Shown here: positions 1 through 64,000 of the stretch, piece by piece | How positions within the stretch are numbered: the first letter of the stretch is position 1 | How the letters are laid out: each line of letters opens with the position of its first letter | NCBI RefSeq assembly: GCF_041956535.1 | Contig: NW_027192201.1 | Location: 610,206 to 674,205 of the forward strand | DNA: 64,000 nt | Direction of reading: 5' to 3' | Source: Calcarisporiella thermophila CBS 279.70 | Lineage: Eukaryota > Fungi > Calcarisporiellomycota | Translations under genes and position numbers: made by a program | The notes under the pieces: model-generated | What the model saw: the letters and a program-made list of their open reading frames with translations, nothing else | Told to the model about the DNA's origin: nothing | Databases searched by the model: none

Positions 1-1039
1 TCATCACCAAACCTGCCAGAGCGACATTTTCGTGAAATTGCAAATCCTGCTGTCCAAGCGCTTTCTATCGCATGCATAGAAATTATGGCGGCGCCCGTGA
101 GCTCTATTGAAATTGTGGGATATCTACTCGATATCACATTAGCGCGCAGTAAACACAGTACTGGTATCCCTGCTTCCGTTCTTCATGCTGTTGGTCTATT
201 ACTCTCGTGCTTGCCGGTAGAAAATTTTGTGAAGCCTGTTTGGGCAGAGTTTGCGTTTATGATTTCGTCTGATCCATACCTCTTGGGGTGGTCTGAACCG
301 TGTCCAATGGTATTTTATAATTCTTATTATAAGAATAACAGTGCACTAAGTGGCTAATATATTGCAGGCACCATCGGGCGGTGATATTTTTGATAATGAG
401 GCTTTACTTATGTCTGGCGTGGCATTACGCCAAGAGACGGCCACGGCAGTTTTCCCCTACGTATTCAATGACTATACTTTTAATTTACATAACTTCACGA
501 CAAACACCCCAAACAGCTTTCTCACGCTATATCACAGCCTCTTGCATTACTCGAGTTTAGACCAGTTTTCACTCTTTTTACCATTCTTGCGTTCTATACG
601 CGAGCAAGCCACAACGGATATACAACTGCTATATGTATGCGCTATAATTGGGCCTGCTTTACATAGAATTGAAAAGCTTCCTGCAATTGCTACTGAGGTT
701 AAATTTTTTTAAAATATCCCACTACACTATCAGCCACTTACTCTTATTTTAATAGTATGCATTAGAGTTAATGTTAATGGTGAGCAAAGTTACCTGCAAG
801 CTGGATATAACTATGGTCGGAACTACGAACGCGTTGGAGCGAGTGTATCTCTTTTTGTAAGTTCGATATATATTTTCAATTGAATACTAATTTCTCAATG
901 CATTCATATGCCACGTAGGTTCCATGTTAAGCATCTCTTTACTCGCGATACTCAAACAATTACAAGTGTCCAAGAAATTATTCAGACAATGCACCCAACT
1001 GTGAAGGAACGTTTATACAAACTGACGTTGACTGTTTAA
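1..1039 (+). CDS. MED23: Mediator subunit MED23, C-terminal part (5' truncated by window edge; 3 introns visible)
   Basis: Frame 1 from base 1 reads HFREIANPAVQALSIACIEIMA, resembling human MED23 RFNEFPNPAAHALHVTCVELMA. Later exons give TDIQLLYVCAIIGPALHR and FLFHVKHLFT...IIQTMHPTVKERL, matching the MED23 C-terminus. Stop TAA at 1037-1039. Confidence 0.85.
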
Positions 1040-1456
1040 TTAATTCTGAAAATCAACCTTTTTATCTAATGAATTTTAGCGGGTTTTAATGCTAATTAAG
1101 AACCTAAATCGTTCTCAAGCTTTGGGCTAAACAGAAATATTTGGTCATCAAACTAATATAATCCCCACTGATGCACCAGAGGATGCGTTTCTTATTACTT
1201 ACATATTTCTATTGCTGAGAAATATATTCTCGAAGCGGATATTCTGCTTTTCATATGTCACTTTATAACTGAAATTTCATAGTCAGATTTATAAAATGTG
1301 GACCCCTTAACTTTATATGACTGCTAATATTTGTAAACATTAATTTTATATCCCTGTTAAAGTCGAAATTACGAATTTATTTATTCAATTTTCTTAGCGT
1401 TTCTCCCACTTAGACTCAATTGGTGTCAAGAACTTTTCAAGGTATACTGGATTATC

Positions 1457-2647
1457 ATGTCGGCTGCTCCGGGCGGTAAAATAATCAAAGCTTCTGAAAT
1501 TGCTGCATTTTACAGGTAACATATTTGTAAAAGTGTATAAGCATTTTTAACGAATAACATTTTTGCATTTCTCATATTAAAACATATTAAAGCGATGAGG
1601 TGAAAAAACTTGCCCATTCGCGCTCAGTGAAGCCCAAGCTTGTAGGCTTTCTTGCCAACGCTGATCCTGCTGCTGTTAAGTATGCTGAGTGGACCGGAAA
1701 ATCCTGCAACAATGTAGGAATTGAATTTGAGCTGCGAAAAGTTGACAAACAAGAGCTGGAAGAAGAAATTGTTAAGGCCAATGAAGATAATTCTGTACAT
1801 GGAATTATGGTTTACTACCCTGTTTTTGGTGACAGACAGGTATTTTTCTTATTAACAAACTATATTTTATTATGGTATGTATTAAATTTTATACTTTTAA
1901 ATAATATAGGATCAGTACCTTCAAAACGTAGTTAGCGTGGACAAAGATGTCGAAGGACTTTGCCATAAACATGTTTACAACATGTATCATAATATTCGTT
2001 TCCTTGACGAGGGACAAACTAGAAAAGGAATTATTCCTTGTACTCCTTTAGCTATAGTTAAGGTAAGAAAGATATTTTATACAGTGCGCATCTGACCATA
2101 TAATAGTATATCACATCATTTTAGATCCTGGAGTATATCGGTGTATATAACAGAGTTCTTCCATATGGCAACCGTTTACACGGAAGAGTTATTACTGTAA
2201 TTAATCGAAGTGAGATTGTCGGTCGCCCCCTTGCTGCACTTTTGGCCAACGATGGTGCGAAGGTGTTTTCTGTAGATATTAATGGCGTTCATGAATATTA
2301 TCGGGGGGTTGGGATTCGTCTATCTAGACACGAGGTTTGTGAATTTGGGGAAATGTACTCTTATCAACCTGCACTAATTTAGTATTGGCTGACAATAGGT
2401 TAGAGAAACTAATCTGACTGTAGACGAAGTAGTACCACAGTCGGATGTAGTAATAACTGGAGTTCCTACCCCAAATTATAAGTTAAAGACTTCGCTTGTG
2501 CGAGACGGGACTGTAGTGATCAACTTTTCCTCATTCAAAAACCTCGAAGAGGATATTGCTACAAGGGCATCCATAGTGGTCCCTTCAGTTGGGAAAGTTA
2601 CTATTACAATGTTGCAGCGCAATCTTCTAACTCGTGTTCTTCAATAA
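1457..2647 (+). CDS. MTD1: NAD-dependent methylenetetrahydrofolate dehydrogenase (spliced)
   Basis: KLVGFLANADPAAVKYAEWT, VHGIMVYYPVFG, KDVEGL, IPCTPLAIVK, INRSEIVGRPLAALLANDGA and VPSVGKVTI motifs typical of yeast Mtd1; GT-AG introns. Confidence 0.93.
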
Positions 2648-2761
2648 TGAATTTTATTATTGCTCTGCAAAATTTATTGCCAAGCTTATTACTACGCCAC
2701 ATATATTCTACGAAATCCTTTTAGGGCTTTTATTCTTCTTTATAACAAAACTATTGACAAT

Positions 2762-4406
2762 ATGAACGATTACCCTCCTCTGGGTAATCCGTTGCTTTCT
2801 CGTCCACTTTTTCCCAACTCGGTGAACCAGCTGCGTCCATATTATGTTCCTCCTACAGCACCAAAGATCTACTATACTCCTGGCGCGAATGATACAGATT
2901 CTTTAAGTGATTCTGCAGCTGATGTATCATATTCTCGCCAAACTATCAAAGATGTTGGAACATTTGCCTTGGTGAAGTACCTTACCACTGCAGTTGCAAG
3001 TCCATTTGAAGTAGCCAAAACAGTTTTGCAATGCCAATATTTGCCTAATGAAGAAATGGATGAACGCGAATCTTTAAAATTCGGGCAAGATTACGTGAGT
3101 TTTTTATTCTGCAATTTTTTATTCATTATAAATAGAGAAATTATTTTTAATTCTATGCTAGTTTTCAGATTCTGAAGATGATCTTTATGCCAATTTAGAG
3201 CGCAATCAGTTTGATCGTGATGAAACCGAGAGACTTGACCTAAAACAGCGGCAGAAAAAGTTTATTCGAAAACGGATGGGGACAGCTACGTCACAAAACT
3301 CTTACCAAATGCCGCCGTTAGAGGGGGGAATGTTGGATGCAATTGGTTTAATCTCGAAACATCCCACAGAAGGACCTGGAGCATTATTGAAAGGTAATCG
3401 GTTTTTACAATTTTTTTTTAACTTCAATTCCTGGACTTAAATATTATTAAACATAAAGGGCAATTCGCTTCTTGGATCTATGAGATGCTTTATCTAACGG
3501 TCCAGCCTCCATTGGAAAGCTTGCTAAATAATGCCTTTGACTTATATGATGACAATATCCCTCTTGCCAATTTGGAGGCAGTTGGACCAAATATTTCAAC
3601 GCTAGTTGCAAGCCACTTCGTAGTAGGTGTTCTACTAAGCCCATTGGAGCTGGTAAAGACAAGGTAATTTACAGACATTTAAATATGAACATTTTTCTTT
3701 GAGGCCTTATACTAAGTCATATGCACTGCTATTTAGGATGATTATTCAAACCTCAATTTCTCCGCACAAAAAATATCGAAATACTATACATTGTCTTCGC
3801 ACTGTAATCGCGGAGGAGGGACTTGCGCATCTCTATCTAGGCCCACACCTTGTACCTAACGTTCTTTATCATATATTGATTCCACTCCTTGGAAAACTAT
3901 TCCCTCTCATCATAGACCGCTGGTTACATACTACTGCTGCCGATGCTCCTGTATTATACGGACTCGCTGAACTGCTCCTCAACACTATGAGTTTATTGAT
4001 AACTCTTCCTTTAGATACAGTAAGGAAACGTTTGCATTGCCAGCCGCACCCTTATTCTTCAGCTCTTCTAGAAGAAAAATCATTCAAATCTATGGTGCAA
4101 CTATCTCCTCGAAGATATGCAGGTTTGCTAGATTGTTTGGGTAGCATAATTGCAGAAGAGGGCGAACAACGCGTTCGTACGGTGAAAAGCACCCGACGAA
4201 ATTTAAATGAGGAGTTTGAAGGAGAGGAACATACAAGGATAAAGATGCGTGAAGAAGAATTACGACGGAGGAGAAGAAAAGGATGGTTCAGTGGGTGGGG
4301 CGTTGGAGGCCTTTACAAAGGTTTTAGCCTACATTGCGCGACCAACTTGATGCTTTTCTTTTCGCAGGCAGTTGGTGGTTTCGACGATAGAGAGATTGAC
4401 TGGTGA
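2762..4406 (+). CDS. UGO1: Mitochondrial fusion protein Ugo1 (degenerate mitochondrial carrier / SLC25A46-like)
   Basis: N-terminal LRPYYVPP, carrier signatures PFEVAKTVLQ, PLELVKTR and PLDTVRKRL, and C-terminal GLYKGF; 3 introns. Confidence 0.85.
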
Positions 4407-4494
4407 AATATTTCGGGTGATCTGTGTTTCTATCAATATCTTGATTTTCAGTTTATTGCAAATTATAAATCTATGATTTTATCGAACTCAGAAA

Positions 4495-4502
4495 CAGTCA
4501 CA
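4495..4502 (+). promoter_or_regulatory. Perfect Homol-D box (CAGTCACA) about 70 bp upstream of the small ORF at 4575
   Basis: Exact match to the S. pombe ribosomal-protein promoter element, at a core-promoter distance. Confidence 0.5.
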
Positions 4503-4574
4503 CCCGCATTGCAAATAAACACTGAAAGTTTTAAACTCGAACAAAGCATCATCACAGCAAAAAAAAAGCACATC

Positions 4575-4886
4575 ATGAGCCCAAATCCACAAATCCCTTC
4601 TGTGATCGTGAAACACATAATAGCCCTTAATGGTCCATTAACAACACAGCAACTCGCCGCACACGCATCGAAATTTCCTCAGATTAGATCCACAACTTAT
4701 CTTAAGCGATATCTACTAAAAAATTTGGAGGCTCAAAGAGTATTATACAAGCGCGTGGAATGGCCATCTGGTCAACCAGAAAAATCAGGACGAAGTGAGG
4801 GCAAGCCGGTGTGGAAGTGGAGATTTAGGGATCAGAGCCAAATTGAAAAATATAAGACTGTTACCATAGAGCCTAATTCTGCATAA
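4575..4886 (+). CDS. Small basic winged-helix-like protein (103 aa, intronless), possibly mitoribosomal mL80-like
   Basis: ATG in good context (catcATG). The pattern IVKHIIALNGPLTTQQL...STTYLKRYLLKNLEAQRVLYK...VWKWRF is helix-helix-helix-wing like, and the ORF has coding-like composition in AT-rich flanks. Confidence 0.7.
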   Translation: MSPNPQIPSVIVKHIIALNGPLTTQQLAAHASKFPQIRSTTYLKRYLLKNLEAQRVLYKRVEWPSGQPEKSGRSEGKPVWKWRFRDQSQIEKYKTVTIEPNSA

Positions 4887-6530
4887 GTGAAATGAATTCT
4901 ATATTATTACTCTGTTGCCTTTGTTTTATTGTCCTCTCTATATATCAATGACAATAGACGCTCATTTCTTTTATGTAGCTCTCAAATTGTTTTCTCAATT
5001 CTTTTAAACTACCTTTGCAATTGAAATTTAAATCTACTACTCAAACCATGCTATCAGTTTGTTCAAACTAAGGACTTTTCAAGGTCCCTACCTATGAATT
5101 GAATATAACTGCTGAACCTATAACTATTGTAACACATTCTTCTGTGTTCCTATAGATTTAAAGCGTATAACTCATCCTGCAAGATTTGGCTGATCGACAA
5201 TCAAACATACCACATATTACTGTGGATCATGTTTGAATAAACGATCGGTTTTGAGCGCAACATTCACATTTCGGATCTTGTATTATTAGTTTTACGTCTT
5301 TATAAATCCATGTATTATATCTAGTAGTGATAGGTAATATCTACTCATTTGCTTTATGTTGCAAACATTTTAGAGCCACCCTGACTCAAGCCAATAGGTC
5401 CTGTACCTATCCTTGAGCTCTGAATCCGTTTTGATAGCTGATGGACATTACAAAATTGAAGAGGGGGTTGCTTTATGTACTTTTATATAATCAGACTAGC
5501 TAATCGGTCTCTACATATAACATGATAATTTGATAATTGAGGCTAATGAATAAGGTTTGCCAAACGGATCTCAGAAGAATGAAAATAAGACTAGAATACA
5601 TTCTGCAGTGTGAAAATTTTGTAGTACAATAGTCCACATTTAAACACTTATACATTGCATGGATTGTATACAGACAAAAATGCGTCTACGTATTTTTTAA
5701 TTTTATCGAAAGAGTTGCATAAGCGCTAATTTTTCTTTATATTGTCATCACACAAAAATCTAGTTGAGAGCTGTTGTAGGTATTGTCGTTTAAAAAAGGT
5801 TTGAATTGTCAAAGATATATCCCTCTAGGTCTGTATAAAGAATAGTACATTTTTAAGCTGGCTATTGTGTCCACCTAGTGAATTCATACTAACCCACTAA
5901 CATCCTTTCTTAACGCGAAACTATAATAATAGACAATGGATATTCTCAATTGCTAGAGCATTTTTGATAATTTACTTCCTTACATCATCTCCCTATAGTA
6001 ATGACAGCTTCCACAGAAAAAGATACGAGGGGGTTAGTACGAGCAAAGTAGGGATTGAATTCCTGGCTCCTGGCTATAGAAACAGCGTTGAATTCCACAA
6101 TGGATATTTAACAAGAGATTATTCATTCCATTATAAAGGAATAGAACAAATATAAAAAAAAAATTTTTCGAGAATGCTTTCTGCGGTAGATGAAATGTGA
6201 GGTTAGTCAATGTATTTAATCAAATATTCAATCTGCCTCTTATATTTCTCCTATAGATAAAAGGAGTACTTCAAATCAGCTTGGTACAATAGGAGAAGTG
6301 CTCATTACTTTGATTTAAGGTTTGGGGATTATATATCAATTATGAATTACTTATTTTTAATAAAAGTGGTATATTTTATGATGGATTTTTTAATGAGGCA
6401 GAACAGTAACATTCAAAATGCATTATATTCTGCTTTCTATATTGAGCACGTCGATTGCTATATTAATATTAAGCTGTGCCACTAATGTAATGCTTTACAG
6501 TTAATTCTATTGCGAAATAATCAAAATTGA

Positions 6531-7163
6531 ATGATGAGCTCACAACACTTTATCCCGCCGATAGTATAGACCCATTCTCGATATATAGTGTGCTACAATG
6601 ATGCTCATACTCTTCATGCATTTATAGAATTTTGGTATGATTGAGGAAGATCTTTATCGATCAGGTCAGCCAAACCAACTCAATTTTCCATTCCTGGAGA
6701 AATTACGACTAAAGACAGTTGTGTGGCTAGCTCCCGAGGAACCCAACCAACAATTGTAAATGTAACATTTAACGTTTAATAGTATAGTATCGTTCTCATT
6801 GTTCTCTTACTTTAAATAAGCCTCGATTTTATTGACGATCAAGAGATACAAATCTATCAAGTGGGAAATGTCTCTTCCATAAATGCATGGGACCCAATAA
6901 CGGAGGAAGCTGTGCTTGAAGCACTCGAGATTATTCTCAACCCTCAAAATTATCCAATGACAGTAATGTGTAATCTTGGACGTCATCGAACGGGCACTGT
7001 TGTTGGATGCCTTCGAAAATTACAGCGTTGGAATCTGACCTCCATCTTTGAAGAATATCGACGCTATGCTGGTCCCAAAGTACGAGTTTTAAATGAACAA
7101 TTTATTGAGCTATTTGACACAGATCTTGTGCGTGTTCCCATCAATCATCCAAAATGGCTTTGA
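6531..7163 (+). CDS. OCA1: PFA-DSP family tyrosine/inositol-pyrophosphate phosphatase, Oca1-like
   Basis: Spliced FIPPI|[26 protein letters not shown]; P-loop CNLGRHRTG; FEEYRRYAG...EQFIELFD. Confidence 0.8.
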
Positions 7164-7680
7164 TATTGTAATAGTAGACTAATAAGTCGAAGCAACTACT
7201 TCGTTATATACCTATAATATTGCTGGATTTTTTTTTATTCTATTGTATATAAGATTGACAACTAAAATTTTTACATCTGGGAATTTGGTTGATATGAGGT
7301 ATAAACTCTATCTTCAATTCATACGGTGTGCTATAGTTAACTATAGTGGTTTAGGTATACACTGTAATACTTTTCATATAATCGTCAAGATAATGATTCT
7401 CAGATATTCATACTTAAGAAAGAAAAGATGCAAATTTATATTGCCTTTTTTCATTCAAAGTATCAAGCTGAATATTATCCACCTTGATACTTTGAATAAA
7501 ACGCGTTTATTTGGATTAGTTTTACGGGCGACACTACGTAGCAGTCAGATCTAACTTTATAGAAACCTTATTGATGTGATGGATTAAGGTGCCAATAATT
7601 TAGATTGTCGCGTAAAAAAAAACATAGCGAAAATAAATATGTAAATTGAAAAATAAGTAAAATTAATGGGAAAAAAAAAT

Positions 7681-10600
7681 TTAATGCTTGGATAAAGGGT
7701 CAAACAGGTCCAAATCCGCCGAACTCGGTTTCAAATTCTTCGTGTTCGAAGCTATTGAATTATTATTTGATTTCGTGGGTTGTAATATGCCAGTTCCACT
7801 GTTCCAAAAGGTTGGGTTGCCAGGTGATTTTTGGGCAGAAATTGATGGTGTGGTGGCAGATTGGGCATTAGTGACTATTGAAATACTTGGAAATATTTCC
7901 GGTGTTTTCAAAATATTTCCAGTAGTGCCACTCGTAGGGGGAGTTTGTAGTATTGGGAACTGGCCTATAGCTAAGGAATTTTGCCCAGATCTAGGAAGGG
8001 TCGTAGTTGATACACTAGGAGAAAGTACTGGTGGGGATACAGGTCGTTGAAACGAAGCATTATTCGAGAATTGAGTGGTAGTAGTAAACCCCGATGCAGT
8101 TGGTTTGGAAGGAGGAATGCTACCAGCCTCGATAGGGGATCGAGGTGCGGTGGCACTAAGGATTGCTTCGTTAATAGAAGAGAGACTTGATGTGTTTCGC
8201 TGTCGAGAAATGGTCGGGGATGTTGACTAGAAATTAAGATGATCAATTAATATAATGCAAAATCCTAAATTTAAATAAGAGAATAGGTACTGGGCGAGAC
8301 GAAGGGACAACAGTTGGTGTACTTGATGTGCTATTAGATTGTACTCCAGAAAACTCGCCAAACATCATTTCAGCACTGTTTTTAGTTGAGTTTCCAGAGG
8401 ACACTATAGCATTGAACCCGTTTAGTTCACCATTCACGCTTGTTGTACTGGACACCAACTTCTCGAAATCTACTAGTCCAGTGTCCGACTGAACAATCTT
8501 TGCCTCCGAAGTAGGGTATGATTTTTGTTGTTCTTCAAGAGATTTAAGGTCTGAGAGCTGTCGTGAATGCTGCTCTTCTACTTTTGTCGATAGCTCACGA
8601 ATAACTCTCATGAATCGCTTAAACTGATAATACATAGAAGTATGTTAGTTTGCGTAAAAAAAAATTTAAGTGAGCCTTACTTGATCCAGATTGAGCAAAG
8701 GGCCAATACTCATTTTCCATAATTCAGGGAGGATTTCCATTGCGATAGCTTCTTTGTCAAGGTGCTTTCCCATTTCCTCGTATACTGCTAAAGTTGCAAT
8801 CTAAAAATTATTGTAGCGCTTGAGATAAAAGTTATAGAAAAGTATTTAGTCTTTACCATTACTGCGGGTTCTTTGGTTTTTATATTTTTCAGCAATGGAA
8901 GTAGCTTTTCAGTCATTGTGAACTAAAAATCAATAGTTAGATATATGATACTCTAAATAAATTTTCAAAATGGGTCCTAACCTTGTCCAACATCTTAAGG
9001 AGAGAATGAAAGCATATCAGGGTGCTAACTTTGACCGACAGCACAGTCGTCTGCGCAAAAAGTGTTTGTATCCGAGGAAAAAGTGAAGATTTTACTGTCG
9101 TATAGTCGAGTGATTCACAAATAAATGGGACAGCTTTAAGTGTGCGATCTTGTACACCAGGTATATTTGTTTCCAAAGCATGGTAGACGAGTGGCATTAT
9201 CTCTATTTATGTAAAAACCTATATTAGTCTATTAAGGCCATCCAATCTAAATTTAAAACAATACCTTCTTTGAACACATTTGCTGAAGTTTTTTGTTGAA
9301 GTAGCTCAATTTTCTCTAACAAGCAAATCATTGTTTGTGGAGGGTCTCGTACAGTAAATATCGGCTTAAGTGTGGGCAAGACACGTTCAATGAAATCCTC
9401 TTTAGCTAAGTTTTTACAGATAAAGAACACATTTGGGAGAGTGTAGGGCAAGAGAGAATGGTCTTTGAGCTCTTCAAGGAGTACTTGGAGAATCTATATA
9501 TAAAATTGAAGATTAGTGAAAAGTTTGCTTTTTTTATTTAACTTGAAATGGACTTTTCTTTGCAAAACTCGTTCAGGGAATTGTGGAAGCACTCGAAGTA
9601 GGCCCTTCATGAATTGCGTTTTTTCTTCTTTCGTCTTTTCAGGGAGAGATTCCAAATATCTCATAGTTGAAACCAATAGGTTATCGAAATATTTACTCGA
9701 CTGGAATTCAATTGCTGTCATGCGAGTCGATGGGTTTCGAGTGATTAATCGGATTATTACCTCTATAAAAATAAAATTTGTAGAAAGCTAATGGAAATGC
9801 ACTATCAATAATCAATACCTTGCAGGTAAGACGGTAGTGAACTATAATCCATCTTTGAAAGTTGTTGCACCTGTTGCTCATATTTATGAGTGTTATTGAA
9901 CGTGTTTAGAAGGGTGGTTCCATGATTATGGACGGCATATATCAAATTGCCAAGTGCGAACATATCGTTTGCAAAATCTAGATTAGAGTCTAGAAGATAT
10001 TCAGGCGCTAAAATAAAAATAGTTATAAATTTAAATAATACATTAAGAATTTCTAAAATAGATATACCTAAGTAGTCCAAGTTTTTCTGGCTATAAGGGG
10101 GTAATCCCGGATCATATTCAAAATAGTCGAATGATGAATTCTCTCCCATTTGATTGAGATAAGTGCTAAAGCCAAAGCTAGAACAAAAATGATCAATCCG
10201 ACATATCTACGCATAAGCAATTCATTTTTCACTTACCCTCCAATTTTCCAGTCGCCCTATTAATATGAGTATTAGAGTAGAATAAATGAAATGAATACCG
10301 TTTTTTTTTTTCAAGTAAATATAAAAGAGAAGATAAAAAATAGGAGTGTATTTATAATTACCTTCGTATTAACAAATATTGCTTCAGGAACCAGATTGCA
10401 ATGAACAATTTTCGCGTCATTGTGGCAAAACTGTAGTCCTTTTCCAACTTGTAGAAGTCCTTTCTGAATCTAAATATAATAGTAATAACATTTGAAAAAT
10501 GGTAAATAAGGATATTCTGTACATAATAAACAGTTTATAAAATGATAATACGACATTACCTCCAGCTCATCTAAATCGAATTTTCTTATCTCTTCTGGAA

Positions 10601-11181
10601 CAGGTGATAAATTATCCGTATTCCCAAGTAAATTTGCGAGAGAAGCTAGTATAGATTCTGTCGCAAACACTATCTCTGATCGCGATTCACTCACTGGTTC
10701 CACAACTTCTAATAGGGATGGATGACGCAGTCGGCTAAGCTGACTTGCCTATTGCGTCAATGTGTAAGTCAGCTTGGATGAGAGTGAACCTCGGAACAAT
10801 TGCAATGAAAATTGGTTTACCTCTTTTTTTAACAGTTCATAGATTTTTTCGACTTCAGTGCGCATGCCGCCACCTCGCCGCAAGTACGGATCTAGGTTTT
10901 TTTTCTCAAAAATCTATGACGCGCCAAAAATGAAATTGGTTTGAGAGGTTAAGGATTTTAAATATTGGATAAGTGTAATAATCCTAAGAATCTCTTAGCA
11001 CTAGCTATAATGGTAATTGAAATGAAAAGGATACAAAAACGGAAACTTTTTGATTAGATCCTTTCCGCGTTGCAGTGTGTATTTTCCATAAACCAGAGCT
11101 TGCAACCTGTGGTCCTATTTCATAGCGACTTGTAATCGGATTGGAGAATGATTTGAGAAATGCGTACATTGCGGCACTCAT
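7681..11181 (-). CDS. SCY1: SCY1-like pseudokinase with HEAT repeats (Scy1/Ppk32/SCYL2), many introns including a 20-nt exon at 10237-10256
   Basis: GLWKIH, LSRLRHPSLLEVVEP, HCNLVPEAIFVN (no HRD), DWKIGGFG (no DFG), LDYLAPEY; HEAT region; low-complexity tail ending DLFDPL. Confidence 0.9.
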
Positions 11182-11354
11182 CTTGGGAAAAGTTTTGAAT
11201 ATGTGGGGAATAAACCAAGCGACAAGAGTCTCAAAAATTGCTGGATTTTGATAGAATTTTCAGAAATTTTACTTGGCCATACGGGCCAAAAACACTTCTT
11301 AAAATACTAAGCCAGAATTTTAGCGCTCTTGAATTTGAGTGCAGCTTTCACAAG

Positions 11355-12810
11355 ATGTCGGAAGCGGGAAATTGGTGTTTGATCGAAAGCGATCCAGGTA
11401 AATTGTTCATTTGCCGAAATGATGTGAAAATAGAACTTATTATATAATATTTCGGATGTTTTTAGGCGTATTTACTCAATTAATCGGAGAATTGGGTGCA
11501 CAAGACGTGCAAGTGGAAGAAGTGTGGAGCCTCGATGATAGTACCTTAGAGAGATTAAGGTAGTGGAAGACCTATACTAGGATTAATAAATAGCTATAGA
11601 GGAAATATTCTTAAATCTATTTTATTGTTATAGACCAATATTCGGCCTTATTTTTCTATTTAAATGGCAAGGTCGCGATGCAGACTCGGATATTGAGAGC
11701 GATTATCAAGCGGAAACGGATGAACATGTATTCTTTGCAAAACAGGTAATACATTGGTATTGCTACATATTCTATAAGAACAAATTATTGACTATAAACT
11801 AATAGGTCATAACCAATGCCTGCGCAACGCAGGCAATTCTCTCAATATTACTAAACTGTGATGATCGCATCGATATTGGAGAGGAACTACGCAACTTCAA
11901 AGCTTTCACTGCAGACTTTCCTCCAGAGGTTTATATTTAGGACGAGTTTATTCAGGATTGAATGAATATATAGATTTGTTACCCTAATAATAGCTTAAAG
12001 GCCTAGCAATCTCCAATTCTGACATGGTCCGTACAGCACATAATGCATTTGCTCAACCAGATCAATTCATTACGGAAAGTGGTGGTGAATCACAAGGTTC
12101 CAAAGAGGACGTATTTCATTTTATCGCATATGTTCCAGTGCGTGGAGCCCTCTACGAGTTAGATGGATTGCGAGAAGCCCCGTTGAACCTTGGTAAACTT
12201 ACAACAATTGAAATGGTGTTGTTGAGTTAAATAACGTTTAATCATAAAATAACAGGAGCATGCACTGATGAAGATTGGTTAGAAAAAGTGCGTCCGATAA
12301 TCCAATCTCGTATAGCAAGGTGATTATGTGAAATTAGAAAATTTCATATTTCTGATGTTCTTATTTTGCCTCAGATATGCGTCTTCTGAAATTAGATTCA
12401 ATTTAATGGCTGTCATCCGAAATCGGATGAAAGAATACGAACAGCGTCATGAGGAACTGTTGGCAAGGTTGTTCTCGCTGCCATCAGAGGAATCTGAAAT
12501 GTCTCCTGAACAAACTCAGGTTCGTTTGGAGATAGATGCTGAGCTGGAACAAATAAATTCAAAAATGCTGGAGGAAAGAAATAAGTTTAAGAGATACAGC
12601 GTAAGTGCCAATTCTAGTTCAAATACTATATTTAGATTTAGTTTAATGCAATCAATATTTTAGAGAGAAAATTCCCTTAGGAAGCATAATTTTATTCCAA
12701 TGATCCTGGAGGTCCTTAAGCTTCTCGCTAAACGAGATCAACTAGCACCTCAGATTGAGCGAGCAAAGACGAAAGCCGCAGAACTCCGTGATGATATGCT
12801 CGATTATTAA
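11355..12810 (+). CDS. UCHL5: Ubiquitin C-terminal hydrolase UCH37/UCHL5 (Uch2)
   Basis: [34 protein letters not shown] (catalytic Cys), [16 protein letters not shown]-terminal [11 protein letters not shown]. Confidence 0.95.
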
Positions 12811-13903
12811 ATGAATAAAATCTCATTTCATTTAGGCCTTTTATATCTTCCCACTTCCTAGTCAAATTCGCCAAATATACGGAATAAAAGGAAAAGAACT
12901 ACATTGATAATATTATTCTTGGGTTTATACTTCTCATGTTTTATTTTTAAATTATAATAATAATCAATGGACAAATTTGATTGGCTTGGGAGACTTGCAT
13001 CAAGAGTTCTTTGACCCGCAGTATTGTAATAGCGATGTATTCACAGAACAACTATTGATATAGCCAGTCATATTCTAATGCATTTATTCTACGCCTTCAC
13101 ATATTCCGATCGATATCATACTAAATCGCTCTGCATATGTGCTCTGCGAGTTTATGGAAAATTAAAATATTCGCATTCAATATATATACATACATGAATT
13201 TCGAACATTGCTACATTGTTGTAGCTTTATTTCTTTTTCAATATTATTTGAATTTGGGTATATTTTTTGTATTATTCAATGTTATGATATATGAAAATTC
13301 TATAGTGCAATTAGGGGGATTAGCCAACTTGGTATTCGATTTCCTCTGAGTGCAGTATCACTAGTTATGCTCAAGTGTAGCTGAAATAGTGACGACTTTG
13401 TCTCGCTAAGACATTATAGTACAGTTGATTTCATCGCGTTATCATTGCTTTAAAGCTCTTTGAATTAAAATGATGAGCCAATTGAGTATCTGAGGAAATA
13501 TTATTTTTTTGTTATTACGCCAGTTAAATAAATTGGAGTGTTCTCTTAATTGATGACATATAATATATAAACGGTACATTGAGTTCAGAAGCTTAGAAAA
13601 AATAGAAATATGGTAATAAGCTTTGACCCAATAAACTTTTCATAATATTAATGGAAAGGCTCAAAAATATTATTTGCAAATTATATTGTGTGGGGATCGA
13701 GAAAGGGGTGGCTAAAAAAATATTCAAATAGTGAGCAAACAGATTGACTGTATTCACTCTATAGCAAGAGGTATAAAAATAGTTTTAAAATAAAATATGA
13801 ATGGTTTTATTTAATATGCACCAAATAAAACTATTATAATCTGCGGGCTCTCCTCTATTCACATAATAAGATAAAAATATGAGTGAAAATCAAAATAGGT
13901 GAT

Positions 13904-15091
13904 TTAGAAAAATAAATAAGCAAAGAGGAAGGAGAGAAAAGCAACAAGTGCAACCATAAGGGGGGGGATACCATCCATTTGTCTATTCAACTGCATTGTA
14001 GATTGTGGAGCAGTGGTGCTAGTATTCTGGCTAAGCAGCTTAATCTCATTTTCATAGCGATCTATCGTGTTTTGCATTCGTTGAATAGCATCATTTGCAC
14101 TAGTTAGCTCCTTTTGGAGTCTCTCAAATTCTTCCTTTTGCCTCTGTTGCTGTTGTTGCTGCTGCTGTTGCTGTTGTTGCAATTCTGGATGTGGATCATT
14201 ATCAGTCGATATCGGGGACTGAATCGACGCTAGGGTAGATTGAGGGGCAGAGGCAGCAGGAATGTGGTTATATTCAGCTTTGTTTGCTAGCGATGATTGC
14301 TCTTCTTCTGCGGCTGATTGATATCCGACCTCCAATTTTTTCTGTGGTTGACTATCAGGACCAGACTAAAAAACGTAAGGTGTTAATAAAGTAAAATAAT
14401 TCAAACGAAATAATGAAGAGTATAACCTCGTTGGCTGAGCTTTCTTGACCTTGTGGAGGAAGATAAACGCAACGAATTTTCTTTTCTATGATTTGACTTT
14501 TCATGGTCTTCTCCACCAGTGGCCACTATATGAAAGCATGTTTAAAATATAAAACTTGAATAGTAAATATTAATTACTTATATCGTTACCAATTCTTGCT
14601 GATTCATATTTTGGAAATCTGAAGTCAATAGAACACTTTGAACTAAAAATTTGTCTCGACACTTAAATTCAAGTGGTGGGTCTTCCTTCATAGGTTGGAG
14701 GAGAACTAACCACGCGTTACATCATAATTAAAATAAAGATTGAACAGTATATGTGAAATATTAGTATATACCTTGAACTTCCATTTCAGATTGAGCTTCA
14801 ATACGACCTGAGTTTGGCCGTACGCAGTATTGTTTAGGTGCTGTTGTTTTAACTTTAAATGCAATCGGCTGAGAATTTAGATTCTTTATCCGAAGGATCT
14901 CTTTGACCTGTGATGTAAAAGGTCCTGTAAAAAGATAGTTTGAAATATATAAAGGAAGAGTTAGATGCAGAAATTCAATATTTCATTTAATAGCCAAAAT
15001 CCTCATGATGTAGATGTATAACAATAAATGAATGAAGAATATCCTTACTCCGAAAAGAGAGCTGAGAGGATGGTTCAAGTTCGATGGACAT
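13904..15091 (-). CDS. SCS2: VAMP-associated ER protein (VAP/Scs2): MSP domain, coiled coil, C-terminal TM anchor
   Basis: IAFKVKTTAPKQYCVRPNSG VAP signature; KCRDKFLVQS; terminal hydrophobic helix VALVAFLSFLFAYLFF. Confidence 0.95.
14144..14179 (-). repeat. CAA/CAG repeat encoding Q12 in VAP
   Basis: Direct reading of ctgttgctgttgttgctgctgctgttgctgttgttg. Confidence 0.9.
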
Positions 15092-15381
15092 GGCTATTGA
15101 GTATTATTACACCCCTTTCTCTAATTGAAGAAAATAATCTCTTAAAGGAATAGAACTGAATCAATCTCTTTGCACTTGGAAAATCACGAACGAAATTTAA
15201 GTACGTCATGTGCTCTCGTCATTAATCAGTTGAAATCAATTGAATATCATATTTCGCTTTTGAAGATTATTACATTCCTCGACGATAAATAATATTATTT
15301 TCCCCAATTACCTACGATTGAAAGTTGCCGTAGCGCTGATATAATCTCAAAACTGAGTTCAAATTGTGTTTCTTTATAACT

Positions 15382-15630
15382 ATGTCAAAAAATAATCAAA
15401 TTGATTCTTCGATTCTCGGGAGAAATGAAGCAATGCTACAGTACCCTGAATCTCAGCGCCAGCCTCGCAATGACGCAGATTTTGAACAACAACAATTGGC
15501 ACCATTGCCAATTAATCATAGAGAGAATACTGCAGAAATGCAGCACGGTTTTTTCGAAGAAGCTGGGGAACCTGTTTGTGCCATTCCCCACTTCGATGAT
15601 CCACCCAAACTTAACTCGCGCATGTGCTAA
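15382..15630 (+). CDS. Hypothetical 82-aa acidic/Gln-rich protein
   Basis: Intronless ATG-TAA ORF with higher GC than its flanks, divergent from VAP (290 bp); no recognisable family. Confidence 0.45.
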   Translation: MSKNNQIDSSILGRNEAMLQYPESQRQPRNDADFEQQQLAPLPINHRENTAEMQHGFFEEAGEPVCAIPHFDDPPKLNSRMC

Positions 15631-15881
15631 AGATATAAGACTAATATCTGAAAATGAGCGTTATGAATTGTAAATCGTAATAGCAGTTTATTTCATATAA
15701 TTTGTGTGTATATTTTCATTGTTTTCCAAGTCTTGTAATATTATTTCTGAACTTTGAACATTGTAATCTGAATAAATCTATTTCAGAATGTTCTGAAGTT
15801 TTAGCTATATTTTACCGATTTTGAAAAGCCATTTTCTCTCCTAAACCAGTTCAGCATAGGAGACATCTATTATTTTTCAAA

Positions 15882-16418
15882 ATGCACCCGGCAAGGAAGA
15901 ATAAAATCGATATTAGTGTAAGTAATGAAGATTTATAAGTACCAAATTACTCGATGCTTTCATTTTTGTAGCAATAAATCCTGATCTAAAATGTATATTC
16001 GCTTGATCTGCCTAATTTACTTTTTGTGCTATACTTCTTAGCAATTAACCGATGAGGAACAGAAGATGTTCCGGATGTACGGGAAACTCCCTGATAGGAA
16101 GGATGTCGTAGGTCATCGTCTTAAGGAGGTAGGCTTCTGTTGTTTGTGTGTGTTCATGAATTAGTTTCTAACGCCGTTCAACTATAGCGTAAGTATTTCG
16201 ATAGTGGAGATTACGCCCTCAGCAAAGCTGGTAAAGCTACCCTCCCAGTCGGCTCAGCGCATCCACGTCCAGAAACGATCCCACATTCTAATCCTAATCT
16301 TGCTCAACATGGCTCATCTCCAGTGAAGGAGAGTTCTCTTGTGCGTGAGGCCCCACTTGAGGCGGATATCTCCAAAGCTGATGACCCCATGGATACGATA
16401 GAGTCCGAAAAGGCTTAA
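15882..16418 (+). CDS. IGO1: Endosulfine/ARPP19 family PP2A-B55 inhibitor (Igo1/Igo2); not in the ORF track because exons are short
   Basis: Spliced MHPARKNKIDIS|QLTDEEQKMFRMYGKLP...LKE|RKYFDSGDYALSKAG; contains the Greatwall/Rim15 site FDSGDY. Confidence 0.93.
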
Positions 16419-16880
16419 TGATTGTTGGAAATTTATTTTTATAATATTCGGATCCAACGAGTCAAGTGTTTTATATAGCTACTTTTTCTTTTATTTTACT
16501 ATTTTTTGAAACTTTTTTAACTGGGCTCTCTCCTATTTTACTCTTTCCCATTCCTTCTCTCATTTCTTTCTCTATCTCTGCTTTGCACATTTAATTGGCC
16601 ATATTTTTTATTCTCTGTGAAAATAGTCCTACTATTATGGCTCATCGTTTTTTCTCCTTTTCCTTTTGTCTTTTTTTTTCTTGACACAAATAAGCTCTGC
16701 CTATTTTTTTCTCAATAGCGTATAGATGAATCTGATGTCCGGATTATCGAGACCATCTCTAAAATTTATATCTTGCTAGTAAACACTCTTCTCTGAATCA
16801 ACAATATTGATTATGAAATACATAAAATATAGTAATATTGTATGTGTGAATAATATTTTATTCATTCTCTCCACGAGATG

Positions 16881-16888
16881 TGTGGCTG
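16881..16888 (-). promoter_or_regulatory. Homol-D-like element (TGTGGCTG) upstream of RPS8
   Basis: One mismatch to TGTGACTG, about 115 bp upstream of the RPS8 ATG; followed by a pyrimidine tract CCCTCCTCTTTC near 16954. Confidence 0.5.
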
Positions 16889-17003
16889 ATAATAAGTTGC
16901 GGGCAGGTTTATGAAATTGGATGTTAATGTAGTTCCTATAGCATTAGTTTATTCCCTCCTCTTTCGATTGGCATCCCATCTAGGATATTAAATAGAATCA
17001 AGA

Positions 17004-17967
17004 ATGGGTAAGTTATCATATCAGTTGATCGATGGCGGTGAGATGAAGCATAGGAGTAGAGAAATGGATGGATGAATAGTTGATATATAGTGAAGGATGA
17101 AAGAGACTATTATGGATATAGATGAGATTATTTTTCTCATTCGCTAATGAATGAATAAGCTTGCTATGTGTGTGGCGATCGAGAAGCGATGCCGAGATTT
17201 CATCATAGATTACTTATCATTTATTAAAATTCTAGGTATCAGCCGAGACTCCCTTCACAAGCGCTCGCATACCGGAGCCAAACGCGCTCAATTCCGCAAA
17301 AAGCGCAAGTACGAACTTGGACGTCAGGCTGCCAACACAAAACTGGGCCCAAAGCGCATCCACGAGATCCGTGTTCGTGGTGGTAATCATAAATTCCGCG
17401 CATTACGTCTAGATTCTGGAAACTTTTCGTGGGGTTCCGAAACTGTTACACGCAAAGCCCGTATTATTGCTGTGGTTTACAACGCATCAAATAACGAGTT
17501 GGTCCGCACTAATACACTTGTAAAGAGTGCAGTCATTCAAATTGATGCCACACCATTCCGCCAATGGTATGAGGCTCACTACGGTGTACCGGTTGGCAAA
17601 AAGAAATCTAAGGCTGCTGTACGTATTTCTTTTGCATAATGCTTGAAGAAATGGACTCTAATATCCTTCAACATTTTTAGTCTGAAACTAAGGAGGAAGA
17701 GCAAAAGCGTTCCAACCATGTCCAGCGTAAATTAGAGGCACGCAAACCCAATGCCAAGGTTGACCCTCTCCTCGATGACCAATTCGCTACTGGACGTCTT
17801 TACGGTATAACGGATTACCTTCTTTTTTTGTGGAAAATAGCTGGTATTAATCTCTTCCTATAGCTATTATCTCGTCTCGTCCTGGGCAATCTGGCCGTGC
17901 TGACGGTTACATTCTTGAGGGCAAGGAGCTCGAATTCTATATCCGTAAGATCAAGCAAAGAAAGTAG
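17004..17967 (+). CDS. RPS8: 40S ribosomal protein S8 (eS8)
   Basis: ATG G|intron|[17 protein letters not shown]...RKYELGR...RVRGGN...[23 protein letters not shown]; 3 introns. Confidence 0.98.
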
Positions 17968-18068
17968 ATATAAATGGATAATAAATTCTATTTTGATCTT
18001 TGATCATGTATATGAAAATTTTCTATGGCGGAAAAAAAAAGAAATTGAACACATTGAAATTTATTGAT

Positions 18069-19641
18069 TTATTGGACTTGTTCGTAATGTTGAACCTCCA
18101 CGTTCATTAGTCGAAACATATTGCGAAGTTGGTCCGCTTTTCTTCCTTGATCACGGATAAATGTGAACACACTGCCTGGTTTGCCCATGCGCCCTGTACG
18201 GCCTGCAACGTGAAGGTAGGCAGCGGGAGAGCTTGGTGCTCCAAGTATGAACACATGTGAAAGTAGAGGCAAATCGATACCGCGCGTGGTTACTTCGGTA
18301 CCAATAAGTAGATTGGGCTGTTGGTTTTCAATTTTGTTTGCACTTTTAGTTCGGAGGGTGGGTAGAACCTCGGATGCCTTCAAACCATGGCTACTTAATC
18401 GATCAATAACTCTAGACACGCTAGAAGTTGCAGGAACAATGACCAAACCGCGATTTACGTCCTCCATCTCAACTACAGTTGTTACTCCTTCGAGCATTCG
18501 GTCCATGTACGCATCATCCGCCTCAGGGCCGTTTGCCTCTTCATCAACCGAGTCTTTCTCTATTTCAATGCTTTCCATCTCTTCATCTTTACTATGGTTA
18601 TCTAACTCAATAGGTGAACGGAGATTTCGAATTGTGTCACCAGAAATAACAAGGCAATGATGCTTGATAGTAGCCGGCGGTAATGAGGTTTTGGCTATGT
18701 CAATGAAAAGTGCCCTGTATATCCATCCCTTTTTGAACATAAAATAACGCAATTGCCTATTTAGTGTAGCAGAAAGTGCTATTAATTGCGGCTTCTGCTT
18801 AGGTTTATTTCCAAGCAACATATCCAGCACCGTCTCACAGGGTTTAGGGTTCTTTCTCCTTAGCTGCACTTCTTTTTCTCTGGCAAATCTTCGTGGTAGA
18901 CGGAGAGCCTGATCCACTTCATCGACAACAATTGTACGCAAATATTGCAGATCAAGAGCATCTTTCAAGAGCAACTCATGTACACGCTTCGGTGTTCCAA
19001 CAAGAATATGCGGTGATTCTCGAATAAGCGCTGCAGTTTGTTCCTTAATTTCTAGGTCTCGATTTTCGTGCAGCTCACTTGTAACAATTTGGAGGATTGG
19101 CGCTATTGATGGATATGTATCCTTTGGTAGAATCTCACGGGCCCAGATTCCGATTTGTTCTGCGAGCTCACGGTTGGGCACCAGTACCAAATATGAAATA
19201 TATGCTCTTGGGGAGTTTTTACGTGCCGAGAAATTCAAAGGATATCTGGACGGATGTGAGCGTTGTTTACTTAAAAGGGCGAGAAGAATACTGAAGGATT
19301 TTCCAGTACCGGTTTGATCTCGAATGAGTACGTCGCGATTTGCTAGAATAGAGGGGATAATCGAGCGCTGTGCTGTTGTTGGTTTGATTATTCCGAAATT
19401 TTCACGTATAGAATTACATAGCTCATTAGGGATTCCGAGAGCCTAAAAGTTTAATAATTAATTTTACTTATTATTTAATAATTCCAAACAAACTCACTTC
19501 AAAAGAATCAACGGGGCATTTTCGATCCGAAGTATATGCGTTACGCTGAGAGAAATGGATCAAGCTTCTGTAGAAAGGCGATATACCACTCGAATGTAGG
19601 CGTGATTCGCAGCAAGGTATATACTGTACTATTCTTAACAT
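18069..19641 (-). CDS. DEAD-box RNA helicase, probably mitochondrial
   Basis: Q motif PTTAQ, TGTGKS, PNRELA, GTPKR, DEVD, SAT, RGID, HVAGRTGR; Arg/Ser-rich N-terminus MLRIVQY...; one intron near the 5' end. Confidence 0.88.
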
Positions 19642-19988
19642 TTACTTACGATTAGATTAGATTTAAGAAGAACTTCTTTGCATATAAATTTTCAAAGCCA
19701 CTATTTAATAACTGCGCCTCGATATCCCGGATATCCCCGACCAAAAGTACGCAACATCAATCCGACTTATTTTTTTTTTCTTGCTTCTTTATTATTAGGT
19801 GTAGAAACTTTTTATTCCTCCTAAAGTGCTGGTTTCGCGTTTTCGAGACTGCGAAAAATAATCGCGTTTCTGCCAGTTATATAATTTTAAATTTAAATAA
19901 GAATTAAATCCAATTTTACTCTGTAGTTATTATATCATCATTTTTTTTCTTATGTCTTGATCATCGCTGATCGACACATAAGCGAATA

Positions 19989-24941
<4,953 letters not shown>

Positions 24942-25627
24942 AAAAGAGAGACTTGAATCCTCTTTGCGTATACTTTTTTTTTCCCTTTTTTATCAGCTTA
25001 GCAACTACTTGGAATTTTTGCTTTACAAATCCCTCTCTTCTCTTTGTCTTTTTATTATAAATATTTACGTTGCACTTTTTCTTTCTCTCTCTCTTTGTAT
25101 CTTAACAGTTTTTATAAAGGATTTACAAAAGTTTACCTCATGATGTCTCTGTGTTATTTATTTTCATAAAATTTTTCAGACTAGTTTTCGTCATATTCCA
25201 TATATAATCCTGAACACTGGATGCATGAGGCGGCTCCTGCATTTTGAAAACTCTGGTTAATTGAATATAGTGCACGGTTTCCAAAGCGCATCAGTCGCCA
25301 AGAAATAGGATGGTATTGAGAGGATTATGAATTGTCAGCAAGTCATCCTGGGGCATATTACTACGAAGCGTTTGGCTTCCAATAAATTACATAGTTTCAT
25401 ATACTCTTCGCTCGATCCATTCTACTGTCTTTTATGGAGAATCTGCTCTTCGAATTCCAGTACTTATTGTTTGCCTTGGCATTATTAGGTTTTTTTTAGC
25501 TTGCCGATATATTGGGAGCATGAAATATTTTTATTATGGAAAAATAAAAAAAAAGACTTAATAAAAAAAAATGAAAAATGAATATCTTTACTTCCAATAA
25601 GCTTATTGAAACCTTTTACTTATCTAT

Positions 25628-27570
25628 TCAGTCCATATCCTCGCCTTCCCGTTCTTCCTTCTGCATCACCATCAAGTCATCAATTCTCAAAATTGCAATG
25701 GCAGCCTCCGTCGCGGCCTTCAGACTCTTGATTTTGCTCATGGCTGGCTCTAAGACTCCCGCCCGCAAATTATCACGCACCTCACCGCGGATCAGATCCA
25801 ATCCGTACCATTTGAGGGCCTTCTTAGCCTCATTGACTCCGGCGTTCTGGGCAGCATTGTGATATGCGCGCAGCTTGGCAACCAGATCAGTCGAGTCCTT
25901 GGCGGCATTGACGGCCAATGTCTTGGGAATGACTAAGAGGGCATTGGCAAATTCAGCAATGGCCAGTTGTTCGCGAGAGCCGAGGGTTGTCGCAAAGTTC
26001 TCTAAATAGATGCTGAGGGCAGTCTCAACTGCACCGCCACCAGGAACCACACTTCCGCTCTCCAGGGTGCGCTTCACCACACATAGCGCATCATGTAGAG
26101 AGCGTTCCATCTCATCGAGCATATAATCATTTGCACCGCGTAAAATAATGGATGCAGAGCTCTGCTGCTTTGTTCCTTTGACAAGGATGCACTCGTCATC
26201 GGAAATACGCTCTTGTACCACTTCTTCTGCTTGGCCAAGGTAGGAAGCCTCGAACGTCTCTTCACCCTCAAGATTGGCAAGTGTGGAAAGCAAGGTTGCT
26301 CCAGTTGCTTTGGCAATACGGCGGAGATCATCTTTTTTGCAGCGGCGCACTGCCATCGCACCCGCTTCAACAAACAGCTTGAGACAGAGGTCATCAATGC
26401 CCTTAGTTGTAAAAATTACGTTGGCACCGGTGGCCAAGATTTTCTTGATGCGCTCCGTCGTGATCTCGATTTCTCTGTTAAAAAAATAAGGAAAATGAGT
26501 GAATAAAGAAGATAACGTAGAAGTACAAGAGGGTCAGCTCCCACTTACCGCTTTCGGATATCCTCAAGTTTGTCCGGATCATCGATGACCACGTTGACAC
26601 CTAGGTGCATTCTGGTGCGTTGCAAGTTGATATCTAAGCAAGCGATTTTTGCGCCAGCGATTCTCTTCTTCATGGCCTGGCTTGCAACTGTACAGTTAAG
26701 AGCATAGCCACGAACGAACATGGATTCACGAGCACCCTTTCCGTGTGCCTTGAGCACATTCACGGCCTTGACAGGGTACTTGGTTTCGCCGCGTGCGTTT
26801 GTCACCTTAACCGCAAGCATCGCATCAACGCAGAGATTGGCGAAAAATTCATCATCACTATTGGGTTAAAGGATGAAAATCAGCCTTTGTAGGATACCGT
26901 TAGGGACGGCATTACTCACGATCCAATAATCTTGCTTGCCATACTGGTTCTAGCAGCGTTCACAAGACATTCTCTTCCTAGAGCATCAACCTTCACAGTC
27001 ATCTGATCGGCAATAAATTTGCAGGCCTCTCTACTCGCCAAACGATAGCCCGAGATAATCGTTGTTGGGTGAATACGGTTTTTCACGAGTTCATTGGCAC
27101 GGCGGAGGAGCTCAGCAGCGATGATAACTACTGAAGTGGTTCCATCTCCAACTTCCTTATCCTGCTGTTGAGCAAGTTCAACAAGGACGCGACCGGCGGG
27201 ATGTTCAACTTCAAGGAGGTTAAGAATAGTGGCACCATCGTTAGAGATTGTCACATCCTGGTATTTAAGATTATTATATGCTCAGTAAGTTGGGGCGATC
27301 AAACCAAATTCGATGTGAACAGAGTACTTACACCAATATCATCCACCAACATCTTGTCCAAACCAACCGGACCTAATGAGCTCTTGACGATGTTGGCAAT
27401 GGAGAGTGCAGCAGTAACTGTGCAGAAATAATATAATCCATTAAAATGAAGTCGAGCATTCACATAGCACCCAATCTGCCAGTATTACCATTTTGCGTCC
27501 GCACCTCCTGTCCCGAGATTCTTTCGCCTCCGAGAAACAGTGATGCATTCCGCTCCCTTTGAAGATTCAT
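25628..27570 (-). CDS. TCP1: Chaperonin CCT alpha subunit
   Basis: [17 protein letters not shown]|[53 protein letters not shown]. Confidence 0.97.
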
Positions 27571-27925
27571 TTTTTTCTTTAGCTAATATTTCCTGATGCT
27601 CTCGATAAGTGCAAACACCAAAGAAAATAAAATATGGTAAACGCGCGTTCAATTTTTTCGAGAACCCAAACAACATCGTGGCTTAGATTTCAAGTCTTCT
27701 CTGCCTTTCTTTTAACTTGATGAAATGGGGATAATTTTAGCCAAGTTATGTTTTTTTTTTTGGTTAAAAGGAACAAAAAAAAAAAAAGAATTACACACAG
27801 AGAATGAAGAGAAGAATAGAAAAGAAAAAAAGAGAAGGAAATATTTGCAAAAAAATGTGTAGAGAAGGAGGGCGGACTTCTATGCTTCCATGTTGAAAAA
27901 TTCCAATTTCCTTGGGTTGGAGCAC

Positions 27926-28546
27926 TTAGAACTTCAAGTTTTCATCCTATTCATTGCATAGGAATCAGATTAGGCATTCAGCATGATGATACCTAAGTCT
28001 ATGCATGATGTCGAATGCTTACCAGTTCCTTCACCTTCCCGAAGCATTCATCGTACGTCTCACGATATTCCTCGGCAGCTTTCATGTCCTTCTTTTTACC
28101 TCCAGGCACAATCATCACCACGCTCGTAGGCCGCTTTGTGGCACCAGCAGTACCGAGGGCCTCCTTCGAAGGAACATAGCAGTAGGGCACGGAAGCATCT
28201 TCGCATAGTACGGGAACATGTGTAATCACATCAATGGGAGAGATGTCTCCGGCGATGATAACAAGGCTATCGATGCAATCATTACAAATTAACACCAGAA
28301 ATTATGCGAAGGATGGGATGAGATTTACCCTTTTTCTCCTTTTCGGACAGCCTTGACCACCTCCTTAACACCTCTTCGAACGTGGCGTTGCTTCGCGGCC
28401 TTCTTTACCGTCTTCAAGAGCTTTTTGCAAAGCTTGTCAGTGGCAAGAGGATGAGCAATCGGGGACACAGCATCTAGGCTGACTTCCTCTTCGTTATCAG
28501 AATCGGCGGCCTGTTTAACCTTTTTTTCTTTCTTTTCTTTACCCAT
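27926..28546 (-). CDS. NHP2: H/ACA snoRNP subunit Nhp2 (L7Ae family)
   Basis: SPIAHPLA, RRGVKEVVKAVRKGEKG, IAGDISPIDVITHVPVLCED, TKRPTS; 2 introns. Confidence 0.96.
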
Positions 28547-28692
28547 TTCAGCAGATTATTCCTCTTGAAAATAAATTCAAGAAAAGTGTGTTTACTTTTA
28601 TTTATTTGAGATTCGAGTGCTGCGGATCTAAAGTCACACATTTCAACTTGGCCGTTCGAAAATATTCACCTCGCCCAAGTGCATTTTGAAGA

Positions 28693-30084
28693 ATGACCCG
28701 CCCTTTTAATGTGGAACTGGGCCGTTATCCCATTGAGATTCATGCAAGTAATGACAAAGGCCGGTATGCGGTTGCAACACGGGATATAAGGAGGGGCGAG
28801 GTATTATTTGAGGTAAGGGAAAATGCGACGACTCAACGCAGTTTATAACCGAGACTAGAGTCTAATAATTCAACAGGCCAATTTCTATGCGGCTTCTATA
28901 TTCGACTCGCATAGGAAGCGAGCGTGTGCTGCGTGCGTATTCTACAGTCGTAAAAGTATACTGCCCCTCCGTTGTCGAGGTTGTGATCAAGTATATTACT
29001 GTTCTATCGAGTGCGCTCGCTCTGCTGGCGTCACCACTGGTATTGAATCAGAAGAAGAAGCGCCCACGACCATCGGAAACCACTCAACAGTGTGTACAAG
29101 TCTTCGACGTCTTGCGACAACGGGAAAATTGGATCGGCACCAGAAAAGCGTGGTTAAACTAGTTCTTCTGATACTGGCACGCCGTGCTGTGGATCCGTCA
29201 AGTTATCATGCCGTTGAATCCTTACAGTCGCATTATGAGGATTGGTCGGAGGAGAGCAAGCGGGATTGGGAAAGACTGAGAGGATTTTTGGAGGGAATGC
29301 TTATAGACATAGAGTGGGAGAGTTTTCTGAATCTAGTGTCGAAGGTCGAGAGCAATGGATTCGGGGTATATGCTTATCGGAAGAATGAGGAAAAATTGAC
29401 CTGTTTTGGACGAGGTAAACAGTTTATTACACTGTGTTTGATATTATCTCGATAGTTTTGATGCCAATGGTATGCCATTGGATTTTGAAAGCGGTTTTTC
29501 CCTCGGCTTCTTATTTCAATCATAGCTGCCGGTGTAATTGCGAATTCAGACAAGCGCAGGGCGATGAAGAAGACGATGACGACGACGGGAAGGAGAAAGA
29601 TGGCGAGAAAGGAGAAGAAGAAGAAGGAGCCGAAAAGGAGAGAGAAGAGATTGAGAAAATGGAGGAAGCGCATGAGAAAGAGAAAGGCGAGAGCGATATC
29701 TCATCCTTGCCACACGGAGACAATAACCTTAGTCAACCTTCAAGTGACGCAAAATTGATAGAAGATACCAATAACGAGGATTTACCACCGCCTACACCTC
29801 CTTCACCGCCTCTGCTTCCTCGTGGGCGTAGCTGCCAAATGACCCTGATTGCGCTAACTGATATTCCGTGCCATGCAGAGCTCACCATCGGTTATATTGA
29901 TCAAGCGGAGGAGAAGCCTCTCGCAGCTCGACGAAGCCAATTGCTAGCTGAATATTATTTTTTATGTCGCTGCGACGCATGTCTTGCAGAGGAGGCGGCG
30001 CCTCGAAGACCGACCATTAAGTGGGGAGCTAAAGGGGGTGGAAAGGCAAAAAAGCAGGGAAAACGCAAGGCAAAACGGGAATAA
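28693..30084 (+). CDS. SET and MYND domain lysine methyltransferase (SMYD-like)
   Basis: KGRYAVATRDIRRGE, MYND-type CAAC..CRGC..YYCSIEC, SNGFG, ASYFNHSC, ELTIGYID, post-SET YYFLCRCDAC. Confidence 0.9.
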
Positions 30085-30392
30085 GCAATGTATTGTTGGC
30101 AGCGTAGCGTCCATTGATTTGCTTTTATGTACAAAGTTTTTTTTTTCGATTCATTGTAAATAGTATCTCGTCAATAGAAGGGGGGAGAAGTATTCCTATT
30201 ACCACCGAAATGAAATATTAACAACAAGAACCAAAAAAAAAAATTAACAATAGAATCAAAAAAAGGTATGTAATAAGAAGAAAATAAACTATTTACGATA
30301 AAAAGGTGTCTAGTATTACAGCAAAACTGAGAACTAAGAAACAGCGTATTTTCAATATATAGAGATAATATAATAATATATAGTTTTTCAAG

Positions 30393-32174
30393 TCACTTTC
30401 TATCTATCAAATCCTTGTAGATGGGCCCGTACACGGCGCGATGGAATTCACTCAGTTTCCGCACCCGTTCACCCATGGCCAGGATCTCCTCCCGGACCAC
30501 GGTGAGGCCATCTGCCGCCAACTTTGCGGTGTCCACGGTGCCCCTCTCCACAAGGGAGAGCAGGTGCCCACGCAACCGTTCGCGCACCAACCGTGCCATG
30601 TCCGAGGGAACTGGACCGGTGTTCCGCTGGATCCATCCCTCGACGAAGGCGGCGCTCATTCCCCCGTATTGGGCCATCGCGGCGGCGATTTTGTCGAAGC
30701 GCTTTGGCCGCTCGATCATCAGCGGCCAGAGGGTATGCTTAAGGCGTTTGTTCTGTACCGGTGCTAGGTGACTAGTGAGGAAGAATGCAGATGCAAGGAA
30801 TGCTAGGTCCTCGAAGTCGGAGTGGTAGGAGGCCAGGCGTTGTTGATCGAATGCAAATGTTTCGGGGAGAGGTTTGGTTACATTTTCGGGGGAGGTGGAG
30901 ATGAGGGAGATGAGGTATTCGTTGAATACTCGGGTGAGCGTTTTCGAGTCGTACATTCCGCCGCTCAGCTCCACGAGATCGTGGAGCCACAGCTCGGTCC
31001 TTGTCAACCGGGCTGCGCTAGCTTGGAGTTGCCCGGTGAAAAACTGTCTCTCGAACTCGACGGCGCTCTCCACTAGGTACGGGCGCAATGTGCGGAGCTG
31101 GTGGTTAGCAATATCCAGCCTCATCCACTCTAGGATTTCGAAGCACATGCTTAAGCCGCAGATCCATTCTCCGGCCTCGACGGCTTTGACCATTCGCTCC
31201 AGGAGCTCATCCCGAATGGGCGCGCAGTGTAGCTTCAGCAGGCGAGCCATAAACGTTGTGATGCTGCGTGCGTCAAAAACACCATGCTCCAGCTGTTGCA
31301 CGACAAGTTGCGGGTCAAGGACCTCTTGCACGAGAACGCTGTACTCCTGGTCGGTCGTGGGCAGCACGCAGGCAATAACGGCACGCAATTCCTCGATCAG
31401 CTGGCCAATGTGATCGTATTGCGGCTGGCCAGCCCGCAAGGTGTACATCGAGGGAAGGCATCCACACATGTTTTCGTTTGCGCTGTAGAACTCTCCAGGG
31501 GCCAAGCCGGGAGGAGGCGGGGGATGGAAATAGCAAAACGGCCGGCCCGTTGCTCGGGCCTCCACCCATCCCCAAAATCTCCGGGCTCTCTCCCGTTTTC
31601 GCACCCCGGCATCCCCTTCGGTGCTGGGCCGAAACTGCAGATGGGGATCAAAGACAAGATCATGCCGTAGCTGGGGGTTTTTCAGGATCTCAAACATGTC
31701 TAGTTCATGGAGCGTTGTGGCCGTGACGGGGGGCCTAAGCTTTGGGAGGGAGTGGTGGGAGTATGGGGAGAGCAGCGGAAGCCTGGTCACATTGACCGTG
31801 TTGCCAGAGACGGCGACGACGGGCTGCGAGGGATGGGGCTGGGAGGAGGCGGCAGCATCGGCAAGTTTTGGCCGCTTATAGGAGCTTTCTGAATACCTGT
31901 CGTTGGAAGGAGAGCTGCGCTTTGCATTCTTCGGCTGCTTGGGGCTGCCGACGGAGGCCTGGGGTGCGGGGGAGGAATATCGGCGCTGAGAGTGGGCCCC
32001 CACGCCGGCCGACTGGGCTTGCTGTGAGGAAGTAGCTGACTGCGAGGAGGCGGAGGATGGGTTGGAATTGTCTCTCGGAGAGAAGTCACAATCGGCACGG
32101 GGATTTTCTACAAGCAAAGGATGAAGGGGGAGCTCATCAACGGATCCGTCGGGTATGGGCAAGTTATTCTGCAT
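30393..32174 (-). CDS. SOK1: Sok1 / T-complex protein 11 family protein (intronless)
   Basis: PPVTATTLHELDMFEILKNPQLRHDLVFDPHLQFRP, HCAPIRD, MRLDIANHQLRTLRP, PETFAFD, HRAVYGPIY; first ATG in frame at 32174. Confidence 0.9.
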   Translation of the reverse strand: MQNNLPIPDGSVDELPLHPLLVENPRADCDFSPRDNSNPSSASSQSATSSQQAQSAGVGAHSQRRYSSPAPQASVGSPKQPKNAKRSSPSNDRYSESSYKRPKLADAAASSQPHPSQPVVAVSGNTVNVTRLPLLSPYSHHSLPKLRPPVTATTLHELDMFEILKNPQLRHDLVFDPHLQFRPSTEGDAGVRKRERARRFWGWVEARATGRPFCYFHPPPPPGLAPGEFYSANENMCGCLPSMYTLRAGQPQYDHIGQLIEELRAVIACVLPTTDQEYSVLVQEVLDPQLVVQQLEHGVFDARSITTFMARLLKLHCAPIRDELLERMVKAVEAGEWICGLSMCFEILEWMRLDIANHQLRTLRPYLVESAVEFERQFFTGQLQASAARLTRTELWLHDLVELSGGMYDSKTLTRVFNEYLISLISTSPENVTKPLPETFAFDQQRLASYHSDFEDLAFLASAFFLTSHLAPVQNKRLKHTLWPLMIERPKRFDKIAAAMAQYGGMSAAFVEGWIQRNTGPVPSDMARLVRERLRGHLLSLVERGTVDTAKLAADGLTVVREEILAMGERVRKLSEFHRAVYGPIYKDLIDRK

Positions 32175-33099
32175 GATGTCCAGGAGGGCGCAGGGTGCTG
32201 GCAATGTCGGGGGTAATGAGGGAGGGAAGAGAGGAGAAAAGAGGATGAGCAGGGCACGAGGAGGGGGGGAGGGGGGCTGGGCGAGAGGGCGGGGGCGCTT
32301 CAGGCAGCGAGAGAGGGGAGATTAAATAGGGGATGGGGAGAGAAGAGCTTAGGGGAAATAGGGGCAAGAGGAGAATGGCAAGGAGGCGAGGGGGAGAAAC
32401 ACCTATATAAATAAAAGGGCCTGAGGGTGAAAAAAAAGTGAAATCAATTAGCGCTGATAAAATTTAATATGCGCACCATATATGGATGGCTGCTAGATCA
32501 AACAGCGGCGAGCATCGCAGAGGGCAGAGAGGAGAAATAAAGCATTGACACTTTTAGACAAGGATTGGAGGCCCTCCACATTCCAACCTCAGCAGCACCG
32601 GGATTTTCATATTGGTGCGCTGGCCAAAAAAAAAAGCGCTGCAAGTTTCACCTTCCCCTTCTTCCGCAACTTGATCTCCAGTTTAATAAGGAGGTTTGCG
32701 GAATCGGGCAGGCTGTAAGACCGGCAGGGCAAGCGTATAAATACTAACTATAGTAGCGATGGAAAAAGAAATGAGTGAACCTTGTTTCCGCTCCGCTCTG
32801 CCGAATCAGCCCGCGAAAATCAGAATCCAGACTCTCCTCTGAGCCTCTCGCGCTCCACACAGCTCCTGCATTGGCGGACACACAATATGGTTAATTATAG
32901 ATGCTTATTTATATATATTTATATATATCGAATCGAGGGATCCTTTTTATCTAAGAACAATATCATATCGTAACCCATAAAGAAAAATAAAATAAATCAT
33001 AATCTGCTCCATCATGTTTTGGCCGGGCGCCTCCGCGTATGTGAGGGCGGCCCTAAACCAATCCATCCGATGCCCAGATTCGTTTTTCTCCCTCCTCTT

Positions 33100-37472
<4,373 letters not shown>

Positions 37473-37932
37473 CGCGATTTAAAGGAAAAAAAAATGGTGT
37501 CTATTCTCCCTTTAAAACTACAAGCCTGATGAGGGGGGTATTTATCCTTAATTACGCACGAATTCTTTTGGTTACCAACAGGAAAAATAGAAAAAAAGAA
37601 TAGAAATGCAAATTTAGTCAAGGAGGCTAAGCTCCAGCGCGCGATCGAGAATGGGTTCATAGGAATTTTTATTCAGTGCCAAATAACTTCAACCAGGCCC
37701 CCCTCTCTTTAGCGGCTTATTCAACGCCTTAGATCCCCTTGTGTTCAAAATTCGATTTCTTGCCAGTGGAAGCTACTTGCAAAATAGCCCACACTTGTTC
37801 GAAATCTTTTAAATGGGTTGCTAGCAAGTAATGTACTTTTTCGATAAATAGTCCCAACTTTGCATTCGTTTATTTATTCCTGTTGACTGCCTGCCATCTT
37901 TCACCTCCTCATCTCTCTCTTTTGCAAAAAGT

Positions 37933-40900
37933 ATGAGCCAGCCCGACCTCCCCCCCCACCCTCCACCAAATTCTTCAAGAGCTCGATCGCGAGTTGGCCG
38001 AGGGATATATCACACAAAAGGGCTACGAGAAGCGGAGAGACGAACTCGTATATCAATATACCCAAAAACAAGCCGCCTCCCTATTCGATGAGAGCCAGCC
38101 AGAGCAGCCAATGCAATGGAAAAATGGCGACAATAATGCCCCAAGGCGATTTTCGCAGTTTCGCCTAGATGATCTCGCATTCCCGTCAGAGTATGGCACG
38201 CATTCTGCACCGTATTCTCGCACCAGCATTCACGCTCTCACCGAGCAAACGGCCCGAATGGATATACGGTACTCTGCAGAGGACACGCATCGATCGTATA
38301 GTTTAAACCGAGGTTGGCTGGGGGCACAGGCGGAAAGACGTCCCATGAATGAACCCGCAGGTCCATTAACCAACAGTTCGCAATTCGTACAATCTCCAGT
38401 ACAGGCTCCTGCTGGTGTTTCCACTGCCTTCTCTCCAAGAATTCGCCCTTCGCTCCCACCATCGCTCCAAGGAGCACCCTACGGTCATATCCCCTATCGC
38501 CCAGCGCCTGGCGATGTAGCTGGGATGCCTCGACACAGGCCTACGATTGAAGGTTATCAAGGATATTATGTGAGTTAAGTTATTGAGTGGGTTCCCGTGC
38601 AATATTATTCTAAATTTATATAATGCTCCCATGATTTCAATAGCCGACATATGGAGCAGAGACACCGATTGCCCCGCAACAACCAGCGTACGCTTCTCCA
38701 AGCATAAGGCCGCCTATGGGGCCTCCAGAGCTCCCGTTGCAGCAATCGGACTATCCGCTCCGTCGCACAGATACTATTGGCCATATGCCGAATATTGAGG
38801 CTCGTAACGGATCCTTTCACCGATCGAACAATGCCTTGTCCAAGTCTCAGAGCTTGCGCTATGATAGCAATTCTCCCCGAAATAGTAAAATTCACTTTAT
38901 TGAGTGTGTTTCCATTGCATGAATATTCATACCGTGCCATCATCAGTTTCAGATAGACGCTCCACCATGTCCACCGTGACATCTGGCCTCTTCAATTATC
39001 GTCTGAATGAGCGCCGTCCGAGCATAGCCTCGCATCCTAGCATTGGCCGGCGCATTGCACATGCCGCGCGAATTGCTCCTGATCCGCAGCCAAACTTCAA
39101 TTGGTCAACGGTGGACCCGATGCTCTTGAACGATCTCGCGGGGAAGCAATCCCTGCCACTGGAGCCACGTGAAATTCCCTTCACCGTTTTCGACGGAAAT
39201 TTCGGGAGCCGTCGCGATATGACTGAGTTTCGCAACATTGCAGAGGTGCTTCGTCACCGTGCATTCATCACCCCTCGTGGAGCGGCGTTCACTGTTATCA
39301 GTCCAAAGGGGAAGGAAATGGCCAATTTCACATGGGAGAAGCTTCACCTTCGAGCACTCAAGGTTGCCGAAGTGATTCGTGAAAAGTCTGGCCTGAGACT
39401 TGGCGACCGAATTGCACTTTTGTATCGTAAATCAGAGATCATCGACTTCATTATCGCGTTGTACGGCTGCTTCTTTGCTGGGGTGGTGGCGGTGCCGCTC
39501 AACACGGTTGATGACCTATCCGATGTATCCTACATCCTCTTCGCGACCAAGGTGTGGCTGGTGCTCACCACGGAGTACAACTTGAAGACCTACGGCAAGG
39601 AAATCATGGCTCATAAATCGCAGTTGCCGCTGAATCTCGAGTGGTGGAAGACAAACGAATTCGGAAGTTGGCACCCGAAGAAGGGCCCAACGGATTATCC
39701 GAACATTGTCGTCCCTGATTTGGCATACATAGAATACTCCAAATCTCCTAATGGGGAACTCAAAGGCGTCGCGGTGAGCCACAAAACCGTCATGTACCAA
39801 GGGCTGGTGTACAAAGGGGCAATGACGACAACTCGTTACCGCGATCTGGGCAATTCAACCATATCGGCTTCCAATGTGAGCACGAGCCAGTCAATAGCGG
39901 GTGCGCGCGACTCGACCGATCTATTCGAGAGGGATCCAGATGCAATGCGCAGAAATGTTCTGAACCACGGTGGAGAGGTATTCCTGACGTATGTAGAGCC
40001 ACGGCAGCAGGTTGGCTTGGTGCTTGGAGCATTGGCTGGAGTATATTGCGGCAACTGGACTCTCTACATAAGCTCGACTTCCCTCGAGACCCCGGGGCTA
40101 TGGGCGAATCTAGTGACGAAATATCAAGGTGAGGATACGGACCCCCCCCCCCTCTACCCATTCAAAAGTGGATCCTCACGTTTGTCCTATTTTTTTCTCA
40201 CCCTCTCTTTAAGTGACCATGGCCCTTGTTGATTATCCGATATTTATGACCGCCGTCCAGCAATATGAAAAAGACCCTCAAGCAACCCACAGCTTCTCTA
40301 AAAAAACCCCACCCGATCTCTCCTCATTACGATTTCTCCTTATAGACACACAACTTATATATCCCGCTCTCAACGATCGCATTTGCGAAAACTTTTTACG
40401 CCCTCTCAATGTAAAACATCCAATGGATGTGGTCAACCCCCTCTGCACCTTGTCTGAGCATGGGGGGATGATCTTGAGTATGAAAGACTACGTAGGTCCT
40501 CCGGACCGCATGCCAGAGCTAGCCTTGACGCTGGATGTGGAAAGACAGCTGGGGGATTCTCCCGGGTTTGCACCCCGTGACCTCCCGCCGGATGATTCTG
40601 TCGACGAGACACGGTCAGTGTCCATAACTTCGACCACCAATGGCTCCTCGCTCGACACATGGGAGTATCTCCTTGACCGCGAAGCGCTCAAAGAAAATCG
40701 AGTGGTAGTGGTGGCCGCCACCTCGGAGGGCGGCGCACGCGAATCGACCCCGGGTCTGATGAGGGTGGCTGCCTTTGGGTTCGTGATGCCGGAGGCTACT
40801 CTCGCCATTGTTGACCCCCTAACCTGCGCCCTCTGTCCCCCTGACGCGGTGGGTGAAATATGGGTGGACTCTCCTGCGCTGAGTGGAGGTTTTTGGGCAC

Positions 40901-43567
40901 TGCCTCGAGACAGCGATGCCATCTTCCATGCGCGACCCTACCTGATAACCGGGGATGCGCGACCAGAGCCGTACGACCAAGACTTCTTGCGTACAGGCTT
41001 GCTCGGATGTCTGATTGGGGGGCGATTGGTTGTGCTTGGGCTTTATGAGGACCGGATTCGCCAGCAAATTCCGGGTGCGCCTTTGGGTGTGGAGGAGTTC
41101 CACTACGCCCCGGATTTGTGTAGAACGGTGGAGCAGTTCCGCGCGGTGAACTTCTGCACAGCTTTCGATGTCTATGTAAATGAAGAGCATCTACCGGCCA
41201 TAGTATACGAGACCTCTCTCCCTGCTGCAGAGCAGCCCAAGATAGCAGAACAAGTCACCCGTGCCTTGGGAGAGGGGCATGGCCTGAGAATATATTGTAT
41301 CATGAGCTGTGCTTCCGGCACATTGCCGCGAACTTTCCGCAACGGAAAACGATTCGTCAACCCGATGCTGGTGCGGCGGGGATTCGAGCTAGGAATGCTT
41401 TCACCCCTCTACATGTCCTTTGATATCGACCAAACCGTGACCAACATTGGATGTGGAGATGACCCTGTCAATGGAATTTGGCAGTCTTGTAAGTCTCTCG
41501 CCCTTTTTCTTCCCCTTTCCCCTTTGTTATTATCCGACGTATTCTTACAACTCTGCCATAACTCTAGCTGCGGCATATGATGCCGCCCTTGAGCGTGGTG
41601 ATATCCCATGGGACCAGCGCATTCCGCAACACACCGGGATAGAGATGGTAAACGAAGTGATTGATGAACACACTGGCGTCAACCTGGCCCAGTTTACCTC
41701 CATCACGGATATACTTATCTGGAGATCATCCACGACGCCGGATGATATTGCCTATCGCATCCTGGACTCCCGCAATCGCGAGGCCAAACCCCTCACCTGG
41801 CGCAAGCTCAGCCTGAAAACGGCCGGCGCTGCACAATACCTGGAGAAGCACGGAGTCAAGGCAGGAGAGCGGGTGTTGCTCGTGTTTCCGCATGGCGTCG
41901 ACTACATTCTCGCCGTGCATGCCTGTTTGGTGGTGGGTGCCGTGCCGGTGCCCATTCCGCAGCCAGAGTCCAATCGGTTGTACGAGGACATACCCGCGAT
42001 GATGGGGCTAATAAGTAGTCTGGGGATCAAGAAAGTGCTTGTCAACGGTCGCACGGAGGAGGTACTGCGCTCGCGCGCGGTGCAGCTTGAGATACGCAAC
42101 TCGAAACAGACCTTCCCGCAACTCATCAATACAGCCAAGGCGAGCAAAAGCGTGAAGCAACTCGGGAAGGAGTCCGGCTACGCGATTCGAAAAGAGTGGC
42201 TAGAGCCCGATCGAGTTTCGCTGATTCTAGTGCACTACACCTCGGACATGCGGCTCCAATGCATTGGGTTTGGGCACGACACCATCCTGGCCCAGTGTCG
42301 CACCCAAAAGTACACTTGCCAAATGTCGCCATCGCGAAGTCTAATCAGCTGCGTCCGCAGCTTCAATGGGCTGGGCTTCTTGCACTGCGTGATGTGTGGC
42401 GTGTATGTGGGGTGCTCGACGGTGCTCATCTCGCCGCCCGACTACTACGCTAACCCGCAGATTTTCTTCGAGACCGTGAGCAACTATCGGGTCAAGGATG
42501 CATTCGTTTCGCCCCTGCAGATGCAGTATGCAATGGCGCTGATGACCAATGCCCAGTTCCGCCGTCTCTCCTTGCACGGGCTGCAGAACATGATGATTGC
42601 GTACAACGGACGCGCCAACATCGAGCTGCACCGCAACATCACCTCCCATTTTCTCGCCAGCCGCCTTGAGGAGGTGGCGATAAACCATGTGTACAGCCAC
42701 GCCATCAACCCCATGATCACCACACGGTCCTATATGCTTATCGAGCCGGTTGCGCTGAATCTGGAGCTGTGGAGCCTGCGGCGAGGGATCGTGAAGCCGG
42801 TGCGCCAGACGGATGAGGTGAGCACGGTGCTGGTGCATGACTCGGGAATTGTCCCGTGCACTACCATGATTGCCATAGTGAACCCAGAAACACGCACCAT
42901 TTGCCCGAGCAATACCATTGGGGAGATCTGGGTCGCGTCGGATGCTAACGGCCGCGGTATCTCCGAGGATCGCTTTGCCACGATCCAGGGTGGGGACCCG
43001 CGCGTTCGCTACGCTCGGACGGGAGACTTAGGCTTTCTGTGGTGTGTGCGACGGCCGCGCGAAGACACCTATGAGGAAGGGCAGTGTCTCTTCGTCCTGG
43101 GCGCGATCGGGGAAACGTTCGAGATCGACGGCCTCATGCACTTCCCGATAGACATTGAGCGTAGCATTGAGCAGTGCCACTCCGGCATCAATACGGACGG
43201 GTGCGTGGTATTCCAGGCTGCTGGGGAGATAGTGGTGGCAGTGGAGGTCACGGGGGAGCCGCTCGCTCTCGTGGTGCCGATTGTGCAAGCAGTGCTCGAC
43301 CAGCACCAGCTGCCCATTGATGTGATTTGTTTGCTGCCGCCAGAGAACATCCCTAAATCCCGGCAGGGCGAGAAACAGCGGAGCAAAGTGCTCGCAAGCT
43401 ATCTGGCCAAAACCCTGAAATCCTTGCTTATTTATCGCGTTCGCCAACCCCTTTCCTCCGAGCCAACCCAGCCGCCCGCTGTCATGGATGCAGCGTCCCC
43501 GGCATCCTCGTCCGTGAGAAACTCCGCCCTTCTCCCGCAGCAAGGCTATGCGACGGATCACTTATGA
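37933..43567 (+). CDS. DIP2: DIP2/Cmr2/Cps1 family: DMAP-binding domain plus two fatty acyl-AMP-ligase-like domains; apparent +1 frameshift at 37950-37957
   Basis: LQELDRELAEGYITQKGYEKRR (DMAP-binding), LAYIEYSKSPNGELKGVAVSH, GEIWVDSP, FLRTGLLG, second module GEIWVAS...YARTGDLG, PKSRQGEKQR. Confidence 0.92.
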
Positions 43568-44007
43568 TGAGGCTCCTGCATGACGGAACCAGCCTGTTGG
43601 CGCCAAGGGGGTGCGGATGGCCGGTTCTCGTCCTATTTATTTATTTTTTATAGGTCTAATCCAATTTGTTTCCGCCTTCTGTTTGTTATTATTCTAGTGT
43701 TTTTTTTCCTCTTAATGCTCTTTCCCATCTATTGTTATCCCTCTAGTTTCCTGCCCCCCTCTCTTCCTAAATTCCCAATATCGACATTTTTGATATCATA
43801 TATTTCTTTTTAATTTTATTTTGTTCTTTTCCTAATATTTGATCCCTCCTCTTAAAAAAAAGAGCACTTGTTTTTGTTTCTCCTGTTCCGAGGTTTTGGT
43901 CACCCATGGCAAAGCGCAGTTGCCGTCCATGGACCCTTAATATATATATATTTGTATCCATTACGCTTAATAAACACAGTAGTAAAATAGCAATACTAGG
44001 AAAACGA

Positions 44008-44021
44008 GGGGGGGGGGGGGG
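44008..44021 (+). repeat. G14 homopolymer between the convergent DIP2 and SYF1 3' ends
   Basis: Direct reading. Confidence 0.85.
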
Positions 44022-44096
44022 AAGGGTGGACCTATCGTCGGGAAAAGAAACAATTGTTTGGGGATTGGATTGACAATGAAAAAAATAAAGAAAAGA

Positions 44097-46708
44097 CTAT
44101 GCATCCTCAATAACCATCTCTCCGTCCTGGTTCGCATTTTCCTGCTGCTGTTTCTGCTGCTGTCGCCCCGCGAGCATCTGAGCCGATATGAAGTTGACCT
44201 CGGTGTTGTATTGTGCCTGGACACTACGCTTGATCCGCAGCATCTCCTTGAACGTGTCCTCATTGCCGTGCTTAACCTCGAACTCGTGCCACGTCTGCCA
44301 GAAACTCGGGACCGTCTTTGAGTAAAGCAAAAGATAAAGGGGGGGTGAGTGGGTGAAAACATCTACACCGACACAACGCCGGAAAACTTACCCTTGGATC
44401 ACAGAACTGGCTCGCGTAGCCGTAGATGGCTCTCGCCCGATCGATTTCCCCGAGCTTCCTCTCCATTTGGGCGTACCGGAGGCATATCTCGCGGGCGTCT
44501 TTGTCGGGCAGCGCCTCGATCGCGCGCTCGTAAATCTCCCGCGTGGCGGTCACGCCGAAGAACTCGGAGACCTTGGCGATGTAGAAGATGAACATCTCGA
44601 AGCGATCTTCATCGCTGACGGCGGACGTTGCGCGGTCATAGATGCGCATTGCGTGACGCGCCAAGCCGTGCTCCTCCTCCAGCTTGCCATACATGAGATA
44701 GAGGGGCTTAGCGTACTTGGGCGGGCATTTCTCCAGCGCCTGCTCGAACAGATCGCGGGTTCGCTCCAGCTTGGTGCCGCCGTACCTCTTGATGAACTTG
44801 CTGAGGTAAATGTTCCACAGTTCGAATGCAATCGGGTATCCAAAGGCCTCGACTCCCCGCTCGTACACCTTGAAGCTCTCCTCGAAGTACTTGTGTTCCT
44901 CGAGGAAGGTCGCATAGTTGACGATAATCTGAGGGGTGGCAATGCGCAGCTCGAGGATGCGGTCATACACAGCCTTGGCCGACTCGACCGTGCCGATCGA
45001 CTCCTCGAGGTCGACGTAGAAGGACCACAGCTTGAGCGACTTGTGCACGCGCTGTTGCACGGAGATGCTCTCGTCGTGGAAATCCACCTTGTTATATCTG
45101 GTTCCGCTGGGCGGTGCTGTCGCACGGCCAAGCACCTCCAACGCACGGTCGTATTCGTCGTGCCGAAGCTCCATCTCCGCGTATTGGCACCACATCTCTG
45201 CCAAATCGTTCACCTGCTTGTAATCGGACTTCACCGCCTTCTCGAAGATGGTGCGGGCCGCATCAAGATCGCCATCTTCCTCGTAGAGTTTGGCGAAACT
45301 TGTCCAGAGCTCCGGGAGTTTTCCCACTGCATCTCGGGGTTTGATCGTATCAATAGCTTGCGTGTATGTCTCCACCACTCTGGCGAGATCGTCGCCGCAC
45401 AGAGCCACCCGTTTCATCCATTCGTGGACATTGTTCGGATTCTGCCGTAGTAGGACATCATTTACAAGGAAAGGTCGTCTTTCCATAAGTTGTTCGAAGC
45501 GAGCGAGGCGTAGGTCGAGGTCGAGATCCTCTTCTGGATCCGGCTCAGCACGCTCGGCTGCCAGCTCCATTTTGGTAGTAATGACGGATTCTTCGAACTC
45601 GGCGTACGCATCGAATACTTGTGTGAAATCGCGCACGGTCATGACGCTGGCAATAGCCTCTTCAAATGTATCTCGGGCCTAAATAGATGCAGCGAGCCGT
45701 CAGCATGTGAATATTCAATATATTATTATGTGTGTGTGCGTACCTTTTCAAAGTATCCCATTAAAATCCAATACCGGGCCAGGGAGTTCCATAGCTTCCC
45801 GACCTGGTCTGTGAAGCGTTTAATTCCGCTCCGAATAATTGGCTCTACGTTCAGATTTTTAATCTCTTTAGGGTGTTTACAAGCAAGGTCGCAGAGCTCC
45901 ATCCAGAGCTGATAGTGGCTCTTCCCTTTTCTCGACTTGAACCGCTCATCGCTTACTACTTGAGCCAATCTCGAAGCAGCCTCATCATAGCGCTTCAATG
46001 AGATCAAAAGCTCGATATAGTCCTCCACATGGTTGGGCTCCAGCTTAAGGTAGCGGCGATAGATGCGGATGGCGGTCTCACCCCCGATTTTATTGGCGAA
46101 TTGGAGGTAAACATCCCAGATCCGCGGGTGCTGTGTGATAGGTAGGGCCCGCAATGCACGGTCAAAGGTTCGTCGCGTTCTTGTGACACAACACTGGGTC
46201 ATTAGGAATGAGCAATAGTCGAGCCAGATCCTTGGCATCTGATTTAAAATCATGGTCAGTGGATGCCTATCCTTCGGGGGTTATAGACCTGAAACCTACC
46301 TTATGTAGTAGTACTAATGCTCGTTCGAAGCAGTTGTTCACTCGTCGATATTCCACCTCATGGCTTGCTGGATTAAGGCTCTTCACATGCGCTCTCCGTA
46401 GATCCAAGTACCGTTTCCATAACTTGTACGAGCCGGGCAGCTCGCGTAATGCGCGTTCATAAACGAAGATCTGATTTTTCTGGGGAGCATCGGCCTTGTA
46501 TTCGATGTAACGCATCCATGTTCTCAGGACATAGGGATTACGCAGTATTTCTTCCTCGTAAGGAATATCTTGCTCCGACTAATGTTGGAAAAGAATGGGA
46601 TTAGGCGAATCGAGAATAGGCCAGATGTTTTTCAAATATGATATTGATTAAAACACTTACGATCATATAGACGCAATCTGCGTCGAGATCCATCAGTTCT
46701 CCCGGCAT
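44097..46708 (-). CDS. SYF1: Pre-mRNA splicing factor Syf1/XAB2 (HAT repeats)
   Basis: [79 protein letters not shown]. Confidence 0.97.
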
Positions 46709-46884
46709 CGTTGGTCGGCTCGTGTATTGTCCACAACAAGAGCAACGCTATTTCATACAAGTTTACATACCCACAAGCCACAGAAAGGTTTAAATTAGGT
46801 TTCTATTTCATTTCACATGTGCTCGAGATCTTACCCTCTCCTTTATCGGTAAATTGATATATTATACTAGCCATCTCTTTTGAC

Positions 46885-47950
<1,066 letters not shown>

Positions 47951-48130
47951 ACGTTAGAGGCTCACTGCGCCGACCCTAGAATTTCCCTCCTATTTCCTAT
48001 TTTCTAATATAGAATAAATACTCCATTTTATTTTTTTTATTGCCTATAGGAGCGCCTCCCTTTCCTCATAATTTTAATGAAGGGTATGGGCATGGCCCTC
48101 CACTTCAAAAATTTTCGATGACGTCCTCCT

Positions 48131-48154
48131 CCCCCCCCTCCCCCCCCTCCCCCC
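48131..48154 (+). repeat. Interrupted poly-C tract (C8-T-C8-T-C6), G-quadruplex-capable on the minus strand
   Basis: Direct reading. Confidence 0.75.
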
Positions 48155-48481
48155 AACAACAACAAGGTTGATTCCGCCCTTGTTAGCGAAACTCTCTACA
48201 AAATCAGTTTAAACAACCTTTTTGTAAGCAGTGGAACAGCTTGTCTCCATCCAAACTTTAGATGGGCTGTCAGTCTAATTTTCTTTGAGCCAATACCGGT
48301 TTGCAAACTATAGTTTTATTTTCGATTTCCACCACGATCCTTTGACACGAAGTGTCTGTTATGATTGCTAATGAGAAACGAATTCTTTCATCAAATTCCC
48401 ATCCCGGCGACGAACTAGTCAACCTATATGCTCTTCTTCAAGTCCCACTTTAGCGCCATGACTTTTTCTCTCGCCGGGCGT

Positions 48482-49937
48482 TTACTCGTCCCGTCTCTTC
48501 ACCCATTCTTCCACGAAGCATATCTCCTCCTCGATCTCTCGCAGCGCACTCCGCTCCTCGTTCAATTCGCCAAGCCATCCAAACACATTCACTATGGTCG
48601 CAGCCGTCGCAAGCACCAAGAAAAGGGAGGCCAAGATGATCACGGCCAGCGAAGCCGGAGTTTGTGCGGCCAGCTGGTGGGTGAGGATGATGCACAGCAG
48701 CAGCAGCAAGTCCAGCAGAGCCCAGAAGAGGGTGAAGCGAGAGGAAAAGCGATAGTTTTCTTCGGCAAGCGAACGGCGAGAACCCAAGAGGATCCGAAGG
48801 TTGCGCAGAGTCTCCTGTGAGAGGCCGGTATTACGCGGATCCAGCTCGAAGGTTGAATTGTTTTTGGCAAGCGGGGGCAGAAGCACTCGAGCAGCGACTC
48901 CAAAGTGATCCGACATTTGTAGCCCTGCTTCGGTTGGGCTGACCAGCAACACCTCTGCGCTTTGGCACCTTATGCCCTCCCCCATGCCTTTGCACATGAT
49001 GTAGTCTATACGCTTGCCTACGTCGTCTTTGCAACTTGTAGACGTGAATGCATTCAGTGGGGAGTCGCACGTCACTCCTAGATGCTCGATGGCTTCGGCC
49101 GGCGCGATAGTTTCCAGACGGCCTGGGGATGGGTGGGCTGTGGCCCATGCGTCAGTAAGTCCGGCGTGCTGGGTGAGGATTTGGTACTCGAGAGAGTCAG
49201 GCGTGCTGTTGAGGTCGCCGAGGAGAAAGACGTGCGAGCCTTTGGAGCGACGAATCAAAGTGGCAAGCTCCCATGCCTGCGCTGCGCGATGAGCGCCATA
49301 TATCGTCTCGCATTTAATATAATTCGCGTGAAGCTGGAGGGATGGATTGGTTAGCATGGGTGAAAGGAAATAGCCATGGACATGCAGATGGATCTTACGT
49401 GAGTGTTGAACACCTCGATTATGCCGCATGCGGGATGCTGAATGCAAACGCTTCCCACGCATTTCCCCGAAAAATAGTCGCCATGCAAGACATTCAAAAA
49501 CTTGCCGTTGAGAGAGTACCTATGGAAAGAGGAGCTTATGATCCTATGCCGCGACAGCACCACCAGCCCACTTCCAAGAATCCCACTAAAAAAATTGCAA
49601 GCCGAGCCAGTTAGCCTTGGGAAGCCCAAGCCTCCCTTCCTTGATGAGGGCCCACCTGTAGAAGTACTTTGCAAAGGGAAACCGCTGCGCGGTTACGTGG
49701 CGGATGAGCTGGTAGTCCTCTTGCACCCACACCTCCTGCAGGCCGACAACGTCGTATTCGCTGGCGGCAAGGTAGTCGGCAATGGCCGCGATGCGCTGCT
49801 TGCGCTGCTTGGACACGTACTTCAGGCCCCTGCGGAAGCAAAGCGGTGTTAGCCGGGCGAATGGGCAGCACAGCAAGCATCGGGGCTCACCAGCAATTGA
49901 GCGAGAAGGCCGCGAACTGCGACGAGGTTGGCTCCAT
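48482..49937 (-). CDS. ISC1: Inositol phosphosphingolipid phospholipase C / neutral sphingomyelinase
   Basis: SLNCWGLKYVSK, VGLQEVW, GSGLVVLS, GDYFSGK, NTHLHA, LGDLNS, TCDSPLN, RIDYI, SDHFGV, two C-terminal TM helices. Confidence 0.93.
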
Positions 49938-50111
49938 GGCCGCTTTATTTTCTGGGCCGCTCGGTTAACGTAAGAGAGGCAACCTAAACCGGGCAGAAAT
50001 AAGGTGTCTGCAGCGGCACCCAATCACCGCGGCAAAGTTGCACGAGTCGCGAGCTGGTTTTGGTTTGACCGGGAGGTGGCCACTCCGGCCGCACGGCTTG
50101 TTCTCAAGCCA

Positions 50112-50216
50112 CCAGGAGCCTGCGCAGGAAACCGGGCTGCAGCGGCTCCCGGCACCAGCGGCGCGCAGAGGAAGCCGGCTCCAGAGGAGCCAGCGCAGGC
50201 CGGGGCTTGCGCGGCC
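50112..50216 (+). repeat. GC-rich imperfect direct repeat (about 36-bp units, 69 bp apart) in the ISC1/TPR divergent promoter
   Basis: CCAGGAGCCTGCGCAGGAAACCGGGCTGCAGCGGC at 50112 versus CCAGAGGAGCCAGCGCAGGCCGGGGCTTGCGCGGC at 50181. Confidence 0.5.
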
Positions 50217-50587
50217 AGCTGCGGGTTAAGGTTCGTCGGATGGAGGCTTTGAGTTTGCGAGACCAGCCTCATGATCTGCGCGACATTTGTTTGCAATCAG
50301 GGTGAACCGGAACATGGGCAGAGCGCTCCTGCTCGCTTTTGCAACTCCGACGCGGAGGACAAGGGCCAACCTTGTTTTTGTTCAGGGCGGATATATAAGC
50401 GCCGGTTTCTCGAGCGCTGTTCTCTTCGATACTCCACATCCGCGGATCTCCACGGCTGCTCGGCCCCTACTCGATCCCCTGATCTTGCGCTCTGATGCCT
50501 CCCCCATCGCGACCCACTGCATCTTCCGCTCACAATCCCCCGAGCGAGTCCCAACCTTCCGCCTCCCCATCCCCTGATCCCTCCACA

Positions 50588-53231
50588 ATGCCAACATCCG
50601 CCCAATCAAGAGCTCCATCGCGGATCGCTGGAGATGATGGGCGCAAACGCCCCGCGGCTTCAAAAGGTGAGCACACTCCCTCTCCCTGGCATATGCGATA
50701 GATGATGAAAGGAGATCGAAATTGTTGTGAAGGAGATGCCCAATGATTAACTTTGCTCATCATGTTTGTTTGATTTCTGTAAAGATGCGCAAGAGATTCC
50801 AACCCTCCAGATGCTTAGCGCGGGGCTGGAGGAGATGGCGAGTGCTGATGGTTCCAACCTACGAAGCAATACACGGTGTGTCACCTTGCAGCATTTTCCT
50901 TATATATATATCGGATTTGCTAAATAATATTGCTTTGCCCTTGTTTCCCCTCCCCCATTTCTAGCATCTCCAGCAAACACCATTCCAGAGCTATGGAGAA
51001 GGTCGTGAACCAAATAAACCATGCGGAGCAAGGCGCGGATATGAGGTACATTTACCTTCTTATGCGTACGCTTGGATGTGTGCTCACAGCACTTCTTACA
51101 CCCATAGCTTGGATAGGGTCACGGATATGTTGCGCGAGAGGCCCGAGGAAGCCCTGCTGATGCTCGACCAGTTGCTAGAGACTAGACCCAATTATACCAG
51201 TGCCTTGGAAATGCGCGGAATTTTGTAAATGGCTTTTCGCATCACACCTTGTTCAGACTAAATATTGCTAATACGAGCTCCACTCTCATTTCCCCAGAAA
51301 CCTCTTGCATGGCATCGAGCTACTGGACAAAGCGCTCCACGATTTTAATTATCTCAGTGAACTTGACCCGAAGGCCAGAATGGTTGGAGGTTTATTGAAT
51401 ACAGAGGTGACTATTTCCTTCATAAAATGGGAGCGCAAGAGGACCGGGAAAACGGCTTGAATATGCACCACCCTTGAGTTGCACAAGTGATCAATGACCT
51501 ATCGCCCCTTCTCTCCTCATATAGGATGTAAAGGAAACCCTACAACGATTTTTCAACAGTCTCCTCCCCCTGTCAAGCGATCCAAATTTCTTCTTTGCCT
51601 TTGCTGATTCGGATGTCGTCTCTATCACTTCAGAATACTCCATCGGTGAAGGCACTGATGATTCAGTGGCCCCCGCCCAATCGGGGGCTTCCCAGCCCTC
51701 CCCTGGGACGATAGAAAACTTGAAGGATGAAATCCTGTTCGATCGAACTGACTACGAGGAAGAATCCGTTCAGGGCGGGCACGAAGTGCCTAGCAGCAGG
51801 GCTGGAGCCCCATTGGAAGCTGCTTCCAAAGAAGAAGCAGAAGATTTGGAGATCCACGAATCCACAGATAATATGGCTATAGGGAAAGACTCAAAATGCG
51901 AGGGTGTAGAGAAGGAGGGTAGGTTTGATGAAGAAGCATCTTCGTCGCAGGCAAGGAGACATAGCGATGATCGCAGTGGCTTCAGCCCGGCAAAGAGAGG
52001 AGATGGGTCCTCGTCCGCTAAGCCGCCCTCTCGAGCTTCACAGTCTACTTCAAAATCGAGCTCCCCTCGGAAAAGAGAAGGAAGAGGTCACTGCGAGAGT
52101 GTTCTATATTCTTCTAGCTATAGGAAAAAATACCTGCAACGGGAAAAGGAAGACCCAAGTTCCGACCAAGATCATGGCAGCAAGAAGAGCGAATATGCTT
52201 GGCCATCTCGTCCTCATTCAGAGTCACTCGAGAGGAGTCGGAGCAGACACAGTAGCGACGGTCAACCTGCTCCGCCTCCTCCCGATGGTTCCAGGACAAT
52301 GGCAAAGCTGGAGAATAAGGAGGAGACGGGCGTGGAAGGGGACCGAAATGAGTCCGGGTCACCGCTAAAGAGAAAGCGAGAGGCTCAAGAAGAAAGGGAA
52401 AGAACTCGTGAGGATTCGCTCAAAACCGAGGAGAAGAAGGATTTGGGATGGGGAGAACAAAGTCGTAGGCGGTCCAGTGATGCACCTCAGCCTGAGCGTC
52501 ACCCGAAGGATAGCAGAAATAAATCGGGATCAATAGAACGAGACCAATCGCCCCTGCAGGAGGAGTCGCGCCACCAGAAGAGACATCGCTATAACTTCGG
52601 CCAGCGATACTCTTTCCATCGGCGTAGTGAGGCCCGGCCACACTATCCTGACTATCATCACGGCCGCAACTCAGCTGCCAGGAGCCATCATGGCGAAAAA
52701 CACGAGGAGGATGCCCATCGTCATCGCCACCCCTATCCTCACCCCTTTTCGTACCCCCGACGCTCTCCTCGTACCCCATTCCACCCCTACTCCGACAACG
52801 CTCGGATGCACTCCAATAGCGTCGGTGATGACTTCCGCTATCCGAATCGAGACACCTGGCGCTACTCTAGCAGCAGCCACGGCGGCCATAATAACCATTT
52901 CTACCCTGGTGCCCCCCGGAATCGAAACAGTGTAGGAGGCTCGCTGAGTGAGGATCCTCTTAGGGAAGGAAGCGGAGAGGCGAGGGCGCTTACCAATATG
53001 CTTGGAAGGTTTCTGGAGTGGACCAAAAACCAGTCGCGGGAAGAGGGTGCTCCCGACGATAGCGGACGATGGAACGAAGGCGGGCATGGGCGAAGGCGGA
53101 GCGGAGACGCTCCGAGCGACGAAGCCAGGTCGGGCCAGCACCAGCCTCCGACGGGATTTCGCCAGGCCTCCTATCGTCGAGACCGGGACCGGGATTGGAG
53201 ATTCAACAAGTATAGCAAAGAGCGTAGATGA
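50588..53231 (+). CDS. Hypothetical protein: short TPR-like module plus a long disordered Arg/Ser/Glu/His-rich tail
   Basis: Five short GT-AG-bounded exons join in frame to the 521-aa ORF; PEEALLMLDQLLETRPNYTSALEMRGIL...DKALHDFNYLSELDP fits a TPR consensus. Confidence 0.75.
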
Positions 53232-53595
53232 TGTCGAGTGGAAGGGGATTGGAGGTGGAGGGCTGACCTTTTGTTTTCTTGATCCTGTTGATACTGCTGT
53301 ATATTCCAATAGTTTGTTATCTTGACGGCTTAGTATTTTTTTTTTTTATAACTTTCGTAGGTTAATACTTTTGTTTTTGGTATTTTCTTATCTTTCTCAG
53401 CCCAACACTATTGGATGGAACATCATTGACAGACAGCCATGATGTAGATCAAAGCCTTTTTTTATAGTAACATTAAATTGCGTTTATTTTGTTATGACAT
53501 TAGACAAGTATAAGGAAATGATTAGGGGAGCTTAGACAAAAAAAAAAAGTGCAAAGAAAGAATGAAGTCAGCATTAGTTGGAAGTTTTTTTTTTT

Positions 53596-54989
53596 TCACG
53601 ATATCTGGACCACTGAATGCTCCAATGGCTGTTCGGGCACATCCGAGTCCTCGATGCCATTCTCCCCGTACACCGAACTGATTTGACTCGCCGGCGAATC
53701 ATGCGCCATCGGTCCCACGCCTAGCGGTGACGCATCGATACCACCGACGCCGCCGCCGGCTTTGCCCGCGTCTTGCTGCGACTGCCCGACGTTCACGAAC
53801 TGGGGCCAAGGGCCCGCCTCTGGATCGTAGATCGGCGTTGCCGAGGGCGAAGCATGGCTCGTGGAGACCCGCACGGGAATACAAAAATGGAGGGTCGCGG
53901 ATTTGCGGAGCAGATTGGGCCTGCTGAGGGGAAGCGTGAGCATCAGGTCGTGGGAGATTTTCAGGACTTTTCCCTCGGGGAGAGGCGTCGTGATGGATGG
54001 GAGGAACACGTTCACTGGCATTTCAAATTGGATTCGCAGCTCGCGCGTCTCATGTCGCCCGATGGACACCGCCATGGTCTCGGTGTGATGCTTGGATCGA
54101 TGCGACTCCTTCATCTCATTGGATTCAAGCTGTCCCATGGTCATGGAGCGAGCGAGGGGGCCTCCGGTAATGACGCTATGCTCGATCAGGGTCGCCTGAG
54201 CCTGGGTGATGCGGCTATCCGTATTGTTGGTAACTTTTAAGAAAATGGCCACGACATCACCTATAGGACGTGTCGGAATATCGTGGGAGGTTAGAAGGGA
54301 TGCGCGAGTCGTTGATGATTCGCAATTACACGCTTACCTGGCATGATGGACCCATCTTCAATGGTCGCCGTTGCCTCCAGGCCATGGCCTTGGCCGCCTG
54401 CATCCAACTGGAGCGATTTTGTTTCCTCCTTTGCGGCTGCTTTTGCCTTTTCAACCAGAGGCAAATACCTCACCGTCTTAATGGGAGTATGTCGCACGGC
54501 GCCTTCCGGCGTCACCAACACGGCTCGTAGCGAATATTTAATCGACAATCCACTGGAGACATGGTCATCGTTTAATGAGGGGGGGTAATTAACGGCAGGG
54601 AGCTTAATATCGAAAAACCACTGGTGTAGACCGGCCGGCAGTTGCTGCTGCCCTGTAGATGCCGGCGCGCTCCACACCACCGTCTCAGGGCTAAACAGGG
54701 TGGCCTTGTTGGCGTGAGCCTGAAACTCGACCTTGATGAGGCGCGCGGAGAGGGGTTCATTGAGTGACAAACGAACGTAGCCTAGAGAGAAAACACACAG
54801 TTAAGCGAGGCCGATATTGGAATCGTCTGAGGAGAATAAAACAAAAAGAAAACAAATCAGTCGCCGACCTTGTATGAGAGACTCGGGGCCGAACACAAGA
54901 TTTTCATCCAATCCACCGACGAGATGAAGGACAAAATGCTCGATTTCTCTTTCCGCTTTAATGAAGCGGAAGACATTAGATAATGCCAT
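53596..54989 (-). CDS. Arrestin-domain (alpha-arrestin-like) protein
   Basis: VFGPESLIQG|YVRLSL..PLSARLIKVEF, LPAGLHQWFFDIKLP..YPPSL, IKYSLRA, arrestin-C KVTNNT...LPSI...ISHDL; 2 introns. Confidence 0.82.
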
Positions 54990-55388
54990 AGGTGTCTAGC
55001 ACAGTGGGGAAGGGCGAAGCGCGGAGGAGACTAACGTATGAAAAGCACAAGAGAAAAATATGCCACTCTCTGGAGTAAAGGATGAAAAAGGACCAAATGT
55101 ATCACCAAATGCGAAAGGAAAGCCTTCAGAAGGAGGCAACTGCGAAACTCTAAAAGGTTCTCTGAAGAATGGCGAGCAAGCCACGACAGGATCTCCCATT
55201 CGACAGGCAAAACTTTCCAAATATCGTAAGGCATTTTTTGGGGGGGGTTTCCAAACGAGTCCCTCGGGCACAGATGGAACATGGCCCACCTCTTCCAACA
55301 AGTATGCTATTGCGTCTATCGCTGATCATACGCGCAGCTGCCAAAATATAAGGTTCGCTCATGTCGTGGATCCCTCTGCGCTAAGTAG

Positions 55389-55487
55389 TTATCTAAATGG
55401 CCAGGGGGATAAACAAAGCCGCTCCTTCCAACGAGTGGCTAGATAGAGCTTGGACCGGCTTTATTAGATAACGAGGGTCGCTTATCT
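55389..55487. promoter_or_regulatory. Cluster of five GATA sites, including an inverted pair
   Basis: TTATCT 55389, GATAA 55408, AGATAG 55441, AGATAA 55466 and TTATCT 55482. Confidence 0.45.
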
Positions 55488-55824
55488 TCGATCAAAACTT
55501 GCTTCGAGCGGTTCCGCGACGAAGTGTCGTGACTGATGGTAGACTCTATCCATTGGAGTCCATGCAAGGGCAAAAGATGGGAGGAGGCCAGGGCCAAGCA
55601 TCTCGGGATGGTGGGAGAGAGGGTGCATAGAGTGAGAGTTAACTATTAGAGAAAGAGGACGGATGCGAAATTAGTCTGATGAACCGATTGATCGAGTCTA
55701 TTTCAATCTCAGTTAATTACTACCCTCAAGTCTCTCTTTGCCCTTTGCACTTGAAGGTCTCAGTGTGCATGTGTTCTCCTACGTTCCTAGCTTTCGCTTG
55801 GATAGATCACACCGCGTTGTAGCC

Positions 55825-57312
55825 ATGCCTGTAAGATTAACCCTTTTGCTCTCTTTCATCCTTGCATGGTGTATCTTGGCCAACGCAGGTAATGTCTATT
55901 CTATGTACCGGCAAGAAGACAAAATCACACTTGGTGCTCTGAATCCTCATGGCCGTTCTTGAATGATTTAGAACCATTACTGGGAAATCCGGAGAGATCT
56001 CCTACTACTGGCACATTATGCTTTGAAAATAATCTCATGTGCATCGCTGCCACCATTGATGCAAAGTTACAAGAGGTCGAGATAACCATGATTGGAAGTC
56101 AAGACATTGGGTATTAATTACAACCATCATTCCAGCCTTCTATAATGGAATAATGATAGAATATTGTGATATAGGTGGATGGGCCTGGGAATTGGGCCCT
56201 GGATGACGCAGGCTGATCTTATGGTAATTGATATCGCGTGTACTTTGGTAACCTTGGATTCCTTATGATCTCTTCTCTCTAGATTGCCTGGGCACATCAT
56301 AACTATGGTAATATTACGCTCTCCGATCGCTATGCAGTCGAATATGTCGAGCCTAAACTCAGCGAAAACCAGACTCTTCGTCTTGTTCCAGAAATGAGCG
56401 GGATACGTGAACAGAAGCTCTACATCACTCTTCGCCGCCCTCTCCTACCCCGCTCGACCAGCAGAGAATATCGCGAGATACGGCCTGGTATCGAGGCCGA
56501 ATGGCTGTGGGCAGTGAGCGATCTGAAACCACGCCGCAACGATCCGGCCTCTCGTGCTTATAAGCACACTGCAAAGGGAAGATTTAGGATGACGATTACC
56601 TCGGATCGTGGAATCGAGGGCGCATCGGAACGGGGCACGCCCGTCAAGTCCAGGGAGCTCTTCCAATTAGGGGGGATCGTGTTTGCTCACGGCATCCTCA
56701 TGTCACTCATCTGGCTAGTCTTTATGCCCCTGTCGGTTTTCACCGCGAGGTATCTCAGGAACTATCTGGGGCCGTGGTGGTTTCCCGTACATTGGGGAGT
56801 GGCGGCCGGCGCAGGTATTTTTTTATCCTTCGTCGGGTTCGCTCTGGCCTATATCGGGAATCATGGGGGTCACTTCAACACTCCACACAAGTTCTCCGGC
56901 ATACTTTTTTTGTGCCTATGCCTCCTCCAAGGTATATCCGGGGTCATGATCGATCGCATGTATGATCCATATAGAACCAAGGTGAGGGGAATCTGCTTGA
57001 ACGAAGACTGTGCCGAACGTCGCGAGACGGAAATGCAAACAAGAACCTCACCCCCATCTGCGTATATAGGTTCCACCCCGTGATCATATTCACCGCTGGT
57101 TCGGAATTGCGATAAGTTTATTTGCAGTTGCACTCATTGCCCTGGGCTTGGTGGAGTTCGGAGGGGTACCTGGCTGGCTCTTTGGGCTGTTGGGTGGGTG
57201 GGCCGGCTTGGTGGTGGTGATATTTATTCTTGCCTGGGTGTATTCAAAATCGGCCAAGAGGCAGAGCGAGGAAGCGAAGGACCGAAGCTTTATTCCGCTG
57301 CAGGGAGCTTGA
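55825..57312 (+). CDS. Signal peptide + DOMON + cytochrome b561 membrane protein (CYBDOM, putative ferric reductase)
   Basis: Signal peptide; DOMON GWMGLGIGPWMTQADLMIAW...LSDRYA; b561 His ligands AHGILM, WFPVHW, PHKFSG, IHRWFG. Confidence 0.88.
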
Positions 57313-57749
57313 ACTGAACTAGGGTGCGACGCATACAGCATCCGCTCCCATTTAATTTTTGTCATAGAGTCTTTCCCCAAGAATATTTCCTGTACATATC
57401 TTCATTGTAATTTCTATCGCTAGTCAACTGAGTGGAATGGAAATAGGTGGCTGCGCCATCAAACCGTTTGAGATTTTATTCATTTTCCATCTTCTACTCC
57501 TGAGGTGAAAGGAGACGTAAAAATAAAAACGGCAAACAACAAAGCGGGCAGAGATGTTGCATGATAGTTCTATGATGTAAGGAAGAACCTTTGCTGGATA
57601 ACCCGTGATGAGGAGATGAGCGTTCATCGCTAATACTCAATCTCGTCTTTTTCTTTCTCTTGGCCTTGCGCTTATAGACCCTCGCTCTCTTACACCCACT
57701 GAAAATTGGCATAAATATACTCATTCCATACGTATATATATCATCAAAC

Positions 57750-60305
57750 ATGCATTCCCGCACCATCAAATCAGTTACTCCCACTTCATCTCGGCTCCAC
57801 CGTTCCCCTGCCGCCAACTATGTTTCCCCCTTCGAAGGTCGTCAGGCTGCCTCCACTCGCCACCGCCTCGACACTCCGCCCGCCACACCTGTTGTCAAAG
57901 ATAATATGCTGGCGCCATCAGCCGAGCCGAGAGTTGGCGATAGGGTAGCCGTGCCAAGCATGGGTCTGGTGGGAATCTTGAGATTCATAGGCGAAATAGA
58001 GATTAAGCCTGGAGTCTGGGCAGGGCTTGAGCTGGAGGGCGGCGGGGGGAAGAACAGCGGCTCTGTTAATGGGTAAGTTCGCATAGATTCCGATAAAATT
58101 CAAAATGCGCTCGACATAATCGCAAACACGGTTAATAGAGTCAAGTATTTCGATTGCGCCCCCAATTCTGGCATCTTCGTTCTTGCCAACAAGCTCACCA
58201 AAATTGAGGAGCCACGCGTCGCGCAAACGAAGACTCCAACTCCTCCCTCTGTTCCCACCACGGCCCCCTCTACACAGTTATCCAACTCCGCTGCTCCTTC
58301 GACTCGGAAAACCCCCACCACTAATAGAAGAGTGGCTCGACCTGCAGTGCCTGATAAATCCCCTGTGCCTGCCACTCCTGTTTCAAAGGTGGCAATGAAA
58401 CCTCCCGCTCAGCCGAAGACAACCCCGCGTACTGGAGGTGCAAATGTGTCGCGTGGGACTAAAGGCTACCCAGCCAACCCTTCCGCCGCCCCCACTGCTG
58501 CCACCATGGGTGGCAGAGCCGGGACTAGCACCACCCGCGAGCGAAGCGTGTCGAATAGCTCATCGACCTCCTCCACCCTAGGAGTTGGGGCTTATCGTCG
58601 AGGAGCTGTGACCCCTTCCGGTAGAAGCGCTAGCCAGGCAAGCCGAAGATCTGCCTCCACGACCCCCACCCCTGTGTCTCCACGGCACAGAGCAAATACC
58701 ATTACACGGCGGGTGGCAGCAGACGAAAAAGATATCCCGATTACCGGAAAAACACTGAACGGGGCGAGAGCAAGCCTGGTATCGGAAGAGGAAAACAGCG
58801 AGCACATCCTGAGGCTGATGGAAGTGGTGCAGAGTCGAGAGGAACGTATCCGAGGTCTTGAAGCAGAGCTTGCACAGATGAAGCTGCAGGTGGAGGAGAA
58901 ACAGGTCCAGATGGCCGATGAGCATAATGCTATCAACGAATACCATACCCACGAGGTTGAGGAGTTGAAATCGCAGATCAAAGAGTTGGAGAGATTGGGC
59001 CGCGAGGCGATCATGGACTACGAGAGGCGTGTTGAAGCGCTGGAGGAGGAACTTCGGGAACGCGACGACATACTGAGAAGCTTGGATGCCGGGGGGGCAG
59101 AGGGTATTGCGCCCAGAGCCGAGGAGCTGGAGGATTTGCAGAGTCTTTTGGAGGAGCGAAATGAGAGAATCGCTGCACTCGAAACCGAGATAGAGGATCT
59201 GCGCCGTGTTGGTGAGGATGCTCTCGAAGCCGTCGCCACAATGAAGCATGAGAAGGAGGCAGCAGAGGCTGTGCTAGCGAAAGAGCAGGAGGGACTGAGT
59301 GCGCTTCGGGTTGAGCTGGACCAAGTCGTGAGACAGCAGAATGCGAGGGACGAGAAGCACAAGGAGGGAGAGGCTGCGCGGGGTCGGCTGGAGAAGGAGA
59401 TGCTAGATCTGAAGAAGCAGTTGCGGGAGGTTGAGAGGGAGCGTGACGAGCTTGCGGCAAGAGTGGAGGCGGGCTCGCTTGTCTCCACTGAACCCATCAC
59501 CACTCCTCCCCACGACGCCATGGTGGACAAAGATGTAGAATACGAGGGCGAAATAAATAAACTGAAGCGTGCAGTGCAGGAGCTTGAGCGGCGTAACGCA
59601 CTGCTCACGGAGGAGAGAGATGACTTGCTCGCCAACCAAAAACGTATGGAGGGAGAGCTTCTGCAGTTGATGGATGAGGTGGAGCGCCTCCACACTGCGG
59701 AGTCCACGGCCGTATTCGAGTTACTGGGTGACGACAACCCAAGCGGTTCTGAGAGTGGCCCCATGGACGAGGTGGAAAAGCTAAAGGCGCTTGTGCGAGA
59801 GAAGCAGCGGGCCCTTGATCAACAGCGCAGAAACTATGGGAAGGACACCCGCGAGCTGAGAGACTCACTTGCAGAGCTGGAGCGAAAGAAGGAGAGAGAG
59901 GTGAAGGCCCTCCAGCTCGAGGTTGCCGAGCTGGAAGCCATGGTTGAAAGTAATGTGATGCGAGAGACGGATATGGAGGCGCGGCTGGAGCGGGAGAAGA
60001 AGGAGTCTCGCCGTCTGGCCGGGGAGCTGGAGAAGCTTAAACGCGAGAGTGCGAGTGTGAAATCGAGTGCGCGATCGAGCGCCTCTTTTACAGATACGAC
60101 CAGCATGGCCAATGCAGAAAAATTGGACGATGAGCCGGCGGCGAGGCGTCACTCTGTTTCGAACCGAAAAGCGGAGAAGCCCTCGGAGGTCAATGGGAAG
60201 CCTGGGGAGAGCGCGGAGGCCGAGCTGTATTGCGACATTTGCGAAGCGTATGGGCACGACATCCTCACGTGCAATGTGGTGTTTGACCCCGAAAACAAAA
60301 AATAA
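57750..60305 (+). CDS. CLIP-170/Tip1/Bik1-like microtubule plus-end protein: CAP-Gly, coiled coil, CCHC zinc knuckle
   Basis: VGDRV..GILRFIG..PGVWAGLEL..GKNSGSVNG|VKYFDC..GIF; long coiled coil; YCDICEAYGHDILTC. Confidence 0.9.
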
Positions 60306-60756
60306 ACCGACATCGCCCTTGGATCTTTTTTCAATCTTCCTATTCTAATTTTCCCTTACCATACTACACATAATGCTGCATTGGAGCGGGGGTTTGCAAG
60401 TAGAACGACGCATCTCTAATCCCTCTATTGATCCTCTCGGCTTGTCCCATCTGCATGGTAGCCCATATCCCAGTTAACTTATTCCTCTAAAATTGCTCAT
60501 TTTATTCTTTTATGCTATGCTTTTCCATCCCCCATTCTTTACGTTAGTTTCTGTCATTTTGTATCACCATTTCACCTCTTTCCTTCCTCTTCGTCTCTTT
60601 TTTTTTAACATATATAGCTATATTTGCTTCAGACACTCTAATAAAAATAATAATAACAGAATCCTTGTGTATAAGGGGCGAAAAAAAAAAAAGCAACAGG
60701 CTGTTATCCAAGGAAAATAAAAACCCCTCCCCACTCCCTCGACAATCGCCATCAGT

Positions 60757-63417
60757 TTATTTCTTGGGCGCGTCCTCCAGCTCAATGATGATCTCCTCTG
60801 CCGCTACGCTGGATCCAGGGGTGACGTGCACCTTCTTCACCTTGCCGACGCACGCCGCCCGTAGCACATTCTGCATTTTCATGGCCTCCACCACGGCGAG
60901 CTCGGCCCCCTCCGAGATGACATCCCCTTCTTTCACCGCGACACTGACCACGCTTCCCGGCATGGGCGAGAGCACCAGCTTGGCGAGATCGGGCTTCGGC
61001 TTCTCGATCATGTGAGACGAAAGGGCGTGCTGGCGCTCGTTGTGGATGGTGATATCAAACTAGAGGAGAGGAAAAAAGCACCTTGGGTCAGTAGAGTCTC
61101 CAGCAAAGGGCCACCAGTGGGGCGCCTACCTTGGTGCCGAGATGCTGCAGACGGAAGCCCATTGGCAACACATCCAGATACTGCACGGTCAGGTGCTCTC
61201 CCGACTCGAAGTCGGCCTCGACGAGGGGCGACTCGATGGGCCACTGCGACGAGACCACGGTGGGCGGGAGATCAGCGGTCGAGATCTAGAGAACCGAACA
61301 AGGCAAGCAGAGCGTTAATACTCAGGTCCACACCCATTCAACGGGGTAATTTCCGTACTATAAACTTGTCCTTTCCGCCCAGGCTGTCGCCCTCCCTCTC
61401 CACGCGCACCTTCACGTCTCCTGCGCCGGCGATCTTCACCCAAATGTCCCATACATTTGGCATCTTCCCCTCCAGGTCACCCATCAAGAGTGCATGCTTC
61501 CCGCTGCTTCCCCAGTTCCGGTTCCGGAGGTTGCGCTTGGCATGGACAAGCGCAGCCACCGCCGCCAGCTGGTTCAGGCTCTTCGAGTCAAGGGTGGCGC
61601 CCTTGAATCCTTTGGGATATTCCTGCGCCAGGAATTTGGTCGAGATATCACCGCTGACGAAACGTGGGTGAGAGATGACTTCGCGCAGTAGAGGTATATT
61701 ATGGGTTACGCCTATGAGCCACGGCGAGAGAAATAACGTCAGTCCTACTAAGCTCCCCTTAGCCTCTGCATCCCACTATGCCTCACCTTTGATTACATAG
61801 GAATCCAGCGCCTTCTTCATGACGTCCAACGCCTCATTTCGGGTCTCACCATAGGTGCAGAGCTTGCAAATCATGGGATCGTAGTAGATGCTGATCTCGC
61901 TTCCCTCCACGACGCCCGAGTCGCAACGCACCTCGCCAGCAGTCCCCACTGGCTCCTGGTATTTGCTCAAGCGCCCGATACTCGGCAGGTACTTCTCGGG
62001 GTCCTCGGCGTACACACGGGATTCGAAGGCCCACCCCTTGAGGCGGACATCCTCCTGCTTCAGGGCCAGGCGCTGTCCAGCAGCGACGCGGATCATCTGC
62101 TCGACCAGGTCGATGCCCGTGATGTACTCGGTGATGGGGTGCTCCACTTGTAACCGGGTGTTCATTTCCAAGAAGTAGAAGTTCCGCTGCGAGTCGACCA
62201 GGAACTCGACCGTACCCGCGGACTCGTACCCCACGTGCTTGGCCAAGGCCACGGCTTGCTCTCCCATGGCTCGACGCGTGGCCGCGTCCAAGTGTGTGGA
62301 GGGCGCCTCTTCGATCACCTTTTGGTTGCGTCTCTGGATACTGCACTCTCGCTCCGGAAGATACAGCGTGTTGCCGTACTTGTCGGCGAGCACCTGGATC
62401 TCGATGTGGCGGGGGTTGTCGATGAACTTCTCGATGAGCAGCCGGTCGTCACCAAAGCTGGACATCGACTCGTTCTTGGCGATCTTGAATCCATCGCGCA
62501 CCTCCTGGTCATTCCAGGCAATACGCATACCTTTTCCACCACCACCGGCCGAGGCTTTGATCATCACGGGGTAGCCAATCTCATGGGCTTACGGAGGGTA
62601 AACATAACAAAAAGGGGTAGGCGTTTTGGTTAGAGAGGGGATTCGCGTACTGAGAGCAGGCGTAGAGAGCGACTCACCTATCTGTAGAGCATGCTCCTCA
62701 TCCCTCACTACACCGTTGAATCCGGGAATTGTGTTCACCTTTGATTCCTTTGCAATGATCTTACTCTGAATCTTGTCACCCATAGCGGCCATGGCGCTCT
62801 GGTTTGGCCCAATGAAGGTCACGCCCGCCTCATCAAGGGCCTTGACGAAGGTAGCGTTCTCAGAGAGGAAACCATAGCCTGGATGAACAGCCTGAGCACC
62901 AGTGTCCTTAATGGCTTTCAAAATGGCAGGGATATTGAGGTAGCTTTGACTAGTAGGGGGAGGGCCCTAATGAAGTAAATAAAATTAGCATCATCCCATG
63001 AGTATCCAGTGCGACGAACACGCACCACTGGGAAAGCCTCGTCGGCCATTTGGACATGCAAACTGTTCGCATCGGCATCGGAGTGGATGGCTACTGTTCT
63101 GATGCCCATTTTCCGGCAGGTACGAATTACGCGTACGGCAATTTCACCGCGGTTAGCAATGAGGATCTTATCGAATGCCTGTGGCCAGTATATGAGGAAT
63201 TAAAAGATCTCGTTAGAAACCATGTGGATACCAGGAGTCATCTCTACAAGCTACCAACCTTCCCATCCTGAACCACCGGAGGAACCTCATCAATTTTGGC
63301 ATAGGCAACCCGAGGTGATGAATGGAAGTGGCGCGCGAATAATGGGGAGCGGCGCGCAGCAATACGCGAACCTGCGCCTACTCCAGTTCTTAGGGATAAG
63401 AGGAGTGACGTTGCCAT
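60757..63417 (-). CDS. PCCA: Propionyl-CoA carboxylase alpha subunit, mitochondrial
   Basis: Presequence; [18 protein letters not shown]; [58 protein letters not shown] (PCCA-like rather than MCCA-like); biotinyl EAMKM. Confidence 0.92.
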
Positions 63418-63670
63418 GGTGTGCAGTAGTGAGAAAGAGTGGGAGAAAAGGAAATGCGGGGCAAACAAATAACAAGAAGTACTTCCACGGCAATATTCAA
63501 GGAGGAGGGGGGGGAATCTTTCGGACTTTTTTTCCACTCTTGTCCCCACCGCTCGTGGGAAAGTTGCACTTGAAAAAATTATTGTGATAACTAAAGAAAA
63601 TCCTCCATAGTATTTCTTCCCCACACCCAGTTTTTTTGTTTTAGGCGTCTCTTTTGTGCAGATTCTGAAA

Positions 63671-64000
63671 ATGCTACGAGCAGCACTCAGGGCTTCTTCA
63701 CTCGCGGTCCGAAGACATCATCTCCCGATTATCGCACCCACATCCACTATAATTCGTCACGCGTCGGGTGCATCGAAGGAGAATGTAAATACATCCATGC
63801 CAATTGTTCCTGCCTCCTAGAAAACTGAACCGTGTTTTTTTTTTATCCTACCAGGCCGCCATCAGAAGGATCGAGGAGAAGCGTGCAGAAGCAAAGCTTG
63901 GTGGAGGCGAGAAGAGAATCGAAGCCCAGCACAAACGAGTAAGTATCGTCTTTTTCTTCTCTATTCGTCTCGGCTGTTATTGTAACATCAGATATTGACG
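63671..64000 (+). CDS. PCCB: Propionyl-CoA carboxylase beta subunit, 5' part (truncated by window edge)
   Basis: Presequence MLRAALRASSLAVRR...; exon 2 RRIEEKRAEAKLGGGEKRIEAQHKR closely matches human PCCB [25 protein letters not shown]. Confidence 0.88.

Follow-up and report, generated by a model that had tools for sequence, protein, structure and literature searches.

Propionyl-CoA carboxylase (PCC) is established as an alpha6-beta6 assembly for its orthologues, and in humans the genes encoding its two subunits, PCCA and PCCB, are located on different chromosomes. The human/animal enzyme (PDB 7YBU, alpha6-beta6) shares its domain order with the proteins from Calcarisporiella thermophila described here, with the alpha subunit organised as BC-BT-BCCP and the beta subunit as two carboxyltransferase halves, and N-terminal extensions and the EAMKMQN motif are present in both. 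Unlike in humans, the subunit genes in C. thermophila are joined by a 253-bp spacer. Another fungus, Aspergillus nidulans, likewise keeps the genes for the subunits of a mitochondrial, biotin-dependent acyl-CoA carboxylase side by side, ivdA, mccB and mccA being clustered leucine-catabolism genes there (PMC4117967). This cluster in a Dikarya species brings together MCC and IVD, whereas C. thermophila pairs PCC instead and, unlike A. nidulans, carries MCCA, MCCB and IVD on three different contigs.

For early-diverging fungi a B12-dependent propionate route has already been described from Blastocladiella emersonii ESTs (PMC1550239) and in a survey of non-Dikarya fungi (PMC8085122), and the PCC genes themselves are ordinary. 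The route and C. thermophila have in common a set of PCC alpha and beta, epimerase, mutase and adenosyltransferase, and both are missing methylcitrate dehydratase, the family of which (PrpD) was searched for in the C. thermophila genome and not found. The texts of these two papers, as searched, contain neither a head-to-head PCC pair nor a common promoter motif and the word 'propionyl' is absent from PMC8085122. A further point of comparison is the CSL systems (RBP-J/Su(H) and the S. pombe proteins Cbf11 and Cbf12), whose canonical site is identical to a box found in C. thermophila. CGTGGGAA is the RBPJ motif (PMC5279717), and Cbf11 and Cbf12 both bind the canonical CSL element, with Cbf11 activating metabolic genes including the acetyl-CoA carboxylase gene cut6 (PMC4569565). 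Fungal CSL proteins directly activate metabolic genes, a biotin carboxylase gene among them (PMC5279717, PMC4569565).

The C. thermophila locus was analysed within a window of 64 kb, the whole stretch of DNA studied here. Our main reading, to which we give a probability of roughly three in four, is that PCCA and PCCB form an ancestral head-to-head pair that is not part of a cluster, that the spacer between them would act as a bidirectional promoter and that the pair belongs to a putative regulon marked by CGTGGGAA, with a CSL factor as the candidate regulator.

By homology the locus comprises the nuclear genes encoding both subunits, alpha and beta, of mitochondrial PCC, transcribed divergently from the spacer (63418..63670; 253 bp, 43% GC), which is flanked by the PCCA ATG at 63417 on the minus strand and the PCCB ATG at 63671 on the plus strand and is taken as a putative bidirectional promoter together with both 5' UTRs. 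As judged from their sequence, both genes are intact, intron-containing PCC orthologues. PCCA consists of seven exons on the minus strand encoding 737 aa in a frame without internal stop, separated by six GT-AG introns of 59-90 nt each; profile and homology searches were performed exon by exon rather than with the joined protein. Exon 1 (63259..63417) as read from the sequence provides the start codon together with an N-terminal extension of 53 aa, a putative mitochondrial presequence, with the GT donor next. The biotin carboxylase N domain begins in exon 2 (63026..63178; Biotin_carb_N match) and its remainder is found in exon 3 (62678..62966; PF00289, 58.9 bits) along with the start of the ATP-grasp domain, which continues in exon 4 (61787..62587; CPSase_L_D2, 234.1 bits) ahead of Biotin_carb_C (83.2 bits). 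Exon 5 (61359..61711) completes the BC domain and opens the BT domain, of which it encodes the first half (20.8 bits to PCC_BT over profile positions 1-55), the second half of this PCC-specific domain being encoded by exon 6 (61130..61285; PF18140 PCC_BT, 30.3 bits with a cut-off of 23.5). Exon 7 (60757..61059; Biotin_lipoyl, 58-59 bits) encodes the biotinyl carrier domain, in which EAMKMQN is the biotinylation motif, and closes with the stop codon at 60757-60759. The biotin carboxylase module, a PCC-type BT between BC and BCCP and a C-terminal biotinyl domain are all found in PCCA.

PCCB encodes 542 aa on the plus strand and continues past the end of the window to G000:C11:675880. A database model of the C. 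thermophila protein (P0001, 542 aa) matches L003:77-2081 exactly and gives exon 1 (63671..63784), with the start codon and a putative presequence, and exon 2 (63855..63938; AAIRRIEEKRAEAKLGGGEKRIEAQHKR). The carboxyltransferase domain is full, with PF01039 profile positions 4-493 covered across exons. Both proteins begin with non-conserved extensions ahead of the conserved domains which, by their composition as read from the sequence, are rich in Arg, Ser and Ala, with 6 R in PCCA, 5 R and 1 K in PCCB and no acidic residues (D/E) in the first ~36-40 positions of either. These features fit putative mitochondrial presequences.

A single copy of the CGTGGGAA box, a canonical CSL/RBP-J-type site, is located in the spacer at 63554..63561 (plus strand), where its first base is 117 nt ahead of the PCCB ATG (109 nt from box end to ATG) and lies 137 nt from the PCCA ATG. 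The 64-kb window holds two copies, one being the spacer box, and in the 84 kb surrounding PCCA and PCCB the two other sites fall within coding exons of a sphingomyelinase-like gene and of prohibitin. Genome-wide we counted 601 copies over 28.16 Mb (0.021 per kb). Besides the PCC spacer we found the box at 10 of 38 tested loci where 0.5 would be expected, namely upstream of MUT, MCEE, MCCA, MCCB, IVD, HMG-CoA lyase, ACAD8, a HIBCH paralogue and pyruvate carboxylase, and in or beside exon 1 of MMAA; in the spacer and at these further loci it conforms to YGTGRGAA, the canonical CSL response element. The upstream sites are found in either orientation at 16-330 nt before putative ATGs; for genes other than PCCA and PCCB most start codons were assigned by eye. 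In an unbiased count CGTGGGAA was the top 8-mer, present in six of ten upstream regions (binomial probability against genome density, 2.9e-10). Among the tested pathway genes it is absent at AUH, ECHS1, DBT, an SBCAD-like gene, MMSDH and both MMAB loci, and no copy was found within 2.6 kb of ACC. The paralogues MCAD and PDH E2 are likewise box-less. In Umbelopsis, Podila and Coemansia, too, the box lies upstream of PCCB; its canonical form was not found at the PCC pair of Diversispora, Gonapodya and Blastocladiella, although the pair is kept there. Pyruvate carboxylase carries the box although it is outside the pathway. A second candidate motif, CCTTTGAG, was dropped as it occurred in only four upstream regions, one of them from a non-member. 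Two CGTGGGAA sites 150 bp apart (C3:1297222 and C3:1297372) were set aside as a chance pairing since they lie in the 3' region where a transaldolase gene and a membrane-protein gene converge.

The distribution of the box suggests that the PCC pair is a member of a dispersed regulon that governs the breakdown of leucine, valine and propionyl-CoA, and co-regulation appears to act in trans via this regulon. The spacer would then serve as a shared promoter giving matched output of both PCC subunits, while one sequence-specific factor, for which a CSL (LAG1-type) protein is the candidate, would switch the dispersed genes together. Relative to the literature searched, the link is new in that one exact 8-mer ties the pair to scattered leucine, valine and propionyl-CoA genes, cobalamin-dependent steps included, and it offers a testable handle on the regulation of B12-dependent metabolism in early-diverging fungi.

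The factor most likely to read the box is one of the CSL transcription factors predicted in the genome, and we prefer this candidate because the box equals the canonical CSL site. At least five full LAG1-DNAbind loci (86-154 bits) are present in C. thermophila, with paralogues at C3:601941, C6:1067694, C23:155750, C9:846029 and C1:491493, versus the two CSL proteins described in S. pombe. In the one paralogue examined, LAG1-DNAbind scores 150 bits on a 753-aa frame and BTD 22.7 bits, below the Pfam cut-off. The candidate targets belong to mitochondrial leucine, valine and propionyl-CoA catabolism and not to lipid synthesis, ACC being without a box. The more specific proposal, that a CSL factor directly controls this dispersed regulon through CGTGGGAA, including MCEE, MUT and MMAA, may apply in Calcarisporiella, Umbelopsis, Podila and Coemansia, the reading being extended to the latter three because the box is conserved upstream of PCCB there. 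We put it forward tentatively, at somewhat short of even odds.

The alternative with the best standing accepts the regulon as real and has the box read by a non-CSL factor, such as a regulator of amino-acid catabolism of the zinc-finger or Zn2Cys6 type, with the CSL match a coincidence. We regard this as a serious contender of appreciable, if clearly minority, probability. The CSL assignment is drawn from motif identity (PMC5279717, PMC4569565), the CSL targets known from fungi belong to lipid and cell-cycle genes and include acetyl-CoA carboxylase, a gene that is box-less in C. thermophila, and the flanks of CGTGGGAA point to a longer motif, CGTGGGAAWAWT. However, the 8-mer is an exact high-affinity CSL site, the CSL family of this genome is unusually large and a limited literature search found no other fungal factor with a CGTGGGAA site. 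Being identical to the canonical CSL site, the 8-mer bears on the roles of CSL proteins outside animals and fission yeast, and a CSL regulon, if true, would give these proteins a metabolic role in fungi without a Notch pathway.

With 253 bp between their ATGs the C. thermophila genes are a divergent pair in the usual sense of a head-to-head arrangement in which the spacer measures less than about 1 kb. In order to follow the arrangement we looked at ten other species, with PCCA placements confirmed by tblastn using the PCCA exons. PCCA and PCCB are adjacent and divergent in five of these lineages, with spacers of 172 bp in Umbelopsis, 322 bp in Diversispora, 510 bp in Gonapodya, 607 bp in Blastocladiella and 1733 bp in Podila; conservation of the pair spans several fungal phyla, in support of the sequence-only reading. 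A single gene (AAA) lies between the two in Spizellomyces, and the pairing is absent from four of the ten sampled lineages (Conidiobolus, Coemansia, Zychaea and Fonticula, the last being the one outgroup sampled), where the PCC genes are still present. The genes flanking the pair differ in every species examined, and chance adjacency of two named genes would be about 2 in 10^4, assuming ~10^4 genes. As reconstructed from gene order, the head-to-head arrangement is shown to go back to an ancestor of much of the fungal tree. Its occurrence from chytrid-grade fungi and Blastocladiomycota to Mucoromycota is new relative to the literature searched, and such a long-kept pairing lends itself cleanly to the question of whether eukaryotic gene order is constrained by subunit stoichiometry.

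Conservation of this kind could also reflect a neutral relic of an early fungal ancestor, in which PCCA and PCCB are each driven by a promoter half of their own and no selective link holds the two together. We consider this unlikely. Adjacency could last neutrally because a spacer of 0.2-1.7 kb leaves few breakpoints, and the loss of the pair without gene loss in the four lineages above, the inserted gene tolerated in Spizellomyces, the tenfold range of spacer lengths without a sequence common to all spacers, and the fact that unlinked MCCA and MCCB work in C. thermophila are all in keeping with it. On the other hand, the pair has been kept in six lineages across Chytridiomycota s.l., Blastocladiomycota and Mucoromycota s.l. 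despite differing flanks, and a single regulon box sits between PCCA and PCCB. The 6- and 7-mers common to the spacers of six species were A-rich and no better than shuffles; only the 8-mer stood out.

The sequence-only reading had further suggested that the pair might be the edge of a larger methylmalonyl-CoA, B12-linked propionate gene cluster. MUT, MCEE, MMAA and MMAB were all four found in the genome, with MUT on C5, MCEE on C3, MMAA on C1 and MMAB on C5 and C7, and since the remaining methylmalonyl-CoA genes are scattered on other contigs there is no metabolic gene cluster: if a cluster is taken as at least three adjacent genes of one pathway, only PCCA and PCCB adjoin. The neighbours of the pair are a coiled-coil gene upstream and an ELO elongase and RPC5 downstream; the 20 kb beyond the window begin with the rest of PCCB, followed by the latter two genes, without any match to a pathway gene. 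Fungal catabolic clusters do exist, as in A. nidulans ivdA, mccB and mccA (PMC4117967), yet these contig positions and the different flanking genes in every other fungus examined leave the cluster with a negligible probability, and for the C. thermophila genome the contig positions already refute it.

It is equally improbable that the genes encode 3-methylcrotonyl-CoA carboxylase (MCC) or another acyl-CoA carboxylase, a reading that can draw on a domain architecture common to all biotin-dependent acyl-CoA carboxylases but that is opposed by wide, decisive score gaps in favour of PCC in comparisons with solved PCC and MCC structures, by the PCC-specific BT domain, by distinct MCCA and MCCB genes elsewhere in the genome and by orthologues named PCCB in many fungi and animals. 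Similarity to human PCC is very high on single exons, with PCCA exon 4 scoring 411 bits against human PCCA and 285 against MCCA, and PCCB scoring 358 bits against human PCCB and 106 against MCCB. The separate MCCA gene at C4:702k shows the reverse preference (269 bits to MCCA versus 186 to PCCA), and the MCCB gene is located at C21:433k. The earlier assignment of the pair to PCC rather than MCC is upheld by these comparisons, and its placement in a non-Dikarya fungus agrees both with the identity of the host, C. thermophila, and with the nearest relatives of PCCB, which are all from early-diverging fungi (72-80% identity).

The two propionyl-CoA carboxylase (PCC) genes form an intact, intron-bearing pair in this non-Dikarya fungus, placed by NCBI in the Calcarisporiellomycota, whose genome comprises 28.16 Mb on 116 contigs and has intron-containing genes; the window is C11:610206-674205. 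PCCA runs on the minus strand from an ATG at 63417 to a stop at 60757-60759, with 7 exons (63417-63259, 63178-63026, 62966-62678, 62587-61787, 61711-61359, 61285-61130 and 61059-60757) resolved between 6 GT-AG introns of 59-90 nt. Searches were run exon by exon rather than with a whole spliced protein, the joined frame being counted for length and stops and giving 737 codons without an internal stop. For PCCB, on the plus strand with its ATG at 63671, the best protein match was a 542-aa database model from C. thermophila itself, which maps to L003:77-2081 with zero mismatches, placing exons 1 and 2 at 63671-63784 and 63855-63938 and 4 further exons past the window end. Since the ATGs lie at 63417 (-) and 63671 (+), the spacer is 63418-63670, the same 253 bp head-to-head arrangement proposed by the sequence-only reading. 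In both proteins the conserved domains are preceded by an N-terminal extension that abounds in Arg, Ser and Ala, carries no acidic residue for approximately 36-40 residues and fits a putative mitochondrial presequence.

The assignment of the pair to PCC rather than 3-methylcrotonyl-CoA carboxylase (MCC) was borne out by bit-score gaps, a PCC-specific domain and the presence of separate MCC genes. Exon-wise, the minus-strand gene encodes Biotin_carb_N, ATP-grasp (234 bits) and Biotin_carb_C domains, the PCC-specific BT domain PF18140 on exon 6 (30.3 bits, above cut-off) and a biotinyl domain bearing an EAMKMQN motif. Its largest exon scored 411 bits against human PCCA and 398 against the bacterial PCC alpha chain of 3N6R, versus only 285 against human MCCA, and one PCCB exon scored 358 bits against human PCCB versus 106 against human MCCB. 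A separate MCCA-type gene lies at C4:702k (269 bits to MCCA versus 186 to PCCA), and a gene at C21:433k scores best against MCC beta chains. The closest relatives of PCCB, at 72-80% identity, are from early-diverging fungi; animals and other opisthokonts come next, an order that points to vertical descent.

We checked the PCCB locus of 10 other species for PCCA using the Pfam content of called genes and tblastn with the PCCA exons of the window, spacers being distances between publicly called gene ranges. The pair is adjacent and divergent in 5 of the 10: Umbelopsis sp. (172 bp), Diversispora epigaea (322 bp), Gonapodya prolifera (510 bp), Blastocladiella emersonii (607 bp) and Podila minutissima (1733 bp). 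Spizellomyces punctatus keeps the same orientation but has one AAA gene between the two, and PCCA was not found within 8 kb of PCCB in Conidiobolus coronatus, Coemansia erecta, Zychaea mexicana or Fonticula alba. The genes flanking PCC differ in every species examined, so that the pair alone is conserved, and an ancestral fungal arrangement with several losses is the simplest reading. The searched literature, itself limited in coverage, yielded no published report of this pairing. At the Fonticula (L031:2997-6242) and Coemansia (L033:3097-5154) PCCB loci, neither with PCCA alongside, the gene called closest upstream encodes an AMP-binding acyl-CoA synthetase that may be a propionate-activating enzyme.

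Comparison of shared words among six spacers revealed one 8-mer outside low-complexity sequence that stood out, CGTGGGAA, which upstream of PCCB is always in the PCCB sense orientation (4 species). It occupies 63554-63561 in Calcarisporiella, starting 117 nt before the PCCB ATG (109 nt end-to-ATG) and 137 nt from the PCCA ATG, and lies 72 nt before PCCB in Umbelopsis, 858 nt in Podila and 199 nt in Coemansia, where PCCA is not adjacent. Only one other copy exists in the 64-kb window, within a coding exon. Two degenerate CSL-like words, AGTGAGAA and AGTGGGAG, fall at 63428-63445, at a distance of 11-28 nt from the start codon of PCCA; they could be additional weak sites or have arisen by chance.

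Other pathway loci of C. thermophila served as an independent test of the box, which occurs genome-wide in 601 copies in 28.16 Mb (0.021 per kb) and is rarer than the reversed control 8-mer (717 copies). With start codons assigned by visual inspection of presequence-like open frames, it precedes the putative ATG of HMG-CoA lyase by 16 nt, MCEE by 17, MCCA by 49, ACAD8 by 60, MCCB by 81, IVD by 106, a HIBCH paralogue by 124 (C5:880142, L065:1243), MUT by 142-230 and pyruvate carboxylase by 323, and lies in or beside the first exon of MMAA; IVD, ACAD8 and HMG-CoA lyase were identified by comparison with solved structures. Pyruvate carboxylase (L002:1114 onward, C15:326544), which apparently starts without a presequence-like N-terminus (MSPGFSHEHSVD...), has a second copy within the gene. 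An unbiased 8-mer count over 10 upstream regions, excluding the PCC locus, ranked CGTGGGAA first with 6/10, a binomial probability of 2.9e-10 against genome density. Overall 10 of 38 tested loci carry the box against approximately 0.5 expected, the loci having been picked family by family during the work and not pre-registered; for the first 7, MUT, MMAA, MCEE, two MMAB and MCCB were located and MCCA chosen for test before motif discovery. Proximal CGTGGGAA is common to the PCC pair and to leucine, valine and propionyl-CoA catabolic genes and is strongly non-random, and the statistical support for the regulon itself is good. The box was absent from the 2.6 kb searched at ACC and from the tested loci of MCAD, ACAD10-like and SBCAD-like genes, two biosynthetic HMGL-like genes, two generic aldehyde dehydrogenases, MMSDH, both MMAB, AUH, ECHS1, five other ECH genes, DBT, PDH E2 genes and three E1 genes. 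A variant, TGTGGGAA, occurs at the E1 locus on C22, GCDH and the second HIBCH. DLST (2-oxoglutarate dehydrogenase E2) has CGTGGGAA approximately 700 nt upstream (C1:1142350, L067:851), in an 18-nt context identical to that of the HIBCH paralogue (ATTTGTTACGTGGGAAAT), and box flanks suggest a possible longer form, CGTGGGAAWAWT. Both orientations relative to genes are found, which argues for a DNA-level rather than an RNA-level element.

CGTGGGAA is the RBPJ motif (PMC5279717). In fission yeast, the CSL proteins Cbf11 and Cbf12 recognise the CSL element that is canonical in metazoans, and Cbf11 binds and activates a set of genes of lipid metabolism, among them cut6, which encodes an acetyl-CoA/biotin carboxylase (PMC4569565). 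The family is expanded in C. thermophila, with at least five full LAG1-DNAbind loci (C3:601941, C6:1067694, C23:155750, C9:846029 and C1:491493) and four split or partial ones (C5:671229, C16:350661, C18:388822 and C18:392362, the C18 loci 3.5 kb apart); one frame of 753 aa scored 150 bits, its BTD match being weak. From motif identity we put the odds that a CSL factor reads the box at about even. We infer that the spacer would act as a putative bidirectional promoter, on which a single factor bound at CGTGGGAA would drive both PCC subunits and coordinate the two in trans with the other pathway genes, and such coordination would make physical clustering unnecessary.

The methylmalonyl-CoA route is complete yet dispersed, and the suggestion of a larger cluster around the pair therefore fails. 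All four genes sought, MUT, MCEE, MMAA and MMAB, were located elsewhere by whole-genome family searches. MUT lies at C5:480.6-482.8k (7 exon matches spanning profile positions 2-512), MMAA at C1:1.392M, MMAB at C5:1.194M and MCEE at C3:782.7k (187 bits, exceeding its cut-off). A second, MMAB-like Cob_adeno_trans match at C7:960238-960947, the best match holding 6 stop codons, is either a very intron-rich gene or a decayed copy. The same type of search gave no match to the MmgE/PrpD family, in agreement with early-diverging fungi reported to be without methylcitrate dehydratase (PMC8085122). A weak glyoxalase/epimerase-like match at C20:639058-641049 reaches 33.7 bits with the methylmalonyl-CoA epimerase model, under cut-off; approximately 0.8 kb downstream of it, on the same strand, is a gene of the enoyl-CoA hydratase family. 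The neighbours of the pair are an ELO fatty-acid elongase and an RPC5 subunit gene downstream of PCCB and, converging on the PCCA 3' end (58332-60305, +), a gene for a 657-aa Ser/Thr-rich coiled-coil protein ending in a Cys/His knuckle (CDICEAYGHDILTC) and unrelated to the pathway. GC content is 34-44% in window positions 1-28000 versus 47-57% in the remainder (30000-64000).
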